Source: Bacteroidales bacterium (GTDB lineage: Bacteria; Bacteroidota; Bacteroidia; Bacteroidales; CG2-30-32-10). Taken from it: a DNA stretch of 58,670 bases. Where the stretch lies: positions 1 to 58,670 of the forward strand of contig JBEKEO010000001.1 in assembly GCA_050013795.1 (NCBI GenBank), read 5' to 3'. The notes beneath the pieces are model-generated. The model did no database searches and was not told where the DNA came from. It worked only from the letters and a program-made list of their open reading frames with translations. Both the position numbers and the translations under genes were made by a program. Below, piece by piece: positions 1 through 58,670 of this stretch; position 1 is the stretch's first letter, and every line of letters starts with the position of its first letter.

Positions 1-48
1 TCCTTATGTAATTTTAAAAATAACTTATTATTTCACTTTTATTTTTTG

Positions 49-56
49 TAAGTTTG
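49..56 (+). promoter_or_regulatory. Bacteroidetes-type -7 promoter box (TAAGTTTG; consensus TAnnTTTG)
   Basis: Exact match to TAnnTTTG, 64 nt upstream of the ATG at 120. Confidence 0.4.
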
Positions 57-119
57 TTTCTTAAATATGAACGAATCCCTTTTTCCTATAAATATTAAAA
101 ACTGCTAAACTTTATTCAA

Positions 120-2696
120 ATGAAAAGAATTACTTTCTTTATCCTGTTAACCTTGTGTATTACTTCTTCGGTTTACGCTCAGCCATGGCTGGATTTTCAA
201 TATCTTGGGAAAGAGAAATCACAGGCAAATTTCTTCGACATACAAAAAGCCTTTTATAAATATTGGGGTGATAAATCTTATGAAAATCCAAAAGATAAGG
301 CTCATGAAAGTGAAGTTGGCGGTTATACTCAGTTCAAGCGCTGGGAATACTTTATGAAACCGCTTGCATATCCTGATGGTAAACTGCCTCAGCCATTAAA
401 GTACTGGAATGAATACCAAAAATTTATTGCAAACGAAAGCAAAGAGAAAAGAGATGTTCTATTAACAAACAGCTGGACGCCTTTGGGAATGACGGACTGG
501 ATAAACGGAAATAGCGGCTATAGCCCGGGAAATGGAAGGATAAATGCAATAGCAGTCGACCCAAATAATGCAAATGTTATTTACGCGGGTTCTCCTTCAG
601 GTGGTGTATGGAAATCAAATAACGGAGGAGCAACATGGAATACAACTTTCGACTATATGCCCAGGATTGGCGTTTCAACAATAGTTATTGATAAAAATAA
701 TTCAAATATTGTGTATATCGGAACAGGTGACAGAGATGCCGGAGATTGCGCCGGTATTGGCATACTGAAGTCGATTGATGCAGGTTCTTCCTGGAATATG
801 ACAGGAATGGATAACACTTCGAATGGTAATGTTGTTTGCAGGATGCTTATAAACCCAATGAATTCAAATAGTATTATTGCTGCTTGTTCTGACGGAATGT
901 ATAAGTCAAATAATGCAGCTACTACCTGGACTAAATGGTCAGGAAGCAGTTCTCAGTTTTATGATGTGGAATATAAACCAGGCGATACAACAATTGTTTA
1001 TGCAACAACTTCAGACTCTTTTTATAAATCTGTAAATGGAGGAAAAACATTTACAAAAATCACATCGACCTTACCTTCAGGCAGCACCAGGTATGAGATT
1101 GCTGTTGCTCCTTCAAATTCAAATTATGTTTATTTGGTTGCTTCTAATGGTAGTTATACGTTTGGAGGACTTTACAGGTCAACTGATAGCGGTGCAAGTT
1201 TCGCAGTTCAATCAACAACTCCTAACATTTTTGATTATGCCACTGATGGGAGCGGTACTAGCGGTCAGGGATGGTATGACCTTTGTATAGTCGTTTCTCC
1301 AACCAATGCTGAAGAAATATATGTCGGCTCCATTAATCAATGGAAATCTACGGATGGGGGAGTTAACTGGACAAATCTTACCAACTGGACTTATCCTCCG
1401 TCAACCCCCGGACAATACACACACTGTGATGAGCATGAATTAATATATCCGGCAGGAGGAACTAAAATTTACACAGGAACCGATGGAGGAATATATTATT
1501 CAACCAATGGAGGCGTAGCATGGACAAATATTTCGGCAGGTTTGGGAATTACGCAATGTTACAAACTAGGAGGCACGGAATCAGATGCAAATCTGATAGT
1601 AGCGGGCGCACAGGATAACGGGGTGATAAAATATTCCGGAAGTTCCACCTGGATTCAGTTATATGGAGCCGATGGTTTTGAATCGGCAATTGATTTTACA
1701 GATAAAACGATTATTTATAGTGAAGTTTACAATGGATCCATGCTGAAATCAACGGATGGAGGGAATAACTGGGCTACAGATGTTCAACCTTCCGGTCAGT
1801 CCGGTGCCTGGTGCACTCCCTTCATCATCCATCCAACAAATCATAATTTGTTGTACATGGGGTTTAATGATGTTTATAAAACATCAGACGGAACTTCAAG
1901 TTGGACAGCAATATCAAGTGGTTTATGCAGCAGCAGCCTGTCAACCCTGGAATCGGCACCTTCGGATTCCAACTATATTTATGCCGCATACAATTCGGAT
2001 TTATATGTTACTAAAAATAGCGGTACAAATTGGGCAACAAAAACTCCAAATTCTTCCATGTATATAACAGGAATTGTAGTTGATGAAACTAACCCGGCGA
2101 AATTATGGATATGCGGTACAGGTACAAGTACCAGCAAGGTATATTATTCAAAAGATGCCGGCAATAGCTGGACCGACATTACAAGTAACCTGACAAATCT
2201 TGGATTCAATTGTATCATACACCAAACAAATGCAAACGATGGTTTATATTTAGGAACAGAGGTGGGAGTTTTTTATAAGGATACTACAATGGTTAATTGG
2301 ATTTCTTATAATTCCAATCTTCCGAATGTCAGAGTTACCGATTTTGAAATAAATTATTCTGCCGGTATGATCCGGGCTGCCACATACGGAAGAAGTGTAT
2401 GGGAATCGCAATTATACACCACAGTGAATATAAAAGAAAATGAGCTGAATAATTCTTTATCGGTTTATCCAGTTCCTGCTAAAGATAAATTTAATGTATT
2501 ATTGAGTTTGAAGGCAGAAAAGAATATCCACTTAGCATTGTTTGATGTTACCGGTAGATTGATAAAATCAGTTGATCTGGGGAAATTGAAAAACGTTAGT
2601 TACTCAATTGATATTTCAACTCTTGTTGAGGGGACTTATTTTATAAAGGTCGAAGCGGGGAATTCATATATTATTAAAAAAGTCTCGAAGATTTAA
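120..2696 (+). CDS. Secreted BNR/Asp-box repeat beta-propeller protein with T9SS C-terminal sorting domain
   Basis: Signal peptide MKRITFFILLTLCITSSVYA. Many Asp-box motifs are present (SNNGGATW, SIDAGSSW, STDGGVNW, STNGGVAW, STDGGNNW, SKDAGNSW). The last ~80 aa (LSVYPVPAKDKFNV...GTYFIKVE...) look like a type-A T9SS tail. Confidence 0.8.
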   Translation: MKRITFFILLTLCITSSVYAQPWLDFQYLGKEKSQANFFDIQKAFYKYWGDKSYENPKDKAHESEVGGYTQFKRWEYFMKPLAYPDGKLPQPLKYWNEYQKFIANESKEKRDVLLTNSWTPLGMTDWINGNSGYSPGNGRINAIAVDPNNANVIYAGSPSGGVWKSNNGGATWNTTFDYMPRIGVSTIVIDKNNSNIVYIGTGDRDAGDCAGIGILKSIDAGSSWNMTGMDNTSNGNVVCRMLINPMNSNSIIAACSDGMYKSNNAATTWTKWSGSSSQFYDVEYKPGDTTIVYATTSDSFYKSVNGGKTFTKITSTLPSGSTRYEIAVAPSNSNYVYLVASNGSYTFGGLYRSTDSGASFAVQSTTPNIFDYATDGSGTSGQGWYDLCIVVSPTNAEEIYVGSINQWKSTDGGVNWTNLTNWTYPPSTPGQYTHCDEHELIYPAGGTKIYTGTDGGIYYSTNGGVAWTNISAGLGITQCYKLGGTESDANLIVAGAQDNGVIKYSGSSTWIQLYGADGFESAIDFTDKTIIYSEVYNGSMLKSTDGGNNWATDVQPSGQSGAWCTPFIIHPTNHNLLYMGFNDVYKTSDGTSSWTAISSGLCSSSLSTLESAPSDSNYIYAAYNSDLYVTKNSGTNWATKTPNSSMYITGIVVDETNPAKLWICGTGTSTSKVYYSKDAGNSWTDITSNLTNLGFNCIIHQTNANDGLYLGTEVGVFYKDTTMVNWISYNSNLPNVRVTDFEINYSAGMIRAATYGRSVWESQLYTTVNIKENELNNSLSVYPVPAKDKFNVLLSLKAEKNIHLALFDVTGRLIKSVDLGKLKNVSYSIDISTLVEGTYFIKVEAGNSYIIKKVSKI

Positions 2697-2763
2697 AAGC
2701 TCAGAGAGTATATTAAAATTCTGCTTTTTTCTAAAATCATCATTTTCAAGGCGGCAAAATTAT

Positions 2764-2771
2764 TATCTTTG
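2764..2771 (+). promoter_or_regulatory. -7 promoter box TATCTTTG
   Basis: Exact TAnnTTTG match. It overlaps the TTG at 2769 used by the ORF track, which argues the real start is the ATG at 2796. Confidence 0.45.
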
Positions 2772-2795
2772 CCACTCAAATTTAAAATTAACACT

Positions 2796-4223
2796 ATGGA
2801 AAATACTTTAGTTGAAAATGCGGTGAAATTCAAAGTAGCCGATATTAAGCTTGCTGATTGGGGCAGGAAAGAAATTGAAATAGCCGAGAAGGAAATGCCC
2901 GGTTTAATGTCCTTAAGAGAAAAATACGGGAAACAAAAGCCTTTGAAAGGCGTTCGTATCTCTGGCTCTCTTCACATGACCATCCAGACAGCCGTACTTA
3001 TTGAAACATTGAAAGAGCTTGGCGCTGATGTCAGGTGGGCAAGCTGCAATATTTTCTCTACGCAGGATCATGCTGCTGCTGCTATTGCAAAAAAAGGGAT
3101 TCCTGTATTTGCATGGAAAGGCGAAAGTCTAGAAGAATACTGGTGGTGCACAAAGCAGGCATTATCTTTTCCAAATGGCAAAGGTCCGCAAATGATAGTT
3201 GATGATGGTGGAGATGCTACCTTGCTTATTCATAAAGGATACCAGGCAGAAAAGGATGCAAACGTTTTAAATGTAAAACCTTCGAGCCATGAAGAAAAAG
3301 TCATTCTTCAAGTATTAAAGGACACATTGAAAGAAGATAATAAAAAATGGCACAGAACAGTTGAGGAATGGCAGGGTGTTTCAGAAGAAACTACTACCGG
3401 CGTTCATCGCTTGTATCAAATGATGGAAAAAGGCGAATTGCTTGTTCCCGCCATTAATGTGAATGATTCAGTTACCAAATCAAAATTTGATAACCTTTAC
3501 GGATGTCGCGAATCGCTGGCTGACGGTATTAAACGTGCTACCGATGTGATGATCGCAGGAAAAGTGGTTGTTGTCTTAGGTTACGGTGATGTTGGCAAAG
3601 GTTGTGCTAAATCAATGAAATCATATGGGGCAAGGGTTATAGTTACGGAAATAGATCCTATCTGTGCATTGCAGGCAGCAATGGAAGGATTTGAAGTTGC
3701 ACCCGTTGAAGATACATTAAACGAAGGAAATATCTATGTTACTACAACAGGGAACAAGGATGTTATCACTATTGAGCACATGTCAAAGATGAAAGACCAG
3801 GCTATTGTTTGTAACATTGGTCATTTCGATAACGAAATACAGGTTGATAAATTGGAGAAATTCCCCGGTATTAAAAAGACCACCATTAAACCTCAGGTTG
3901 ATAAGTATGCTTTCCCAGACGGTCATGAATTGTTCCTTCTTGCAGAAGGCCGGCTTGTAAACCTTGGCTGTGCTACAGGACATCCTTCATTTGTTATGAG
4001 CAATTCGTTCACAAACCAGACGCTTGCACAACTTGATCTGTGGAAGAATAGAGGGAAATACGAGAAGAAAGTGTATCGTTTACCAAAGTACCTTGACGAA
4101 GAAGTTGCCCGTTTGCATCTTGAAAAGATAGGCGTGAAACTCACCAAGCTTACTAAAGAACAAGCTGAGTATATCAGCGTTCCTGTTGAAGGACCATATA
4201 AAGCCGATCATTACAGGTATTAA
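2796..4223 (+). CDS. ahcY: Adenosylhomocysteinase (S-adenosyl-L-homocysteine hydrolase)
   Basis: Typical N-terminus [29 protein letters not shown]-binding [10 protein letters not shown] and GHFDNEI motifs are present, and the protein ends KADHYRY. Confidence 0.95.
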
Positions 4224-4247
4224 ACAGATTTCGTTTATTAATGAATA

Positions 4248-4280
4248 AATCCCTTGCTATTTTGCAGGGGATTTCTATTT
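4248..4280 (+). terminator. Rho-independent terminator after ahcY
   Basis: Hairpin aaatcccttgc/gcaggggattt followed by a T-rich tract. Confidence 0.55.
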
Positions 4281-4318
4281 CCTAAAAAATCTTAATAGTA
4301 AAAAATTGAGTGCTTCAA

Positions 4319-4759
4319 TTAATTGGAAACATGCAGCGTAGCGCCATCATAAGAAGTAGTATACTGTTTTAACCCAACTGTTGCCGGGCCTTTTACTATA
4401 GAACCATCATACATCAGGAACTGTGAACCGCAACACGAATCAATGGCTATAACTCCAGATTTCTCAACTTGCACCAATGCACATGTATTTGAAGGCTGGT
4501 AAGGGCAATCTCTTTCATACGCCATAAACTGGTCCTGTGATTGGCGATAAAGAATTATTCCACGTACACCTCCGGTTACATAAACCCATCCTCCTGTTAC
4601 AACAAGATTATTATATTGTGTTGAATTTGGGTTAATATAAAAGTTAACGTAAGCATAAGGTATTGCACTGTTTTTATCTTTTTTACATTGAGGTGATAAT
4701 AATAGAATAAATGTGAAGAAAATAATATAAGCGCTTATTTTAATAACAGAGGTTTTCAT
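4319..4759 (-). CDS. Lipoprotein with degenerate Rieske-like fold (metal ligands replaced)
   Basis: Lipobox LLLSPQC. The layout ...AYERDCPYQ...AIDSCCGSQF...GPA... mirrors Rieske CxH...CxxH spacing but lacks the His ligands. Confidence 0.55.
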   Translation of the reverse strand: MKTSVIKISAYIIFFTFILLLSPQCKKDKNSAIPYAYVNFYINPNSTQYNNLVVTGGWVYVTGGVRGIILYRQSQDQFMAYERDCPYQPSNTCALVQVEKSGVIAIDSCCGSQFLMYDGSIVKGPATVGLKQYTTSYDGATLHVSN

Positions 4760-4777
4760 AAGTCATTAATGATAGTA

Positions 4778-4785
4778 CAAAATTA
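4778..4785 (-). promoter_or_regulatory. -7 promoter box (TAATTTTG on the minus strand)
   Basis: Exact TAnnTTTG match, 19 nt upstream of the start codon at 4759. Confidence 0.45.
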
Positions 4786-4878
4786 TAAAAAAATCACGCA
4801 TATAACGTAAGAATCAGGATAATATTGTTAACGGATTCAGGTATGTGGTTCGGTTGTTCAAGGTTTAAGGTTTAAAGT

Positions 4879-5454
4879 TCAAAGTTTACTTATAGTTTGC
4901 CCATTCATCATATAAAAACGAACAAACCCAACCGATTTACTATAATATATCTTCCATGGAACTTTTAGTTTTTCCCCATGTGAATCAATATTAGTAGAAT
5001 CAATCTGAGCCAAATAAACATCATTATATGTAGTGCCATTTACAGTAACAATTTGTGTAGGTGGATTTATGAAAAAAGTATAATCAGATTTACCAAAAAA
5101 TTGTATAAATGGATATGAAGATGAACCTTGGCCTGCATTAATCCAAAACTGAGATTCATTCAAATTAGAAAATGTAAAGTTAACCTGTGCACTTCCTGAT
5201 TGCTCATTACATGGGTCTGAACAAGCGGAATAGCCCCAAGCAGTACCTTCAGCATATAATGTATCAAGAATATTAGTTGAATCATTCTTGAAAATTACCT
5301 TTTGTCCTTTTGTATAAATCAAAAATGCCAATTGGTCATTTGTGAGATAACAACCGCTACACTCGTCTTTCTTACATGATAAATGAAATACCAGCCAGCA
5401 TGATAAAAGCGCAAGCAAACCAAGTGATGTAATGGTAAGTGTGGTTTTTTTCAT
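4879..5454 (-). CDS. Hypothetical lipoprotein
   Basis: Long ORF with signal/lipobox MKKTTLTITSLGLLALLSC. I recognise no family. Confidence 0.6.
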   Translation of the reverse strand: MKKTTLTITSLGLLALLSCWLVFHLSCKKDECSGCYLTNDQLAFLIYTKGQKVIFKNDSTNILDTLYAEGTAWGYSACSDPCNEQSGSAQVNFTFSNLNESQFWINAGQGSSSYPFIQFFGKSDYTFFINPPTQIVTVNGTTYNDVYLAQIDSTNIDSHGEKLKVPWKIYYSKSVGFVRFYMMNGQTISKL

Positions 5455-5566
5455 TGCATTAAAATTTCTTTCCGCTAAATTAAGCCTTTTTTATCAAATT
5501 AAGAAAAATCTCTTTTCTAAATAGCTGCCTGACACAGTTTATGGAATAGAACCTATTTACACATTC

Positions 5567-5839
5567 ACTGCAGTGTTTTCCACAAAGACTGCAGTGTTTA
5601 GCGCAAAGACTGTAATGTTTTCCGCAAAGACTGCAGTGTTTTCCACAAAGACTGTAGTGTTTTCCACAAAGACTGCAGTGTTTAGCACAAAGACTGTAGT
5701 GTTTTCCACAAAGACTGCAGTGTTTTCCGCAAAGACTGCAGTGTTTTCCACAAAGACTGCAGTGTTTTCCACAAAGACTGCAGTGTTTTCCGCAAAGACT
5801 GTAGTGTTTCCCACAAAGATTGCAGTGTTTTCCGCAATA
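5567..5839. repeat. Tandem array of 13 x 21 bp (unit ACTGCAGTGTTTTCCACAAAG)
   Basis: I counted units at 5567, 5588, 5609 ... 5819 with an exact 21-bp phase. Each unit contains the 8-bp palindrome ACTGCAGT. The array sits between divergent genes. Confidence 0.95.
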
Positions 5840-5922
5840 ACAGAGAATAATCTCTTCTTTAATATAATTAAATTAAATATTAATTAAATTAAAATATATT
5901 TGCATAATATTAAATTATGCAT

Positions 5923-5930
5923 TAATTTTG
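5923..5930 (+). promoter_or_regulatory. -7 promoter box TAATTTTG
   Basis: Exact TAnnTTTG match, 21 nt upstream of the ATG at 5951. Confidence 0.5.
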
Positions 5931-5950
5931 CGCAATAAATCTTTAATATT

Positions 5951-6247
5951 ATGACAAAAACATTCCCTTTAAATTGTCCAAGCTGCAATGCAGGGCTTAA
6001 GGTAAAAAGTCTTCAATGCAGCAATTGCGGAACAAGCGTGGATGGCCTGTTCGACCTTCCGCCGCTTGCAAGCCTTAGCGCCACCGACCAGCTTTTTGTG
6101 CTCAACTTTATTAAATACAGCGGAAGCATAAAAGAAATGGCAAAACACCTCAACCTGAGCTATCCCACAGTAAGGAATATGCTCGACGATATTATTGAAA
6201 GAGTGAAAGCAATCGAGATGTTATACAATAAACCCGAAGAAAAATGA
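5951..6247 (+). CDS. DUF2089-like zinc-ribbon plus HTH protein
   Basis: CPSC...CSNCG zinc ribbon followed by an HTH-like segment IKEMAKHLNLSYPTVRNMLDDI. This is the characteristic DUF2089 layout. Confidence 0.7.
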   Translation: MTKTFPLNCPSCNAGLKVKSLQCSNCGTSVDGLFDLPPLASLSATDQLFVLNFIKYSGSIKEMAKHLNLSYPTVRNMLDDIIERVKAIEMLYNKPEEK

Positions 6248-6828
6248 AAAAGTACATCTTTAACCCTTTTACCCGGATAGCAGGAATAAAAGCATTTCTG
6301 CTGGGCGTTTTGGCAGTTGTAATAACGGCTGTAATATGCTTTTTCAGCCATGCACATTTCGATGGAGCCATTGATTCGCATTTTGGTGCAGAGGCAAATA
6401 TGATGCAATATTTTAAAGAAGGCTTTGTCGACCTTGCCAGCATTATCATTGTATTTTACCTGCTCGGGTTGATAATTGCCGGTAGCCGTTTCCGCTTCAT
6501 CGATATGGCAGGCACAATGGCATTTGCCCGTATCCCGCTAATCCTTACCCCCCTGTTTGCATTGATTTTACCTCATGAAAGGTTTATAAATTATATGCTT
6601 TATACTTTCTTAAAACAAGGAGCGCCTGTAACTGTAAACACCATGGATATTATTGGGTTTGTAATCACAACGCTAATTGCAATTTTAATGGTCATCTGGA
6701 TGATAGCCCTTATGTGGAACGCCTTCATTATCTGCATGAACAGCAAAAAACCTAAAATTATTGTAGCATTTATAGTAGGTTTATTACTTGCAGAAGTTAT
6801 ATCGAAAATAACGCTTATATATTTATAA
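6244..6828 (+). CDS. Integral membrane protein (4-5 TM helices), translationally coupled to the DUF2089 gene
   Basis: ATGA start/stop overlap with the upstream gene, and several hydrophobic helices. Confidence 0.65.
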   Translation: MKKYIFNPFTRIAGIKAFLLGVLAVVITAVICFFSHAHFDGAIDSHFGAEANMMQYFKEGFVDLASIIIVFYLLGLIIAGSRFRFIDMAGTMAFARIPLILTPLFALILPHERFINYMLYTFLKQGAPVTVNTMDIIGFVITTLIAILMVIWMIALMWNAFIICMNSKKPKIIVAFIVGLLLAEVISKITLIYL

Positions 6829-6863
6829 TATTGTAACTTAAATATAGTTCTTTTTAAAATTTT

Positions 6864-6940
6864 CTTTGTGACCCTTTGAGATTCTTGGTGAAACTTTGTG
6901 TATAGCTATTTCACAAAGTTGCTCAAAGTTACTCAAAGTT
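6864..6940. repeat. Inverted repeat plus short CAAAGTT decamer repeats
   Basis: aactttgtg (6892-6900) pairs with cacaaagtt (6912-6920). CAAAGTT then recurs at 10-bp spacing (cacaaagttgctcaaagttactcaaagttg). Confidence 0.6.
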
Positions 6941-7006
6941 GAAAATATGAATAACTGTACCAAATTAAAAATACCGAATCTTTAAATCAGTTTCAATTCA
7001 AGCCAC

Positions 7007-8410
7007 ATGAAAAAAATAATAATCATTTTAGTCTGCCTGTTTAGCATGAATGTATTTAGTCAGCAGGCAAAAACATCCTTAAATCAAAAGATAATCGGTT
7101 ACTGGCAGGGAACGCTTTCTGCCGGCAATCAGGAATTCCATCTTACATTCAATATTCAGAAGAACGAGAAGGATTCTCTTACAGCTAAATTAAGCGTTAA
7201 AGAACAAGGCGTGAAAGACCTTCCGATGGACAGAACATGGTTAAAAGATAGCGCTTTAACTATGATATGCAAAGTAGCAGGAATAAGATACGAAGCTGTT
7301 TTTATTCCCGACAGCATGAAAATTAGAGGAGTTTGGAAGCAAGGAAAAGGTAAATATCCTCTTGATCTGAAGCGTAATGATACCATGAAGGTTGTAAAGC
7401 ATCCACAGGAACCATTGAGGCCATTCCCATACAACGAAGAAGAAGTAACCTATGAAAGCACCGGCGGCACAAAGCTTGCAGGGACGCTGACCTATCCTTC
7501 TACCGGAAGTAATTTCCCTGCCATTGTATTGGTTGTCGGCTCCGGCCCTCATAACAGGGATGAAGAAATATTGGGGCATAAACCTTTTCTTGTTATTTCC
7601 GATTATCTTACCCGTCATGGAATTGCTGTGCTTAGGTATGATAAACGTGGTACGGCATCTTCAACCGGCGATTATGCCAATGCCACTACCAGAGATTTTG
7701 CCGATGATGCCATGGCAGGAGTGAAATATTTACAGAAAAACAAATTAATTAATCCTAAAAAGATCGGAGTAATTGGTCATAGCGAAGGAGGAATTATTGC
7801 TCCTATGCTTGCCGCTGAAAGCGATGCTATTGCATTTATTGTAATGCTAGCCGGACCCGGTGTAAGCGGAGATAAGATATTAGAGCTTCAAAGTGAACTT
7901 ATTGGCAGGGCCGAAAAAGTAAATGAAGATACATTGAAAATGAACCTTGAAGTTAATAAAAAGATTTATGCAATAGTTGAGAAAGTGAAGGATAACAAAA
8001 AGGCTGGTGAGAAAATAAGGAAAACTATTGTTGCTTCTTTGCCCGATAGCCTGAAAAATGACATGAAAACATCAGTTGATATAAGCCGGCAAATTGCATC
8101 AATTACAAGTCCATGGATGCGATATTTCTTAACATACGACCCTCAGAAAAGCTTAAAGAAAGTTAAATGCCCTGTATTGGCATTAATAGGAGAAAAGGAT
8201 TTGCAGGTTCCGGCAACCCAAAATATTCCTGCAATAGAAAAAGCTTTTAAAGAATCTGGCAATAAAGATTATACAATTAAAGAATTGCATAATCTCAACC
8301 ATTTATTCCAGCATTGCAAAACGGGTTCCCCTGAAGAATATGCCGATATTGAAGAAACTTTTTCGCTAGAAACCCTTGAACTGGTATGTAATTGGATATT
8401 GAAACATTGA
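7007..8410 (+). CDS. Secreted alpha/beta hydrolase (S9/dienelactone-hydrolase-like)
   Basis: Signal peptide and nucleophile elbow GHSEGG, with an alpha/beta-fold layout and a C-terminal His region (NHLFQH). Confidence 0.75.
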   Translation: MKKIIIILVCLFSMNVFSQQAKTSLNQKIIGYWQGTLSAGNQEFHLTFNIQKNEKDSLTAKLSVKEQGVKDLPMDRTWLKDSALTMICKVAGIRYEAVFIPDSMKIRGVWKQGKGKYPLDLKRNDTMKVVKHPQEPLRPFPYNEEEVTYESTGGTKLAGTLTYPSTGSNFPAIVLVVGSGPHNRDEEILGHKPFLVISDYLTRHGIAVLRYDKRGTASSTGDYANATTRDFADDAMAGVKYLQKNKLINPKKIGVIGHSEGGIIAPMLAAESDAIAFIVMLAGPGVSGDKILELQSELIGRAEKVNEDTLKMNLEVNKKIYAIVEKVKDNKKAGEKIRKTIVASLPDSLKNDMKTSVDISRQIASITSPWMRYFLTYDPQKSLKKVKCPVLALIGEKDLQVPATQNIPAIEKAFKESGNKDYTIKELHNLNHLFQHCKTGSPEEYADIEETFSLETLELVCNWILKH

Positions 8411-8516
8411 TTATTGATTAAGTGCATTTTGATGTCTATAGAATTTACATTGTGTCAAAATTGTAAATTAACTATTTTTTTACAAAATAAATATTTGTTC
8501 TTACATACTAAAAGAT

Positions 8517-8524
8517 TATTTTTG
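8517..8524 (+). promoter_or_regulatory. -7 promoter box TATTTTTG
   Basis: Exact TAnnTTTG match upstream of the DUF6089/uppS/bamA block. Confidence 0.4.
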
Positions 8525-8599
8525 CGGTTTAATACACAATAATTAATATTGTTAATTAATTATAATCTTTTTTCGATTTTTTCTTCCGGTAAGAATAAT

Positions 8600-9526
8600 A
8601 TGAGAAAAAAACACATAATTCTTTTGTTTCTGGTAATTGCTTTTTTTCAAAATATTAGCGATGCCCAAACTTTTTGGAAAAGAAATCGCAAGGAATATTC
8701 TTTTGGAGCTGGTGCAACTAATTTTCTTGGCGATTTGGGTGGTGCAAACCAAATAGGAACGCACGGAATAAAAGATTTTAATTGGCCTGCTGTGCGTCCT
8801 GATTTTGCTGTAGGATACAGATACCGGACAACAAGACAAACTGCCTTAAAAACCGAACTTATTTATGCAAGACTGGCAGGAGATGATAAATATACAGAGG
8901 AACCCTTTCGGCATAACAGAAATTGTAATTTTAGATCTCCTGTTATAGAACTTTCAGAGCAGTTTCAATATTGTTTGGTTCGCGAAAGGCCTCATCATAT
9001 ATATAATTTAAAGGGAGTTCGCGGATGGAGATATATTCAAATGACTTCTTACCTGTTTGCTGGTGCAAGTGTTATGTATTTTAACCCTCACGGAGAATGG
9101 AATGGGCAGTGGTATGCATTAAGGCCATTGTGCACTGAAGGAGAAGGGCTTGTCCCGACAAGAAGGAAATATTCATTAATTCAACCGGTGATACCCCTCG
9201 GAATCGGATTTAAATTTGCTTTAAATGATAAATGGTCGGTTGGTATAGAATATGGCATCAGAATAACATTTACTGATTATATTGATGATGTAAGCAAAAC
9301 ATATTTTGATCCAAATCTGTTGAATCAGGAAAAAGGCCCAGTAGCTGTACATTTTGCTAATCCTACAAATCACTCCTTACCACCCCAAGATGGCAATCCT
9401 GTAAATGTTACTTATCCCGGACAGGAAAGAGGAGACCCAACACATAAAGATTCATATATGTTAGCAATTATTTCTTTTTATTATAAAATACCGAAGGGTA
9501 CTTTTACGTTACCTAAGTATAGATAA
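8600..9526 (+). CDS. DUF6089-like outer-membrane beta-barrel protein
   Basis: The signal peptide starts at MRKKHIILLFLVIAFF, whereas the ORF-track start at 8549 is a TTG. It is a paralogue of the next gene (shared G..NF.GDLGG, YARLAGDD, FNPHGEWNGQWYALRPL.TEG). Confidence 0.75.
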   Translation: MRKKHIILLFLVIAFFQNISDAQTFWKRNRKEYSFGAGATNFLGDLGGANQIGTHGIKDFNWPAVRPDFAVGYRYRTTRQTALKTELIYARLAGDDKYTEEPFRHNRNCNFRSPVIELSEQFQYCLVRERPHHIYNLKGVRGWRYIQMTSYLFAGASVMYFNPHGEWNGQWYALRPLCTEGEGLVPTRRKYSLIQPVIPLGIGFKFALNDKWSVGIEYGIRITFTDYIDDVSKTYFDPNLLNQEKGPVAVHFANPTNHSLPPQDGNPVNVTYPGQERGDPTHKDSYMLAIISFYYKIPKGTFTLPKYR

Positions 9527-9535
9527 TCTAATTTG

Positions 9536-10405
9536 ATGTTTCGAATTAATAAAATAGTTATCGCAATTATTGCATTTTTTTCCTGTTATATTGTTAATGC
9601 CCAACATAGCGAGATTGGTGTTTTATTAGGGACTTCATATTATCTTGGCGACCTTAACCCGTCCAAACAATTTTTTCTTGCTAAGCCTGCCGGAGGAATT
9701 ATTTACAGGTATATTATCAATCCTCGATGGGCTATTAAAATGGATGGTTTGTATGGTAGAGTGGCAGGAGATGATGCAAAATCTAAAGCCGATGTAGAAA
9801 GAAACCTTAGTTTTAGATCAAATATTTTTGAAGCATCCTCACAGCTTGAACTCAACTTTCTGCCCTATATTACCGGTAGTAAAGAAAAGAATTATTTTAC
9901 CCCTTATATTTTTGCTGGACTTGCTGTTTTCCATTTTAATCCTAAAGCAGAATATAACGGTGAGTGGTACGCCCTACAACCATTAAGCACTGAAGGACAG
10001 GGAACTTCTTTATCTAATCAGAAACCATATTCTTTGACAAATGTTTCAATTCCGTTTGGCTTTGGGTTTAAATACAGTGTAGGGGATTATATTTGTGTTG
10101 GAGCAGAATGGGGGCTGAGAAAAACTTTTACCGGTTATATTGATGACATAAGTACTACTTACCCCGATCCGATAGCACTGGCGGCAGATAAAGGACAAAT
10201 AGCAGCAATTTTATCGGATCGCTCAATAAAAGAGAAGGGCGAAACATATAATAATTCGGGGTTACAAAGAGGAAATGATAGACCTGACTGGTATTCTTTT
10301 GCAGTGGCTTTTATAACATTTAAATTTATAGCTTTCAGGGATAATACTTGTCCTGCTTATGGCAAACATTCATCACACTATAAGCAAAAATTAAATAAGG
10401 ATTGA
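9536..10405 (+). CDS. DUF6089-like outer-membrane beta-barrel protein (paralogue)
   Basis: ATG at 9536 with a signal peptide. It shares the YGRVAGDD and FNPKAEYNGEWYALQPLSTEG motifs with the preceding gene. Confidence 0.75.
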   Translation: MFRINKIVIAIIAFFSCYIVNAQHSEIGVLLGTSYYLGDLNPSKQFFLAKPAGGIIYRYIINPRWAIKMDGLYGRVAGDDAKSKADVERNLSFRSNIFEASSQLELNFLPYITGSKEKNYFTPYIFAGLAVFHFNPKAEYNGEWYALQPLSTEGQGTSLSNQKPYSLTNVSIPFGFGFKYSVGDYICVGAEWGLRKTFTGYIDDISTTYPDPIALAADKGQIAAILSDRSIKEKGETYNNSGLQRGNDRPDWYSFAVAFITFKFIAFRDNTCPAYGKHSSHYKQKLNKD

Positions 10406-10434
10406 TATATTTTTACAAAAGTAATTATGTGATG

Positions 10435-10470
10435 ACCTCATTATATAAACTAGTGTAATGAGGTTTTTTT
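10435..10470 (+). terminator. Rho-independent terminator
   Basis: Hairpin acctcatta...taatgaggt followed by TTTTTTT. Confidence 0.6.
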
Positions 10471-10485
10471 ATAGGATTCTTTAAA

Positions 10486-11235
10486 ATGAGCGAAAAAGAC
10501 AAAATAGATCTATTAAAATTACCCGAACATGTTGCTATTATTATGGATGGAAACGGGCGATGGGCAAAGCAAAAAGGGAAATCACGCATATTCGGTCATC
10601 ATAATGGAGTTACGGCAGTTCGTGAAACCACTGAAGCTGCTGCGGAATTAGGAATTAAATATTTAACATTATATGCTTTCTCAACCGAAAACTGGAACCG
10701 ACCTAAAAATGAAATTAATGCATTAATGACACTTTTGGTTAAAACAATAAATAAAGAAACCAAGACACTAAATAAAAATAATATTCGTTTATTGGCAATT
10801 GGCGATTTGGAAAGCTTGCCTGAAAATTGTTACAAAGAACTTAAGGCTGCAATTAATAAAACGAAAAACAACACTCGTATGTCATTGGTTCTGGCATTAA
10901 GTTACAGTTCAAGATGGGAGATAGTGAATGCAGCAAAACGAATTGCAACAGAATATAAAAAAGGAGAAATAAGTATAAATCAAATTGATCAGGAAATGTT
11001 TAATCGATATCTTACTACAGGCGGAATTCCTGACCCAGAGCTTTTAATCAGAACAAGCGGTGAATACAGAATAAGTAATTTTTTACTATGGCAGATAGCC
11101 TATGCTGAATTATATTTTACTTCAAAACTTTGGCCTGATTTCACGAAAGATGATTTATATGATGCATTGATTGATTATCAAAATCGTGAACGACGATTTG
11201 GAAAAACAAGTGAACAGATAAAATTAGAATTGTAA
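10486..11235 (+). CDS. uppS: Isoprenyl transferase / undecaprenyl-diphosphate synthase
   Basis: HVAIIMDGNGRWA, LTLYAFSTENWNRP and RTSGEYRISNFLLWQIAYAELYF are classic cis-prenyltransferase motifs. Confidence 0.95.
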   Translation: MSEKDKIDLLKLPEHVAIIMDGNGRWAKQKGKSRIFGHHNGVTAVRETTEAAAELGIKYLTLYAFSTENWNRPKNEINALMTLLVKTINKETKTLNKNNIRLLAIGDLESLPENCYKELKAAINKTKNNTRMSLVLALSYSSRWEIVNAAKRIATEYKKGEISINQIDQEMFNRYLTTGGIPDPELLIRTSGEYRISNFLLWQIAYAELYFTSKLWPDFTKDDLYDALIDYQNRERRFGKTSEQIKLEL

Positions 11236-13730
11236 TGAGGAAAATTATTTTGGGGACACTTGTTGTCCTTTTCATATATATACCATCAACCTTTTCCCAG
11301 ATTGCTTTATCGAATGATTTGAATGAAATAGATTATGCGAATCCCAAAGACTTTGAAATTGGTGGTATTTCTGTTTCGGGCGTTAAATATCTTGATAACA
11401 ATATACTGACATCGCTTTCCGGACTTGCTGTGGGTGATAAAATTAAAGTTCCTGGCGAAAAAATAACCAAAGCAGTTGAAAATTTATGGAATCAGGGTTT
11501 ATTTGAAGACATTAAAATTTCTGCAACCAAAGTACAGGGAGATGTTATTTTCCTTGATATTTATTTAAAAGAAAGACCACGCTTATCTAAATTCTCATTT
11601 ACAGGAATAAAAAAATCCGAAGCGGATAAATTAAGGGATGAAATAAAATTTGCAAGAGGAGATGTTGTTACTGATAATGCTATTGTTTCATCTAAAAACA
11701 AAATAATTAAATATTTCGCCGACAAAGGATATTTCTTTACAAAAGTTGATATTGTTCAGAAAAAAGACACATCTGCATCAAACAGTGTAGAATTAGTAAT
11801 TAATGTGAACAAAAACTCAAAAGTAAAAATTAATTTAGTTAACATATATGGAAGCGATAGCATTAAAGTGGCTAAGCTTAGACGGAAAATGAAGAAAACC
11901 AAAGAAAAAAGATTCTTCAGAATTTTTTCTACTTCTAGGTTTAATAATGAAGATTTCGCTGATGATAAAATTATTCTAATTGATAAGTTTAATGAGTTTG
12001 GGTATCGTGATGCAAAAATAGTGAAGGATTCTGTTTATAAATTTGATGACAAAACGGTTAATGTAGACATTTATATTGAGCAAGGCCGAAAATATTATTT
12101 TAGGAATATTACCTGGGTTGGTAATACAAAATACACAGCAGAAGAATTAAACTCTGTATTGAAGGTTAATAAAGGTGACGCATACAACCAGAAAGCTCTT
12201 GAATCAAATCTTTATATGAATACAGACGGAAGAGACATTAGTTCTCTTTATCTTGATGATGGATATCTTTTCTTTTCTGTTACTCCTGTTGAAGTTAAAA
12301 TTGATAACGATTCTATCGATCTTGAGATTAGAATATATGAAGGAAAGCAAGCTACTATTAATAAAATCATTATTTCCGGAAATAAAAAGACAAATGATAA
12401 TGTGATAATGCGTGAAATACGCACAAAACCCGGTCAGTTATTTAGCAGGCAAGATATTATCAGAACACAAAGAGAATTAGCACAATTAAAATATTTTGAC
12501 CAGGAAAAACTTGCTGTAAACCCCAAACCAAACCCGGCTGAAGGAACAGTTGATATTGAGTATGTGGTTGAAGAAACATCTTCCGACCAAGTTAGTCTTT
12601 CCGGTGGTTGGGGAGCTGGTATGATAACCGGTACGCTTGGCCTGACTTTTAATAATTTTTCAGCAAAGGATTTCTTTAAAAAAGATGCGTGGAGACCTTT
12701 GCCATCAGGTAGCGGACAGAGACTAAGCTTGCAGGCACAATCAAACGGGCTATATTCTCAATCATATAATGCATCGTTTACTGAGCCTTGGCTGGGAGGT
12801 GCGAAACCAAATGCTCTAACAGTATCTGTTTTCAGATCGCAGCAAACAAACGGTATTGCAAAAGGTGATCCCACAAGGCAATCTATTGCTATAGATGGAG
12901 CATCTATTGGGTTAAGCAAGCGATTAACATGGCCTGATGACTTTTTTACATTATATTATGGTCTCAACTATCAGCATTTTATTTTGCAAAACTACACATC
13001 TTTTACTTTTGCAAATGGTACGGCAAATAATGCGGCTTTGAATTTAGTATTTGGAAGAAATTCTGTTGATGCCCCTATCTATCCTCGAGCAGGGTCTCAA
13101 CTCGCATTAAGTGTTGAGGCGACACCACCTTATTCTTTAATCTGGAAAAAAAATATTGATTCATTGACTCTTCAACAAAAATATCAATGGATTGAATATC
13201 ATAAATGGAAATTCAGCGCTTCATTGTTTTCAAAATTAATAGGGAATTTGGTACTAAATACACGTTTAAAATTTGGATTCCTGGGTTATTATAATACTGA
13301 TTTAGGACCACCTCCATTTGAGAGATTTTATTTAGGTGGAGACGGTCTTTCAGGTTTTTCTTTAGATGGAAGAGAAGTAATTGGTCTAAGAGGATATGCA
13401 AATACTACATTAACACCTGCAAATGAATATGGTTACACAGGCGGAGTGGTATTTGATAAATATACTTTTGAATTAAGGTTTCCTGTATCATTAAATCCAA
13501 TGGCTACAGTATTTGTTTTGGGCTTTTGGGAAGCTGGTAATGATTTGGTTTCAGTTAAAAACTTTAATCCTTTTAATGTATATAGATCAGCAGGTGTCGG
13601 AGTAAGAATTTACCTACCTATGTTTGGCTTGCTTGGACTTGACTGGGGCTATGGATTTGACGCAGTACCAGGAAATCCCAGTGCAAATAAAAGCCAGTTT
13701 CATTTTACAATTAACGGATCTGGCGACTAA
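11235..13730 (+). CDS. bamA: Outer membrane protein assembly factor BamA
   Basis: 831 aa with POTRA-like N-terminal repeats and a C-terminal beta-barrel. TAATG overlap with uppS, followed by two ompH genes. Confidence 0.9.
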   Translation: MRKIILGTLVVLFIYIPSTFSQIALSNDLNEIDYANPKDFEIGGISVSGVKYLDNNILTSLSGLAVGDKIKVPGEKITKAVENLWNQGLFEDIKISATKVQGDVIFLDIYLKERPRLSKFSFTGIKKSEADKLRDEIKFARGDVVTDNAIVSSKNKIIKYFADKGYFFTKVDIVQKKDTSASNSVELVINVNKNSKVKINLVNIYGSDSIKVAKLRRKMKKTKEKRFFRIFSTSRFNNEDFADDKIILIDKFNEFGYRDAKIVKDSVYKFDDKTVNVDIYIEQGRKYYFRNITWVGNTKYTAEELNSVLKVNKGDAYNQKALESNLYMNTDGRDISSLYLDDGYLFFSVTPVEVKIDNDSIDLEIRIYEGKQATINKIIISGNKKTNDNVIMREIRTKPGQLFSRQDIIRTQRELAQLKYFDQEKLAVNPKPNPAEGTVDIEYVVEETSSDQVSLSGGWGAGMITGTLGLTFNNFSAKDFFKKDAWRPLPSGSGQRLSLQAQSNGLYSQSYNASFTEPWLGGAKPNALTVSVFRSQQTNGIAKGDPTRQSIAIDGASIGLSKRLTWPDDFFTLYYGLNYQHFILQNYTSFTFANGTANNAALNLVFGRNSVDAPIYPRAGSQLALSVEATPPYSLIWKKNIDSLTLQQKYQWIEYHKWKFSASLFSKLIGNLVLNTRLKFGFLGYYNTDLGPPPFERFYLGGDGLSGFSLDGREVIGLRGYANTTLTPANEYGYTGGVVFDKYTFELRFPVSLNPMATVFVLGFWEAGNDLVSVKNFNPFNVYRSAGVGVRIYLPMFGLLGLDWGYGFDAVPGNPSANKSQFHFTINGSGD

Positions 13731-13779
13731 AATATAAATAGTTTTAATACTCTTTTATAAAAAAATCGGAGGATATAAT

Positions 13780-14358
13780 ATGAAAAAACCTATTTTAATT
13801 ATTGCTTTTGCGCTTTTTTGTTCAATGGTATTTTCCCAGCAGACAAAATTTGCTTATGTTGATACGCAATACATTTTGGATAATATTCCTGAATATGCCA
13901 CTGCACAGGATAAGTTAGATGAACAATCGGTACTATGGCAGAAAGAAATTGAAGCAAAATTCAAAGAAGTTGACAGTCTTTATAAGAAGTTTGAAACAGA
14001 ATCAGTTCTGCTTCCGGAAGACATAAAAAAGAAAAGAGAAAATGATATAATTGCTAAGGAAAAAGCAGCAAAAGATCTTCAAAAACAGCGTTTTGGAACC
14101 ACTGGTGATTTATTTAAAAAACGTCAGGAACTTGTCAAACCTATTCAGGATAAAATTTATAATGCAATTGAAGAAATTGCTACTGACGGTAGTTATGGAA
14201 TTATTTTTGATAAATCGGGTTCTTTAACGATGCTTTACTCTAATCCTAAACTTGACAAAAGCGATGATGTGCTTGACAAACTTGGTTTTAAACCGGGAAC
14301 TGTAGGTAATAAGAATAAAGATAAAGACAAAAAAGATAAGGACAAGGATAATAAATAA
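13780..14358 (+). CDS. OmpH/Skp family periplasmic chaperone
   Basis: Signal peptide, coiled-coil Skp-like sequence and position after bamA. It has a Lys/Asp-rich tail. Confidence 0.85.
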   Translation: MKKPILIIAFALFCSMVFSQQTKFAYVDTQYILDNIPEYATAQDKLDEQSVLWQKEIEAKFKEVDSLYKKFETESVLLPEDIKKKRENDIIAKEKAAKDLQKQRFGTTGDLFKKRQELVKPIQDKIYNAIEEIATDGSYGIIFDKSGSLTMLYSNPKLDKSDDVLDKLGFKPGTVGNKNKDKDKKDKDKDNK

Positions 14359-14417
14359 TATTTCTTAAAAAAATCATAAAATTATATAATGCAATATTGA
14401 AGTATCATTATTTATTT

Positions 14418-14425
14418 TAATTTTG
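14418..14425 (+). promoter_or_regulatory. -7 promoter box TAATTTTG
   Basis: Exact TAnnTTTG match, 41 nt upstream of the ATG at 14466. Confidence 0.4.
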
Positions 14426-14465
14426 CTGCCAACAAAATGGAATTATTAATTTATAAAACTAAAAT

Positions 14466-14984
14466 ATGAAAAGATTAGTAAAACTTACAGCATTTGTTAT
14501 TATAGCTTTTTGCGCTGTTAATGTTAACGCTCAGGCTAAATTGAAATTTGGACATATTAATTCAGATTCTTTACTAAAACTTATGCCTGGCCGTGATTCT
14601 GCTTATGCAAAGATTCAAAATGAAGTTAAAACATACCAGTCCCAATACCAGGCTATGCAGACTGAGTATGAACAAAAGTCGCAGGATTATCAAACCAATT
14701 TACCTAACATGAGTGAATTGATAAAGAAGACAAAAGAAGCTGAATTGCAGGATTTGCAACAACGTATGGAAAAATTCCAGACATCTGCTCAGGAAGCTTT
14801 ACAGAAAAAACAAACAGAACTGTTACAGCCTATCATTGATAAAGCAAAGAAAGCTATTGAAGCAGTTGGGAAAGAACAGGGATATACCTATATTTTTGAC
14901 AGCGCCTTAGGTTCATTACTTTATTTGGGTGGTGGTGAAGATATCATGCCTTTGGTAAAGAAGAAATTAAATATTACTAAGTAA
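14466..14984 (+). CDS. OmpH/Skp family periplasmic chaperone
   Basis: Signal peptide and a Q/E/K-rich coiled coil. It is the second ompH after bamA. Confidence 0.85.
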   Translation: MKRLVKLTAFVIIAFCAVNVNAQAKLKFGHINSDSLLKLMPGRDSAYAKIQNEVKTYQSQYQAMQTEYEQKSQDYQTNLPNMSELIKKTKEAELQDLQQRMEKFQTSAQEALQKKQTELLQPIIDKAKKAIEAVGKEQGYTYIFDSALGSLLYLGGGEDIMPLVKKKLNITK

Positions 14985-15004
14985 TTCTAAAGATATTTTA
15001 AAAA

Positions 15005-15041
15005 GTGATAGCCCCGCCGTTTGGCGGGGCTATCACTTTTT
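15005..15041. terminator. Bidirectional rho-independent terminator
   Basis: Perfect 14-bp stem gtgatagccccgcc/ggcggggctatcac with loop gttt. It is flanked by AAAA and TTTTT and lies between convergent genes. Confidence 0.85.
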
Positions 15042-15047
15042 ACATAT

Positions 15048-15569
15048 CTATTTCTCTTCCTTATACCATTCCGAATACATTATATAGCTATCTGCTATCC
15101 TGTTAACTTGTCCCTCAAGTAATTTCTGATCTATTGACTTTATCTTTTTAGCTGGCACACCCGCATAAACACTTCCTGATTCTACTAATGTATTTTCCGC
15201 AATCAATGCTCCTGCAGCTATAATACAATTACTTTCAATAACCGCATAATCCATAATAATAGCACCCATGCCAATCAAAACATTATCATGAATGGTACAA
15301 CCATGAACAACTGCATTGTGAGCAATTGAAACATTATTGCCGATATTGGTAGGCGCTTTCTGGTAAGTGGCATGAATAACCGCTCCATCCTGTACATTGA
15401 CTTTATTTCCCATACGGATTGAATGAACATCACCACGAACAACAGCATTGAACCATATACTGCAATTATCGCCCATTATAACATCGCCAACAATAACTGA
15501 ATTATCAGCGAGAAAACAATCTTTCCCGAATATAGGAGTGAACCCCCTAACCGTTTTTATAATAGCCAT
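15048..15569 (-). CDS. Gamma-carbonic-anhydrase-like / hexapeptide-repeat (LbH) protein
   Basis: 173 aa with left-handed beta-helix hexapeptide repeats and the typical IGDNCSIWFNAVVRGDV...IGNNVSIAHNAVVHG pattern. Confidence 0.85.
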   Translation of the reverse strand: MAIIKTVRGFTPIFGKDCFLADNSVIVGDVIMGDNCSIWFNAVVRGDVHSIRMGNKVNVQDGAVIHATYQKAPTNIGNNVSIAHNAVVHGCTIHDNVLIGMGAIIMDYAVIESNCIIAAGALIAENTLVESGSVYAGVPAKKIKSIDQKLLEGQVNRIADSYIMYSEWYKEEK

Positions 15570-15575
15570 AGCTTA

Positions 15576-17144
15576 TTAATTTATTATTCCCGGATAATTT
15601 AGTGAATAGTGAAGCCCGCGACTTTCTTTACGAAGCATTGCTGCCTTTATGATTTGGTAAGCAATATTGATAAGGTTTCGCAGTTCGCATATCTTTCTGG
15701 TAACGATAGATTTTTCATACAAATCTTCTGTTTCGCGGTAAATGATATGCAGCCTGTCTAATGCGCGTTTTAAACGCAGGTCGGAACGGACTATACCCAC
15801 ATAATTCGACATGATGAACTGTAATTCTTTTAATGTTTGGGTAATAAGAACCATTTCTTCGTTAAGCACGGTTCCTTCGGCATTCCAATCAGGGATGGCA
15901 TCACAGATTGAAAGTGATTTTATTTTTGAAACAGCATCCATGCTTGCCCTGTGCGCAAACACCACTGCCTCCAGCAACGAATTTGATGCGAGCCTGTTGG
16001 CCCCGTGCAGACCTGTGCAGGCACATTCGCCCACAGCATATAAATTATGAATTGAGGATATGCCATGTTCATCAGTTTTGATTCCGCCGCAGGAAAAATG
16101 TGCTGCTGGAACAACAGGTATCATATCTTTTGCCATATCAATCCCCACACTCAGGCATTTTGCATAAATATTGGGAAAATGATTGATCAGTTCATTCTTA
16201 TCAAGATGACGGCAGTCGAGGAACACATGGTCATCTCCGCTTATTTTCATTTCATTGTCAACGGCTCTTGCCACAATATCACGGGGTGCTAGCTCTTTCC
16301 GTTTATCGTATTTCGACATGAACTCTTTCCCGTCAACAGTTTTCAGGATAGCGCCGAACCCTCTTAATGCTTCCGTAATAAGGTATGCATGCCTGTCGGC
16401 AGGATTGTAAAGAGAAGTGGGATGGAACTGTATGAACTCCATGTTCTCAATTTTGCCGCGCGCCCTGTGCGTCATTGCCACACCATCGCCCGTTGCAATG
16501 GGCGGATTGGTGGTGGTAAGATAAACATTACCGGTTCCGCCGGTAGCCATCAGTGTGGTTTTAGCAAGAATAGTATCAATGATATTCGTTTCAGGATTCA
16601 AAACATAAGCGCCAAAGCAGGTGATATTGGGCGTTTTCTTTGTAACGATCTGTCCCATGTGATGCTGGGTAATAAGGTCGACGGCAAAACAATTTTCAAG
16701 TATCTCGATATTTGGATGGGCTTCAGCCTTTTCGAGCAAGGCGCGAACTATTTCTTTACCGGTATTATCTTTACTGTGCAGTACGCGGTATTCGGAATGC
16801 CCTCCTTCTTTGGCAAGATCGTATTTGCCTGAAATGGTCTTATCGAAATTAGTGCCCCAGTCAATAAGTTCCTCAATTCTTTCAGTAGATTCGGATATGG
16901 TAAGCCTTACTATCTTTTCGTTACATAAGCCTGCCCCTGCGATCAATGTATCCTGTATATGCTTTTCATAGGTGTCGGGGGTATACATAACGGCTGCAAT
17001 GCCGCCCTGGGCATAACGGGTGTTCGATTCTTCGGCATCATTTTTAGTAACGATGATAACTTTACCGTAAGGCGCTACTTTCAGGGCATACGACAAACCG
17101 GCTATGCCGGAACCAATAACCAAAAAATCGACTTCGTATCTCAT
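15576..17144 (-). CDS. nadB: L-aspartate oxidase
   Basis: FAD motif DFLVIGSGIAGLS, plus RYAQGGIAA and GLHGANRLASNSLLE. The length of 522 aa also fits. Confidence 0.92.
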   Translation of the reverse strand: MRYEVDFLVIGSGIAGLSYALKVAPYGKVIIVTKNDAEESNTRYAQGGIAAVMYTPDTYEKHIQDTLIAGAGLCNEKIVRLTISESTERIEELIDWGTNFDKTISGKYDLAKEGGHSEYRVLHSKDNTGKEIVRALLEKAEAHPNIEILENCFAVDLITQHHMGQIVTKKTPNITCFGAYVLNPETNIIDTILAKTTLMATGGTGNVYLTTTNPPIATGDGVAMTHRARGKIENMEFIQFHPTSLYNPADRHAYLITEALRGFGAILKTVDGKEFMSKYDKRKELAPRDIVARAVDNEMKISGDDHVFLDCRHLDKNELINHFPNIYAKCLSVGIDMAKDMIPVVPAAHFSCGGIKTDEHGISSIHNLYAVGECACTGLHGANRLASNSLLEAVVFAHRASMDAVSKIKSLSICDAIPDWNAEGTVLNEEMVLITQTLKELQFIMSNYVGIVRSDLRLKRALDRLHIIYRETEDLYEKSIVTRKICELRNLINIAYQIIKAAMLRKESRGLHYSLNYPGIIN

Positions 17145-17161
17145 ATTGCAGAGTGAAAAAC

Positions 17162-17169
17162 CAAAAGTA
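17162..17169 (-). promoter_or_regulatory. -7 promoter box (TACTTTTG on the minus strand)
   Basis: Exact TAnnTTTG match, 18 nt upstream of the nadB start. Confidence 0.45.
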
Positions 17170-17263
17170 CATATTTTCCATTATCCCTTTAAAGCTTAAT
17201 GAATATTTTAATTCAAGTGGTAATTTGCTTTGCAAAACTAAAGTGTCATATTTTCGCTCTAAG

Positions 17264-17452
17264 GTCATATGCCCTCATGTTGAAGTCATTTGCCCTCGTG
17301 TTGAAGTCACGTGCCCTCATGCTGAAGGCATACGACCTCATGCTGATAATTGATGATTTCGCCCGGAAATGTTAATTTTTCAAGGCGAAACTGCATGTTC
17401 TCGTGTTGGGATTTAACAGTCTCGTGTTGAGACTTAGCCGTCTCGTGCTGGA
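17264..17452. repeat. Degenerate tandem array of ~9 x 21 bp (units such as GTCATTTGCCCTCGTGTTGAA)
   Basis: Units at 17264, 17285, 17306 and 17327 are clear. CTCGTGTTG-like cores recur in the same 21-bp phase at 17399, 17420 and 17441. Confidence 0.8.
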
Positions 17453-17620
17453 AATATCTGCTTTCGCTATAATAATTTTGCCTTTTTTAATGATGCAAGG
17501 AAGAATAATATTGTAATTTTGAAGATAAATAAGAGAAAGGAAAGCAATAAACAGGTTATTCTACCTAGCCCGATAAAATAGCTTACTTTCTTAAAAATAA
17601 ATGATTCAGGTGATATAACT

Positions 17621-17655
17621 AAAAAATCCCACTGCCATGATAGTGGGATTTTTAT
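17621..17655 (-). terminator. Rho-independent terminator downstream of the ferredoxin gene
   Basis: Hairpin atcccact/agtgggat flanked by an A-run and a T-run. Confidence 0.6.
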
Positions 17656-17722
17656 TCGATCGTACAATAAAACTTCAACTTTCCACTTAAAAGAGAAAAG
17701 TTAAAAACAGAATGTTCCGGTA

Positions 17723-17890
17723 TTATTCGGGGTGAATTGCTTCAACCGGGCAAACATCAGCGCATGCGCCACAATCGGTGCAAACTTCTGGATCAATCTT
17801 ATATTTATCTCCTTCAGATATTGCTTCAACCGGGCATTCATCAACACAAGTGCCGCAAGCAGTACAATCGTCATTAATTTTGTAAGCCAT
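17723..17890 (-). CDS. 2x[4Fe-4S] ferredoxin, 55 aa (absent from the ORF track because it is under 60 aa)
   Basis: My translation is MAYKINDDCTACGTCVDECPVEAISEGDKYKIDPEVCTDCGACADVCPVEAIHPE*. It has two CxxCxxCxxxCP clusters. Confidence 0.9.
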   Translation of the reverse strand: MAYKINDDCTACGTCVDECPVEAISEGDKYKIDPEVCTDCGACADVCPVEAIHPE

Positions 17891-17920
17891 TGTTATATAG
17901 TTTTAGTTAGTATTTTGCTG

Positions 17921-17928
17921 CAAATATA
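17921..17928 (-). promoter_or_regulatory. -7 promoter box (TATATTTG on the minus strand)
   Basis: Exact TAnnTTTG match, 31 nt upstream of the ferredoxin ATG. Confidence 0.45.
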
Positions 17929-18153
17929 TTCGGTTAAAAGTATTTATGGAAATATTTTATGAAAAAAATTATATTTTTTATTACCGGGGATATACATAAG
18001 GTAAGAATCCGCTTTGCTAATTATTTTATTGTTATTGAATTAACAAAGAAAAGGCGTTGTTTTCAATATTGAAAAAAAAGTGATGAAAATCAATCCTGCA
18101 CTTTAAAAAACCATTTACCTTCGCAAAAAATTTAATTCTAAATCTATATACAT

Positions 18154-20007
18154 ATGACTGAAAAGAAAAATACTGTTGTCGAGATGGAAGATGCTGTGGT
18201 TCGGTTTGCAGGAGATTCTGGCGATGGGATGCAGCTTGTAGGTAATTTGTTCGCCGATGCAGCAGCATTATTCGGTAACGAGATTGCCACTTTTCCTGAT
18301 TATCCTGCCGAGATTCGCGCCCCGCACAACACTGTGGCTGGTGTTTCCGGATTTCAGACAAGGATAAGCTCAAAGAAGATTTTTTCTTCGGGCGACCTTG
18401 CAGATCTTCTGGTAGCAATGAACCCCGCTTCGCTTAAATCCAACCTGAAATGGGCTAAGAAAGGTGCATCGATAATTGTTGATACCGATACCTTTGATGA
18501 AAAAACAATTGAGAGAGCAGGCTACACTAAAAATCCGCTTGAAGACGGCAGTCTTAAAAGCTACAACCTTATTAAAGCGCCTATTACTACCCTGACATGG
18601 GAAACGGTAAAGGATTTTGGCATTGACCAAAAAACTGCTGGAAAAACAAGGAATGTGTTTGCTCTTGGAATTGCATATTTCCTGTTTAACCGCGATTTCA
18701 AAACTACTGATGATTTCTTCGAAAAGAAATTCAAAAAGAAACCGGCAATGATAGGTGTAAATAAAGCTATACTAAGGGCGGGATATAATTTTGGTGATAC
18801 GCTTGAAGTAATTCATTCTACCTTCAAAGTTCCCGCTTTTACAAAAGCGGAAAAAGGCAAATACCGGTATATTACAGGTAATGTTGCTACGGCATGGGGA
18901 TTGCTGGCTGCTTCAGAAAACTCGGGGCGACCTCTTTTCCTTGGCTCTTATCCTATTACTCCTGCAACTGAAATCCTTATGGAACTTGCTCTTCATAAAT
19001 CACTGGGGGCAAAAGTAATCCAGGCCGAAGATGAAATCGCAGGTATTTGTTCCGCTATAGGAGCCAGCTTTACAGGCTCCATGGCATGTACAACAACTTC
19101 GGGTCCCGGGTTTTCATTAAAGTCGGAAGCGATCGGACTTGCAGTGATGACAGAGTTACCTTTAATAATTGTAAATGTTCAGCGTGGCGGACCATCAACA
19201 GGTTTGCCGACCAAATCAGAGCAATCTGACCTGCTTCAGGCACTTTATGGCAGAAACGGTGAAGGCCCTGTTATTATTGTTGCTGCCTCAAGTCCTGCTG
19301 ATTGCTTTTATGCTGCTTATGAAGCGGCTAAATTATCGATGGAACATATGACGCCCGCTGTCTGTTTGACTGACGGCTACATTGGTCAGGGATCGGAAGT
19401 ATTCCAAATTCCGAAAGTAAAAGATCTTCCTGCAATCAACCCGCCTATGGCACAGGCAAACGACAAGGATTTTAAGCCATACAGGAGAGATGCGGAAACA
19501 CTGGTAAGGAAATGGGCCTTACCCGGAACTGAAGGATTGCGTCATAGAATTGGTGGACTGGAAAAATTGGATATTGAAGGAACTGTTTCTACCGATCCTT
19601 TAAACCACCAGAAAATGTGTGAATTTCGTGAAAAGAAAGTTGAAAAAGTAGCTGATTTTATCCCTGATCAGAAGCTGGTAGGCGATGAGAAAGGTGAAAT
19701 GCTTGTGGTTAGCTGGGGCGGAAGCTACGGCTCTGTTTATACAGCTGTTAAGGAAATGCAGGCAGAAGGGAAAAAAGTGAGCCTTGCACATTTCAGGAAT
19801 ATTTGCCCTTTGCCAAAGAATACAAAGCAGATATTAGCAAATTTCGATAAGATCATTGTTTGTGAATTGAACCTCGGGCAATTTGTGAAATACCTGAAAA
19901 TAAACTTCCCTGAATACAAATATCATCAATTTAATAAGGTTCAGGGATTACCATTTATGGTTAATGAACTTAAAGAGCAATTTTATAAATTATTAGAGGA
20001 GAAATAA
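18154..20007 (+). CDS. korA: 2-oxoglutarate/2-oxoacid:ferredoxin oxidoreductase, alpha subunit
   Basis: 617 aa. The N-terminal gamma-like domain (RFAGDSGDGMQ) is fused to a pyrimidine-binding domain, and a beta subunit follows after a 3-nt gap. Confidence 0.88.
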   Translation: MTEKKNTVVEMEDAVVRFAGDSGDGMQLVGNLFADAAALFGNEIATFPDYPAEIRAPHNTVAGVSGFQTRISSKKIFSSGDLADLLVAMNPASLKSNLKWAKKGASIIVDTDTFDEKTIERAGYTKNPLEDGSLKSYNLIKAPITTLTWETVKDFGIDQKTAGKTRNVFALGIAYFLFNRDFKTTDDFFEKKFKKKPAMIGVNKAILRAGYNFGDTLEVIHSTFKVPAFTKAEKGKYRYITGNVATAWGLLAASENSGRPLFLGSYPITPATEILMELALHKSLGAKVIQAEDEIAGICSAIGASFTGSMACTTTSGPGFSLKSEAIGLAVMTELPLIIVNVQRGGPSTGLPTKSEQSDLLQALYGRNGEGPVIIVAASSPADCFYAAYEAAKLSMEHMTPAVCLTDGYIGQGSEVFQIPKVKDLPAINPPMAQANDKDFKPYRRDAETLVRKWALPGTEGLRHRIGGLEKLDIEGTVSTDPLNHQKMCEFREKKVEKVADFIPDQKLVGDEKGEMLVVSWGGSYGSVYTAVKEMQAEGKKVSLAHFRNICPLPKNTKQILANFDKIIVCELNLGQFVKYLKINFPEYKYHQFNKVQGLPFMVNELKEQFYKLLEEK

Positions 20008-20010
20008 GCC

Positions 20011-21048
20011 ATGGAAGAAAATACAACAATTGAAAAATCAAGAGTGCCTCTGTCGAAAGAAGATTTTGTCAGCGACCAGATGGTTAAATGGTGTCCCGGA
20101 TGCGGCGATCATTCTATACTTTCCTCTGTAGCCGCAGTTTTCCCAAAGATCGGTTATAGAAAAGAAAACTTCCTGGTAATTTCCGGTATCGGCTGCTCAT
20201 CACGGTTTCCATATTATGTGAATACATACGGTTTCCATGGTATTCACGGAAGAGCCAATGCTATTGCTACAGGGGCTAAAGTAGCAAATCCCCACCTCAG
20301 TGTTTGGGTTGCTACAGGCGACGGCGATTCTATGGCCATAGGCGGGAACCATTTCATTCATATCATCCGCAGGAATGTTGATTTGAATATCATGCTTTTC
20401 AATAATAAGATATATGGTCTGACAAAGGGACAGTATTCTCCAACAACTGCAATGGGTACAATTACAAAAACTTCTCCTCAGGGAACAATCGAACATCCTT
20501 TCAATGCAGGGGAACTTGTTTTGGGTGCGCAGGGAACATTCTTTGCAAGAGCTGTGGATACCAACCCGAAACTAATGACGGAAATTATGTTCGAAGCTGC
20601 CAAACATGACGGTACTTCTGTAGTTGAAATATTGCAAAACTGCGTGATATATGCCGACGGCGCGTATGCAAGTATTACCGCCAAAGATGTAAGAGATGAT
20701 AGGCAGCTTATTCTGAAAAATGGCGAACCTATGATATTCGGGAAAAACAAAAATAAAGGTATTCATCTTCAGGGAACGCATCTTGAAGTCGTTGAAATAG
20801 GCAAGAATGGAATTACTGAAAACGATATTTTGGTTCATGACCAATACGATCAAGATCCGGGCATACACCTGATGCTGGCAAAAATGGCGCCACCGATGTA
20901 TCCCATAGCTCTTGGTGTTATTCGTTCAGCTATGTTCCCAACCTATGATGATATGGTGGAAGAGCAGATTACAAAAGCCAAAGCAACATCATCTATTAAA
21001 TGTGTTGACGACTTGCTGAACAGTGGCGATATATGGGAAATTAAATAA
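20011..21048 (+). CDS. korB: 2-oxoglutarate/2-oxoacid:ferredoxin oxidoreductase, beta subunit (TPP-binding)
   Basis: WCPGCGDH and the TPP motif GDGDSMAIGGNH...NNKIYGLTKGQ. Confidence 0.9.
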   Translation: MEENTTIEKSRVPLSKEDFVSDQMVKWCPGCGDHSILSSVAAVFPKIGYRKENFLVISGIGCSSRFPYYVNTYGFHGIHGRANAIATGAKVANPHLSVWVATGDGDSMAIGGNHFIHIIRRNVDLNIMLFNNKIYGLTKGQYSPTTAMGTITKTSPQGTIEHPFNAGELVLGAQGTFFARAVDTNPKLMTEIMFEAAKHDGTSVVEILQNCVIYADGAYASITAKDVRDDRQLILKNGEPMIFGKNKNKGIHLQGTHLEVVEIGKNGITENDILVHDQYDQDPGIHLMLAKMAPPMYPIALGVIRSAMFPTYDDMVEEQITKAKATSSIKCVDDLLNSGDIWEIK

Positions 21049-21067
21049 TATTTTGACCATGCTAAAT

Positions 21068-21098
21068 CAGCCTGTTCAAATTTTGAACAGGCTTTTTT
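21068..21098 (+). terminator. Rho-independent terminator after korB
   Basis: Hairpin agcctgttcaaa/tttgaacaggct followed by TTTTTT. Confidence 0.8.
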
Positions 21099-21128
21099 GT
21101 AATTTTACATTTTGTAATTTAAGTTCGG

Positions 21129-22469
21129 ATGAAAAACCAGCTTATCCAGTTTATTAAAGAAGAAAAATTGTTCGATAAGAACAGCAAGATACTTGTTGCT
21201 GTTAGCGGCGGCATGGATTCTGTTCTGCTTCTACATTTATTGAACGATGCAGGTTTCATGGTAGCTGTGGTTCATTGTAACTTTCAACTTAGGGGAAAAG
21301 AATCCGATGGCGATGAAACCTTCGTGAGCCAGCTTGTAAATAAATTGGATTTGCCATTTCATGTTAAACGGTTCAACACTGCTGATTACGCTGAAGAGAA
21401 AAAGATATCCATCCAAATGGCTGCACGGGAACTGAGATATGCCTGGTTTGAAGAAGTAAGGATTAAAAATAGTTATGATTTTATTGCAGTAGCTCATCAC
21501 AGGGATGATGAGGTTGAAACATTTTTCATCAATCTTATCCGCGGCAGTGGCATAGCAGGATTGCATGGCATAAAGCCTAAGACAGGGAATATAGTCCGTC
21601 CGTTGATGTTCGCCGACAGGGGGGAAATAGAAGCTTACGTTAAAAAGAATAAAATAAAATTCCGTGAAGACAGCAGCAATACTTCGTTGAAATATATGCG
21701 GAATAAGATTCGCCATCAATTACTTCCTCTAATGAAAGAGTTGAACCCTGATATTGAAAAGACAGTTAAAGGAGAGATTGAACGATTAAAGCAAATTGAA
21801 AGTGTGTTCCTGGAAATGGTTGAGGTAAAAAGAAAAGAAATAACAGGACGGGAGGGAAGTCTTGTTAAATTTGATATTAATAAAATACTATCTCTTTCGC
21901 AGAAAGAATTATTTATTTATGAATTGCTTAAACCTTATGGTTTTTCAGGCAACATTATTGCAACTATTTGCAAAAGTCTTAAAGGTGAAGCCGGAAAACA
22001 ATTCTTTTCTTCAACGCACAGACTAGTTAAAGATAGGTCGCAATTGATTGTTTCACCAAATGTGGAAATTGAATCGGTACAAGATTTTATCATTACGGAA
22101 GGTTATAAAGAGTTAAAAGAACCCATTCACCTTAAGTTTAAAACCATTAGCATTACAAAGGATTTTGATGTGAAGATTAAAGATAGATCTATCGCTATGT
22201 TTGATGCCGGTAAGTTGAAATTTCCTCTTACAATTCGTAAATGGGAGAAAGGCGATTTCTTTTATCCTTTTGGTATGCGCGGCAAAAAGAAACTCAGTGA
22301 TTTCTTTACAGACAGCAAATTTTCGCTGATTGATAAAGAAAATATCTGGCTGCTTTGCAATGGTGATGACATTATGTGGGTTATAGGTTGCCGAACAGAC
22401 AATATGTATAGGATTACTTCGTCCACCAAAAAAGTTTTTGTTGCTGAAATTATTGAAAATAATACATAA
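21129..22469 (+). CDS. tilS: tRNA(Ile)-lysidine synthase
   Basis: PP-loop VAVSGGMDSVLL, with N-type ATP pyrophosphatase layout and a TilS C-terminal domain. Confidence 0.9.
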   Translation: MKNQLIQFIKEEKLFDKNSKILVAVSGGMDSVLLLHLLNDAGFMVAVVHCNFQLRGKESDGDETFVSQLVNKLDLPFHVKRFNTADYAEEKKISIQMAARELRYAWFEEVRIKNSYDFIAVAHHRDDEVETFFINLIRGSGIAGLHGIKPKTGNIVRPLMFADRGEIEAYVKKNKIKFREDSSNTSLKYMRNKIRHQLLPLMKELNPDIEKTVKGEIERLKQIESVFLEMVEVKRKEITGREGSLVKFDINKILSLSQKELFIYELLKPYGFSGNIIATICKSLKGEAGKQFFSSTHRLVKDRSQLIVSPNVEIESVQDFIITEGYKELKEPIHLKFKTISITKDFDVKIKDRSIAMFDAGKLKFPLTIRKWEKGDFFYPFGMRGKKKLSDFFTDSKFSLIDKENIWLLCNGDDIMWVIGCRTDNMYRITSSTKKVFVAEIIENNT

Positions 22470-22474
22470 CTTTG
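22467..22474 (+). promoter_or_regulatory. -7 promoter box TAACTTTG
   Basis: Exact TAnnTTTG match overlapping the tilS stop codon, 44 nt upstream of the dsbD ATG. Confidence 0.4.
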
Positions 22475-22517
22475 CATGTGTATTAATGATTAAGTTAGTT
22501 AATCTAAATCGTTTTTC

Positions 22518-24608
22518 ATGAAGACTAAACAAATATTAATTTTCCTGTTGTTGTTTATTGGTAACCTTGGTTTCTCGCAGGTATTGAAACCGGTTAAATG
22601 GACTTTCAGCAGTTCGAAAGTGAACGACTCTACCGCCAACCTTTACATGAAAGCCACTATCGACAAGAGCTGGCATATCTATTCACAATTCATTTCAGGC
22701 GATGGCCCCATTCCAACTACCTTCACTTTTGACAAAAGCAGCAACTATTTATTTGTAGGGAAAGTATACGAACCTAAAGCTATAGAGGAATACGATCCTA
22801 ATTTCCAAATGAAACTAAAATATTTTGAGAACACAGTAACATTTATTCAACAAATTAGGATAGTTTCAACAAAAGCGTTTAAAGTCAAAGGCACTCTTAA
22901 TTTTATGACATGTAATAATAAGGCTTGCCTGCCCCCTGATGACGTTCCTTTTACCTTCGATATCGGTGGTTGTACTAAAGCTGTTGGCACACCTGTTAAA
23001 GATACATTGAAGAAATCGGAAGGTGACACTGTTTCTCCCATGTCCAAGAAAGATTCTTCTTCTTTAGCTCCAACATCTGTGCCCTTAAACAATGCCGGAG
23101 ACAATCATTCGCTATGGTGGGTGTTTTTTATTTCACTCTTACCTGGGTTCATTGCTATTTTTACACCTTGTGTGTTTCCCATGGTGCCGATGACGGTTTC
23201 TTTTTTTTTAAAAGGAAGCGAGAACCGCAGAAGGTCATTGTTCCAGGCAATTTTTTATGGTGTTTCCATCATTTTAATATCCACTGTTCCTATTGCTCTC
23301 CTTATTGGCATATCATACATGTTCGGGAAAGGCGCTGTGACAGCAGATGTATTCAACTGGGTATCCACGCACTGGATACCCAACATTTTATTCTTCCTCA
23401 TCTTCTTTTTATTCGCGGCTTCGTTCTTCGGGATGTTTGAGATAGTCCTTCCCAGCAAACTGACGAATAAAATGGATGCGAAAGTTGACAAAGGCGGTTT
23501 CCTTGGACCATTCTTCATGGCATTTGTACTTGTTCTGGTTTCCTTTTCCTGCACCGGACCTATAGTTGGCGCTGTAGTAGTTGAATCGTTGGCAAGAGAC
23601 AATATATGGCACCCTATTGTGGCTATGCTTGGCTTTTCGGTGGCCTTCGCTTTACCATTCGCCATTTTCGCTTATTTCCCTTCATGGTTGAGCAATTTGC
23701 CTAAGTCGGGAGGATGGCTCAATTCAGTCAAGGTTTCGCTTGGCTTTATTGAACTTGCACTTGGTTTGAAGTTCCTTAGTGTTGCCGACCAGACATACCA
23801 CTGGCGCATCCTTGACCGCGAAGTGTACCTGGCTTTATGGATAGTGATATTTTTTTTAATGGGTGTTTACTTACTTGGAAAACTTAAATTCCCGCACGAT
23901 AGCGATATGCCTTTTCTTAAGTTTCCTCGGCTTATAATTGCCATTATTGTGTTTTCATTTGTCATGTATATGATACCCGGCATGTTTGGCGCTCCCCTGA
24001 AAATGCTTTCAGGTTGGCTGCCACCGCAAACCACGCAGGACTTTGATATTAACGCTATTGTAAGACAACAGGTAGAGAACCGCAGCAGTGGAAATGCAGC
24101 CAATGATGAGCTTTGCGGCAAGCCGATGTTTTCTGATTTCCTTACACTTCCTCACGGATTAAAAGGCTATTTCGATTATGAACAGGGTATAGAATGTGCA
24201 AAACAAAAGAATAAACCAGTATTTCTTGATTTTACAGGTCATGGTTGTGTGAATTGCCGCAAGATGGAAGAAAATGTTTGGTCCGATCCCAGAGTGCTGA
24301 AGCTACTAAAAGAGAAATTCGTTATCATCACGCTTTATGTTGACGATAAAAAGGAGTTGCCCGAATCGGAATGGATAACTTCGAAGTACGACGGTCAGTT
24401 AAAGAAGAGCATAGGGAAGAAATATGCCGATTTTGAAATATCTCACTTCAATATTAATGCCCAGCCTTACAATGTGCTGCTTGATGACAAAGGTGATACC
24501 CTTTGCAAACCTATAGGCTATAACAGCGATGTGGATAATTTTGTATACTTTCTTGAAAAAGGCTTAAAAGAATTTGATAAAAGGCAAATATCTGAAAAGG
24601 TGAATTAA
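22518..24608 (+). CDS. dsbD: Thiol:disulfide interchange protein DsbD-like (CcdA-type membrane core plus C-terminal thioredoxin)
   Basis: N-terminal DsbD-alpha-like domain. Transmembrane Cys motifs FTPCVFPMVP and SFSCTGPIVG. C-terminal thioredoxin motif FTGHGCVNCRKME. Confidence 0.85.
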   Translation: MKTKQILIFLLLFIGNLGFSQVLKPVKWTFSSSKVNDSTANLYMKATIDKSWHIYSQFISGDGPIPTTFTFDKSSNYLFVGKVYEPKAIEEYDPNFQMKLKYFENTVTFIQQIRIVSTKAFKVKGTLNFMTCNNKACLPPDDVPFTFDIGGCTKAVGTPVKDTLKKSEGDTVSPMSKKDSSSLAPTSVPLNNAGDNHSLWWVFFISLLPGFIAIFTPCVFPMVPMTVSFFLKGSENRRRSLFQAIFYGVSIILISTVPIALLIGISYMFGKGAVTADVFNWVSTHWIPNILFFLIFFLFAASFFGMFEIVLPSKLTNKMDAKVDKGGFLGPFFMAFVLVLVSFSCTGPIVGAVVVESLARDNIWHPIVAMLGFSVAFALPFAIFAYFPSWLSNLPKSGGWLNSVKVSLGFIELALGLKFLSVADQTYHWRILDREVYLALWIVIFFLMGVYLLGKLKFPHDSDMPFLKFPRLIIAIIVFSFVMYMIPGMFGAPLKMLSGWLPPQTTQDFDINAIVRQQVENRSSGNAANDELCGKPMFSDFLTLPHGLKGYFDYEQGIECAKQKNKPVFLDFTGHGCVNCRKMEENVWSDPRVLKLLKEKFVIITLYVDDKKELPESEWITSKYDGQLKKSIGKKYADFEISHFNINAQPYNVLLDDKGDTLCKPIGYNSDVDNFVYFLEKGLKEFDKRQISEKVN

Positions 24609-24756
24609 TTCTGTTACCTTCCCTTAATTAATAATTCCCTTGTTTCCTGTTTTTGTTCGATATTCTATTGTTGGTCATATGATAAGGGCTGTTTGATTTT
24701 TTTAACATCATGGATTTCAATTTTTGTATTTTTACATTTTAATTTGTTAAACATTG

Positions 24757-27700
24757 ATGCATAGCAACCCGTTTTCAACTCGGTTAACCATCAGCCTGAT
24801 TGTGCTTTTTCTGATTTTATTTACTTCTTGCAAACACAAGCAATGTGATGAGAAAAAACAGCAGGTAAAATCCGATAAAACAACGGCAAATCCCAAATCT
24901 CAAATCCTGCCTCCTGTAACTGTTCTTCTCGACACATGTCCAATGCCCAACATCATATCGGTTCCAAAAGTAAATGGCGGTTCTTACATCAAACCCTCTC
25001 AAAACAGAGTTAAACAAACAGAGCTCAAACCGCCAATAACAACTTCTCTTCCCATTGTAACCAGAACATTAGACGGGGCCGAAATGCCAGATCAATCTGC
25101 GGCCGGACTTGGTTTTTTTACTACTTACACAACTGAAAATGGCCTTGCTCTCGATGCTGTTTATTGCTCTTATATGGATCATTTTGGAAACCTGTGGTTT
25201 GGTACTGCGGGAGGTGGTGTGAGCCGTTTTGACGGAAAATCTTTCACCAATTTTACCACATCACAGGGATTGGCCAATAATATTGTATTAAGTATCACCG
25301 AAGATAAAATGGGAAATCTGTGGTTTGGTACTAAAGGAGGCGGTGTAAGTTGTTATAATGGGAAATCCTTTACGAATTATACCACTCTGCAGGGGCTGGC
25401 TAATAATTTAGTTTCAAGTATTAAGGAAGATAAAGCGGGGAACATTTGGTTTGGTACATATGGAGGCGGAGCAAGTCGCTATGATGGAAAATCCTTTACA
25501 AATTATGATACTTCACAGGGGATGGCTAATAATGAAGTGTTAAGTATCACTGAAGATAGAACGGGAAACCTATGGTTTGGTACTGCCGGAGGCGGAATTA
25601 GCCGCTATAACGGGAAATCCTTTATGAATTTTACAACTTTACAAGGACTGGCTAATAATATAGTTAGGAGTATCATTGAAGATAAAATGGGAAATCTGTG
25701 GTTTGGCACTAACGGAGGCGGCGTGAGTTGCTATGATGGAAAATCCTTTAAGAATTATACTGTTTCTCAAGGGATAGCTAATAATGAAGTGTTAAGTATA
25801 GCCGAAGATAAAACGGGAAACCTGTGGTTTGGCACTAATGGAAGCGGTGTAAGCTGCTATAATGGGAAATCTTTTACGAATTATTCCACTTTGCAGGGGT
25901 TGGCTAATAATGTGGTGAGGAGCATTACAAATGATAAAATGGGAAATTTATGGTTAGGTACCGAAGGAGGTGGCATAAATCGATATGATGGGAAATCCTT
26001 TACGAATTATACTGTATCACAGGGATTGTCTAATATAGTAATATTAAGCGTTGCAGAAGATAGAGCGGGAAACCTCTGGCTTGGTTCTGATGGAGGTGGT
26101 GTCAGTTGTTTTAATGGGAAATCCTTTATAAATTTTACTACATCACAGGGGCTGGCTAGTAATTCTGTTTGGAGCATTATGGAAGACAGAACAGGAAATC
26201 TTTGGTTTGGTACTGATGGAGGTGGTTTAAGTTGCTATGACGGGAAATCTTTTACGAATTTTACTACATTACAGGGGCTTGCTAATAATAGAGTTCTATG
26301 CATCACTAAAGATAAAATTGGCAACCTTTGGTTCGGCACCTATGGAGGTGGCGTAAGTCGCTTTAACGGAAAATCTTTTACGAATTTTACCACATTGCAG
26401 GGGCTGGCTAATAACGAAGTACTATGTGTCTGTGAAGACAAAACAGGAAAAATGTGGTTTGGTACGGCAGGAAGCGGTGTAAGTTGCTTTGACGGGGAAT
26501 CCTTTACAAACTTTACCACATCTCAGGGGCTTACCAATAATTTAGTGGTAAGCATCATGGAAGATAAAACAGGGAACCTTTGGTTTGGTACCGATGGAGG
26601 AATAACAGTTTTACTTCATAAGTATGTACAACAATGGCAGAAATACTTTATGTCTTCATACTCTTTAAAAGAACAGGATACAAAATCAAATAACTTAAAA
26701 AAATCACAGGATGATTCTCTTTTGCCTGATATATTTTTTAATATTACTTCTAAAAACGGGTTGCCTGATAATTTTGTAACTCAAATTGCTCAAACTAAAG
26801 AAGGTACGATTTATGCAGGCACTAACTTTGGAATTTGTGAACTTATACCCACTCCTGATGGAAAATACAAAGTCGGATCTGTATATAATTCCGCGACCGG
26901 TTATCCTGTAAAAGACGTGAATGAGGGTCAAAACACAATGTTTATTGATAGTAAAGGAGTGTTCTGGATAGCCACAGGCTCAGATAAGACTGGCCTTGTT
27001 CGTTTCGATTACAAAGCCATTCACAAAAACAGCACCCCACCAACAGTAGTCATTCAAAGCATCAGGGTAAACGAAGAAAATATTTGCTGGTATGATATGA
27101 AACTTAACAGCAAAGAAGACAAAGCAACAGGAAAACCGGCAACAGTGAATGTCGGATCAAGTGACAGCATTATACTTTCACAGCAGGAAATAATGACTTT
27201 CGGAATGGCTCTTTCGCAGGAAATAAGGGACAGCATAAGGAAGAAATTTGCAGGCATCCGTTTCGACAGCATCACTTCGTTTTATCCTTTACCCATAAAC
27301 CTTGTATTGCCTTATGAACACAACAATATTACCTTTGAGTTTAACGCTATAGAACCCGGTCGGCATTTTTCGGTGCGTTATCAATATATACTAGAAGGAT
27401 ACAACAAAGAGTGGAGTCCTGTAACAGAAAAAACCAGCGCAACATTCGGCAATATATATGACGGCACATATACCTTCAAACTCAAAGCATGCAATCCTGA
27501 CGGAATCTGGAGTAACCCAATTACTTACACATTTAAAGTATTACCGCCATGGTATCGTACCTGGTGGATGTATAGTATTTATATTATTGTCATCATTAGT
27601 GTACTTTTCCTTGTGTATCGTTGGCGTGTAGCATCGCTGCGCCGCAGGCAAAAAGAATTGGTTCAGGAAGTCCGGAAGGTTACTGCTGAAATACGGAAAC

Positions 27701-28392
27701 AAAATGAAGAGATCATATTACAGCGGGATGAAATTGATTTACAAAAAAAGAAATCCGATGAATTGCTTCTGAATATATTGCCTTCCGAAACGGCTGAAGA
27801 ATTAAAAAAGTATGGTCGCAGCAATGCAAAACCGTATGATGTAGTATCTGTATTATTCACCGATTTTGAAGGGTTTTCCAAGATTGCCGAAAAGTTTTCA
27901 GCGGAAAAGTTGGTAACAGAACTAAGCATTTGTTTCGAAGCATTTGATAAACTAATGGAGAAATATAATGTTGAAAAAATTAAAACTATAGGCGATTCAT
28001 ACATGTGCGCAGGGGGTATTCCTGTTCCCAATACCACTAACCCCGTAGATGTGGTTAAGTGCGGGCTTGAGATACAGCAGTTCATGGAAACATACAAAGA
28101 AGAAAGAATAAAAAAGAATGAACCCTACTTCGAACTTCGCATTGGTATTCATACAGGCCCTATAGTTGCCGGTATTGTGGGCCTGAAGAAATTCTCTTAC
28201 GACATCTGGGGCGATACAGTGAATATTGCATCACGCATGGAATCGTCGGGAGAAGTTGGAAAAGTGAATATCTCGGGTACCACTTATGAACTTGTAAAAG
28301 ATATTTTCGTTTGTACATATCGTGGAAAAGTTCAGGCAAAAAATAAAGGTGAAATTGATATGTATTTTGTGGAAAAGATTATTACGAAATAA
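24757..28392 (+). CDS. Membrane sensor with two-component-regulator-propeller repeats, a Y_Y_Y domain, a TM helix and a class III adenylate cyclase domain
   Basis: ATG at 24757. Eleven GNLWFGT..GGGVS.Y.GKSFTNFT repeats are followed by Y_Y_Y (YQYILEGYNKEW...GTYTFKLKA) and a TM helix (WWMYSIYIIVIISVLFLVYRW). The cyclase motifs are VLFTDFEGFS, KTIGDSYM, GIHTGP and YDIWGDTVNIASRMES. Confidence 0.88.
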   Translation: MHSNPFSTRLTISLIVLFLILFTSCKHKQCDEKKQQVKSDKTTANPKSQILPPVTVLLDTCPMPNIISVPKVNGGSYIKPSQNRVKQTELKPPITTSLPIVTRTLDGAEMPDQSAAGLGFFTTYTTENGLALDAVYCSYMDHFGNLWFGTAGGGVSRFDGKSFTNFTTSQGLANNIVLSITEDKMGNLWFGTKGGGVSCYNGKSFTNYTTLQGLANNLVSSIKEDKAGNIWFGTYGGGASRYDGKSFTNYDTSQGMANNEVLSITEDRTGNLWFGTAGGGISRYNGKSFMNFTTLQGLANNIVRSIIEDKMGNLWFGTNGGGVSCYDGKSFKNYTVSQGIANNEVLSIAEDKTGNLWFGTNGSGVSCYNGKSFTNYSTLQGLANNVVRSITNDKMGNLWLGTEGGGINRYDGKSFTNYTVSQGLSNIVILSVAEDRAGNLWLGSDGGGVSCFNGKSFINFTTSQGLASNSVWSIMEDRTGNLWFGTDGGGLSCYDGKSFTNFTTLQGLANNRVLCITKDKIGNLWFGTYGGGVSRFNGKSFTNFTTLQGLANNEVLCVCEDKTGKMWFGTAGSGVSCFDGESFTNFTTSQGLTNNLVVSIMEDKTGNLWFGTDGGITVLLHKYVQQWQKYFMSSYSLKEQDTKSNNLKKSQDDSLLPDIFFNITSKNGLPDNFVTQIAQTKEGTIYAGTNFGICELIPTPDGKYKVGSVYNSATGYPVKDVNEGQNTMFIDSKGVFWIATGSDKTGLVRFDYKAIHKNSTPPTVVIQSIRVNEENICWYDMKLNSKEDKATGKPATVNVGSSDSIILSQQEIMTFGMALSQEIRDSIRKKFAGIRFDSITSFYPLPINLVLPYEHNNITFEFNAIEPGRHFSVRYQYILEGYNKEWSPVTEKTSATFGNIYDGTYTFKLKACNPDGIWSNPITYTFKVLPPWYRTWWMYSIYIIVIISVLFLVYRWRVASLRRRQKELVQEVRKVTAEIRKQNEEIILQRDEIDLQKKKSDELLLNILPSETAEELKKYGRSNAKPYDVVSVLFTDFEGFSKIAEKFSAEKLVTELSICFEAFDKLMEKYNVEKIKTIGDSYMCAGGIPVPNTTNPVDVVKCGLEIQQFMETYKEERIKKNEPYFELRIGIHTGPIVAGIVGLKKFSYDIWGDTVNIASRMESSGEVGKVNISGTTYELVKDIFVCTYRGKVQAKNKGEIDMYFVEKIITK
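25180..26600 (+). repeat. Intragenic tandem repeat, 11 x 126 bp (42-aa propeller blades)
   Basis: The TGG of the LWFG motif recurs at 25195 and 25321, a 126-bp spacing. The repeats are highly similar at the protein level. Confidence 0.9.
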
Positions 28393-28428
28393 TAGTAAAC
28401 AGATACATTAAACAAATTGAATAAATGT

Positions 28429-28436
28429 TATTTTTG
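28429..28436 (+). promoter_or_regulatory. -7 promoter box TATTTTTG
   Basis: Exact TAnnTTTG match. It lies inside the ORF-track 5' extension, which supports the ATG at 28509 as the real start. Confidence 0.4.
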
Positions 28437-28508
28437 TGCCTGTTTGAACATAACAAATTTAGGAAAGGCGGAGCAGAGAATAAATTGACAATCAAGAATG
28501 CAATTAAC

Positions 28509-29033
28509 ATGAAATATTTTTTTGTTCTGGCAGTTAGCACCTTTATTTTAAGCTCATGCACTTATATCAAAGATATGCAAGTTGTGTGCAGGAATAAGAA
28601 TGGGATAACTGCTATTAACACATCAGGCGTTCCGGCACTGGTATTGCAGTCGTTCAAAGATACATATCCTTCTGTTTCAAATGAAAAATGGTTTGAACTC
28701 AACAGCCATACCTTTGCTTCTATTCAAAAAAAAGAAATGCATTTATTTGATAGTGATGGCAAAAAGTTCCAGGATGTTAAAACCGATACTATTCCCTATG
28801 GTGTTTTAAAATTGTTCACTGCAAAATATCCCGGCATTTTATACAGGAGGTGTTACAAAATTGCAAGATACTCTTTTGCCGTTCTTTTCGATAAAGATAA
28901 TAGCCCTAACCTTATATTTTATCATTACCGTAGCACGGGTATTGACGAAGAACACGACTACGGGGATAGTCCTGATGTTAACATGGACAACCAGGACCTC
29001 TGGTGGGATAACGACAAGGTTGACGAAAAGTAA
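28509..29033 (+). CDS. Lipoprotein with PepSY-like (BLIP-like) repeats
   Basis: Signal/lipobox MKYFFVLAVSTFILSSC. Two P..VL..F...YP segments (LVLQSFKDTYPSV, GVLKLFTAKYPG) are typical of PepSY-like beta-lactamase-inhibitor-like domains. Confidence 0.6.
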   Translation: MKYFFVLAVSTFILSSCTYIKDMQVVCRNKNGITAINTSGVPALVLQSFKDTYPSVSNEKWFELNSHTFASIQKKEMHLFDSDGKKFQDVKTDTIPYGVLKLFTAKYPGILYRRCYKIARYSFAVLFDKDNSPNLIFYHYRSTGIDEEHDYGDSPDVNMDNQDLWWDNDKVDEK

Positions 29034-29093
29034 TATTAATCGAATTCTCGCATAATTCTATTATCACTTTTGCATAAGCAAAAGCATCTTATT

Positions 29094-29540
29094 CTAAGAA
29101 GAATGCGGATAAATATCCATATCAAATATCTTAGAAATCTTAGTTTCATTAAATCCCAGTCGAAGGTAAAATTCGTGTGTTCTTGTTCTGGTAACGTTGC
29201 ATCTGACGCGTAGTTTATTAATACGTTTCCCTTTGCACCAGGATTTGACTTCATCCACCAGCTGTGCGCCAATGCCTTGCCCGCGATAACGTTCATCAAC
29301 CACCAAACCGCTTATCTCATAAAATGGCGACGATTCAATACGTGCAGATAGCATAACATGTATCCATCCTATTATTTCATTATTATGGACAGCGACAAAA
29401 CCACGATTATCAGGAAATTCTTTTAGCAGCAGCATGCGTTTGTTTGTTTCTTCTTCTGTAGAAGGATAACCAAACTGACCTGAAAGCTTTGCCACGCTTC
29501 CTGCATCTTCAACCCTCATTTCCCTGATGTTTATTTCCAT
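29094..29540 (-). CDS. GNAT family N-acetyltransferase
   Basis: The acetyl-CoA motif VVDERYRGQGIGAQLVDEV fits Q/RxxGxG/A. The length is 148 aa. Confidence 0.85.
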   Translation of the reverse strand: MEINIREMRVEDAGSVAKLSGQFGYPSTEEETNKRMLLLKEFPDNRGFVAVHNNEIIGWIHVMLSARIESSPFYEISGLVVDERYRGQGIGAQLVDEVKSWCKGKRINKLRVRCNVTRTRTHEFYLRLGFNETKISKIFDMDIYPHSS

Positions 29541-29571
29541 TATAAAAAAAATATTCTTTTAAAACATTTAT

Positions 29572-29631
29572 TTACTCTTTCACAAACTTCCTCACAGTAT
29601 AGTCGGGAGTTATGAGTTGGGAGTCGGGAGA
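29572..29631 (-). pseudogene. Remnant of a T9SS C-terminal tail (...LITPDYTVRKFVKE*)
   Basis: The reverse-strand translation ends FVKE-stop, like the intact gene next door. About 45 nt are near-identical to the copy at 30943-31000. Confidence 0.6.
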
Positions 29632-29667
29632 TTCTTGTTTTACTCCTAACTCCGTACTCCTGACTCA

Positions 29668-30903
29668 CTACTCCTTCACAAACTTCCTCACCCCTACTCC
29701 ATTTTCTGTTTTCATTTCCACTATATATACTCCAATTGGAAATGCTGAAACATCTATGTTTGTTTTATTGCCTGTTGTTGCAAGGGTTTTTATTAGTTGG
29801 CCTTGGATGTTTGTTATTTCTATTAGTGCCGCTTGCCTACTGCCACTGCCTACTTCTTCTTGTGGGCTTTCTATTGTTAAATTTTCGGTGGCAGGGTTAG
29901 GATAAACAGAAACGCTTTCTGAAACTATATTCAGCGAAGCAATACCGATTGGTTGATATGTGGAAATAAAATTACCAAATGAAGCCGGATCATAACCAAC
30001 TGCAATAGTATCCGAAATGATATTGGTAGTTGCGTTTATTACATATACGTTATTATCGCCACTATTCACAACATATATATTGCTTCCGTCGGGGCTTAAA
30101 GATACACCTCCGGGATTATTACCAACTAAAATTGTATCCAAAACAGTATTGGTGGCTGTGGTTATCACATTTACTGTATTATCGCCAGCATTCGAAACAT
30201 ATATGGTACTTCCATCAGGGCTCACAGTTATACCCCAGGGATATGAACCAACTGCAATTGTGGCTGAAACAGTATTGCCGGAGCTGTTTATCACACTTAT
30301 TGTATTATCTTCATAATTCGTAACATATACTTTGCTCCCGTCGGGACTTACAGTTAAACCGGCAGGTTCGGTACCAACCGTAATTGTAGCCGAAACAGTA
30401 TTGCTAGAGGCGTTTATTACACTTACTGTATTATCCTGTTCGTTCGCAACATATACTTTGTTTCCGTCGGGGCTGACAGCTGTTCCCATTGGCATAGAGC
30501 CAACCGTAATTGTAGCCGAAACAGTATTGGTAGCCGTGCTTATCACACTTATTGTGTTGGTGCCACTATTCGCGACATATACTTTGCTTCCGCCGGGATT
30601 TACAGCTATACCTATAGGAGCAGCACCAACAGTAATTGTAGCCATAACAGTATCCGCAGCGGTGTTTATTACACTTGCCGTACCGTCGCCTTCATTCGTG
30701 ACATATACTTTTTTCCCGTCGGAACTGACAGATACGCCCCAGGGCTCAGTACCAACAGTAATTGTAGCCGAAACAGTATCGGCAGCAATATTAATAACAG
30801 ATACGTTGTTATTGGCCCAATTTGTTATATAGGCAGTTTGTGCATTTGCGCTCAAGCCAATAATGGCGAACATGATTGCTAATAATGTAGTTTTTGTTTT
30901 CAT
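29668..30903 (-). CDS. YVTN-family beta-propeller repeat protein with T9SS C-terminal sorting domain
   Basis: Signal peptide ...SANAQTAYIT. About eight ~41-aa repeats have the form (V.V.PDGSKVYVTN..DNTVSVI...TNTV.ATI.VG). The T9SS tail is VSVYPNPATENL...GVYIVEMKTENGVGVRKFVKE. Confidence 0.88.
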   Translation of the reverse strand: MKTKTTLLAIMFAIIGLSANAQTAYITNWANNNVSVINIAADTVSATITVGTEPWGVSVSSDGKKVYVTNEGDGTASVINTAADTVMATITVGAAPIGIAVNPGGSKVYVANSGTNTISVISTATNTVSATITVGSMPMGTAVSPDGNKVYVANEQDNTVSVINASSNTVSATITVGTEPAGLTVSPDGSKVYVTNYEDNTISVINSSGNTVSATIAVGSYPWGITVSPDGSTIYVSNAGDNTVNVITTATNTVLDTILVGNNPGGVSLSPDGSNIYVVNSGDNNVYVINATTNIISDTIAVGYDPASFGNFISTYQPIGIASLNIVSESVSVYPNPATENLTIESPQEEVGSGSRQAALIEITNIQGQLIKTLATTGNKTNIDVSAFPIGVYIVEMKTENGVGVRKFVKE

Positions 30904-30942
30904 GTTTTTAATTGTTTAATGGTTAAATTATTTAATTGTTCT

Positions 30943-31000
30943 TTATTCCTTCACAAACTTCTTCACAGTATTGCCGGGAGTTATGAGTTGGGAGATTCTT
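30943..31000 (-). pseudogene. Second remnant of a T9SS C-terminal tail (...LITPGNTVKKFVKE*)
   Basis: It is a direct repeat of 29572-29631 (ttcacaaacttcYtcacagtatWgYcgggagttatgagttgggag), located immediately upstream of the intact YVTN gene. Confidence 0.6.
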
Positions 31001-31310
31001 ATTTAATTCATTGATTGCCGCTGCTTACTGTAAAATGTGTTCTTTTATCCCGTTAGTTTAATCTGCAAAGTTACTGCAAAACATGTGATAATTCAAGAGT
31101 TGGATTTTACTGAGGTGTTTTGTTTAACCGTGAGTTATTTCAGATACTCCTATTGCTGAATTGGGATTGAAGAAAAATAAAGTTGAAGAATTTCGAATGC
31201 TGTATTTAACAGATGATGGAGATGAAATCTAAACCAAACGGTGTTGAGTTATTAAATACCTACTGTTAGTTTTATTTTAAATTGATTTGTTCGGTATAAT
31301 TTAATTTTAT

Positions 31311-31318
31311 TAAATTTG
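31311..31318 (+). promoter_or_regulatory. -7 promoter box TAAATTTG for the three-gene operon
   Basis: Exact TAnnTTTG match, 17 nt before the TTG start at 31335. Confidence 0.45.
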
Positions 31319-31334
31319 TTTTAAATTAACTGTC

Positions 31335-32213
31335 TTGGCTACTGCAACAATAAATATTAACCTTCTAAGAAGCTACGCTAATATTCTTTCTAATTCTACA
31401 TTTGAAAAGGTTGTACGCAAGAAAGATCATAAATATATTGATTATAAATTAAAGAAATATGATAAATCACTAATAAATAAGAGACCGCTTACATACAAAG
31501 AATACTTTCATCATGTACACCACACATTAAAAAACCATTACAGGAACGAATATTATTACAAGAACCTTATAATCGAAAAAATTCTTTTAGGTGAATATAA
31601 CTTAAAATCAACGACAGCAATAAATGAATTTCGAATTAACAAATCTATAGCTGATCTAGTTTTAATTAACGGGTCAAGCAAGGTATTTGAAATAAAAACT
31701 GAGTTAGATAAGCCTGACAGAATATTAAATCAAATTAATGACTATAAAAAAATCTTTAAGGAAATTTTTATTGTTACCCACTATTCTTTGAAAGAAAAAT
31801 ATCTGAATATAGTAGATAACAGCATAGGATTAATAATTCTGACGGCTGATAGTAAACTAAAAACAATCCGAGAGCCAAAGAAAAACAAAGTGTTTGATCA
31901 CACTTGTATTATGAAAAGTTTAAGGAAATCCGAATATACAAGTATTATTAAATCATATTATGGATATTTACCTGACTGCACTGATTTCCGATATTTCAAG
32001 ACTTGTATGAACCTATTCATGCAAATCCCATCTGAAAGAATTCACGATTTAGTGATATATGAATTGAAGAAAAGAACGGTTAAAGAAAAAGAAATTTTAT
32101 CATCCAAAATTGTTCCAGGCGAATTAAAACATATTTGTTTATGTCTTGATTTTAACAAACCTGAATATTCATATTTTGAAAAGTTTCTAAACAAAAAAAT
32201 CAAAATAAATTAA
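31335..32213 (+). CDS. PD-(D/E)xK nuclease-fold protein, sce7726-family-like
   Basis: The motif is E(98)...IAD(107)LVLINGSSKVFE(119)IK(121)TELDKPDR. The only canonical start after the in-frame TAA at 31311 is the TTG at 31335. The next gene starts 1 bp after this one ends. Confidence 0.7.
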   Translation: MATATININLLRSYANILSNSTFEKVVRKKDHKYIDYKLKKYDKSLINKRPLTYKEYFHHVHHTLKNHYRNEYYYKNLIIEKILLGEYNLKSTTAINEFRINKSIADLVLINGSSKVFEIKTELDKPDRILNQINDYKKIFKEIFIVTHYSLKEKYLNIVDNSIGLIILTADSKLKTIREPKKNKVFDHTCIMKSLRKSEYTSIIKSYYGYLPDCTDFRYFKTCMNLFMQIPSERIHDLVIYELKKRTVKEKEILSSKIVPGELKHICLCLDFNKPEYSYFEKFLNKKIKIN

Positions 32214-32214
32214 T

Positions 32215-33150
32215 ATGTACTTTCCATATCTTCGTGGTAAACAGTTTGAACTGATAGCCCTACGGGAAATTTGTGATTTTATTGACAATGATGAAATAAT
32301 ATCACCAATTATTGAACCAGTTAAGGAAACTACGGTCACCTTAAAAAAGACCTTAGAATGTATGATTGAAAATGAAATGAATTTTAATCTAATTATCAAT
32401 CCACAGGTAGGAGATATCAAAAGTCCTGATGATATTCTGGAAATAATTGAAGAAGTTATTAATGATTACGAAAATTATCAGCCTACTTTTATTATTAATG
32501 GCAAATCAAATTATGATTATATTTTAAATATTATTGCCGAAAACGAATTTGAGAATATTTCAATTATTTGTTATGAAATTCCTAATAATGAAAATGATTT
32601 TTTTGATTTTATAAAGAAAATTGACATTAAATATATTATTATTAGTGAAGAGATCAATAGTAAAAGATTTTTACGGGAAATCAAAAAATTAGATGTGGAT
32701 AAGATTACATTATCTGATCAGTTTAATGTTCAGAGAAAAAATGCTGATTATCAAGAAAACGATGATGAATTTTTTAGTGATGAGCATCTTTTTTATGAAG
32801 AAGAAGGGTTTGTTGGGTTCTCAGATTACCTTACAATAGGAAAAGAATATACAGATGCTGGTTTCCTTCCATATGCTGTAGTTATACATCTTACCTATGT
32901 TAATTCTAAAGAAGAAATATGGGTAAGACATTTTGTATCCGATAGTAATGATGACACTACTGATGTCGCAGGAAAATTTAGTGAAGCATTAGAGAAACTT
33001 ATTGAATTTATTGAAGAAGAAGACATTCATACAATAGCATGTGAGGAATTTCGCGAATTACATGACCAAGAATCATATTCTGGATTAGGTAGTCTGAAAA
33101 AATTATCAATAATGCACCATATTGAATTGATGTATGACTTTCTAAATTAA
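32215..33150 (+). CDS. 'Beta protein'-family / sce7725-family-like protein
   Basis: The N-terminus MYFPYLRGKQFELIALRE matches my recollection of the Beta_protein/sce7725 signature. The middle is acidic. The gene is tightly coupled to both neighbours. Confidence 0.6.
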   Translation: MYFPYLRGKQFELIALREICDFIDNDEIISPIIEPVKETTVTLKKTLECMIENEMNFNLIINPQVGDIKSPDDILEIIEEVINDYENYQPTFIINGKSNYDYILNIIAENEFENISIICYEIPNNENDFFDFIKKIDIKYIIISEEINSKRFLREIKKLDVDKITLSDQFNVQRKNADYQENDDEFFSDEHLFYEEEGFVGFSDYLTIGKEYTDAGFLPYAVVIHLTYVNSKEEIWVRHFVSDSNDDTTDVAGKFSEALEKLIEFIEEEDIHTIACEEFRELHDQESYSGLGSLKKLSIMHHIELMYDFLN

Positions 33151-33158
33151 TTCTACTT

Positions 33159-34175
33159 ATGAGATGCTGTCCTGAATGTTTCAGGGATAATGAAGTCAAA
33201 GCATTATTCCGCGGTATAAAAACCACAAATGATTGTGATTATTGTGGCAGGAAGGCAATGCCTACATTAGAAACAGTTGAACTTGAAGAGACTTTCAAAC
33301 CATTGCTTAACATTTATGAAGTTAATAAAACATCCGCTATCCTATTATCAGAAAAGATTCAATTAGATTGGAATATATTCAATCTTACAGATGATATTAT
33401 TCAAAAATTCTTTAAAGATATTTTTCCTCATGCAACTATTGGAACTCCTGATATTTTAGTTAGAGGTGTTATTAATAAAGGGGAATTAAGTGGATCCTCT
33501 TCGCTATTATTATCTCAATGGAATTCATTTAAAGATGAGATAAAAAACCATAATAGATTTTTTGTCAAAAACAGTATAGATTTTGACTTTATTGAAGAAA
33601 TTATTATTGATCTTGCTCACGAATACCATGCTGGAAAAACACAATTTTTCAGGGGTCGTATATCTACAAATAAAGGGTGGGATATGAAAGATTTAAACAA
33701 ACCACCTGCTGATAAATCATCAGCCGGCAGGGCGAATCCTGTTGGAATTCCGTATTTATATGTGTCTCTGGACGAAGAAACTACATTATATGAAACGAGG
33801 GCTACATATCTTGATTTTGTTACAATTGGAACATTTGAATTAGTTGAAGACATAAAAATTGTTCGGTTCAGATCAATTCATGAAATGAGTCCATTTGTAA
33901 TGAATAATCTTGAAAAATATTCCGAATACCAAGGGTTTTTAGTTCAACTTGAAAAAGAATTATCAGAACCTTTACGCAGGTATGATTCAGAATTAGATTA
34001 TTTGCCAACTCAATATTTATGTGAATTTGTAAAGTCACAAGGATATGATGGGGTTGAATATGGTAGTGCAATGAATAAAGGAGGAATAAATTTAGCAATA
34101 TTTAATGACAATAAGTTAAAATGTGTCAGTAAAAAAGTTATAGAAATTAAAAATATAATTATTGATTATTGTTAA
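33159..34175 (+). CDS. Zinc-ribbon plus RES-domain protein (predicted NAD+-consuming toxin/effector)
   Basis: N-terminal zinc ribbon CPEC...(x25)...CDYC. The RES signature is FFRGR...AGRANPVGIPYLYVSLDEETTLYETRA...YLPTQYLCEFVKSQGYDGVEYGSAMNKGGINLAIFN, which contains the R, E and S positions. Confidence 0.8.
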   Translation: MRCCPECFRDNEVKALFRGIKTTNDCDYCGRKAMPTLETVELEETFKPLLNIYEVNKTSAILLSEKIQLDWNIFNLTDDIIQKFFKDIFPHATIGTPDILVRGVINKGELSGSSSLLLSQWNSFKDEIKNHNRFFVKNSIDFDFIEEIIIDLAHEYHAGKTQFFRGRISTNKGWDMKDLNKPPADKSSAGRANPVGIPYLYVSLDEETTLYETRATYLDFVTIGTFELVEDIKIVRFRSIHEMSPFVMNNLEKYSEYQGFLVQLEKELSEPLRRYDSELDYLPTQYLCEFVKSQGYDGVEYGSAMNKGGINLAIFNDNKLKCVSKKVIEIKNIIIDYC

Positions 34176-34268
34176 AAAATAATTGTGAATTATAGTAATT
34201 TTTATTTGTAACCAAAATTTCCTCTATTCCGGTCACCATTATTTCCTTAACCCCTAATCCTTTTTTGC

Positions 34269-34297
34269 ATTGCTTTTTTAAGCAATTATTGTGTTTT
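34269..34297 (+). terminator. Weak candidate terminator for the three-gene operon
   Basis: 7-bp stem attgctt/aagcaat with a tttt loop, then a T-rich tract. Confidence 0.3.
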
Positions 34298-34350
34298 CAC
34301 ATCATGGTAAAGATTGTAACCCTTCCCTGCAATTTCCATAGCAAAAGCAT

Positions 34351-34381
34351 AAAAAAGCCCCGCCATTTAAGGCAGAGCTTT
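34351..34381 (-). terminator. Rho-independent terminator for the 34448-35188 gene
   Basis: On the minus strand, agctctgcc-ttaaat-ggcggggct (with G-U pairs) is followed by TTTTTT. Confidence 0.55.
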
Positions 34382-34447
34382 CAGCCATGAAACCAACAAT
34401 TAACCACTACTGCACTTCCGCCTGCATTAGTATATCGTTATGCGCCT

Positions 34448-35188
34448 TTAATTAATAATGCTGCTTGCCACAGGACTTTGAGATGCAGGCTTTTTTGTTT
34501 TCTTGTCAACATAAACTGCTACATAATATTCTGTTTTACCTGCATTTGCAGTAAAAGCGTTAACAAATTTCCCCCTGCTTGCCTCGCCCAGGTAACCGCC
34601 GCCCAAAGCTATTAATGCGGCGAGGTCGGCTATTACCAAACCTGCTGCGCCCGTATATCCGTAAACATCAACACGTAACATACCTTTTGGCACCCTGCGT
34701 TTTCCTGTAATATTATTATGAATATGCAAAGTATGTACGTCGTGAGTGTTTACATTTATTTCCACTATAACCGGGTGACTGGAAAGCACTATTCCTTTTT
34801 CAGTAGCCACAGTTGTAGTGATGTGTCCGCTGTCAATGTTTTTAATTCCATAACCCAGTAATTTAGCTTTAGAAGCATCGCCTCCAATAGCTACCTGTGT
34901 CTGGCTGCGCCATTGGTCAACAAAAATATCGTTAATAGCGCTGCCGTTTTTGTGTATGTTTTCGGTAACCTGCTTCATCTGTTCCATAAGCGCATCTCTT
35001 TCGTTGTAATAATTATTCTGAGTGGTGATCATACCAAGAACAGTTGCAGGTGTAGGAGTCAGCCCCGGAACCAGGGTTGGATTAGCCTGATGTGCGTTAG
35101 CAATATCAGTTTGTTTCTTTGCCTTAGCGGCTTCACTTAAGCCATAAAAGCTTAAAATGAGGATCAGTTTTTTAATTAGTTTTCCCAT
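34448..35188 (-). CDS. Hypothetical secreted protein
   Basis: 246-aa ORF with an N-terminal hydrophobic signal (LILILSFYGLSEA). I recognise no family. Confidence 0.6.
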   Translation of the reverse strand: MGKLIKKLILILSFYGLSEAAKAKKQTDIANAHQANPTLVPGLTPTPATVLGMITTQNNYYNERDALMEQMKQVTENIHKNGSAINDIFVDQWRSQTQVAIGGDASKAKLLGYGIKNIDSGHITTTVATEKGIVLSSHPVIVEINVNTHDVHTLHIHNNITGKRRVPKGMLRVDVYGYTGAAGLVIADLAALIALGGGYLGEASRGKFVNAFTANAGKTEYYVAVYVDKKTKKPASQSPVASSIIN

Positions 35189-35280
35189 AATTTTTATTTT
35201 TTAAATTGTTTGTTATTAGATTTAAGTTGTTTGAATATAGTAGTAAGATATTATTATTAACATAAGTGTTTTCGGGCTTT

Positions 35281-35595
35281 ACATTTGCCCTGAATGTAAC
35301 AACATTTGCCCTGAATGTAACAACATTTGCCCCGAATGTATCAACATTTGCCACTTTTGAACGCTCGTAAACCATACATGTAACAACATTTGTTCTGAAT
35401 GTATCAACATTTGCCCTGAATGGTTCAACTTTTGCCACTTCTGAACGCTCGTAAATCATACATGTAACAACATTTATTCTGAATGTATCAACATTTGCCA
35501 TAAATGTATCGTCATTTGCCACCTCTGAACGCTCGAAGATCATTTATGTAGCTACATTTATTATTCATGGTTCAACATTTATGATGTATGTAAAG
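35281..35595. repeat. Tandem array of 15 x 21 bp (unit ACATTTGCCCTGAATGTAACA) with an 84-bp super-period
   Basis: Units were counted from 35281 in exact 21-bp phase. The segment ttgccacYtYtgaacgctcg recurs at 35348, 35432 and 35516, which is 84-bp spacing. Confidence 0.92.
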
Positions 35596-35794
35596 GCAGT
35601 TATCATTTCTGAAAGCGACATTAACACTTTGTAACATCATGCAATCACTATGTTGTTTGCAGTCGTAAAACACCTTTTTCAATACTTCAAAGAACGATTC
35701 TCTGATACAAAATTACAACACGCGAACAGCTGAATTCCACTATTTTTCACCTGTGGTACGCTTTTTTCACCTGTGGTACATTTTAGGTGAAAAT

Positions 35795-36163
35795 CTACTG
35801 AAATTTCTGCCTTAAAATTTTATCATAAAGTTCTGTAACCTCTTTTTTGTATTGGCGCGCTACAGGAATTTCTTCTTCATTAACAAGCTGCAATATCATA
35901 TTCCTGTTGCGGAAAATGATACAGTTTATGCAATAAAGATTTACAATATAGGATTTGTGACAACGGCAGAAATGTTCATTGTCCAGTTGTTGTTCTATGA
36001 TGCAGATGCGGAAACCCGGTCTTTCAGGGTCATGGCCTTTGAAGTAAATAATAGTATAGCTGCCTAATGCCCTGCAATAAAGAATGAGGTCAGGGTGTGT
36101 TATAAAAAAAGCACGCCTGATGTGGTAGATCCTTTTACTTTTATTATGTCTTTTACGGCTCAT
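35795..36163 (-). CDS. Stand-alone LytTR-domain DNA-binding protein
   Basis: The pattern ...ILYCRALGSYTIIYF...FCRCHKSYIVNLYCI... is LytTR-like (F.R.H+SYIVN). It is 122 aa with no receiver or sensor domain. Confidence 0.7.
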   Translation of the reverse strand: MSRKRHNKSKRIYHIRRAFFITHPDLILYCRALGSYTIIYFKGHDPERPGFRICIIEQQLDNEHFCRCHKSYIVNLYCINCIIFRNRNMILQLVNEEEIPVARQYKKEVTELYDKILRQKFQ

Positions 36164-36374
36164 GTAACTATACCCGCTTTATTCACGGGACTTAAAAAGG
36201 TATAGATTATGTCATAGCAATAGAGTTTAGTTAAACATTATGTTCGCTTTTTACACGCCTGTGGCGCACCAAAATCATTAACGGATTTATTATCGAAATA
36301 TTGTATAAACTGAAGAAAAAATTATTCAGTTCATATATCAGCCAAATTGAATAATTTTACACAAATTTATTGCA

Positions 36375-38918
36375 ATGAAGATTTCGTATAACTGGCTTAA
36401 ACAATACGCTGATATTGACATAGAGCCGGAAGAATTATCAAAAGTGCTTACCAATTGCGGTCTTGAAGTTGAGGCGCTGGATGAGTTCTGTTCTGTAAAA
36501 GGCGGACTTAAAGGCTGTGTGATAGGCGAAGTGAAGACCAAGACCAAACATCCCGATGCCGATAAGCTTAGCTTAACTACTGTTGATATAGGCAGGGAAG
36601 AACTGCTGCATATAGTTTGCGGCGCTCCCAATGTGGAAGCCGGTCAGAAGGTGGTGGTGGCAACTGTGGGCACAACCTTATATACCTCCAAAGGCGAACT
36701 TGAGTTAAAGAAAGCAAAGATACGCGGCGAGGTTTCGGAAGGCATGATATGCGCCGAAGATGAGCTTGGAATAGGCGAATCGCATGCAGGTATCATGGTG
36801 CTTGATGCTGATGTAAAAGTAGGTACTCCCGCAAGCGAGTATTTTAAGATAGAAACAGACAGTGTATTTGAAATTGGCCTTACTCCCAATCGTGCCGATG
36901 CCATGGGGCATATAGGTGTGGCAAGGGATGCCGTGGCTGCCTTAAGTTGTGTAAAGAATAAAACCTATCATCTTACAAAACCTAAACTTGATGATTTCAA
37001 GGTTGACAATCACGAACTGAAAATTGATGTGGTCATTGATGATGCTAAGGCCTGTCCGCGATATGCAGGGATAACCGTTACAAATGTAAAGGTGAAAGAA
37101 TCGCCTGCATGGCTACAAAACAAGCTGAAAGCAGTAGGTTTAAGGCCTATCAATAATATAGTTGACATCACCAATTATATCCTTTTTGAAACCGGTCAAC
37201 CGCTGCATGCCTTTGATGCAGACAAGATAGCAGGGAAAAAGATAATTGTAAAAAAGCTGGCTGCCGGAACTAAATTCACCACTCTGGATGAAGTTGAACG
37301 CGAACTTCTTCCAACAGATTTGATGATCTGCAATGCATCCGAAGGCATGTGCATAGCAGGTGTTTTTGGCGGTACTAAATCAGGAGTTACCGAAAACACT
37401 CACAATATATTTATTGAAAGCGCTTATTTCGATACGGTACATGTTCGTAAAACCTCCAAGCATCACGGATTGAAGACCGATGCTTCATTCCGTTTCGAAC
37501 GTGGCGTTGACCCCAATATGGTGATATTCGCATTGAAACATGCCGCTATGATGATGAAGGAAATTGCCGGTGGTAGTATTTCATCAGATATCGTTGATGT
37601 ATATCCTGAGCCTATTAAAAATTTCAATTTTGATATTAAGTATGCCAATGTTGATAAGCTGATAGGGAAGGTCATTGACAGGGCTACCTTAAAGAAAATA
37701 TTGACTTCACTTGAAATTGAGATTGTATCTGAAACTGCCGAAGGGCTTGCACTTTCGGTTCCTCCTTTCAAAGTGGATGTGCTGCGCGAAGCCGATGTGG
37801 TAGAGGAAATACTCAGGATATACGGGTATAATAACATAGAAGAGCCACAGCAATTCAGGATATCACCATCGAAAGCTCCGGACCCTGACAAAGAAAAGAT
37901 ACAAAACACCATTGCTGACTACCTTAGCAGTTGCGGGTTCAACGAGATCATGAATAATTCGCTTACCAATAGATCATATACCGAAGACAATACTTTTTTC
38001 CGGTCAGGATTAAATGTTTCTATACTGAACCCCCTGAGCAATGAGCTTGCTGTGATGAGGCAAACGCTTTTATTCGGCGGACTTGAATCCGTTCTGTATA
38101 ACATCAACAGGAAGAATTTCAATTTGAAGTTGTATGAATTCGGGAAAGTTTATACTGATAGTAAAAAGGCCGATTCAACGAATTCATTGGCTTCTTTTCA
38201 CGAAAAAGAACAACTGGCGCTATTCGTAAGCGGTAGTGATTACAGCGACAAATCTGTTTATTCTGGTGTAAGTGGGTATTCTGGTGTAAGTGGATATTCT
38301 GGTGAGAGTGGATATACCGGATATAGTGGATATTCTGGATATAGTGGAAAAGAAAAACCTGTTGATTTTTATTTTCTGAAAACTTACATAAATAATATTT
38401 TTACACGGTTAGGTATAAATGTAAATTCTCTTTCAATAAAAGAGATTAGCAATGAAATTTTCATTGAGGGGTTTGAATATAGTTCAAATGGCTTGCTGAT
38501 TGCTTCTTATGGAACAATCGGGAAAGCCATTTTAAAGAAATTCGATATAAAAAAGTATGTGTTTTATGCTGAGATGGAATGGCAAAAACTGATTGAATTA
38601 TCAGCTAAGAATGAGATTATTGTTAAGGATATTCCTCGGTTTCCCGAGGTGCGCCGCGACCTCTCCTTACTGATTGATAAAAAGATAAAATTCTCCGAGA
38701 TAGAAGAGATTGCTTACAAGACAGAATCAAAATTGTTGAAGCAAGTCAACCTGTTCGATATTTATCAGGGCGAAAAGTTAGGTGCAGATAAAAAATCCTA
38801 TGCGGTCAGTTTTACTTTGCTTGATGAGGATAAAACCCTTACCGATGCTGAGATAGAGCGCATCATGAATAAGCTGATGAAAGCATATACTGAAAAACTT
38901 CAGGCAGTGATCAGATAG
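36375..38918 (+). CDS. pheT: Phenylalanine--tRNA ligase beta subunit
   Basis: MKISYNWLKQY..., tRNA-binding domain KHPDADKLSLTTVDIG, and B3/4, B5 and FDX-ACB-like C-terminal domains. Confidence 0.93.
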   Translation: MKISYNWLKQYADIDIEPEELSKVLTNCGLEVEALDEFCSVKGGLKGCVIGEVKTKTKHPDADKLSLTTVDIGREELLHIVCGAPNVEAGQKVVVATVGTTLYTSKGELELKKAKIRGEVSEGMICAEDELGIGESHAGIMVLDADVKVGTPASEYFKIETDSVFEIGLTPNRADAMGHIGVARDAVAALSCVKNKTYHLTKPKLDDFKVDNHELKIDVVIDDAKACPRYAGITVTNVKVKESPAWLQNKLKAVGLRPINNIVDITNYILFETGQPLHAFDADKIAGKKIIVKKLAAGTKFTTLDEVERELLPTDLMICNASEGMCIAGVFGGTKSGVTENTHNIFIESAYFDTVHVRKTSKHHGLKTDASFRFERGVDPNMVIFALKHAAMMMKEIAGGSISSDIVDVYPEPIKNFNFDIKYANVDKLIGKVIDRATLKKILTSLEIEIVSETAEGLALSVPPFKVDVLREADVVEEILRIYGYNNIEEPQQFRISPSKAPDPDKEKIQNTIADYLSSCGFNEIMNNSLTNRSYTEDNTFFRSGLNVSILNPLSNELAVMRQTLLFGGLESVLYNINRKNFNLKLYEFGKVYTDSKKADSTNSLASFHEKEQLALFVSGSDYSDKSVYSGVSGYSGVSGYSGESGYTGYSGYSGYSGKEKPVDFYFLKTYINNIFTRLGINVNSLSIKEISNEIFIEGFEYSSNGLLIASYGTIGKAILKKFDIKKYVFYAEMEWQKLIELSAKNEIIVKDIPRFPEVRRDLSLLIDKKIKFSEIEEIAYKTESKLLKQVNLFDIYQGEKLGADKKSYAVSFTLLDEDKTLTDAEIERIMNKLMKAYTEKLQAVIR
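38259..38348 (+). repeat. In-frame 9-bp microsatellite in pheT encoding (Y-S/T-G / V/E-S-G) x 10
   Basis: The sequence tat tct ggt gta agt ggg tat tct ggt gta agt gga ... tat agt gga gives 30 codons with Gly at every third position. Confidence 0.9.
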
Positions 38919-38939
38919 TAGAAAACAAATTTTAATATC

Positions 38940-39689
38940 ATGTATAACCAGTTTTTTCAATATGCCACCATAGCGCTGATAGTTGTTGTGGTCATTTTGA
39001 TGGTTCGGTATCTTATACTTTCAATGAAAGAAAAGTCATACTTTCCTGAGCAATGGTTACACATGCTAAAAAAGAAGAAACTTCCTGAAACGCTTATCAA
39101 TATTGAGAAACATTACAATGACAAAGTGCGTTTCTATAATTTCTGGTTTCAGATAGAACGTTTGAAAAAAGAAAATGTGAAAGGTTCCTTTGCAGAACTT
39201 GGGGTGTATAAAGGAGAAACTGCAAAGATCATTCATGCCATGGATAATTCCCGCAAACTTCATCTTTTCGATACGTTCGAAGGTTTTAAAAAAGATGATC
39301 TGAAAGAAGAAACAGGAGAAGCTGCCACTTATTCAACAAAGAATTTTGCTGATACCAATGAGAAAAAAGTCATTGACTACATTAACGGGAACAATAATAT
39401 CATTTTACATAAAGGCCATTTCCCTGAAACAACAAAAGGCTTAGAAGATGAGAAATTCGCCTTGGTAAATATTGATGCTGACTTATATAATCCTATTAAA
39501 GATGGCTGCCATTTCTTTTATCCACGACTATCTCCGGGTGGAGTGATCATCATTCACGATTACAATCATAAATGGGAAGGCGCTGTAAAAGCGGTGAATG
39601 AATTTGCTAAAGGTATTCCCGAAAACATTATCGAATTGCCCGATATGCACGGCACAGTGATGATAATAAAAAACAAGGAAGTCAGGTAA
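38940..39689 (+). CDS. TylF/MycF-type class I SAM-dependent O-methyltransferase
   Basis: ELGVYKGETAKIIH, LFDTFEGF and VNIDADLYNPIKDGCHFFYPRLSPGGVIIIHDY match the macrocin-O-methyltransferase family pattern. Confidence 0.75.
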   Translation: MYNQFFQYATIALIVVVVILMVRYLILSMKEKSYFPEQWLHMLKKKKLPETLINIEKHYNDKVRFYNFWFQIERLKKENVKGSFAELGVYKGETAKIIHAMDNSRKLHLFDTFEGFKKDDLKEETGEAATYSTKNFADTNEKKVIDYINGNNNIILHKGHFPETTKGLEDEKFALVNIDADLYNPIKDGCHFFYPRLSPGGVIIIHDYNHKWEGAVKAVNEFAKGIPENIIELPDMHGTVMIIKNKEVR

Positions 39690-39704
39690 TTTTCACCGGG
39701 AAAT

Positions 39705-40559
39705 ATGTTCAGATTCAGAAGAAACAAAAAGGCTAAAGAGGATACTCCCGATGCAGAAATGTCGTTCTGGGACCATCTGGAGGCGCTGCGCTGGCACCTG
39801 ATCCGTTCCGTTATAGCCATTCTTGTTTTTACAACACTGGGGCTGATTTTCAAAGATTTTCTTTTTGATACCATCATTCTCGCCCCCAAAAGATCGGATT
39901 TTATTACGAACAGAATACTCTGCTGGCTTGGGCAAAAGATCAATATTGATTACTTCTGTGTTAACGATTTTAATTTAAAATTAATCAATACTGAAATGGC
40001 CGGTCAGTTCACAACCTACATGAATGTTTCAATTGTTGCAGGACTGATCCTGGCTATTCCTTTTATACTATGGGAAATATGGAAGTTCATTAAGCCGGCA
40101 CTGAAGGAAAAAGAGATCAGGTATTCAAAATCATTTGTGCTGGTTACCTCCGTATTGTTCTTCAGCGGTGTGCTGTTTGCATATTTTGTGGTTGTGCCCA
40201 TGATGGTTAACTTTTTAGGCAAATATAAAGTCAGTGAAAGCGTTGATAATTATATTAATCTTGGTTCATATATAGGAACGGTTACCAACCTGACTTTTGC
40301 CGTGGGATGCATTTTCGAATTCCCTGTGCTGGTTTACTTCCTTACAAAAGTGGGCATATTAAATCCTGCTTTTCTTCGCAAGTACCGTCGGCATATTATC
40401 GTTCTTATCCTGATCATTGCGGCCATCATTACCCCTCCCGATATGTTCAGTCAGATACTTGTAAGCATTCCGCTATATGGTCTGTACGAGATGAGCATTT
40501 ATATTTCGCAAAGGATCTATAATAAAAGGAAACGGGAAGAAGAGGCTGTTGACCGTTGA
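39705..40559 (+). CDS. tatC: Twin-arginine translocase subunit TatC
   Basis: MSFWDHLEALRWHLIRS, six TM helices and the PPD motif (IITPPDMFSQ). The start could instead be the internal ATG at 39759. Confidence 0.88.
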   Translation: MFRFRRNKKAKEDTPDAEMSFWDHLEALRWHLIRSVIAILVFTTLGLIFKDFLFDTIILAPKRSDFITNRILCWLGQKINIDYFCVNDFNLKLINTEMAGQFTTYMNVSIVAGLILAIPFILWEIWKFIKPALKEKEIRYSKSFVLVTSVLFFSGVLFAYFVVVPMMVNFLGKYKVSESVDNYINLGSYIGTVTNLTFAVGCIFEFPVLVYFLTKVGILNPAFLRKYRRHIIVLILIIAAIITPPDMFSQILVSIPLYGLYEMSIYISQRIYNKRKREEEAVDR

Positions 40560-40606
40560 ACCGGTTAATAAGGTAACCCGATAAATTGAACATCACAAAT
40601 AAGAAT

Positions 40607-41542
40607 ATGAAATCTTATGAGTCAAACATTGCCTGGAAACAATTGAATGAATTGCTTCCTGCAGATTTTCAGATCAAAGAAAACAATCTGCCTGTTGAAG
40701 AAGAATGGGACTGGAAAGGCAATAAAATACACCTGGACCGTTACCCCAACCCCAGGGCTGAATACCGAATCTTTCTGCACCATGGCGTTGGAACTAACGG
40801 ACGTCAGCTCAATATGGTCTTTGGGTATAAAATGGCTGAACTGGGTTATGACGTGGTTGCTTTTGACAATCTGGGTTATGGAATGACTGAAGTCAATCAA
40901 AAAGATATTACCTATGATCACTGGGTTCATTCCTTTGCAGATTTTGTAAATGCGGAGACAAAAAGAGACTATAAAAAACCCATTCTTTATGGTTTAAGTG
41001 CCGGCGGAATGCTGATATATAACTCCGCCTGCTTTATTAATGAAGTCTATGGAATTATCGGAATGTGCTTTTTGCAAAATAACAATAAGAAAGTGGGAAA
41101 CGAAACAGCAAGGTTTAAAAATACAAACTGGTTTTCCCTTCCAATAATGAAGTTGCTGTCGAAAGTAGGTTTTAGCAGATTCCCCATCGCCATGAAGGCC
41201 GTTTCAAAAATGAACGCCCTTGTAAATGACAAAAGAGCATTGAAAATTTGTCTGTCTGATAAAGCTTCTGCAGGGGCTAAAGTTCAGGCACAATTTTTAT
41301 GTTCCTATTTGAGCTATAAATTGCCCATTCCGGTAAAAGAATTTGATAAATGTCCGATTCTTCTGACACAGCCTGAACTGGATGCATGGACGCCTCTGGA
41401 ATTGAGCGAGATTTCAATGAAAGGCATCAAAACTCCGTATACCGTGAAAATTCTGGAAGGCGCAGGACATTATCCTGTTGAAGAAAAAGGACTCAAGCAA
41501 CTCATTCAATATTCTGATGAGTTTATAAAATCCTTAAAATGA
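40607..41542 (+). CDS. Alpha/beta hydrolase
   Basis: HHGVG oxyanion-type motif, nucleophile elbow GLSAGG and a C-terminal GAGHYP. The start is either the ATG at 40607 or the TTG at 40586. Confidence 0.7.
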   Translation: MKSYESNIAWKQLNELLPADFQIKENNLPVEEEWDWKGNKIHLDRYPNPRAEYRIFLHHGVGTNGRQLNMVFGYKMAELGYDVVAFDNLGYGMTEVNQKDITYDHWVHSFADFVNAETKRDYKKPILYGLSAGGMLIYNSACFINEVYGIIGMCFLQNNNKKVGNETARFKNTNWFSLPIMKLLSKVGFSRFPIAMKAVSKMNALVNDKRALKICLSDKASAGAKVQAQFLCSYLSYKLPIPVKEFDKCPILLTQPELDAWTPLELSEISMKGIKTPYTVKILEGAGHYPVEEKGLKQLIQYSDEFIKSLK

Positions 41543-41597
41543 CAACACCAGCCTCTTGATTTAGTGATTTCATATAAGGTGTTGACAGAATTCGGGC

Positions 41598-41646
41598 AAA
41601 AAAATAAAAAAAAAAGAGACGAAGAGCAAGAATGCTGGTCGTCTCA
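41598..41646 (-). terminator. Rho-independent terminator downstream of the tRNA pair
   Basis: On the minus strand, the stem gagacga...tcgtctc is followed by a long T-run. Confidence 0.6.
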
Positions 41647-41651
41647 TTATG

Positions 41652-41725
41652 TCGGGGTGAGAAGACTCGAACTTCCGACCCCTACGTCCCGAACGTAGTG
41701 CGCTAGCCAACTGCGCTACACCCCG
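41652..41725 (-). tRNA. tRNA-Pro (anticodon CGG)
   Basis: I folded the cloverleaf by hand. The acceptor stem is CGGGGTG/CACCCCG, the anticodon stem-loop is CTACG-TTCGGGA-CGTAG, and the T-loop is TTCGAGT. Length is 74 nt with no encoded CCA. Confidence 0.9.
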
Positions 41726-41769
41726 ATTATTATAAGAAAAAATCTTCTAAATCATTAGAAGATCTTTTG

Positions 41770-41842
41770 TCTCCCCGGCGGGATTCGAACCTGCGACCCA
41801 TTGATTAAGAGTCAATTGCTCTACCAACTGAGCTACGGAGAG
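41770..41842 (-). tRNA. tRNA-Lys (anticodon CTT)
   Basis: The acceptor stem is CTCTCCG/CGGGGAG, the D-arm is GCTC-AGTTGGTA-GAGC and the anticodon stem-loop is ATTGA-CTCTTAA-TCAAT. The T-arm is GCAGG-TTCGAAT-CCCGC with one A-C mismatch. Confidence 0.85.
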
Positions 41843-42151
41843 TCCTTAAAAATTCAGGTCGGCAAAGTTATTAAATTAATTTGAATTGTAAAATATTTTA
41901 TTGGGCTCAGGGTATATCGATTTATGTATGGAAACGTTAGGTTAATTTCTATTGCATTTAATTATTTCCATTCAAAATTTAAATTGAAAATGATCCTATT
42001 CTAAAATTATTAATCAGTAATTTTTCAGCCCTGCCACATTCCTCATTTCGCCAGATATTGCTTTTAATTTTTCCTTTATTTTTTGGTTTTTCTACTCTTT
42101 CACAATCTTGGCTATCTTCACTGAAAACAACTGTCTGTTTGTTACGGGCTG

Positions 42152-42961
42152 TTATTTCCCGCGTTTTACAGAAATTGTTGTTTTATCGTCGTGCAGTACA
42201 ATTTCAAAATTTGGTTTAAGCTCTTCTAAAAATTTTCTGAAAGAAGTATGTCCGTAGTTGCGAATATCAAATGTTGGATCAATTTTCTTTAAAGCTTCGG
42301 CAAGTCTTGCTGCCAGAGCTAAACCTGTTAAGTTATTATAAACCATTTCAAAAGCTTTGTCAACAATTTCAATGTTGATTGGCTTTTTAGTAATTACATT
42401 AGTCAGGTCAATTTTACCAATAATTTTTGGTTCTTCTGGCTTTATTGCTGCTATATGCAACTTTTTCGTGTCTTGTTTTTCTTTTGTTGGCTTTTCATTA
42501 GGTTTGGTAATTCCTGTTGGTTTAGGCGTGAGAATTTCGGTGTAAATAAAATTTTCACAAGCTTTCACAAATGCTTCTGGAGTATGGGATTTCCCAATAC
42601 CCATTACAAAAAACCCTTCTTCCCGAATTCGGTGTGCAATTCCTGTATAATCGCTGTCACTTGATACAATACAAAACCCGTCAACAAGTTTTGCATGCAT
42701 GATGTCCATTGCATCAATTATTAATGCACTGTCGGTAGAATTTTTTCCTTTTGTGTATGCAAACTTTTGAACAGGCCTGATTGCGTAAATGTTTAATTGA
42801 TTTTTCCAGATGTTCATTTGTTGAGTTGTGAAGTCGGCATAAATACGCTTAATTGTTACACGTCCAAATTTAGCTGCTTCGTTAAGAACCTGGTCAATGA
42901 GGTTCGCATCGGCATTATCTCCGTCAATTAGAACCGCTATTTTTTTTGTGTCTTCTGTCAT
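42152..42961 (-). CDS. NYN (LabA-like PIN-fold) ribonuclease-domain protein with a C-terminal OST-HTH/LOTUS domain
   Basis: IAVLIDGDNA...IVSSDSDYT is the NYN acidic signature. A linker is followed by a C-terminal ~70-aa LOTUS-like module (...LAARLAEALKKIDPTFDIRNYGHTSFRKFLEEL). Confidence 0.75.
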   Translation of the reverse strand: MTEDTKKIAVLIDGDNADANLIDQVLNEAAKFGRVTIKRIYADFTTQQMNIWKNQLNIYAIRPVQKFAYTKGKNSTDSALIIDAMDIMHAKLVDGFCIVSSDSDYTGIAHRIREEGFFVMGIGKSHTPEAFVKACENFIYTEILTPKPTGITKPNEKPTKEKQDTKKLHIAAIKPEEPKIIGKIDLTNVITKKPINIEIVDKAFEMVYNNLTGLALAARLAEALKKIDPTFDIRNYGHTSFRKFLEELKPNFEIVLHDDKTTISVKRGK

Positions 42962-43602
42962 ATGTTTTGTTGTTTATATGTTATTGTTATATTCATGCAT
43001 TGCTTGCATTAGCAGACTATAAGATGAAAAACCATTAAAGTTTCGCTTATATCTATATGCAATATTATAAAATTTCATTCCATTAGGCAAACTATTCATT
43101 GAACAAAGCTTATCCGAAAGCCATATACTTCTTTGCTTTTATATCAATTGACACATAATTCAATGGTATTTTGCCTGTTTATAGCTTTTCATGCAAAGAA
43201 AAGAATGAAATTTAAGGTGTTTCATAAGGTTCTTTGCATGTTTGCTCAATTTTATTCAAAGTTGGTCAATTTCATTGTATTTTTAGGCAGGTTCTTTTAA
43301 TGTTTGCTATGATTCGGATGTAAAAAAAATACAATATAATATATTCCACAATTAATAATATACAGTAAGTACATTCACTAAACCGTTTAGGTGAAATTAC
43401 CTAAAATTTAATTGGTAATTTTACTTATATATGTATATGTGAAAAATATGCTTTTGTAGATGTTTTTATTAAATTAATAGCAATAATCAATCATAAGCGC
43501 TTATTTAGCAATATGTTAAAATATCATTAAAGATTGACTTCGCTTTTTATATTCCGTAACTTTATAGACGTAAATAAAAATAAAATATTAAACCTTAAAC
43601 CT

Positions 43603-46023
43603 ATGAAAAATCGGTTACTATTATTAATTACAACAGGAGCTGTGATACTTGTTAGCAGCAATATTCACAGCCAGAATTTCGTTCAGGTTACAAGAACGAA
43701 TCAGGAACAAACAATCAATCTTTCCGCAGACCAAGTGCTGGAAATACAATTGCCACGGAAAGCGTCAACCGGATATATCTGGATTGAAGCGCCTGCCTCT
43801 TCTGATAAAGTTCAGAAAATAATTGCACAGATAGGAGATGGCGATTTTATTCATGATCCCGGCCCGATAACTCCAACAAACCCAAAAGGTATGATAATAG
43901 GCGGGAGCGGCAAGCAGATAATAAGATATGTCGGAATCTCGCAGGGAACTACTACGCTTACATTAGAATTAAGACGCCCATGGATAAAGAATGGCGAGGT
44001 TATTGATAGTTACTCCATCACCGTTGTATCATCCGGAAAATATACAGGTACATATGCTCCGCCCCTTAAGAAAGCTATACATAAATACGATAAACCTTTA
44101 ACTTCTCCTACTTCTACACTTCCTTCATCATGGGATTGGCGCCCGCAATGCACACCTGTTGTAAACCAAAATCAATGTGGAGATTGCTGGGCTTGTGCTA
44201 CAGTGGGAACCCTTGAATGCAATATTTTAATTCATGATGGGGTAACTAGAGATATTTCAGAAGAATTTGTAACTGATTGTTATACTTACGGTGGCAATTA
44301 TAATGGCTGTGGTGGTGCTGTTGTAGGTGCAGGTTCTGCACACCAAGCCTGGATGGCTTCATATACCGGTGCTAATACTTCCGGGGGAGGCGCTGTTTAT
44401 GAATCTGAAGATCCATGGACAAGCAGCGAGCTGAATGGAACTACCGGAACTTGCGGAGCGCCTTATACTCCTCACGAAACAATTGACCGCTATGCCGATA
44501 TTGGAGGCGAAGTAAATTATATCCCACCTGTTGATAGTATTAAATATCACATATATTATCATGGACCGGTTTGGGCTGGGATGGATGCTTCAGATAACAG
44601 TTTTCAAACTTATAATGGCAAGATATGGGTGGTATCCGGTTCATCAGTTGATCATGCCATTGTTCTTGCCGGTTGGAAAGATACTACTGTTTCTGATGGC
44701 AGCGGCGGTTACTGGATTTTAAGAAATTCATGGGGTACCGGCTGGGGTGTTAATGGATCAGGATATATGTATATATCTTATGGTAGCGCCCTTGTTGGCT
44801 ATCAGGCAGATTATATTGTATACAAAGGCGGAATTCCTCATGCTGTACCTCCGGTTGCAAACTTTACTGCTAATGAAACCACTAGCTGTTCGTCCATTAT
44901 ACAATTTACAGATGAATCTTCTAATTCTCCTACATCATGGGCCTGGACATTTGGCGATGGAGGAACATCAACTTTACAAAATCCATCGCATTCATATACT
45001 GCAAACGGAACATATACTGTTTCTTTAAAAGCAATGAATACCTATGGAAATAATACAAAGTCAGTGACCAGTTATATTAATATTAGTGGTATGCCTACGG
45101 CTGCATCAGTTACTGGTTGTTCAACAACAAGCGGCGGTAGTTGTACTTTAACTGCTTCGGGTTCAGGTACTCTTAATTGGTATAATGCTGCTACAGGCGG
45201 AACCCTTGTTCATACAGGAACCAGTTATACTATTAATCCTCTTACAAGCAATCAAACACTTTATGTCGAAGATGATGTCATTCAACCAACACAAGCTGCA
45301 GGAATGGCTGCTATGACTTCTAACGGTAGTTATTTTACCGGAGCAGCTGACCGCTCATTAATTTTTAATGCTTTGAGTAATATTACCATTGATACTGTAA
45401 CTGTTTATGCTGGTGCTGCCGGAACCAGAACAATTTGGCTAAAGAATAGCAGTGGTGCTATGTTAGATTCAATTTCGCCAAATATTGCCAGCGGAACTCA
45501 AAAAGTAGCATTGAATTTTAGTGTTCCAACAGGAACCGGATATCAACTTGGTACAGATAATGCCCCGAATCTTTACAGAGAAACTTCAGGTGCTACTTAT
45601 CCTATGACAACATCTTTAGTTTCAATTACAGGAAATAATGCAGGATCAACAGCTACAGCATATTATTATTTCTTCTATAACTGGCGGGTATCAGCAGGAG
45701 GTCCATCATGTTTCGGCCCTAGGATTCCTGTTACTGCAACTATTTTAACGGGAATAAATGAATTTTCCGAAGGTGGTTTTAATGTTTTCCCTAACCCGAA
45801 TACAGGCTCATTTGATATAAAATTAAACGAACAGAACATTCAGAATGCTACTGTCAGCATTGCCAATATGCTTGGACAAACAGTATTGGAAAAGACTGTT
45901 ATTATAAATAATAATTCATCAATACATATAGATGCTGCAAATTTAAAGCAGGGAATGTACTTTGTAAAATTACAAACTGACAACGCAACATATCTAAGAA
46001 AAATTCTTATTACGACTAATTAA
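43603..46023 (+). CDS. Secreted multidomain protein: chagasin/I42-like inhibitor, papain-like C1 cysteine peptidase, PKD, beta-sandwich domains and a T9SS C-terminal tail
   Basis: ATG at 43603 with a signal peptide. The I42 loop motifs are STGYIW, IGGSG and RRPW. The C1 catalytic residues are QNQCGDCWA (Cys), VDHAIVLAGW (His) and NSWGTGWG (Asn). PKD is FGDGGTS...NGTYTVSL, and the T9SS tail is FNVFPNPNTGSF...GMYFVKLQ. Confidence 0.85.
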   Translation: MKNRLLLLITTGAVILVSSNIHSQNFVQVTRTNQEQTINLSADQVLEIQLPRKASTGYIWIEAPASSDKVQKIIAQIGDGDFIHDPGPITPTNPKGMIIGGSGKQIIRYVGISQGTTTLTLELRRPWIKNGEVIDSYSITVVSSGKYTGTYAPPLKKAIHKYDKPLTSPTSTLPSSWDWRPQCTPVVNQNQCGDCWACATVGTLECNILIHDGVTRDISEEFVTDCYTYGGNYNGCGGAVVGAGSAHQAWMASYTGANTSGGGAVYESEDPWTSSELNGTTGTCGAPYTPHETIDRYADIGGEVNYIPPVDSIKYHIYYHGPVWAGMDASDNSFQTYNGKIWVVSGSSVDHAIVLAGWKDTTVSDGSGGYWILRNSWGTGWGVNGSGYMYISYGSALVGYQADYIVYKGGIPHAVPPVANFTANETTSCSSIIQFTDESSNSPTSWAWTFGDGGTSTLQNPSHSYTANGTYTVSLKAMNTYGNNTKSVTSYINISGMPTAASVTGCSTTSGGSCTLTASGSGTLNWYNAATGGTLVHTGTSYTINPLTSNQTLYVEDDVIQPTQAAGMAAMTSNGSYFTGAADRSLIFNALSNITIDTVTVYAGAAGTRTIWLKNSSGAMLDSISPNIASGTQKVALNFSVPTGTGYQLGTDNAPNLYRETSGATYPMTTSLVSITGNNAGSTATAYYYFFYNWRVSAGGPSCFGPRIPVTATILTGINEFSEGGFNVFPNPNTGSFDIKLNEQNIQNATVSIANMLGQTVLEKTVIINNNSSIHIDAANLKQGMYFVKLQTDNATYLRKILITTN

Positions 46024-46065
46024 GAGGTTTATTAGTCAATTTGAGTTTTAAAAGTTTGTAGAGAA

Positions 46066-46098
46066 GGCCATTACATATGTAGTGGCTTTCTTTTTTTA
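46066..46098 (+). terminator. Rho-independent terminator after the peptidase gene
   Basis: Hairpin ggccattaca/tgtagtggc followed by a T-rich run. Confidence 0.55.
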
Positions 46099-46320
46099 TA
46101 CAAGCAGCGCCAGGTTTGGGTTTTGGAGGATTTAATGGGAATACTCCTGACAACAAATATTACCTGCAACATTTTCATAAAAATACAGGTGATAGTTTTT
46201 AGAGACTATTTCTTAGAAGGAAAATAGCCAAAAAAACTCAAATACATGGCACGGTCTGGAAAAGAAAAGCAAATTTGCTATTTGTTAAAATAATTTAACT
46301 CAAAGCTGTGTGAATTCGTT

Positions 46321-46328
46321 TATTTTTG
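46321..46328 (+). promoter_or_regulatory. -7 promoter box TATTTTTG (efflux operon)
   Basis: Exact TAnnTTTG match, 42 nt upstream of the ATG at 46370. Confidence 0.45.
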
Positions 46329-46369
46329 CATTTTAATTATAGAAAATTAATTCAATATCTATCTAATGG

Positions 46370-47782
46370 ATGACATCTTCGGGAATGAGATATTTATTTC
46401 AAATTATATTTAGCAAAGAATTCAGGTTGATAAGGTACGTGAAAGGCTTGACTTGCATGCTTTTTTTTGTTATTTCCAATCTTTTAATTGGACAAAAAGC
46501 TAATGATACTCTTCCTTCAAAAGTTACTTTATCACAATGCATAACTTATGCACTGGCAAACCAGTCTTTGGTCAAACAAGCCTTGCTTGATGAAGATATT
46601 ACAAGAAGGGATATAAGAATTGCCCTGGCTGGCTGGTATCCGCAACTGGAAATTGATGCCAATGTGCAGCATTTCCTTCAGATTCCGCTGTCAAGTTATC
46701 CAAATCCGCTTAATCCTCCTACATACACTCCGTATATTTCTTTACCTTCCACTCCAAATTATACCTCATCGGGCATATTTTCTGCAAATCAGACTTTATA
46801 CAGCAACAATTTATTCTTTGCTGCCAGAACTTCCAGAGAACTTCGCAACCAGGCTTCAGAGAACACAGAAAATTCAAAAATTAATACGTATGTAGATGTA
46901 ACCAAAGCGTTTTTCGATGTTTTGTTAACAGAGGAACAGCTCAATGTCCTGGATGAAGATATACTTCGCCTTAAGCGTAATTACAAAGATGCTTACAGCC
47001 TATATCAGGATGGTATGACAGACAATATAGACTATCAGCGTACCGAAATATCCCTTAGCAATACTAAGGCGCAGAGAAAATCAACAGAAGAAGCTTTGAA
47101 AGCTAAGTATGCCGTATTAAAACAACTTATGGGTGTGACTCCCGAAAAGCTTTTAACTGTTATATATGATTCCTCCAAATATGAAAATGACATATTGATT
47201 GACACTGCCAAGGCTCTTGATTATGGTAAGCGTATTGAATATCAGCAGATGCAGACAGCATTGAAACTACAGAATATTGAAGTCGGATATTACAAATGGT
47301 CGTTTATTCCGACCCTGTCTGCTTTTTACGACTATGATCCGGCATACGGCAATAACCAGTTCTCTGATTTATACAATAAAGACAATCCCACATCACTTTT
47401 GGGATTGAAATTAACATTTCCTCTGTTCCAGGGAATGAATAAGATGGAGAACATGAGCAAAGCAAAGCTTCAGTATCAAAGGCTCCAGCTTGGAATGGAC
47501 TATTTAAAAAGCGAGATCAACAGCGAATATACGCAAGCACTTTCCGGGTATATAAGCAACCTGAACGAACTGAGAATAGCAAAGAACAATATTGCTTTAG
47601 CAAAGAACATCTTTAACACTGTGAAACTTCAATATGATAAAGGAATTAAAGCGTATCTAGAAGTTATAGTTTCGGAAACAGATTTACGAACTTCAGAACT
47701 TAATTACTTGAATGTGCTTTTCAAGGTGCTTACCAGCAAAATGGATCTTGAAAAAGCATTAGGAGAAATAAAGATCAACTAA
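46370..47782 (+). CDS. TolC-family outer-membrane efflux protein
   Basis: It has the two-repeat OEP architecture and is followed by an MFP gene. The start is uncertain, with alternatives at 46385 and 46457. Confidence 0.8.
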   Translation: MTSSGMRYLFQIIFSKEFRLIRYVKGLTCMLFFVISNLLIGQKANDTLPSKVTLSQCITYALANQSLVKQALLDEDITRRDIRIALAGWYPQLEIDANVQHFLQIPLSSYPNPLNPPTYTPYISLPSTPNYTSSGIFSANQTLYSNNLFFAARTSRELRNQASENTENSKINTYVDVTKAFFDVLLTEEQLNVLDEDILRLKRNYKDAYSLYQDGMTDNIDYQRTEISLSNTKAQRKSTEEALKAKYAVLKQLMGVTPEKLLTVIYDSSKYENDILIDTAKALDYGKRIEYQQMQTALKLQNIEVGYYKWSFIPTLSAFYDYDPAYGNNQFSDLYNKDNPTSLLGLKLTFPLFQGMNKMENMSKAKLQYQRLQLGMDYLKSEINSEYTQALSGYISNLNELRIAKNNIALAKNIFNTVKLQYDKGIKAYLEVIVSETDLRTSELNYLNVLFKVLTSKMDLEKALGEIKIN

Positions 47783-47812
47783 TAAGTAAATATGAACATA
47801 GTACACTAAACT

Positions 47813-48931
47813 ATGAAAAAAATACCTCACATAATAGTATATTTTTCGCTGATTGCAGGTTTGATTTCTTGCGGCGGTAATGCAGTAAAGACGGTTGATC
47901 CATCCATACCTGTTACAGTCACCAATGTCAGTTTAACAAAAGCTATATTTTATAACTCCTATCCTGCAAATGTTGTGGCATTAAAAGAAGTGGAACTTCG
48001 CGGACAAGTGAGCGGATATATAACGGGAATGTATTTTACCGAGGGGAAACAGGTTCTTTCGGGTGCAAAACTATATGAGATTGACCGTCGCAAATATGAA
48101 GCAACCTATGAGGAAGCCCAGTCGAATGTGAAGATTGCAGAAGATAACCTCGAAAAAATTCAGCGTGATGCCAATCGCTACACCGACCTAAATAAGCAAG
48201 ATGCCGTTGCTAAACAGCTATTTGAAAATGCCATGACCGATCTTAACAGCGCCAAACAGAAGGTAGAAGCGGCAAAATCAGAATTAATTAAAACTAAGAC
48301 CGATTATGATTACTCTTTAATCAATGCCCCTTTCGACGGCACGATAGGTTTTTCCAGTGTTAAGTTGGGTTCTCTTGTTACTCCCGGGCAAACTCTTCTA
48401 AATACTGTATCTTCGGATGACCCCATGGGCGTTGATTTTGAAATTAGTGAGAATGAGCTCAGCCGTTTTCAGAAGTTGGAAAATGCAATAATTTCAGAAA
48501 ATGATTCAACATTCCGGATCAAACTGCCCGATAATTCAATATATCCCTATATAGGGAAGATAAGTGTTATCGACAGAGCTGTTGACCCTCAGACCGGTTC
48601 TGTCAGGGTAAGAATAACTGTTCCTAATAGCGAAAGATTGCTTAAACCGGGTATGAGCTGCAAGGTGCTTGTGTTGAATGCAAACGCCGGCGAACAGGTG
48701 ATTATTCCTTTCAAAGCAGTGTTGGAGCAATTGGGCGAATATTTTGTGTTTGTGAAACAGGATAAAACGGTTAAGCAGATGAAGGTTACGCTTGGCCCAA
48801 GGGTAAATTCAAATGTTATTGTATTGAAAGGTCTTGAAGGCGGTGAAACTATAGTGGTTGACGGCATACAGAAACTTCACGACGGTTCGGCAATCACCAT
48901 TGCTTCACTCCAGAAACAACAAAGCAAATAA
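47813..48931 (+). CDS. Efflux RND periplasmic adaptor (membrane fusion protein)
   Basis: Lipobox LISCGG with a biotinyl-lipoyl-like hairpin, coiled coil and beta-barrel layout typical of HlyD/AcrA. Confidence 0.85.
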   Translation: MKKIPHIIVYFSLIAGLISCGGNAVKTVDPSIPVTVTNVSLTKAIFYNSYPANVVALKEVELRGQVSGYITGMYFTEGKQVLSGAKLYEIDRRKYEATYEEAQSNVKIAEDNLEKIQRDANRYTDLNKQDAVAKQLFENAMTDLNSAKQKVEAAKSELIKTKTDYDYSLINAPFDGTIGFSSVKLGSLVTPGQTLLNTVSSDDPMGVDFEISENELSRFQKLENAIISENDSTFRIKLPDNSIYPYIGKISVIDRAVDPQTGSVRVRITVPNSERLLKPGMSCKVLVLNANAGEQVIIPFKAVLEQLGEYFVFVKQDKTVKQMKVTLGPRVNSNVIVLKGLEGGETIVVDGIQKLHDGSAITIASLQKQQSK

Positions 48932-48946
48932 CTTAAAAAAAACACT

Positions 48947-50197
48947 ATGAAAAATTTATTTTTTATTTCAATCCTCGCTGTTTTAAGCTTGGGTACAAAT
49001 GCGCAAACGGCATATATAACAAGTGAAAGTGATAGCGCTGTATTCGTTATTAATGTTGCTACCAATACTGTTACAGACACTATTAAAGTTGGTTCTCAAC
49101 CTGATGGTGTATCTGTAAGCCCTGATGGGAACAAAGTATATATTACGAATATGGGGGATACTTCAATAAGTGTGATAAACACAGCTACTAATACTGTTTC
49201 GGCTACAATTGCAGGTGTTTCTGGTTCTGGTATATCTGTAAGCCCTGATGGAGACAAGGTATATGTTGCGAATAGTGGTGCTAACAAAGTAAGTGTAATA
49301 AACACTTCTACTAATACTGTTACAGCTACTATTACGGGTTTTAATGTTCCATGGGGAATCTCTGTAACACCAGATGGAAATAAAGTATATGTTGCGAATA
49401 AAGGTTCTAATACAGTAAATGTAATAAGTACCACTACCAATGCTGTTTTGGATACAATTACAGTTGGTTCTGAGCCTCATGGTGTGTCTGTGAGCCCTGA
49501 CGGAAGCAAAGTATATGTTGCAAATTATGTTTCTTATTCAGTAAGTGTAATAAACACCACGGCAGATACTGTTTCGTCTACAATAATAGTTGGTACCGGA
49601 CCTGCAGGGAAGCCTTCGGGTGTATCTGTAAACCACGATGGAAGTAAAGTATATGTTACAAATTATAGTGCTAATTCAGTATGTATAATAAATGGCACTG
49701 CTGATACTGTTTTGGCTAAAGTTAAAGTTGGTGTCGGTCCTCGAGGTGTATCTGTAAGCCCTGATGGGAACAAGGTATATGTTGCGAATTATGGCTCTAG
49801 CTCAGTAAGTGTAATAAACGGCATTGCAGATACTGTTTCGGCTACAATTCCTATGGTTGGTACAAGTCCGGCCGCATTTGGAAATTTTATTTCCATTTAT
49901 CCATCGCACACTGGCATTGTCTCATCCAGCATAGTGTCGGCAGGCATTGCGGTTTATCCTGACCCTGCAAGCGAGGAAATACAAGTAAGCAATGGGCAGG
50001 ACGCAATAGGCAGTATAGAAATTCTAAACATACAAGGACAACTAATAAAAGCCATAGCAACAACTGGCTATAAAACAAGCATAGATGTTTCTTCATTACC
50101 AAGCGGAGTATATATTGTGGAAATGAAGACAAAAAAAGGAGTTATGGTAACTAAATTTATTAAAGAATACCCAATATTCAACCTGCCGGCTAAGTAG
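48947..50197 (+). CDS. YVTN-family beta-propeller repeat protein with a T9SS C-terminal domain (paralogue of 29668-30903)
   Basis: It has the same NAQTAYIT signal end, the same (PDG.KVYV.N....V.VIN)n repeats and a near-identical tail IQGQLIKAIATTGYKTSIDVSSLPSGVYIVEMKTKKGVMVTKFIKE. Confidence 0.88.
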   Translation: MKNLFFISILAVLSLGTNAQTAYITSESDSAVFVINVATNTVTDTIKVGSQPDGVSVSPDGNKVYITNMGDTSISVINTATNTVSATIAGVSGSGISVSPDGDKVYVANSGANKVSVINTSTNTVTATITGFNVPWGISVTPDGNKVYVANKGSNTVNVISTTTNAVLDTITVGSEPHGVSVSPDGSKVYVANYVSYSVSVINTTADTVSSTIIVGTGPAGKPSGVSVNHDGSKVYVTNYSANSVCIINGTADTVLAKVKVGVGPRGVSVSPDGNKVYVANYGSSSVSVINGIADTVSATIPMVGTSPAAFGNFISIYPSHTGIVSSSIVSAGIAVYPDPASEEIQVSNGQDAIGSIEILNIQGQLIKAIATTGYKTSIDVSSLPSGVYIVEMKTKKGVMVTKFIKEYPIFNLPAK

Positions 50198-50329
50198 ATA
50201 ATTGAACTGACTAACAATTGAATTACGATTTACAATATACAATTTACGAATAAGAGCCTATAAACCAAGTAGTTCTTTGAAACAGTTGCGGCACTTATTA
50301 CAATAGTTGGTGCAACTCTCTATAGAGAA

Positions 50330-50539
50330 GTGAGTACTCGGTATCGAGAAGTGAGTACTCGATAGCGAGTAGTGAGTACTCGGTAGCGAGAAGTGAATAC
50401 TCGGTAGCGAGTAGTGAGTACTCGATAGCGAGAAGTGAGTACTCGATAGCGAGTAGTGAGTACTCGATAGCGAGAAGTGAGTACTCGGTAGCGAGTAGTG
50501 AGTACTCGATAGCGAGTAGTGAGTACTCGATAGCGAGTT
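50330..50539. repeat. Tandem array of 10 x 21 bp (unit GTGAGTACTCGATAGCGAGWA)
   Basis: Units were counted at 50330, 50351 ... 50519 in exact 21-bp phase. Each contains the palindrome GAGTACTC. The array is flanked by AGTTGGTGCAA at 50305 and 50536, with a third copy at 50683. Confidence 0.95.
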
Positions 50540-50790
50540 GGTGCAAATGTTATTAAAGTTTAGGGAAATATTGAAAAGAAAGAACCAAGTCCCAAATCAA
50601 AAGCCCCAAATTCCAACATTAAAGAGTAGCTTCTTGGGGCTTTGAATTTGATAATTGGGGCTTGAGGCTTATAAATAATGAAAGTTGGTGCAACTGTTAC
50701 AAGAAAAACGAAGATTTTTGCCTTTAATGGAGTGGAAATGAGGGGAAAACTGAAAATAATTGAAAAATTAATTAACCTTACTATAAGGCT

Positions 50791-51750
50791 ATGAAAAAAA
50801 CTTATATAATTATTGTACTTTACTTTGTTAGTTCTTATTGTTTTTGTCAGAATAAAAATGTCGCAATTACAATGGATGATATGCCTTTTTGCACTATGCC
50901 AAATAAAATGACATTGCAACAAATTAAACAGGCACAACAAATCGACGATACTATATTATCACAAATTACACGACTTCAAACACCTGTTGCTGCATTTATA
51001 ATAGGCGATCAATGTATCTCAGCAAACGAAACAGATTTAAGACTTGATATTCTTAAAAGCTGGCTGTATAACCCTTATATTACAGTTGGCAATCACACTT
51101 TGCATCATTTAAATCATGCTGAAAATGATTTGGACTGTTTCAAAGAAGAGGTTATTGTAAATGATTATCTATTAAAATCATTTATGAAAGACAGCACAAT
51201 TAAATATTTTCGTTTTCCATATAATGCATTAGGAAAAGATAGTATTAGCCAAAAAGAAAGAGCTGATTATCTGTCTAAGAAAGGCTATACGATTGCACCC
51301 TTTACTATTGATGCTGATGATTGGGTGATTAATATTCTTTATAAAAACGAATTGAAAAAAAATAATACTAAACGGGCAGATTCTATTGCAAGGGTTTATA
51401 TAAAATTCACAGTAGATTTATTTCAATATTTTGAACAATTAAGCCAGAAATTATATGGTAGAAATATCAACCAGATATTGTTATGTCATGCCAATAAATT
51501 AAGTGCTGATTATTATACTATTTTGATTAATGAACTTAAAAATAAAGGATATCATTTTATCTCATTAGAGGATGCATTAAAAGATAAGGTTTTCTCTCAA
51601 CCAAATTATTATTTCGGGAAATGGGGCATAAGTTGGATATATCGCTGGATTAAAGATAAGCAGGAACGAAATACTCTTATGAAAAAAGAAATTGATTATG
51701 ATAAAAAGTTATATGAAGAATATCAAAGTCTGGTAGGTGAAAAGAAATGA
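50791..51750 (+). CDS. Polysaccharide deacetylase (NodB-homology) family protein
   Basis: Signal peptide, then VAITMDDMP (Asp-Asp motif) and GNHTLHH (His-His metal motif). Confidence 0.75.
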   Translation: MKKTYIIIVLYFVSSYCFCQNKNVAITMDDMPFCTMPNKMTLQQIKQAQQIDDTILSQITRLQTPVAAFIIGDQCISANETDLRLDILKSWLYNPYITVGNHTLHHLNHAENDLDCFKEEVIVNDYLLKSFMKDSTIKYFRFPYNALGKDSISQKERADYLSKKGYTIAPFTIDADDWVINILYKNELKKNNTKRADSIARVYIKFTVDLFQYFEQLSQKLYGRNINQILLCHANKLSADYYTILINELKNKGYHFISLEDALKDKVFSQPNYYFGKWGISWIYRWIKDKQERNTLMKKEIDYDKKLYEEYQSLVGEKK

Positions 51751-51820
51751 CGTTACAAACTATACTTACCCAAGTCACTTTAAATACATTAAGTAGTTTA
51801 AATTTCTATTTTTAATTATC

Positions 51821-54800
51821 ATGATTGCTGATACTTTTATAAAACGCCCCATCACGGCAATAGTAATTTCAATGGTCTTGGTCATAATAGGAACATTGGC
51901 AATACTTAACCTGCCTGTAAGCCAGTATCCTGATATTACTCCTCCTGTAGTTAGGGTATCATGCCAATATGTGGGGGCTGATGCAGCGACCGTGGAACAA
52001 ACTGTTACTACTCCATTAGAACTGCAGGTAAACGGAGTTCCGGGAATGAATTTCATGCAGAGCACCAGCACTAATGATGGAACTTCGTCAATAAATGTGT
52101 TTTTTGATGTAGGTACTAATGTTGATGTTGCCACTACTGACATACAGAACCGCGTAAATATTGCAACTCCCATTTTGCCCGATGTAGTGAAAAGATTAGG
52201 AGTTACTGTACGTAAGCGTAACCCGAGCGGCCTTTTGAATGTGGCAATCTATTCTCCCAACGGTACACATAACATACGGTTTCTTGATAATTACACGAAT
52301 ATATTTGTCAGGGATGCTCTTTTGAGGGTTAAGGGTGTAGGGGATATCTATACAAGGACTGATGATTTCAGCATGCGTATATGGCTTAAGCCCGATAAGA
52401 TGGCAAGCCTTGGGCTGACAACTGCTGACATTCTTAATGCTGTCCAGGAACAAAATGTGCAGGTAGCTGCCGGTTCAATTGGTACGCCGCCTCAGCCTTC
52501 CGGTCAGCCTTTTGAATACACTACAATCGTTAATGGCAGACTGAGCTCTGTTGATGATTTTAATAAAATTGTGGTAAGGTCTAATCCTGCTGAAGGTTCT
52601 ATAGTGTATTTAAAGGATGTTGCGCGTGTTGAGTTAGGAAAATTCAATTATTCAGGCGTGGCTTATGTTGACAAAAAACCAGCTTCATACATGATGATAT
52701 ACCAAACTCCGGGAAGCAATGCACTGGATGTTGCCGATGGTGTTTACAAAGCTTTGGATAATCTCAGCAAATCATTTCCAAGCGATGTTGCCTACAGTGT
52801 GCCTTTTGAATCAGTATCTGTCATAAAGGTGTCAATTGAAGAAGTTATCATAACGCTGTTGGAGGCATTAGGGCTCGTTGTGCTGGTAGTGTTTATCTTC
52901 CTTCAAGACTGGCGTTCTACTCTTATTCCTGTTCTTGCAATCCCAGTATCTATAATAGCCACTTTCGTTTTCTTCATACCGCTGGGTTTTACTATTAATA
53001 AGCTTACGCTTTTCGGATTTGTTCTTGCTATCGGTATTGTTGTGGATGATGCGATAATAGTGGTTGAAGCGGTGAGGCGATATATGGAAGAGCAGCACCT
53101 TACACCGAAAGAAGCTGCCTATAAAGCTATGGCCGATATATCCGGACCTGTTGTGGCTATTGCACTTGTGCTTGCGGCTGTATTTGTTCCTGCCGGATTT
53201 TTGCCCGGTATTGTAGGAAGATTATACCAGCAGTTTGCTATCACCATTGCCATTTCGGTTCTCATATCTGCATTTGTTGCTTTGTCTTTAACTCCGGCAT
53301 TATGTTCTTTATTTCTGAAACCTCATCAAATAAGTCAATCTTCAAAAGGCCTTAATTATTTTTTCTTCCGTTTTAATAAATGGTTTAACAGGAGAACGGA
53401 AGGATATACAAATAATGTCCGTGCAGCTATAAAACATTCCCGTTATGTTGTCGTCCTGCTTATTTTGATAGTCTTTGGCGCTTATGTGCTGATTAAAAAT
53501 AAACCCACAGGTTTCATTCCTATTGAAGATGAAGGACGCGTGTTTATAACATTTGAACTGCCCGAAGCTTCTTCTACATCGCGTACTGTTGAGGTAATGA
53601 AAAAAATGATGGATATACTGAGTCAGATCAAAGGTGTCGGTCATTATTCTGCCATAGCCGGTCTTAATGTAGTTACCGGTGCCATCAAATCAAACAGCGG
53701 AACCCTCTTCTGCCAGCTAACACCTTGGGATGAGAGGAAAAGCAAGTCGGAGCAACTTTTTGCTTTAATAGCTCAGATGCAGGCAAAATTTGCAGCTATA
53801 AAGGAAGCTAATATACTAGTAATACCTCCTCCTGCTATCCCCGGGCTTGGCGCTACAGGAGGGTTTACCTTCGAATTGCAGCAACGCGAAAGCAATGATG
53901 ATATAAAAACTTTCGAACGAAATGTTTACGCATTCATGGCGGCTGCCAACAAACGTCCTGAAATTGCCCGCGCTATTACTTTCTTTAACTCACGTACACC
54001 CAACTATCAACTTACTGTTGACCGCGACAAATGCAAAAAGATGGGTGTAAGCCTGACAGAAGTTTTTAATACCATCCAGACATATCTCGGCAGCAGCTAT
54101 ATTAATGACTTCACCATATACAACAGGAATTTCCGCGTAATTGCACAGGCAGATACGCTTTACAGAAATGATATTGTTGATATGGATAAGTATTATGTCC
54201 GCAATCAGCAGGGCAAAATGTTGCCATTAAGTTCTGTGATGACTTATAAAGTCAGCGAAAGCGCTTCCATGCTTTCTCATTATAACCTTTACCGTATGGC
54301 TGAATTTGTCGGTGACGCTAAGGCTGGATATAGCAGCGGACAGGCTCTTAAAGCATTGCAGGAAACAGCCCAGCAGGTGCTGCCTAAAGGATATGGATAT
54401 GAATTCTCAGGCTTAAGCCGTGAAGAGGTGAAAGCCGGTAACACCTCTACCTATATTTTCATACTATCGATTCTTTTTGTCTTTCTTTTCCTTTCAGCAT
54501 TATATGAAAGCTGGACAGTGCCTTTCACTATTCTGCTTGGAGTTCCTCTTGCTGCCTTTGGAGCCATATTGGCGCTTACATTTATCCCAAGCCTGACAAA
54601 TAATGTTTACGCACAAATAGGTCTTATTACTCTTATTGGTCTTGCTGCCAAAAACTCTATTCTTATAGTTGAGTTTGCCAAAGAGCGTGTTGACCGCGGT
54701 TTTGAAGTTGTCGCAGCAACTATTGAGGCTGTGCGCTTAAGGCTGCGCCCTATATTGATGACATCCTTTGCTTTTATCTTTGGAGTATCTCCGCTGGTAT

Positions 54801-54994
54801 TGGCAACAGGAGCAGGTGCCGTTGCACGTCAGACCATTGGATGGTCAGTATTAGGAGGTATGCTTGCAGCTACTGCATTAGGTGTGTTTATTATTCCTGT
54901 TCTGTTTATTCTGATAATTAAACTTACATACGGCAAAAAGAAACTTGCCGAATTACAAACACAGCAGAATTCATTGACAGAAAGCAAAGACTAA
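51821..54994 (+). CDS. RND efflux transporter permease (AcrB/HAE1 type)
   Basis: 1057 aa starting MIADTFIKRPITAIV, with twelve TM helices and two large periplasmic loops. The VVDDAIIVVE motif is present. Confidence 0.92.
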   Translation: MIADTFIKRPITAIVISMVLVIIGTLAILNLPVSQYPDITPPVVRVSCQYVGADAATVEQTVTTPLELQVNGVPGMNFMQSTSTNDGTSSINVFFDVGTNVDVATTDIQNRVNIATPILPDVVKRLGVTVRKRNPSGLLNVAIYSPNGTHNIRFLDNYTNIFVRDALLRVKGVGDIYTRTDDFSMRIWLKPDKMASLGLTTADILNAVQEQNVQVAAGSIGTPPQPSGQPFEYTTIVNGRLSSVDDFNKIVVRSNPAEGSIVYLKDVARVELGKFNYSGVAYVDKKPASYMMIYQTPGSNALDVADGVYKALDNLSKSFPSDVAYSVPFESVSVIKVSIEEVIITLLEALGLVVLVVFIFLQDWRSTLIPVLAIPVSIIATFVFFIPLGFTINKLTLFGFVLAIGIVVDDAIIVVEAVRRYMEEQHLTPKEAAYKAMADISGPVVAIALVLAAVFVPAGFLPGIVGRLYQQFAITIAISVLISAFVALSLTPALCSLFLKPHQISQSSKGLNYFFFRFNKWFNRRTEGYTNNVRAAIKHSRYVVVLLILIVFGAYVLIKNKPTGFIPIEDEGRVFITFELPEASSTSRTVEVMKKMMDILSQIKGVGHYSAIAGLNVVTGAIKSNSGTLFCQLTPWDERKSKSEQLFALIAQMQAKFAAIKEANILVIPPPAIPGLGATGGFTFELQQRESNDDIKTFERNVYAFMAAANKRPEIARAITFFNSRTPNYQLTVDRDKCKKMGVSLTEVFNTIQTYLGSSYINDFTIYNRNFRVIAQADTLYRNDIVDMDKYYVRNQQGKMLPLSSVMTYKVSESASMLSHYNLYRMAEFVGDAKAGYSSGQALKALQETAQQVLPKGYGYEFSGLSREEVKAGNTSTYIFILSILFVFLFLSALYESWTVPFTILLGVPLAAFGAILALTFIPSLTNNVYAQIGLITLIGLAAKNSILIVEFAKERVDRGFEVVAATIEAVRLRLRPILMTSFAFIFGVSPLVLATGAGAVARQTIGWSVLGGMLAATALGVFIIPVLFILIIKLTYGKKKLAELQTQQNSLTESKD

Positions 54995-55821
54995 TATCCT
55001 ATCAACGCAGCTTTTCTTAATTTACTTTTCTCAACATCAGATGAAGGGTATGTGTTGTGATAAATGGCTTTTTCCCAGTCGCCGTACATAGGATTTGGCA
55101 GCATAATGAAATTAACACCATATTGGTCTTTCAGGCTGTCAGCCATATTAAAACCGTAATTAACTTTCCTGTTTCCAAATATCTCTTTAAAATCACGAAG
55201 GTTATCTCCAAAAGTTAGCAATATCTTATAGTTCCCTGCAATTTTATCATAACGCGGAGTTTTATCATTACTCGCACTTGCCCTTAGTAAAACATGAATT
55301 GTATCGGCAAACGGAAGGTTATTCTTTTGCAAGTTATTTATCGTAACATCCCAGTCACCTATTTCGCGGTTTGAAACATAAAAAGCAGTAACTCCTTTTG
55401 ATTTGGCGTAATTAATAAAATCTACTACTCCCGGAGTGGCTTTTGCAACAGCCATCTTCGTCCATTCTCTCCATAATTTATTTGAATGATCAACACCTTT
55501 TTGAATCATCATTGCTTCATAAGGCGAATTGTCAAGAACGGTTTCATCAAGGTCGAAAACCACTGCTTTCTTGTCAGCAGACTTATCATCTGCCAGCTTT
55601 TTATCAAGAGCTAATTTAGCAAGGTAAAAACTCTGGTAATACATGGCTCTCATTTCAGCAGAGCGCTGATACCAAAGCACCGACATTACAAGATGTTCCT
55701 GTGATGACATGGAAAGGCTGTCGCAAACTGAATTCCCTTTTGAAAGAACACTTTCATTTCTTTTACATGACAGAAAGAAAACTACAATAACAGGAACAAT
55801 GATTAACACTATCTTTTTCAT
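54991..55821 (-). CDS. Class C acid phosphatase / 5'-nucleotidase, lipoprotein e(P4) family (HAD superfamily)
   Basis: Lipobox FFLSC, the DDDD-type motif VVFDLDETVLDNSPY, and a later FGDNLRDF. Confidence 0.85.
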   Translation of the reverse strand: MKKIVLIIVPVIVVFFLSCKRNESVLSKGNSVCDSLSMSSQEHLVMSVLWYQRSAEMRAMYYQSFYLAKLALDKKLADDKSADKKAVVFDLDETVLDNSPYEAMMIQKGVDHSNKLWREWTKMAVAKATPGVVDFINYAKSKGVTAFYVSNREIGDWDVTINNLQKNNLPFADTIHVLLRASASNDKTPRYDKIAGNYKILLTFGDNLRDFKEIFGNRKVNYGFNMADSLKDQYGVNFIMLPNPMYGDWEKAIYHNTYPSSDVEKSKLRKAALIGY

Positions 55822-55856
55822 AATTCAATTTTTAATTCGTTCTTTTTGTAAAACAT

Positions 55857-55864
55857 CAAAATTA
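55857..55864 (-). promoter_or_regulatory. -7 promoter box (TAATTTTG on the minus strand)
   Basis: Exact TAnnTTTG match, 36 nt upstream of the start at 55821. Confidence 0.4.
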
Positions 55865-55934
55865 ATTCTTTTAATAGAATTCTATTATTCAATATCAAAA
55901 AACTGCAAACCTGAAACAATTCTTAAATAATAAT

Positions 55935-55942
55935 TAACTTTG
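55935..55942 (+). promoter_or_regulatory. -7 promoter box TAACTTTG
   Basis: Exact TAnnTTTG match. It overlaps the ORF-track TTG start at 55940, which supports the ATG at 55964. Confidence 0.4.
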
Positions 55943-55963
55943 TCTTTAAATAAACCAAAAACA

Positions 55964-56908
55964 ATGAAAAAAATATTTTACATATTATTTGCAACAGCTA
56001 TTACTATGGCGGGTTGCGGTGGTAGCAACAAAAGAGAAATGGAAAAATATAAAGCAAAAGCTGATTCCATAGCACCAAGTTCTTACACGGCTAAAAAGAC
56101 TGACTCCATTTCAAAGGCTGATTATGTTTCTTCTTCAGCTGCTGTTGTAAACAAAAAAGATACAACAAGGAAATTTGTTCGCACAGCTGAGCTTAAATTC
56201 CGGGTAAAAAATGTGTATAAAGCATCATTGGAAATAGAAAGATTTACTGCAGCAAATAATGGATTTGTGACCTATACAAATTTGAACAGTACTATTGACA
56301 GGAAAGAAATAACTCCTGTAAGTATTGATTCTTCTCTTGAATCAATTTATTATGATGTTGTAAATGATATTAACATACGTGTTCCAAATTATAACCTTGA
56401 TAGCATCATTCGACAGATTGCTCCTTTAATTGATTACCTGGATTACAGAACCATCAAAGCCGATGATGTAAGTATGCTTCTTACTTCCAATAATATGATG
56501 CAGCAAAGAATAACAGGAAATACACAGCAACTCTCAAAGGCTGCTGATCAAAAGAGCAAAAACGCAACAGAGACAGTGAACATACAGGAAAATATTTATC
56601 ACAAACAAACTGAACTCGACAGATTAAAGGCGTATAAAAATCAGCTTATGGACGAAGTTAATTTCAGCACTTTAGTAATATTTATATACCAGCGACAAGT
56701 CATTAAGCATTCACTTATTGAAAATGATAAGAACATTAAGGCCTACAAACCAGGATTCTGGCGCAGGACAAAAGAAGGCATTGTGTTTAGTTTTGATATG
56801 CTACTTGAAATCATTTTGTTCTTTATCCGTTTGTGGGCAATATGGTTGATTCTTTTTGTCGCTTATATTCTTTTCCGAAAGTTCGCTCTAAAAAAACCTA
56901 AAGAATAA
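55964..56908 (+). CDS. DUF4349-like lipoprotein with a C-terminal membrane anchor
   Basis: Lipobox ITMAGC, a soluble region with a coiled coil, and two C-terminal TM helices. Confidence 0.65.
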   Translation: MKKIFYILFATAITMAGCGGSNKREMEKYKAKADSIAPSSYTAKKTDSISKADYVSSSAAVVNKKDTTRKFVRTAELKFRVKNVYKASLEIERFTAANNGFVTYTNLNSTIDRKEITPVSIDSSLESIYYDVVNDINIRVPNYNLDSIIRQIAPLIDYLDYRTIKADDVSMLLTSNNMMQQRITGNTQQLSKAADQKSKNATETVNIQENIYHKQTELDRLKAYKNQLMDEVNFSTLVIFIYQRQVIKHSLIENDKNIKAYKPGFWRRTKEGIVFSFDMLLEIILFFIRLWAIWLILFVAYILFRKFALKKPKE

Positions 56909-56920
56909 TTTCATATAAAG

Positions 56921-56948
56921 AAGCCGCTTTTTGCGGCTTTTTTATTTT
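56921..56948 (+). terminator. Rho-independent terminator
   Basis: Hairpin aagccgc-ttttt-gcggctt followed by TTTTTATTTT. Confidence 0.8.
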
Positions 56949-57042
56949 CACAATAAAGAAAAAAGGTTTCAATATTATATGAAAATTTAAGACATTCAAT
57001 AATATTTTATTATCTTGCACACTCAATACAAATCATTTAGAT

Positions 57043-58347
57043 ATGAGTTCATTCGAGATCATAGGCGCTAAAAAACTGAAAGGTGAAATCACACCTCAGG
57101 GAGCTAAGAACGAAGCATTACAGGTTTTATGTGCAGTGCTGCTTTCTCCTGAAACAATTACTATCAGCAATATCCCCAATATACGCGATGTAAATAAACT
57201 CATTGAACTCCTGAAAGATTTCGGAGTTAAGGTTGAAAAGAAAAACGAAGGAGAATATTCATTCCGTGCTGATGAAGTAAACCTTGACTTTATGTACACC
57301 GACGAATATAAGCAAAAAGCAGCAAGCCTAAGGGGGTCCATAATGATAATCGGTCCGCTGCTTTCACGTTTTGGACAAGGTTATATTCCAAAGCCCGGAG
57401 GGGATAAGATTGGCAGACGCAGGCTTGATACTCACTTTATTGGCTTGCAAAAACTCGGAGCCGATTTTAATTACGATGCTGATAACAATTTTTATAAAGT
57501 AAGTGCTAAGAAGCTTCAGGGAACTTATATGCATCTGGACGAAGCATCTGTTACCGGTACCGCTAATATTATTATGGCTGCCGTTATGGCAAAAGGAGTC
57601 ACCACTATTTACAATGCAGCCTGCGAACCTTACCTGCAGCAGCTTTGTAAAATGCTTAACAGGATGGGTGCTAAAATTAATGGTGTGGGTTCTAACCTGC
57701 TTACGATTGAAGGCGTTGAGAAGCTTAATGGAACCACTCATCGCTTGTTTCCAGATATGATTGAAATAGGTAGTTTTATTGGTCTTGCTGCTATGACACA
57801 AAGTGAGATAACCATTAAGAATGTTGTGTACGATGAACTTGGGATTATTCCTGATGTTTTCAAAAAACTTGGGATAAAACTCGAACGTAAAGGGGAAGAT
57901 ATTTATATTCCTGAGCAAAAGCATTACCAGATAGAAACATTTATTGATGGTTCCATCCTCACTATTGCCGATGCTATATGGCCGGGTTTCACCCCAGACC
58001 TTTTAAGTATTATTCTTGTAGTCGCCACGCAAGCCAAAGGTAGTGTTCTTATTCATCAGAAAATGTTTGAAAGCCGCCTGTTCTTTGTTGACAAGCTTAT
58101 CGATATGGGTGCACAGATAATCCTTTGTGACCCTCATCGTGCAACAGTAATAGGACTTGACAGACAATTCCCGTTAAGAGGGATAGAAATGGTATCACCT
58201 GATATACGCGCAGGGGTTTCCTTACTAATTGCAGCATTATCTGCAAATGGTAAAAGCATTATCCATAACATCGAACAGATAGACCGCGGGTACCAGGATA
58301 TTGACATTCGATTACAAAAACTTGGTGCACAAATAAAAAGAATTTAA
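57043..58347 (+). CDS. murA: UDP-N-acetylglucosamine 1-carboxyvinyltransferase
   Basis: N-terminus ...GEITPQGAKNEALQVL, active-site loop KPGGDKIGRRRLDTH, and C-terminal RGYQDIDIRLQKLGA. Confidence 0.93.
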   Translation: MSSFEIIGAKKLKGEITPQGAKNEALQVLCAVLLSPETITISNIPNIRDVNKLIELLKDFGVKVEKKNEGEYSFRADEVNLDFMYTDEYKQKAASLRGSIMIIGPLLSRFGQGYIPKPGGDKIGRRRLDTHFIGLQKLGADFNYDADNNFYKVSAKKLQGTYMHLDEASVTGTANIIMAAVMAKGVTTIYNAACEPYLQQLCKMLNRMGAKINGVGSNLLTIEGVEKLNGTTHRLFPDMIEIGSFIGLAAMTQSEITIKNVVYDELGIIPDVFKKLGIKLERKGEDIYIPEQKHYQIETFIDGSILTIADAIWPGFTPDLLSIILVVATQAKGSVLIHQKMFESRLFFVDKLIDMGAQIILCDPHRATVIGLDRQFPLRGIEMVSPDIRAGVSLLIAALSANGKSIIHNIEQIDRGYQDIDIRLQKLGAQIKRI

Positions 58348-58407
58348 TGGTTTACTATTCTATTTTTCATGGTTCTGATTAATTCAATCATTCTCACAGA
58401 TAATTAG

Positions 58408-58415
58408 TAATTTTG
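58408..58415 (+). promoter_or_regulatory. -7 promoter box TAATTTTG
   Basis: Exact TAnnTTTG match. It overlaps the TTG at 58413, so the likely start is the ATG at 58431. Confidence 0.4.
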
Positions 58416-58430
58416 CAAAAACAATTACTC

Positions 58431-58670
58431 ATGAAAAATCTCAGGTATATATTGATTCCTATTATAATTGCTACTGTCGTTTTGACCTTTTCAGTTATTA
58501 TCAGCAGCAACATTAATACTTATTCCCGTTCAAAAACATCTATTGTTGATATCGGACAAAAAGCTCCCGACATTACCATGAAGAATCCTAACGATTCCGT
58601 AATCTCATTATACTCTATTTAAGACAAGCTTGTTTTAATTGACTTCTGGGCTTCATGGTGCGGTCCGTGC
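58431..58670 (+). pseudogene. TlpA/ResA-like thioredoxin-fold lipoprotein interrupted by an in-frame TAA (partial at the window end)
   Basis: The same frame reads ...NDSVISLYSI-TAA(58620-58622)-DKLVLIDFWASWCGPC. The WCGPC motif therefore lies downstream of the stop. Confidence 0.55.

Follow-up and report, generated by a model that had tools for sequence, protein, structure and literature searches.

A conserved mobile three-gene operon with a P4 cII-like protein, a sce7725 protein and a RES-domain protein: a candidate abortive-infection system of the gop-beta-cII kind

Why three tightly packed and unusually AT-rich genes should stand among the ordinary genes of a Bacteroidales bacterium, and what they might do there, is the question raised by this locus, which lies within a stretch of 58,670 nucleotides that was analysed as a whole and is referred to here as the window. 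A preliminary description of the DNA had proposed a defence or abortive-infection system of new architecture, rather than a metabolic operon. The three plus-strand ORFs are arranged as it reported, gene 1 at 31335-32213 (292 aa, TTG start), gene 2 at 32215-33150 (311 aa) and gene 3 at 33159-34175 (338 aa), with gaps of 1 bp and 8 bp between them. Their AT-richness relative to the flanks was also borne out, since the operon has a GC content of 28.4% against a window mean of 37.0% and is the lowest-GC 2.8-kb stretch in the window (the minimum among 502 non-overlapping windows was 32.5%). The flanks within the window are ordinary genes (pheT, tatC, a GNAT gene and dsbD), and no integrase was found among them.

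A possible promoter, TAAATTTG (31311-31318, plus strand), matches TAnnTTTG, the -7 box of Bacteroidota, 16 nt before the start codon of gene 1. The operon does have the exact box of its own that had been attributed to it, but the motif is no commoner in the window than expected by chance (81 occurrences against 84 expected), and so it is by position alone that TAAATTTG suggests a promoter. The right-hand limit first given to the segment, 34297, is matched solely by a weak AT-rich hairpin, ATTGCTT/AAGCAAT with a T-rich tail (34269-34298, plus strand), which would be a weak terminator at most: its stem (34269-34286) has a folding energy of -6.2 kcal/mol and a z-score of -1.55, 18 of 200 shuffled sequences fold equally well, and a terminator scan made no plus-strand call downstream of gene 3. 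A strong hairpin at 34353-34382 belongs with the convergent minus-strand gene.

The three genes are a fixed module, obligately linked across phyla. Of 160 genomes surveyed across many phyla, 156 had the complete trio, and three of the four incomplete cases were truncated by contig ends. The first survey, of 80 Bacteroidota-centred loci, found the trio complete at 77 and adjacent in the same order at 74; the second, of 80 loci from Proteobacteria, Acidobacteriota, Actinobacteria, Verrucomicrobia and others, with matches in at least 599 genome stretches (species-level genomes), found it complete at 79, the single exception being truncated by a contig end. At 140 of the 156 complete loci (74/77 in the first survey and 66/79 in the second) all three genes run in one direction, led by the cII-like gene, and genes 2 and 3 often overlap at their start and stop codons (-1 or -4), which is compatible with their being co-translated partners.

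The neighbours of the trio, by contrast, were different at every locus: 128 neighbour proteins carried 164 different Pfam families, of which the most frequent, Phage_integrase, was seen six times, and no recurrent fourth gene emerged among 794 neighbours at about 150 loci. Copies were carried by plasmids of Rhizobium and Moraxella and by a Salmonella ICE, while most surveyed copies are chromosomal and without flanking mobile genes. In the closest genome (PheT identity 87.5%) the syntenic region lacks the trio; that genome is syntenic solely to the right of 35.7 kb, and no close relative came up when the upstream cyclase gene was used as the query, so no target-site boundaries could be defined. 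The operon is a self-contained, horizontally acquired mobile cassette. Defence genes near the trio showed only a modest enrichment, with two type I methyltransferases and two DUF559 proteins among the 128 neighbours; a PADLOC scan of the neighbours returned mostly redundant reverse-transcriptase models and was little informative.

Gene 1 (31335-32213) matches NCBIfam sce7726_fam (NF033832; 1.8e-51, 174.7 bits, cut-off 70), and the Phage_P4_cII family PF26915 is precomputed on it and on 120 homologues. The PADLOC "cll" model PDLC02989 matches it at 4.5e-16 (P4 cII itself scores 3.2e-113), BLASTP aligns it with P4 cII at 1e-8, and the two share phrog_984; these comparisons show gene 1 to be clearly homologous to the cII protein of satellite phage P4. 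This corrects an assertion of the preliminary description, which had considered sce7725/sce7726 proteins to be without an experimentally assigned function, as the family of gene 1 includes a component of a tested anti-phage system. The restriction-endonuclease-fold motif that had been read in gene 1, E98...D107...E119-x-K121 (31626-31697, plus strand), proved to be invariant in 38 homologues, and the top Foldseek matches of its AF2 model (pLDDT 93.8) in the PDB were PD-(D/E)xK proteins: 3dnx (1.4e-4), SfsA, NucS/EndoMS, SduA and Card1/Can2. The predicted protein thus combines a restriction-endonuclease-like core with the E...D...ExK residues that define the PD-(D/E)xK superfamily. The closest structural match to the core is the MmcB-like/DUF1052 protein SPO1766 (3dnx, E 1.4e-4), though it is limited to about 130 residues (TMq 0.28), and gene 1 has extra helical N- and C-terminal regions. 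An HHpred analysis by Rousset tied P4 cII to the same MmcB-like family (PMC9122126).

Gene 2 (32215-33150) is a member of NCBIfam sce7725_fam (NF033831; 8.8e-94, 314.7 bits, cut-off 60), so that sce7726 and sce7725 proteins, both above their curated cut-offs, are encoded next to each other, 1 bp apart. Its AF2 model (pLDDT 88.8) is made of alternating strand-helix units, and Foldseek against the PDB returned generic TIM barrels (TrpA, NAL and GP-PDE), albeit weakly (E about 1e-3, TM at most 0.41). Active sites of TIM barrels are located at the ends of the beta-strands, and in the model of gene 2 the invariant polar residues (R7, E34, N62, D204, H225 and H239) are at, or just after, strand ends.

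The designation of gene 2 as "Beta protein"/sce7725 was right as to sce7725, but with the Pfam Beta protein family it has no more than a remote link. Neither Pfam Beta_protein (PF14350) nor the PADLOC "beta" model matched gene 2 itself, the PADLOC PD-Lambda-2_C models did not match it, the PHROGs differ (phrog_34524 for gene 2, phrog_9159 for P4 beta), and hhalign of gene 2 against the single P4 beta sequence found nothing, weak signals coming solely from profile-profile and family-wide scans. Among 44 sce7725 members, PF14350 was the sole Pfam family matched repeatedly, in 22 of them, all below threshold (best 0.0017); hhalign of the gene 2 family against the beta family gave colinear matches with E-values of 3-6e-4 and probabilities of 29-42%; and an N-terminal motif, Y-x-P-x-x-R-x4-E, is common to the two with identical spacing. 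Although each individual test fell under significance, gene 2 and P4 beta are probably remotely homologous. One good match to the gene 2 model was found by Foldseek in BFVD, an uncharacterised protein of Gordonia phage Powerball (3e-9); as a bridge to the beta family it was dropped, tblastn of P4 beta against a phage collection having missed it.

Gene 3 (33159-34175) is the predicted effector, and its features were largely those recognized from the outset. A zinc ribbon of conserved cysteines C4, C7, C26 and C29 (33168-33245, plus strand) is followed by a domain of the type that Pfam defines as common to HEPN and RES proteins (HEPN/RES N-terminal domain 1, residues 23-139, 33225-33575, plus strand; HEPN_RES_NTD1 at 6e-5, below threshold) and by a RES domain (residues 167-326, 33657-34136, plus strand; Pfam RES at 1.7e-15, 57.8 bits, cut-off 23.2). 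The zinc ribbon and the R, E and S positions that had been claimed for it were both upheld in 75 homologues, in which R191, E212 and S303 are invariant, C4, C7 and C26 are kept in 99-100% and C29 in 96%. RES was found in 37 of 37 relatives and HEPN_RES_NTD1 in 30 of 37, and RefSeq names the orthologues "RES family NAD+ phosphorylase". The sequence profile of gene 3 reached no solved structure, its RES clade being too distant from MbcT, ParT and RES-Xre, and its NAD+ chemistry thus remains predicted. By sequence, whether as single sequences or as profiles, none of the three genes had a relative of solved structure. The profile searches as a whole placed the proteins in the RES and sce7725/sce7726 families, as had been anticipated, and PADLOC 2.0 went part of the way, matching gene 1 to "cll" and leaving genes 2 and 3 unmatched.

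What, then, might such a module do? The reading we favour, and consider probable, is that the trio is a toxin-antitoxin-like abortive-infection system of the gop-beta-cII kind with a different, NAD+-targeting toxin, and the defence role first suggested for the locus is retained as its best explanation. The RES protein would be the effector which, once released, attacks NAD+ so that the infected cell is arrested or killed, either in the manner of MbcT and the RES-Xre toxins (phosphorolysis or depletion) or, less likely, by ADP-ribosylation of a target. The sce7725 barrel-like protein would be the counterpart of P4 beta, silencing the effector and/or coupling it to an infection signal, and the cII-like PD-(D/E)xK protein a third core component, which probably either senses nucleic acids or serves as a second effector, a nucleolytic one. 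The roles originally pictured, with a nuclease-fold sensor wired to an NADase, are likewise a proposal. The linkage and mobility of the trio, the homology of gene 1 to P4 cII and the conserved residues of gene 3 speak for this reading; weighing against it are the sub-significant signals between gene 2 and beta, a gene order unlike that of P4, the modest enrichment of defence genes nearby, the ordinary flanks in the window, the PADLOC match of gene 1 alone and the distance of the RES clade from solved structures.

A more far-reaching version can be offered only tentatively: that the cII-like nuclease and the beta/sce7725 barrel are the sensing core of a phylum-spanning defence superfamily with interchangeable effectors, and that the barrel acts as an enzyme or senses a ligand instead of being a passive antitoxin. 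Elsewhere the third position is sometimes occupied by a Schlafen/AlbA_2 protein (locus L060), by a GNAT protein (on an Enterococcus faecium plasmid) or, in P4-type loci, by the two-transmembrane Gop, and these, with RES, would be the effectors in question. One match labelled as a Listeria phage (L094) was actually the same DNA as the E. faecium plasmid region.

Two other explanations of the trio are unlikely, though each has something in its favour. It could be a plain addiction module, stabilising plasmids, ICEs and islands by post-segregational killing and having no anti-phage role; the plasmid and ICE copies would suit this, as would the tight coupling of the genes, which is that of toxin-antitoxin operons, and RES-Xre pairs are classical toxin-antitoxin systems. 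However, the prevalence of chromosomal copies with no mobile genes alongside is not what addiction would predict, three genes including a conserved nuclease-fold protein are more than addiction needs, and phage protection is known for both PD-lambda-2 and the homologous P4 system. It is similarly improbable that the parts are wired the other way, with the PD-(D/E)xK protein as the killer, RES producing an ADP-ribose-derived signal and the TIM-barrel protein binding or processing it. The invariant nuclease motif of gene 1 and the polar residues of gene 2, placed where TIM-barrel active sites sit, are in keeping with such an arrangement, and RES and other ART-superfamily domains have been discussed as signal generators (PMC9503650). 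Against it, the P4-type cII-beta pair works with a small two-transmembrane protein incapable of such a signal, and it is the third gene that varies, both of which argue that the third gene is the effector and not the signaller. That the trio is a housekeeping operon of the host bacterium for NAD+ metabolism or DNA repair is very improbable, as the ordinary genes on its flanks are outweighed by its anomalous GC content, its absence at the syntenic position in the closest relative, its sporadic distribution across phyla with ever-changing neighbours, and its plasmid and ICE copies.

If the trio does defend, as we infer, a common system would be added to defence annotation, particularly in the Bacteroidota, RES would join the NAD+-depleting effectors of multi-gene immunity, and comparison would help to show which signals the cII nuclease and the beta barrel respond to. 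The RES trio is far more widespread than the P4 form, occurring in Bacteroidota, Proteobacteria, Acidobacteriota, Actinobacteria and gut bacteria, and on plasmids and ICEs. Were the superfamily version true, the RES trio (at least 599 species-level genomes) would be its most common form and a tractable route to the gop-beta-cII mechanism. Literature searches on sce7725/sce7726, PF26915, RES in defence and gop/cII returned incidental mentions in genome papers and the gop-beta-cII papers, with none on the RES trio.

Three known kinds of system bear comparison with the trio. In the RES-Xre systems (MbcTA of M. tuberculosis, RES-Xre of Pseudomonas putida and ParST), RES acts on NAD+, by phosphorolysis/depletion or ADP-ribosylation. 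Gene 3 has a RES domain with the same conserved R, E and S and an expected NAD+ chemistry, but is twice as long, with its zinc ribbon and HEPN_RES_NTD1, and its partners are TIM-barrel-like and nuclease-fold proteins; no adjacent Xre HTH antitoxin (DUF2384/COG5642) was found in the operon, and none was recurrent at about 150 loci. PD-lambda-2, which comprises a HigB-like protein, an Xre-peptidase and a P4-beta-like component C (Vassallo et al. 2022, bioRxiv 10.1101/2022.05.12.491691), shares the toxin-antitoxin-like three-gene layout and includes a beta-family protein, and P4 beta itself matches PADLOC PD-Lambda-2_C at 8e-14. Its beta-family protein is required for defence and not for toxin neutralisation (bioRxiv 10.1101/2022.05.12.491691). 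Unlike the trio, PD-lambda-2 has neither a cII-like nuclease nor RES and follows another toxin logic.

The closest counterpart is gop-beta-cII of satellite phage P4 (Rst_gop_beta_cll in DefenseFinder; gop/beta/cll in PADLOC). It protects against lambda and P1, and its Gop protein becomes toxic when beta is missing (Rousset et al. 2022, PMC9122126); an accessory gene of the phage sets off cell death through it (bioRxiv 10.1101/2023.04.06.535777). Both are toxin-antitoxin-like sets of three genes on mobile DNA, both have a cII homologue with an MmcB-like PD-(D/E)xK fold, and gene 2 resembles beta in length, in the N-terminal motif and in the weak colinear profile matches. The differences are as clear. 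The beta-like proteins are in separate families (sce7725 and PF14350), the order is co-directional cII-beta-toxin here whereas P4 gop-beta is convergent with cII, and the RES trio is much wider taxonomically. Gop is a protein of 133 aa with two transmembrane segments, while the toxin here would be a cytosolic zinc-ribbon/NTD1/RES enzyme of 338 aa with no similarity to it; canonical P4-type loci have a gene of 109-161 aa upstream of beta, and a small two-transmembrane ORF of the Gop type is absent upstream of the beta-like gene here. The RES trio keeps the cII-like and probably the beta-like component, the membrane toxin being replaced by an enzyme whose action should be readable as NAD+ loss. 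The conserved, mobile and non-metabolic character foreseen for the locus is evident, but its architecture is less new than was supposed: because gene 1 belongs with P4 cII in one family, gop-beta-cII is protective, and PD-lambda-2 needs its beta protein, the locus is best seen as a variation on a known type, with a different effector.

The three genes lie on the + strand as ORFs of 292 aa (gene 1, 31335-32213, with a TTG start), 311 aa (gene 2, 32215-33150) and 338 aa (gene 3, 33159-34175), separated by gaps of 1 base and 8 bases, just as the preliminary description had them. Its remark on AT-richness also held, as the operon has a GC content of 28.4% versus 37.0% for the window and is the most AT-rich 2.8-kb stretch within it (the lowest non-overlapping 2.8-kb window has 32.5%). 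The promoter box it assigned to the operon, TAnnTTTG (TAAATTTG, 31311-31318, + strand), is present 16 nt 5' of the gene 1 start codon, but the motif is no more frequent in the window than expected by chance (81 observed vs. 84 expected), so position alone favours a promoter role. A terminator scan and folding revealed no convincing + strand terminator 3' of gene 3, where there is a weak hairpin at 34269-34286 (+). Further along, 34448-35543 (-) holds two overlapping ORFs of 246 and 123 aa with no Pfam matches, the shorter product being internally repetitive (ERSEVAN...DTF...ANV units).

Gene 1 belongs to the sce7726 family (NCBIfam sce7726_fam, 1.8e-51) and to phrog_984, and it matched the PADLOC model "cll" (4.5e-16); the newer Pfam family PF26915, Phage_P4_cII, was found on gene 1 and on 120/120 of the homologues listed. 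The restriction-endonuclease-fold motif read from its sequence was borne out, since E98, D107, E119 and K121 are invariant among homologues and the core of its AF2 model (pLDDT 93.8) best resembles PD-(D/E)xK proteins, i.e., 3dnx (MmcB-like), SfsA, NucS/EndoMS and SduA. Gene 3 likewise has the RES domain that had been recognized in it (Pfam, 1.7e-15), with R191, E212 and S303 invariant and the four zinc-ribbon cysteines kept in 96-100% of 75 homologues. Its match to HEPN_RES_NTD1 was sub-threshold; among its relatives, RES was found in 37/37 and NTD1 in 30/37. Sequence searches reached no solved structure for any of the three proteins.

Gene 2 is a member of the sce7725 family (sce7725_fam, 8.8e-94; phrog_34524), as the preliminary description proposed, but the "Beta protein" half of that proposal had no direct match, either to PF14350 or to the PADLOC "beta" model, and gene 2 and beta of satellite phage P4 sit in different PHROGs. 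The two families nevertheless have an invariant N-terminal Y, P, R and E at identical spacing, their profile-profile alignments are colinear (E 3-6e-4, probability 29-42%), and both adjoin a cII-family gene. PF14350, sub-threshold in 22/44 sce7725 members, was also the sole Pfam family to recur among them, every other family appearing once. We regard gene 2 as a probable remote homologue of beta. Its model is an alternating strand-helix barrel (pLDDT 88.8) with only a loose resemblance to solved TIM barrels, and the invariant polar residues (R7, E34, N62, D204, H225, H239, K254, K295, K296 and H302) fall mostly at or after strand ends, a placement that suggests the barrel may hold a pocket.

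The three genes proved to be a fixed and mobile unit. A scan of species-representative genomes with the sce7725 alignment gave 80 loci, mostly of Bacteroidota, with the complete trio in 77 and the genes adjacent and in the same order in 74; two of the three exceptions were contig ends and the third had a Schlafen/AlbA_2 gene in third place. A second survey, which started from a Rhizobium copy, produced at least 599 matching stretches, and the trio was present in 79 of the 80 loci analysed (from Proteobacteria, Acidobacteriota, Actinobacteria, Verrucomicrobia, Nitrospinae and others), the exception again being a contig end. Copies reside on a Rhizobium plasmid, on a Moraxella plasmid (beside Tn3), in an ICE of Salmonella houtenae, where a caspase-like protease and an integrase adjoin the trio, and on a contig from the viral fraction of human gut. 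The 128 proteins flanking the trio spread over 164 Pfam families, the commonest being Phage_integrase (6), and the largest neighbour cluster had at most 6 of 794 members. The closest genome (PheT 87.5% identical) is syntenic right of 35.7 kb and is without the trio. In the window, pheT (36375-38918, +) has a low-complexity insert, "SGVSGYSGVSGYSGESGYTGYSGYSGYSG", in mid-PheT, whose DNA (about 38244-38345) falls between BLAST segments shared with that relative.

Trio-type genes are mentioned incidentally in strain-specific islands of Delftia (PMC8248536) and Leptospira. According to its figure legend, the Delftia tsuruhatensis TR1180 island includes a RES NAD+ phosphorylase, an "ATP-binding protein", an sce7726 protein, a NADAR family protein and a recombinase (PMC8248536); "ATP-binding protein" is also the label of an sce7725 homologue in record LR723678, and the NADAR protein could be a counter-activity or an accessory. 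In 5 of about 150 loci, e.g., at L009:7993-8601 (+), a gene of ~200 aa without a Pfam match follows RES immediately and in the same orientation. The window lacks this gene, which may represent a fourth component that is optional and particular to a subclade. At L076:5837-7155, the RES gene is split by an oppositely oriented 282-aa ORF, transposase- or Rpn-like in appearance, leaving only a 118-aa C-terminal RES fragment.

The third gene is the one that varies. Beside the cII-like/beta-like pair, P4-type loci have the 2-TM Gop in this position and the vast majority of sce7725 loci have RES, with Schlafen/AlbA_2 and GNAT as rare occupants. In a Mucilaginibacter MAG (L060:7209-8366, +), a 386-aa Schlafen/AlbA_2 protein takes the place of RES behind the sce7726-sce7725 pair, and on E. 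faecium plasmid p114-2 (L084:5108-7513), where RES is likewise lacking, the sce7725 gene is flanked by a 295-aa ORF of no recognisable kind and by a GNAT acetyltransferase gene. "Listeria phage LM 4-14-1" (L094) is the same DNA as the latter and looks like a mislabelled record. As the third gene differs while the pair stays, it would be the effector, and the cII-like nuclease and beta-like barrel the core responsible for regulation or sensing. The RES protein, by analogy, would be kept inactive until infection, upon which it would consume NAD+, or transfer from it, and the cell would stop. We consider it likely that the trio is such an abortive-infection-type system with a NAD+-targeting RES effector, its chemistry, sensor, trigger and phenotype all being what we infer from that analogy. 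A pure addiction module seems unlikely. We hold the opposite wiring, in which the nuclease would kill and RES would generate a signal, to be doubtful to the same degree. A housekeeping role is highly improbable for genes whose neighbours are never the same and which, with plasmid and ICE copies, are not confined to core, syntenic contexts.

The literature searched contained no paper treating the sce7726-sce7725-RES trio, and a PADLOC 2.0 scan matched gene 1 and not genes 2 and 3. The trio is widespread and its predicted effector activity measurable, yet it is not a categorically new architecture; the preliminary description had read it as a new one and had missed that gene 1 is homologous to cII of a tested system. 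RefSeq labels P4 cII "sce7726 family protein" and P4 beta "beta family protein", and in PADLOC the models named gop, beta and cll represent the P4 proteins themselves. The gop-beta-cII system protects E. coli from lambda and P1, and the HHpred table of Rousset et al. (PMC9122126) gives cII as MmcB-like and Gop as a protein with 2 TM segments; the same authors cite Ghisotti 1990 for the toxicity of Gop without beta. Phage orf184 sets off cell death through this system (bioRxiv 10.1101/2023.04.06.535777). In PD-lambda-2, the third, beta-like component is needed for defence and dispensable for toxin neutralisation (Vassallo et al., bioRxiv 10.1101/2022.05.12.491691). In a gop-beta-cII-type locus of Pseudomonas aeruginosa (L096:6264-6859), the cII gene has a HigB-like toxin gene and an HTH_3 gene as direct neighbours, recalling the HigB-like/Xre components of PD-lambda-2, another user of a beta-like protein. 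Gop-beta-cII and the trio are alike in their cII-family protein, gene 1 aligning with P4 cII at 1e-8 and one PHROG being common to both; they differ in the toxin, a 2-TM Gop in P4 and RES in the trio, and in gene arrangement. Because these are two of the defining features of gop-beta-cII, and a third, the beta-family protein, has in gene 2 a probable remote counterpart, we count the trio as a relative of gop-beta-cII and not as a member.
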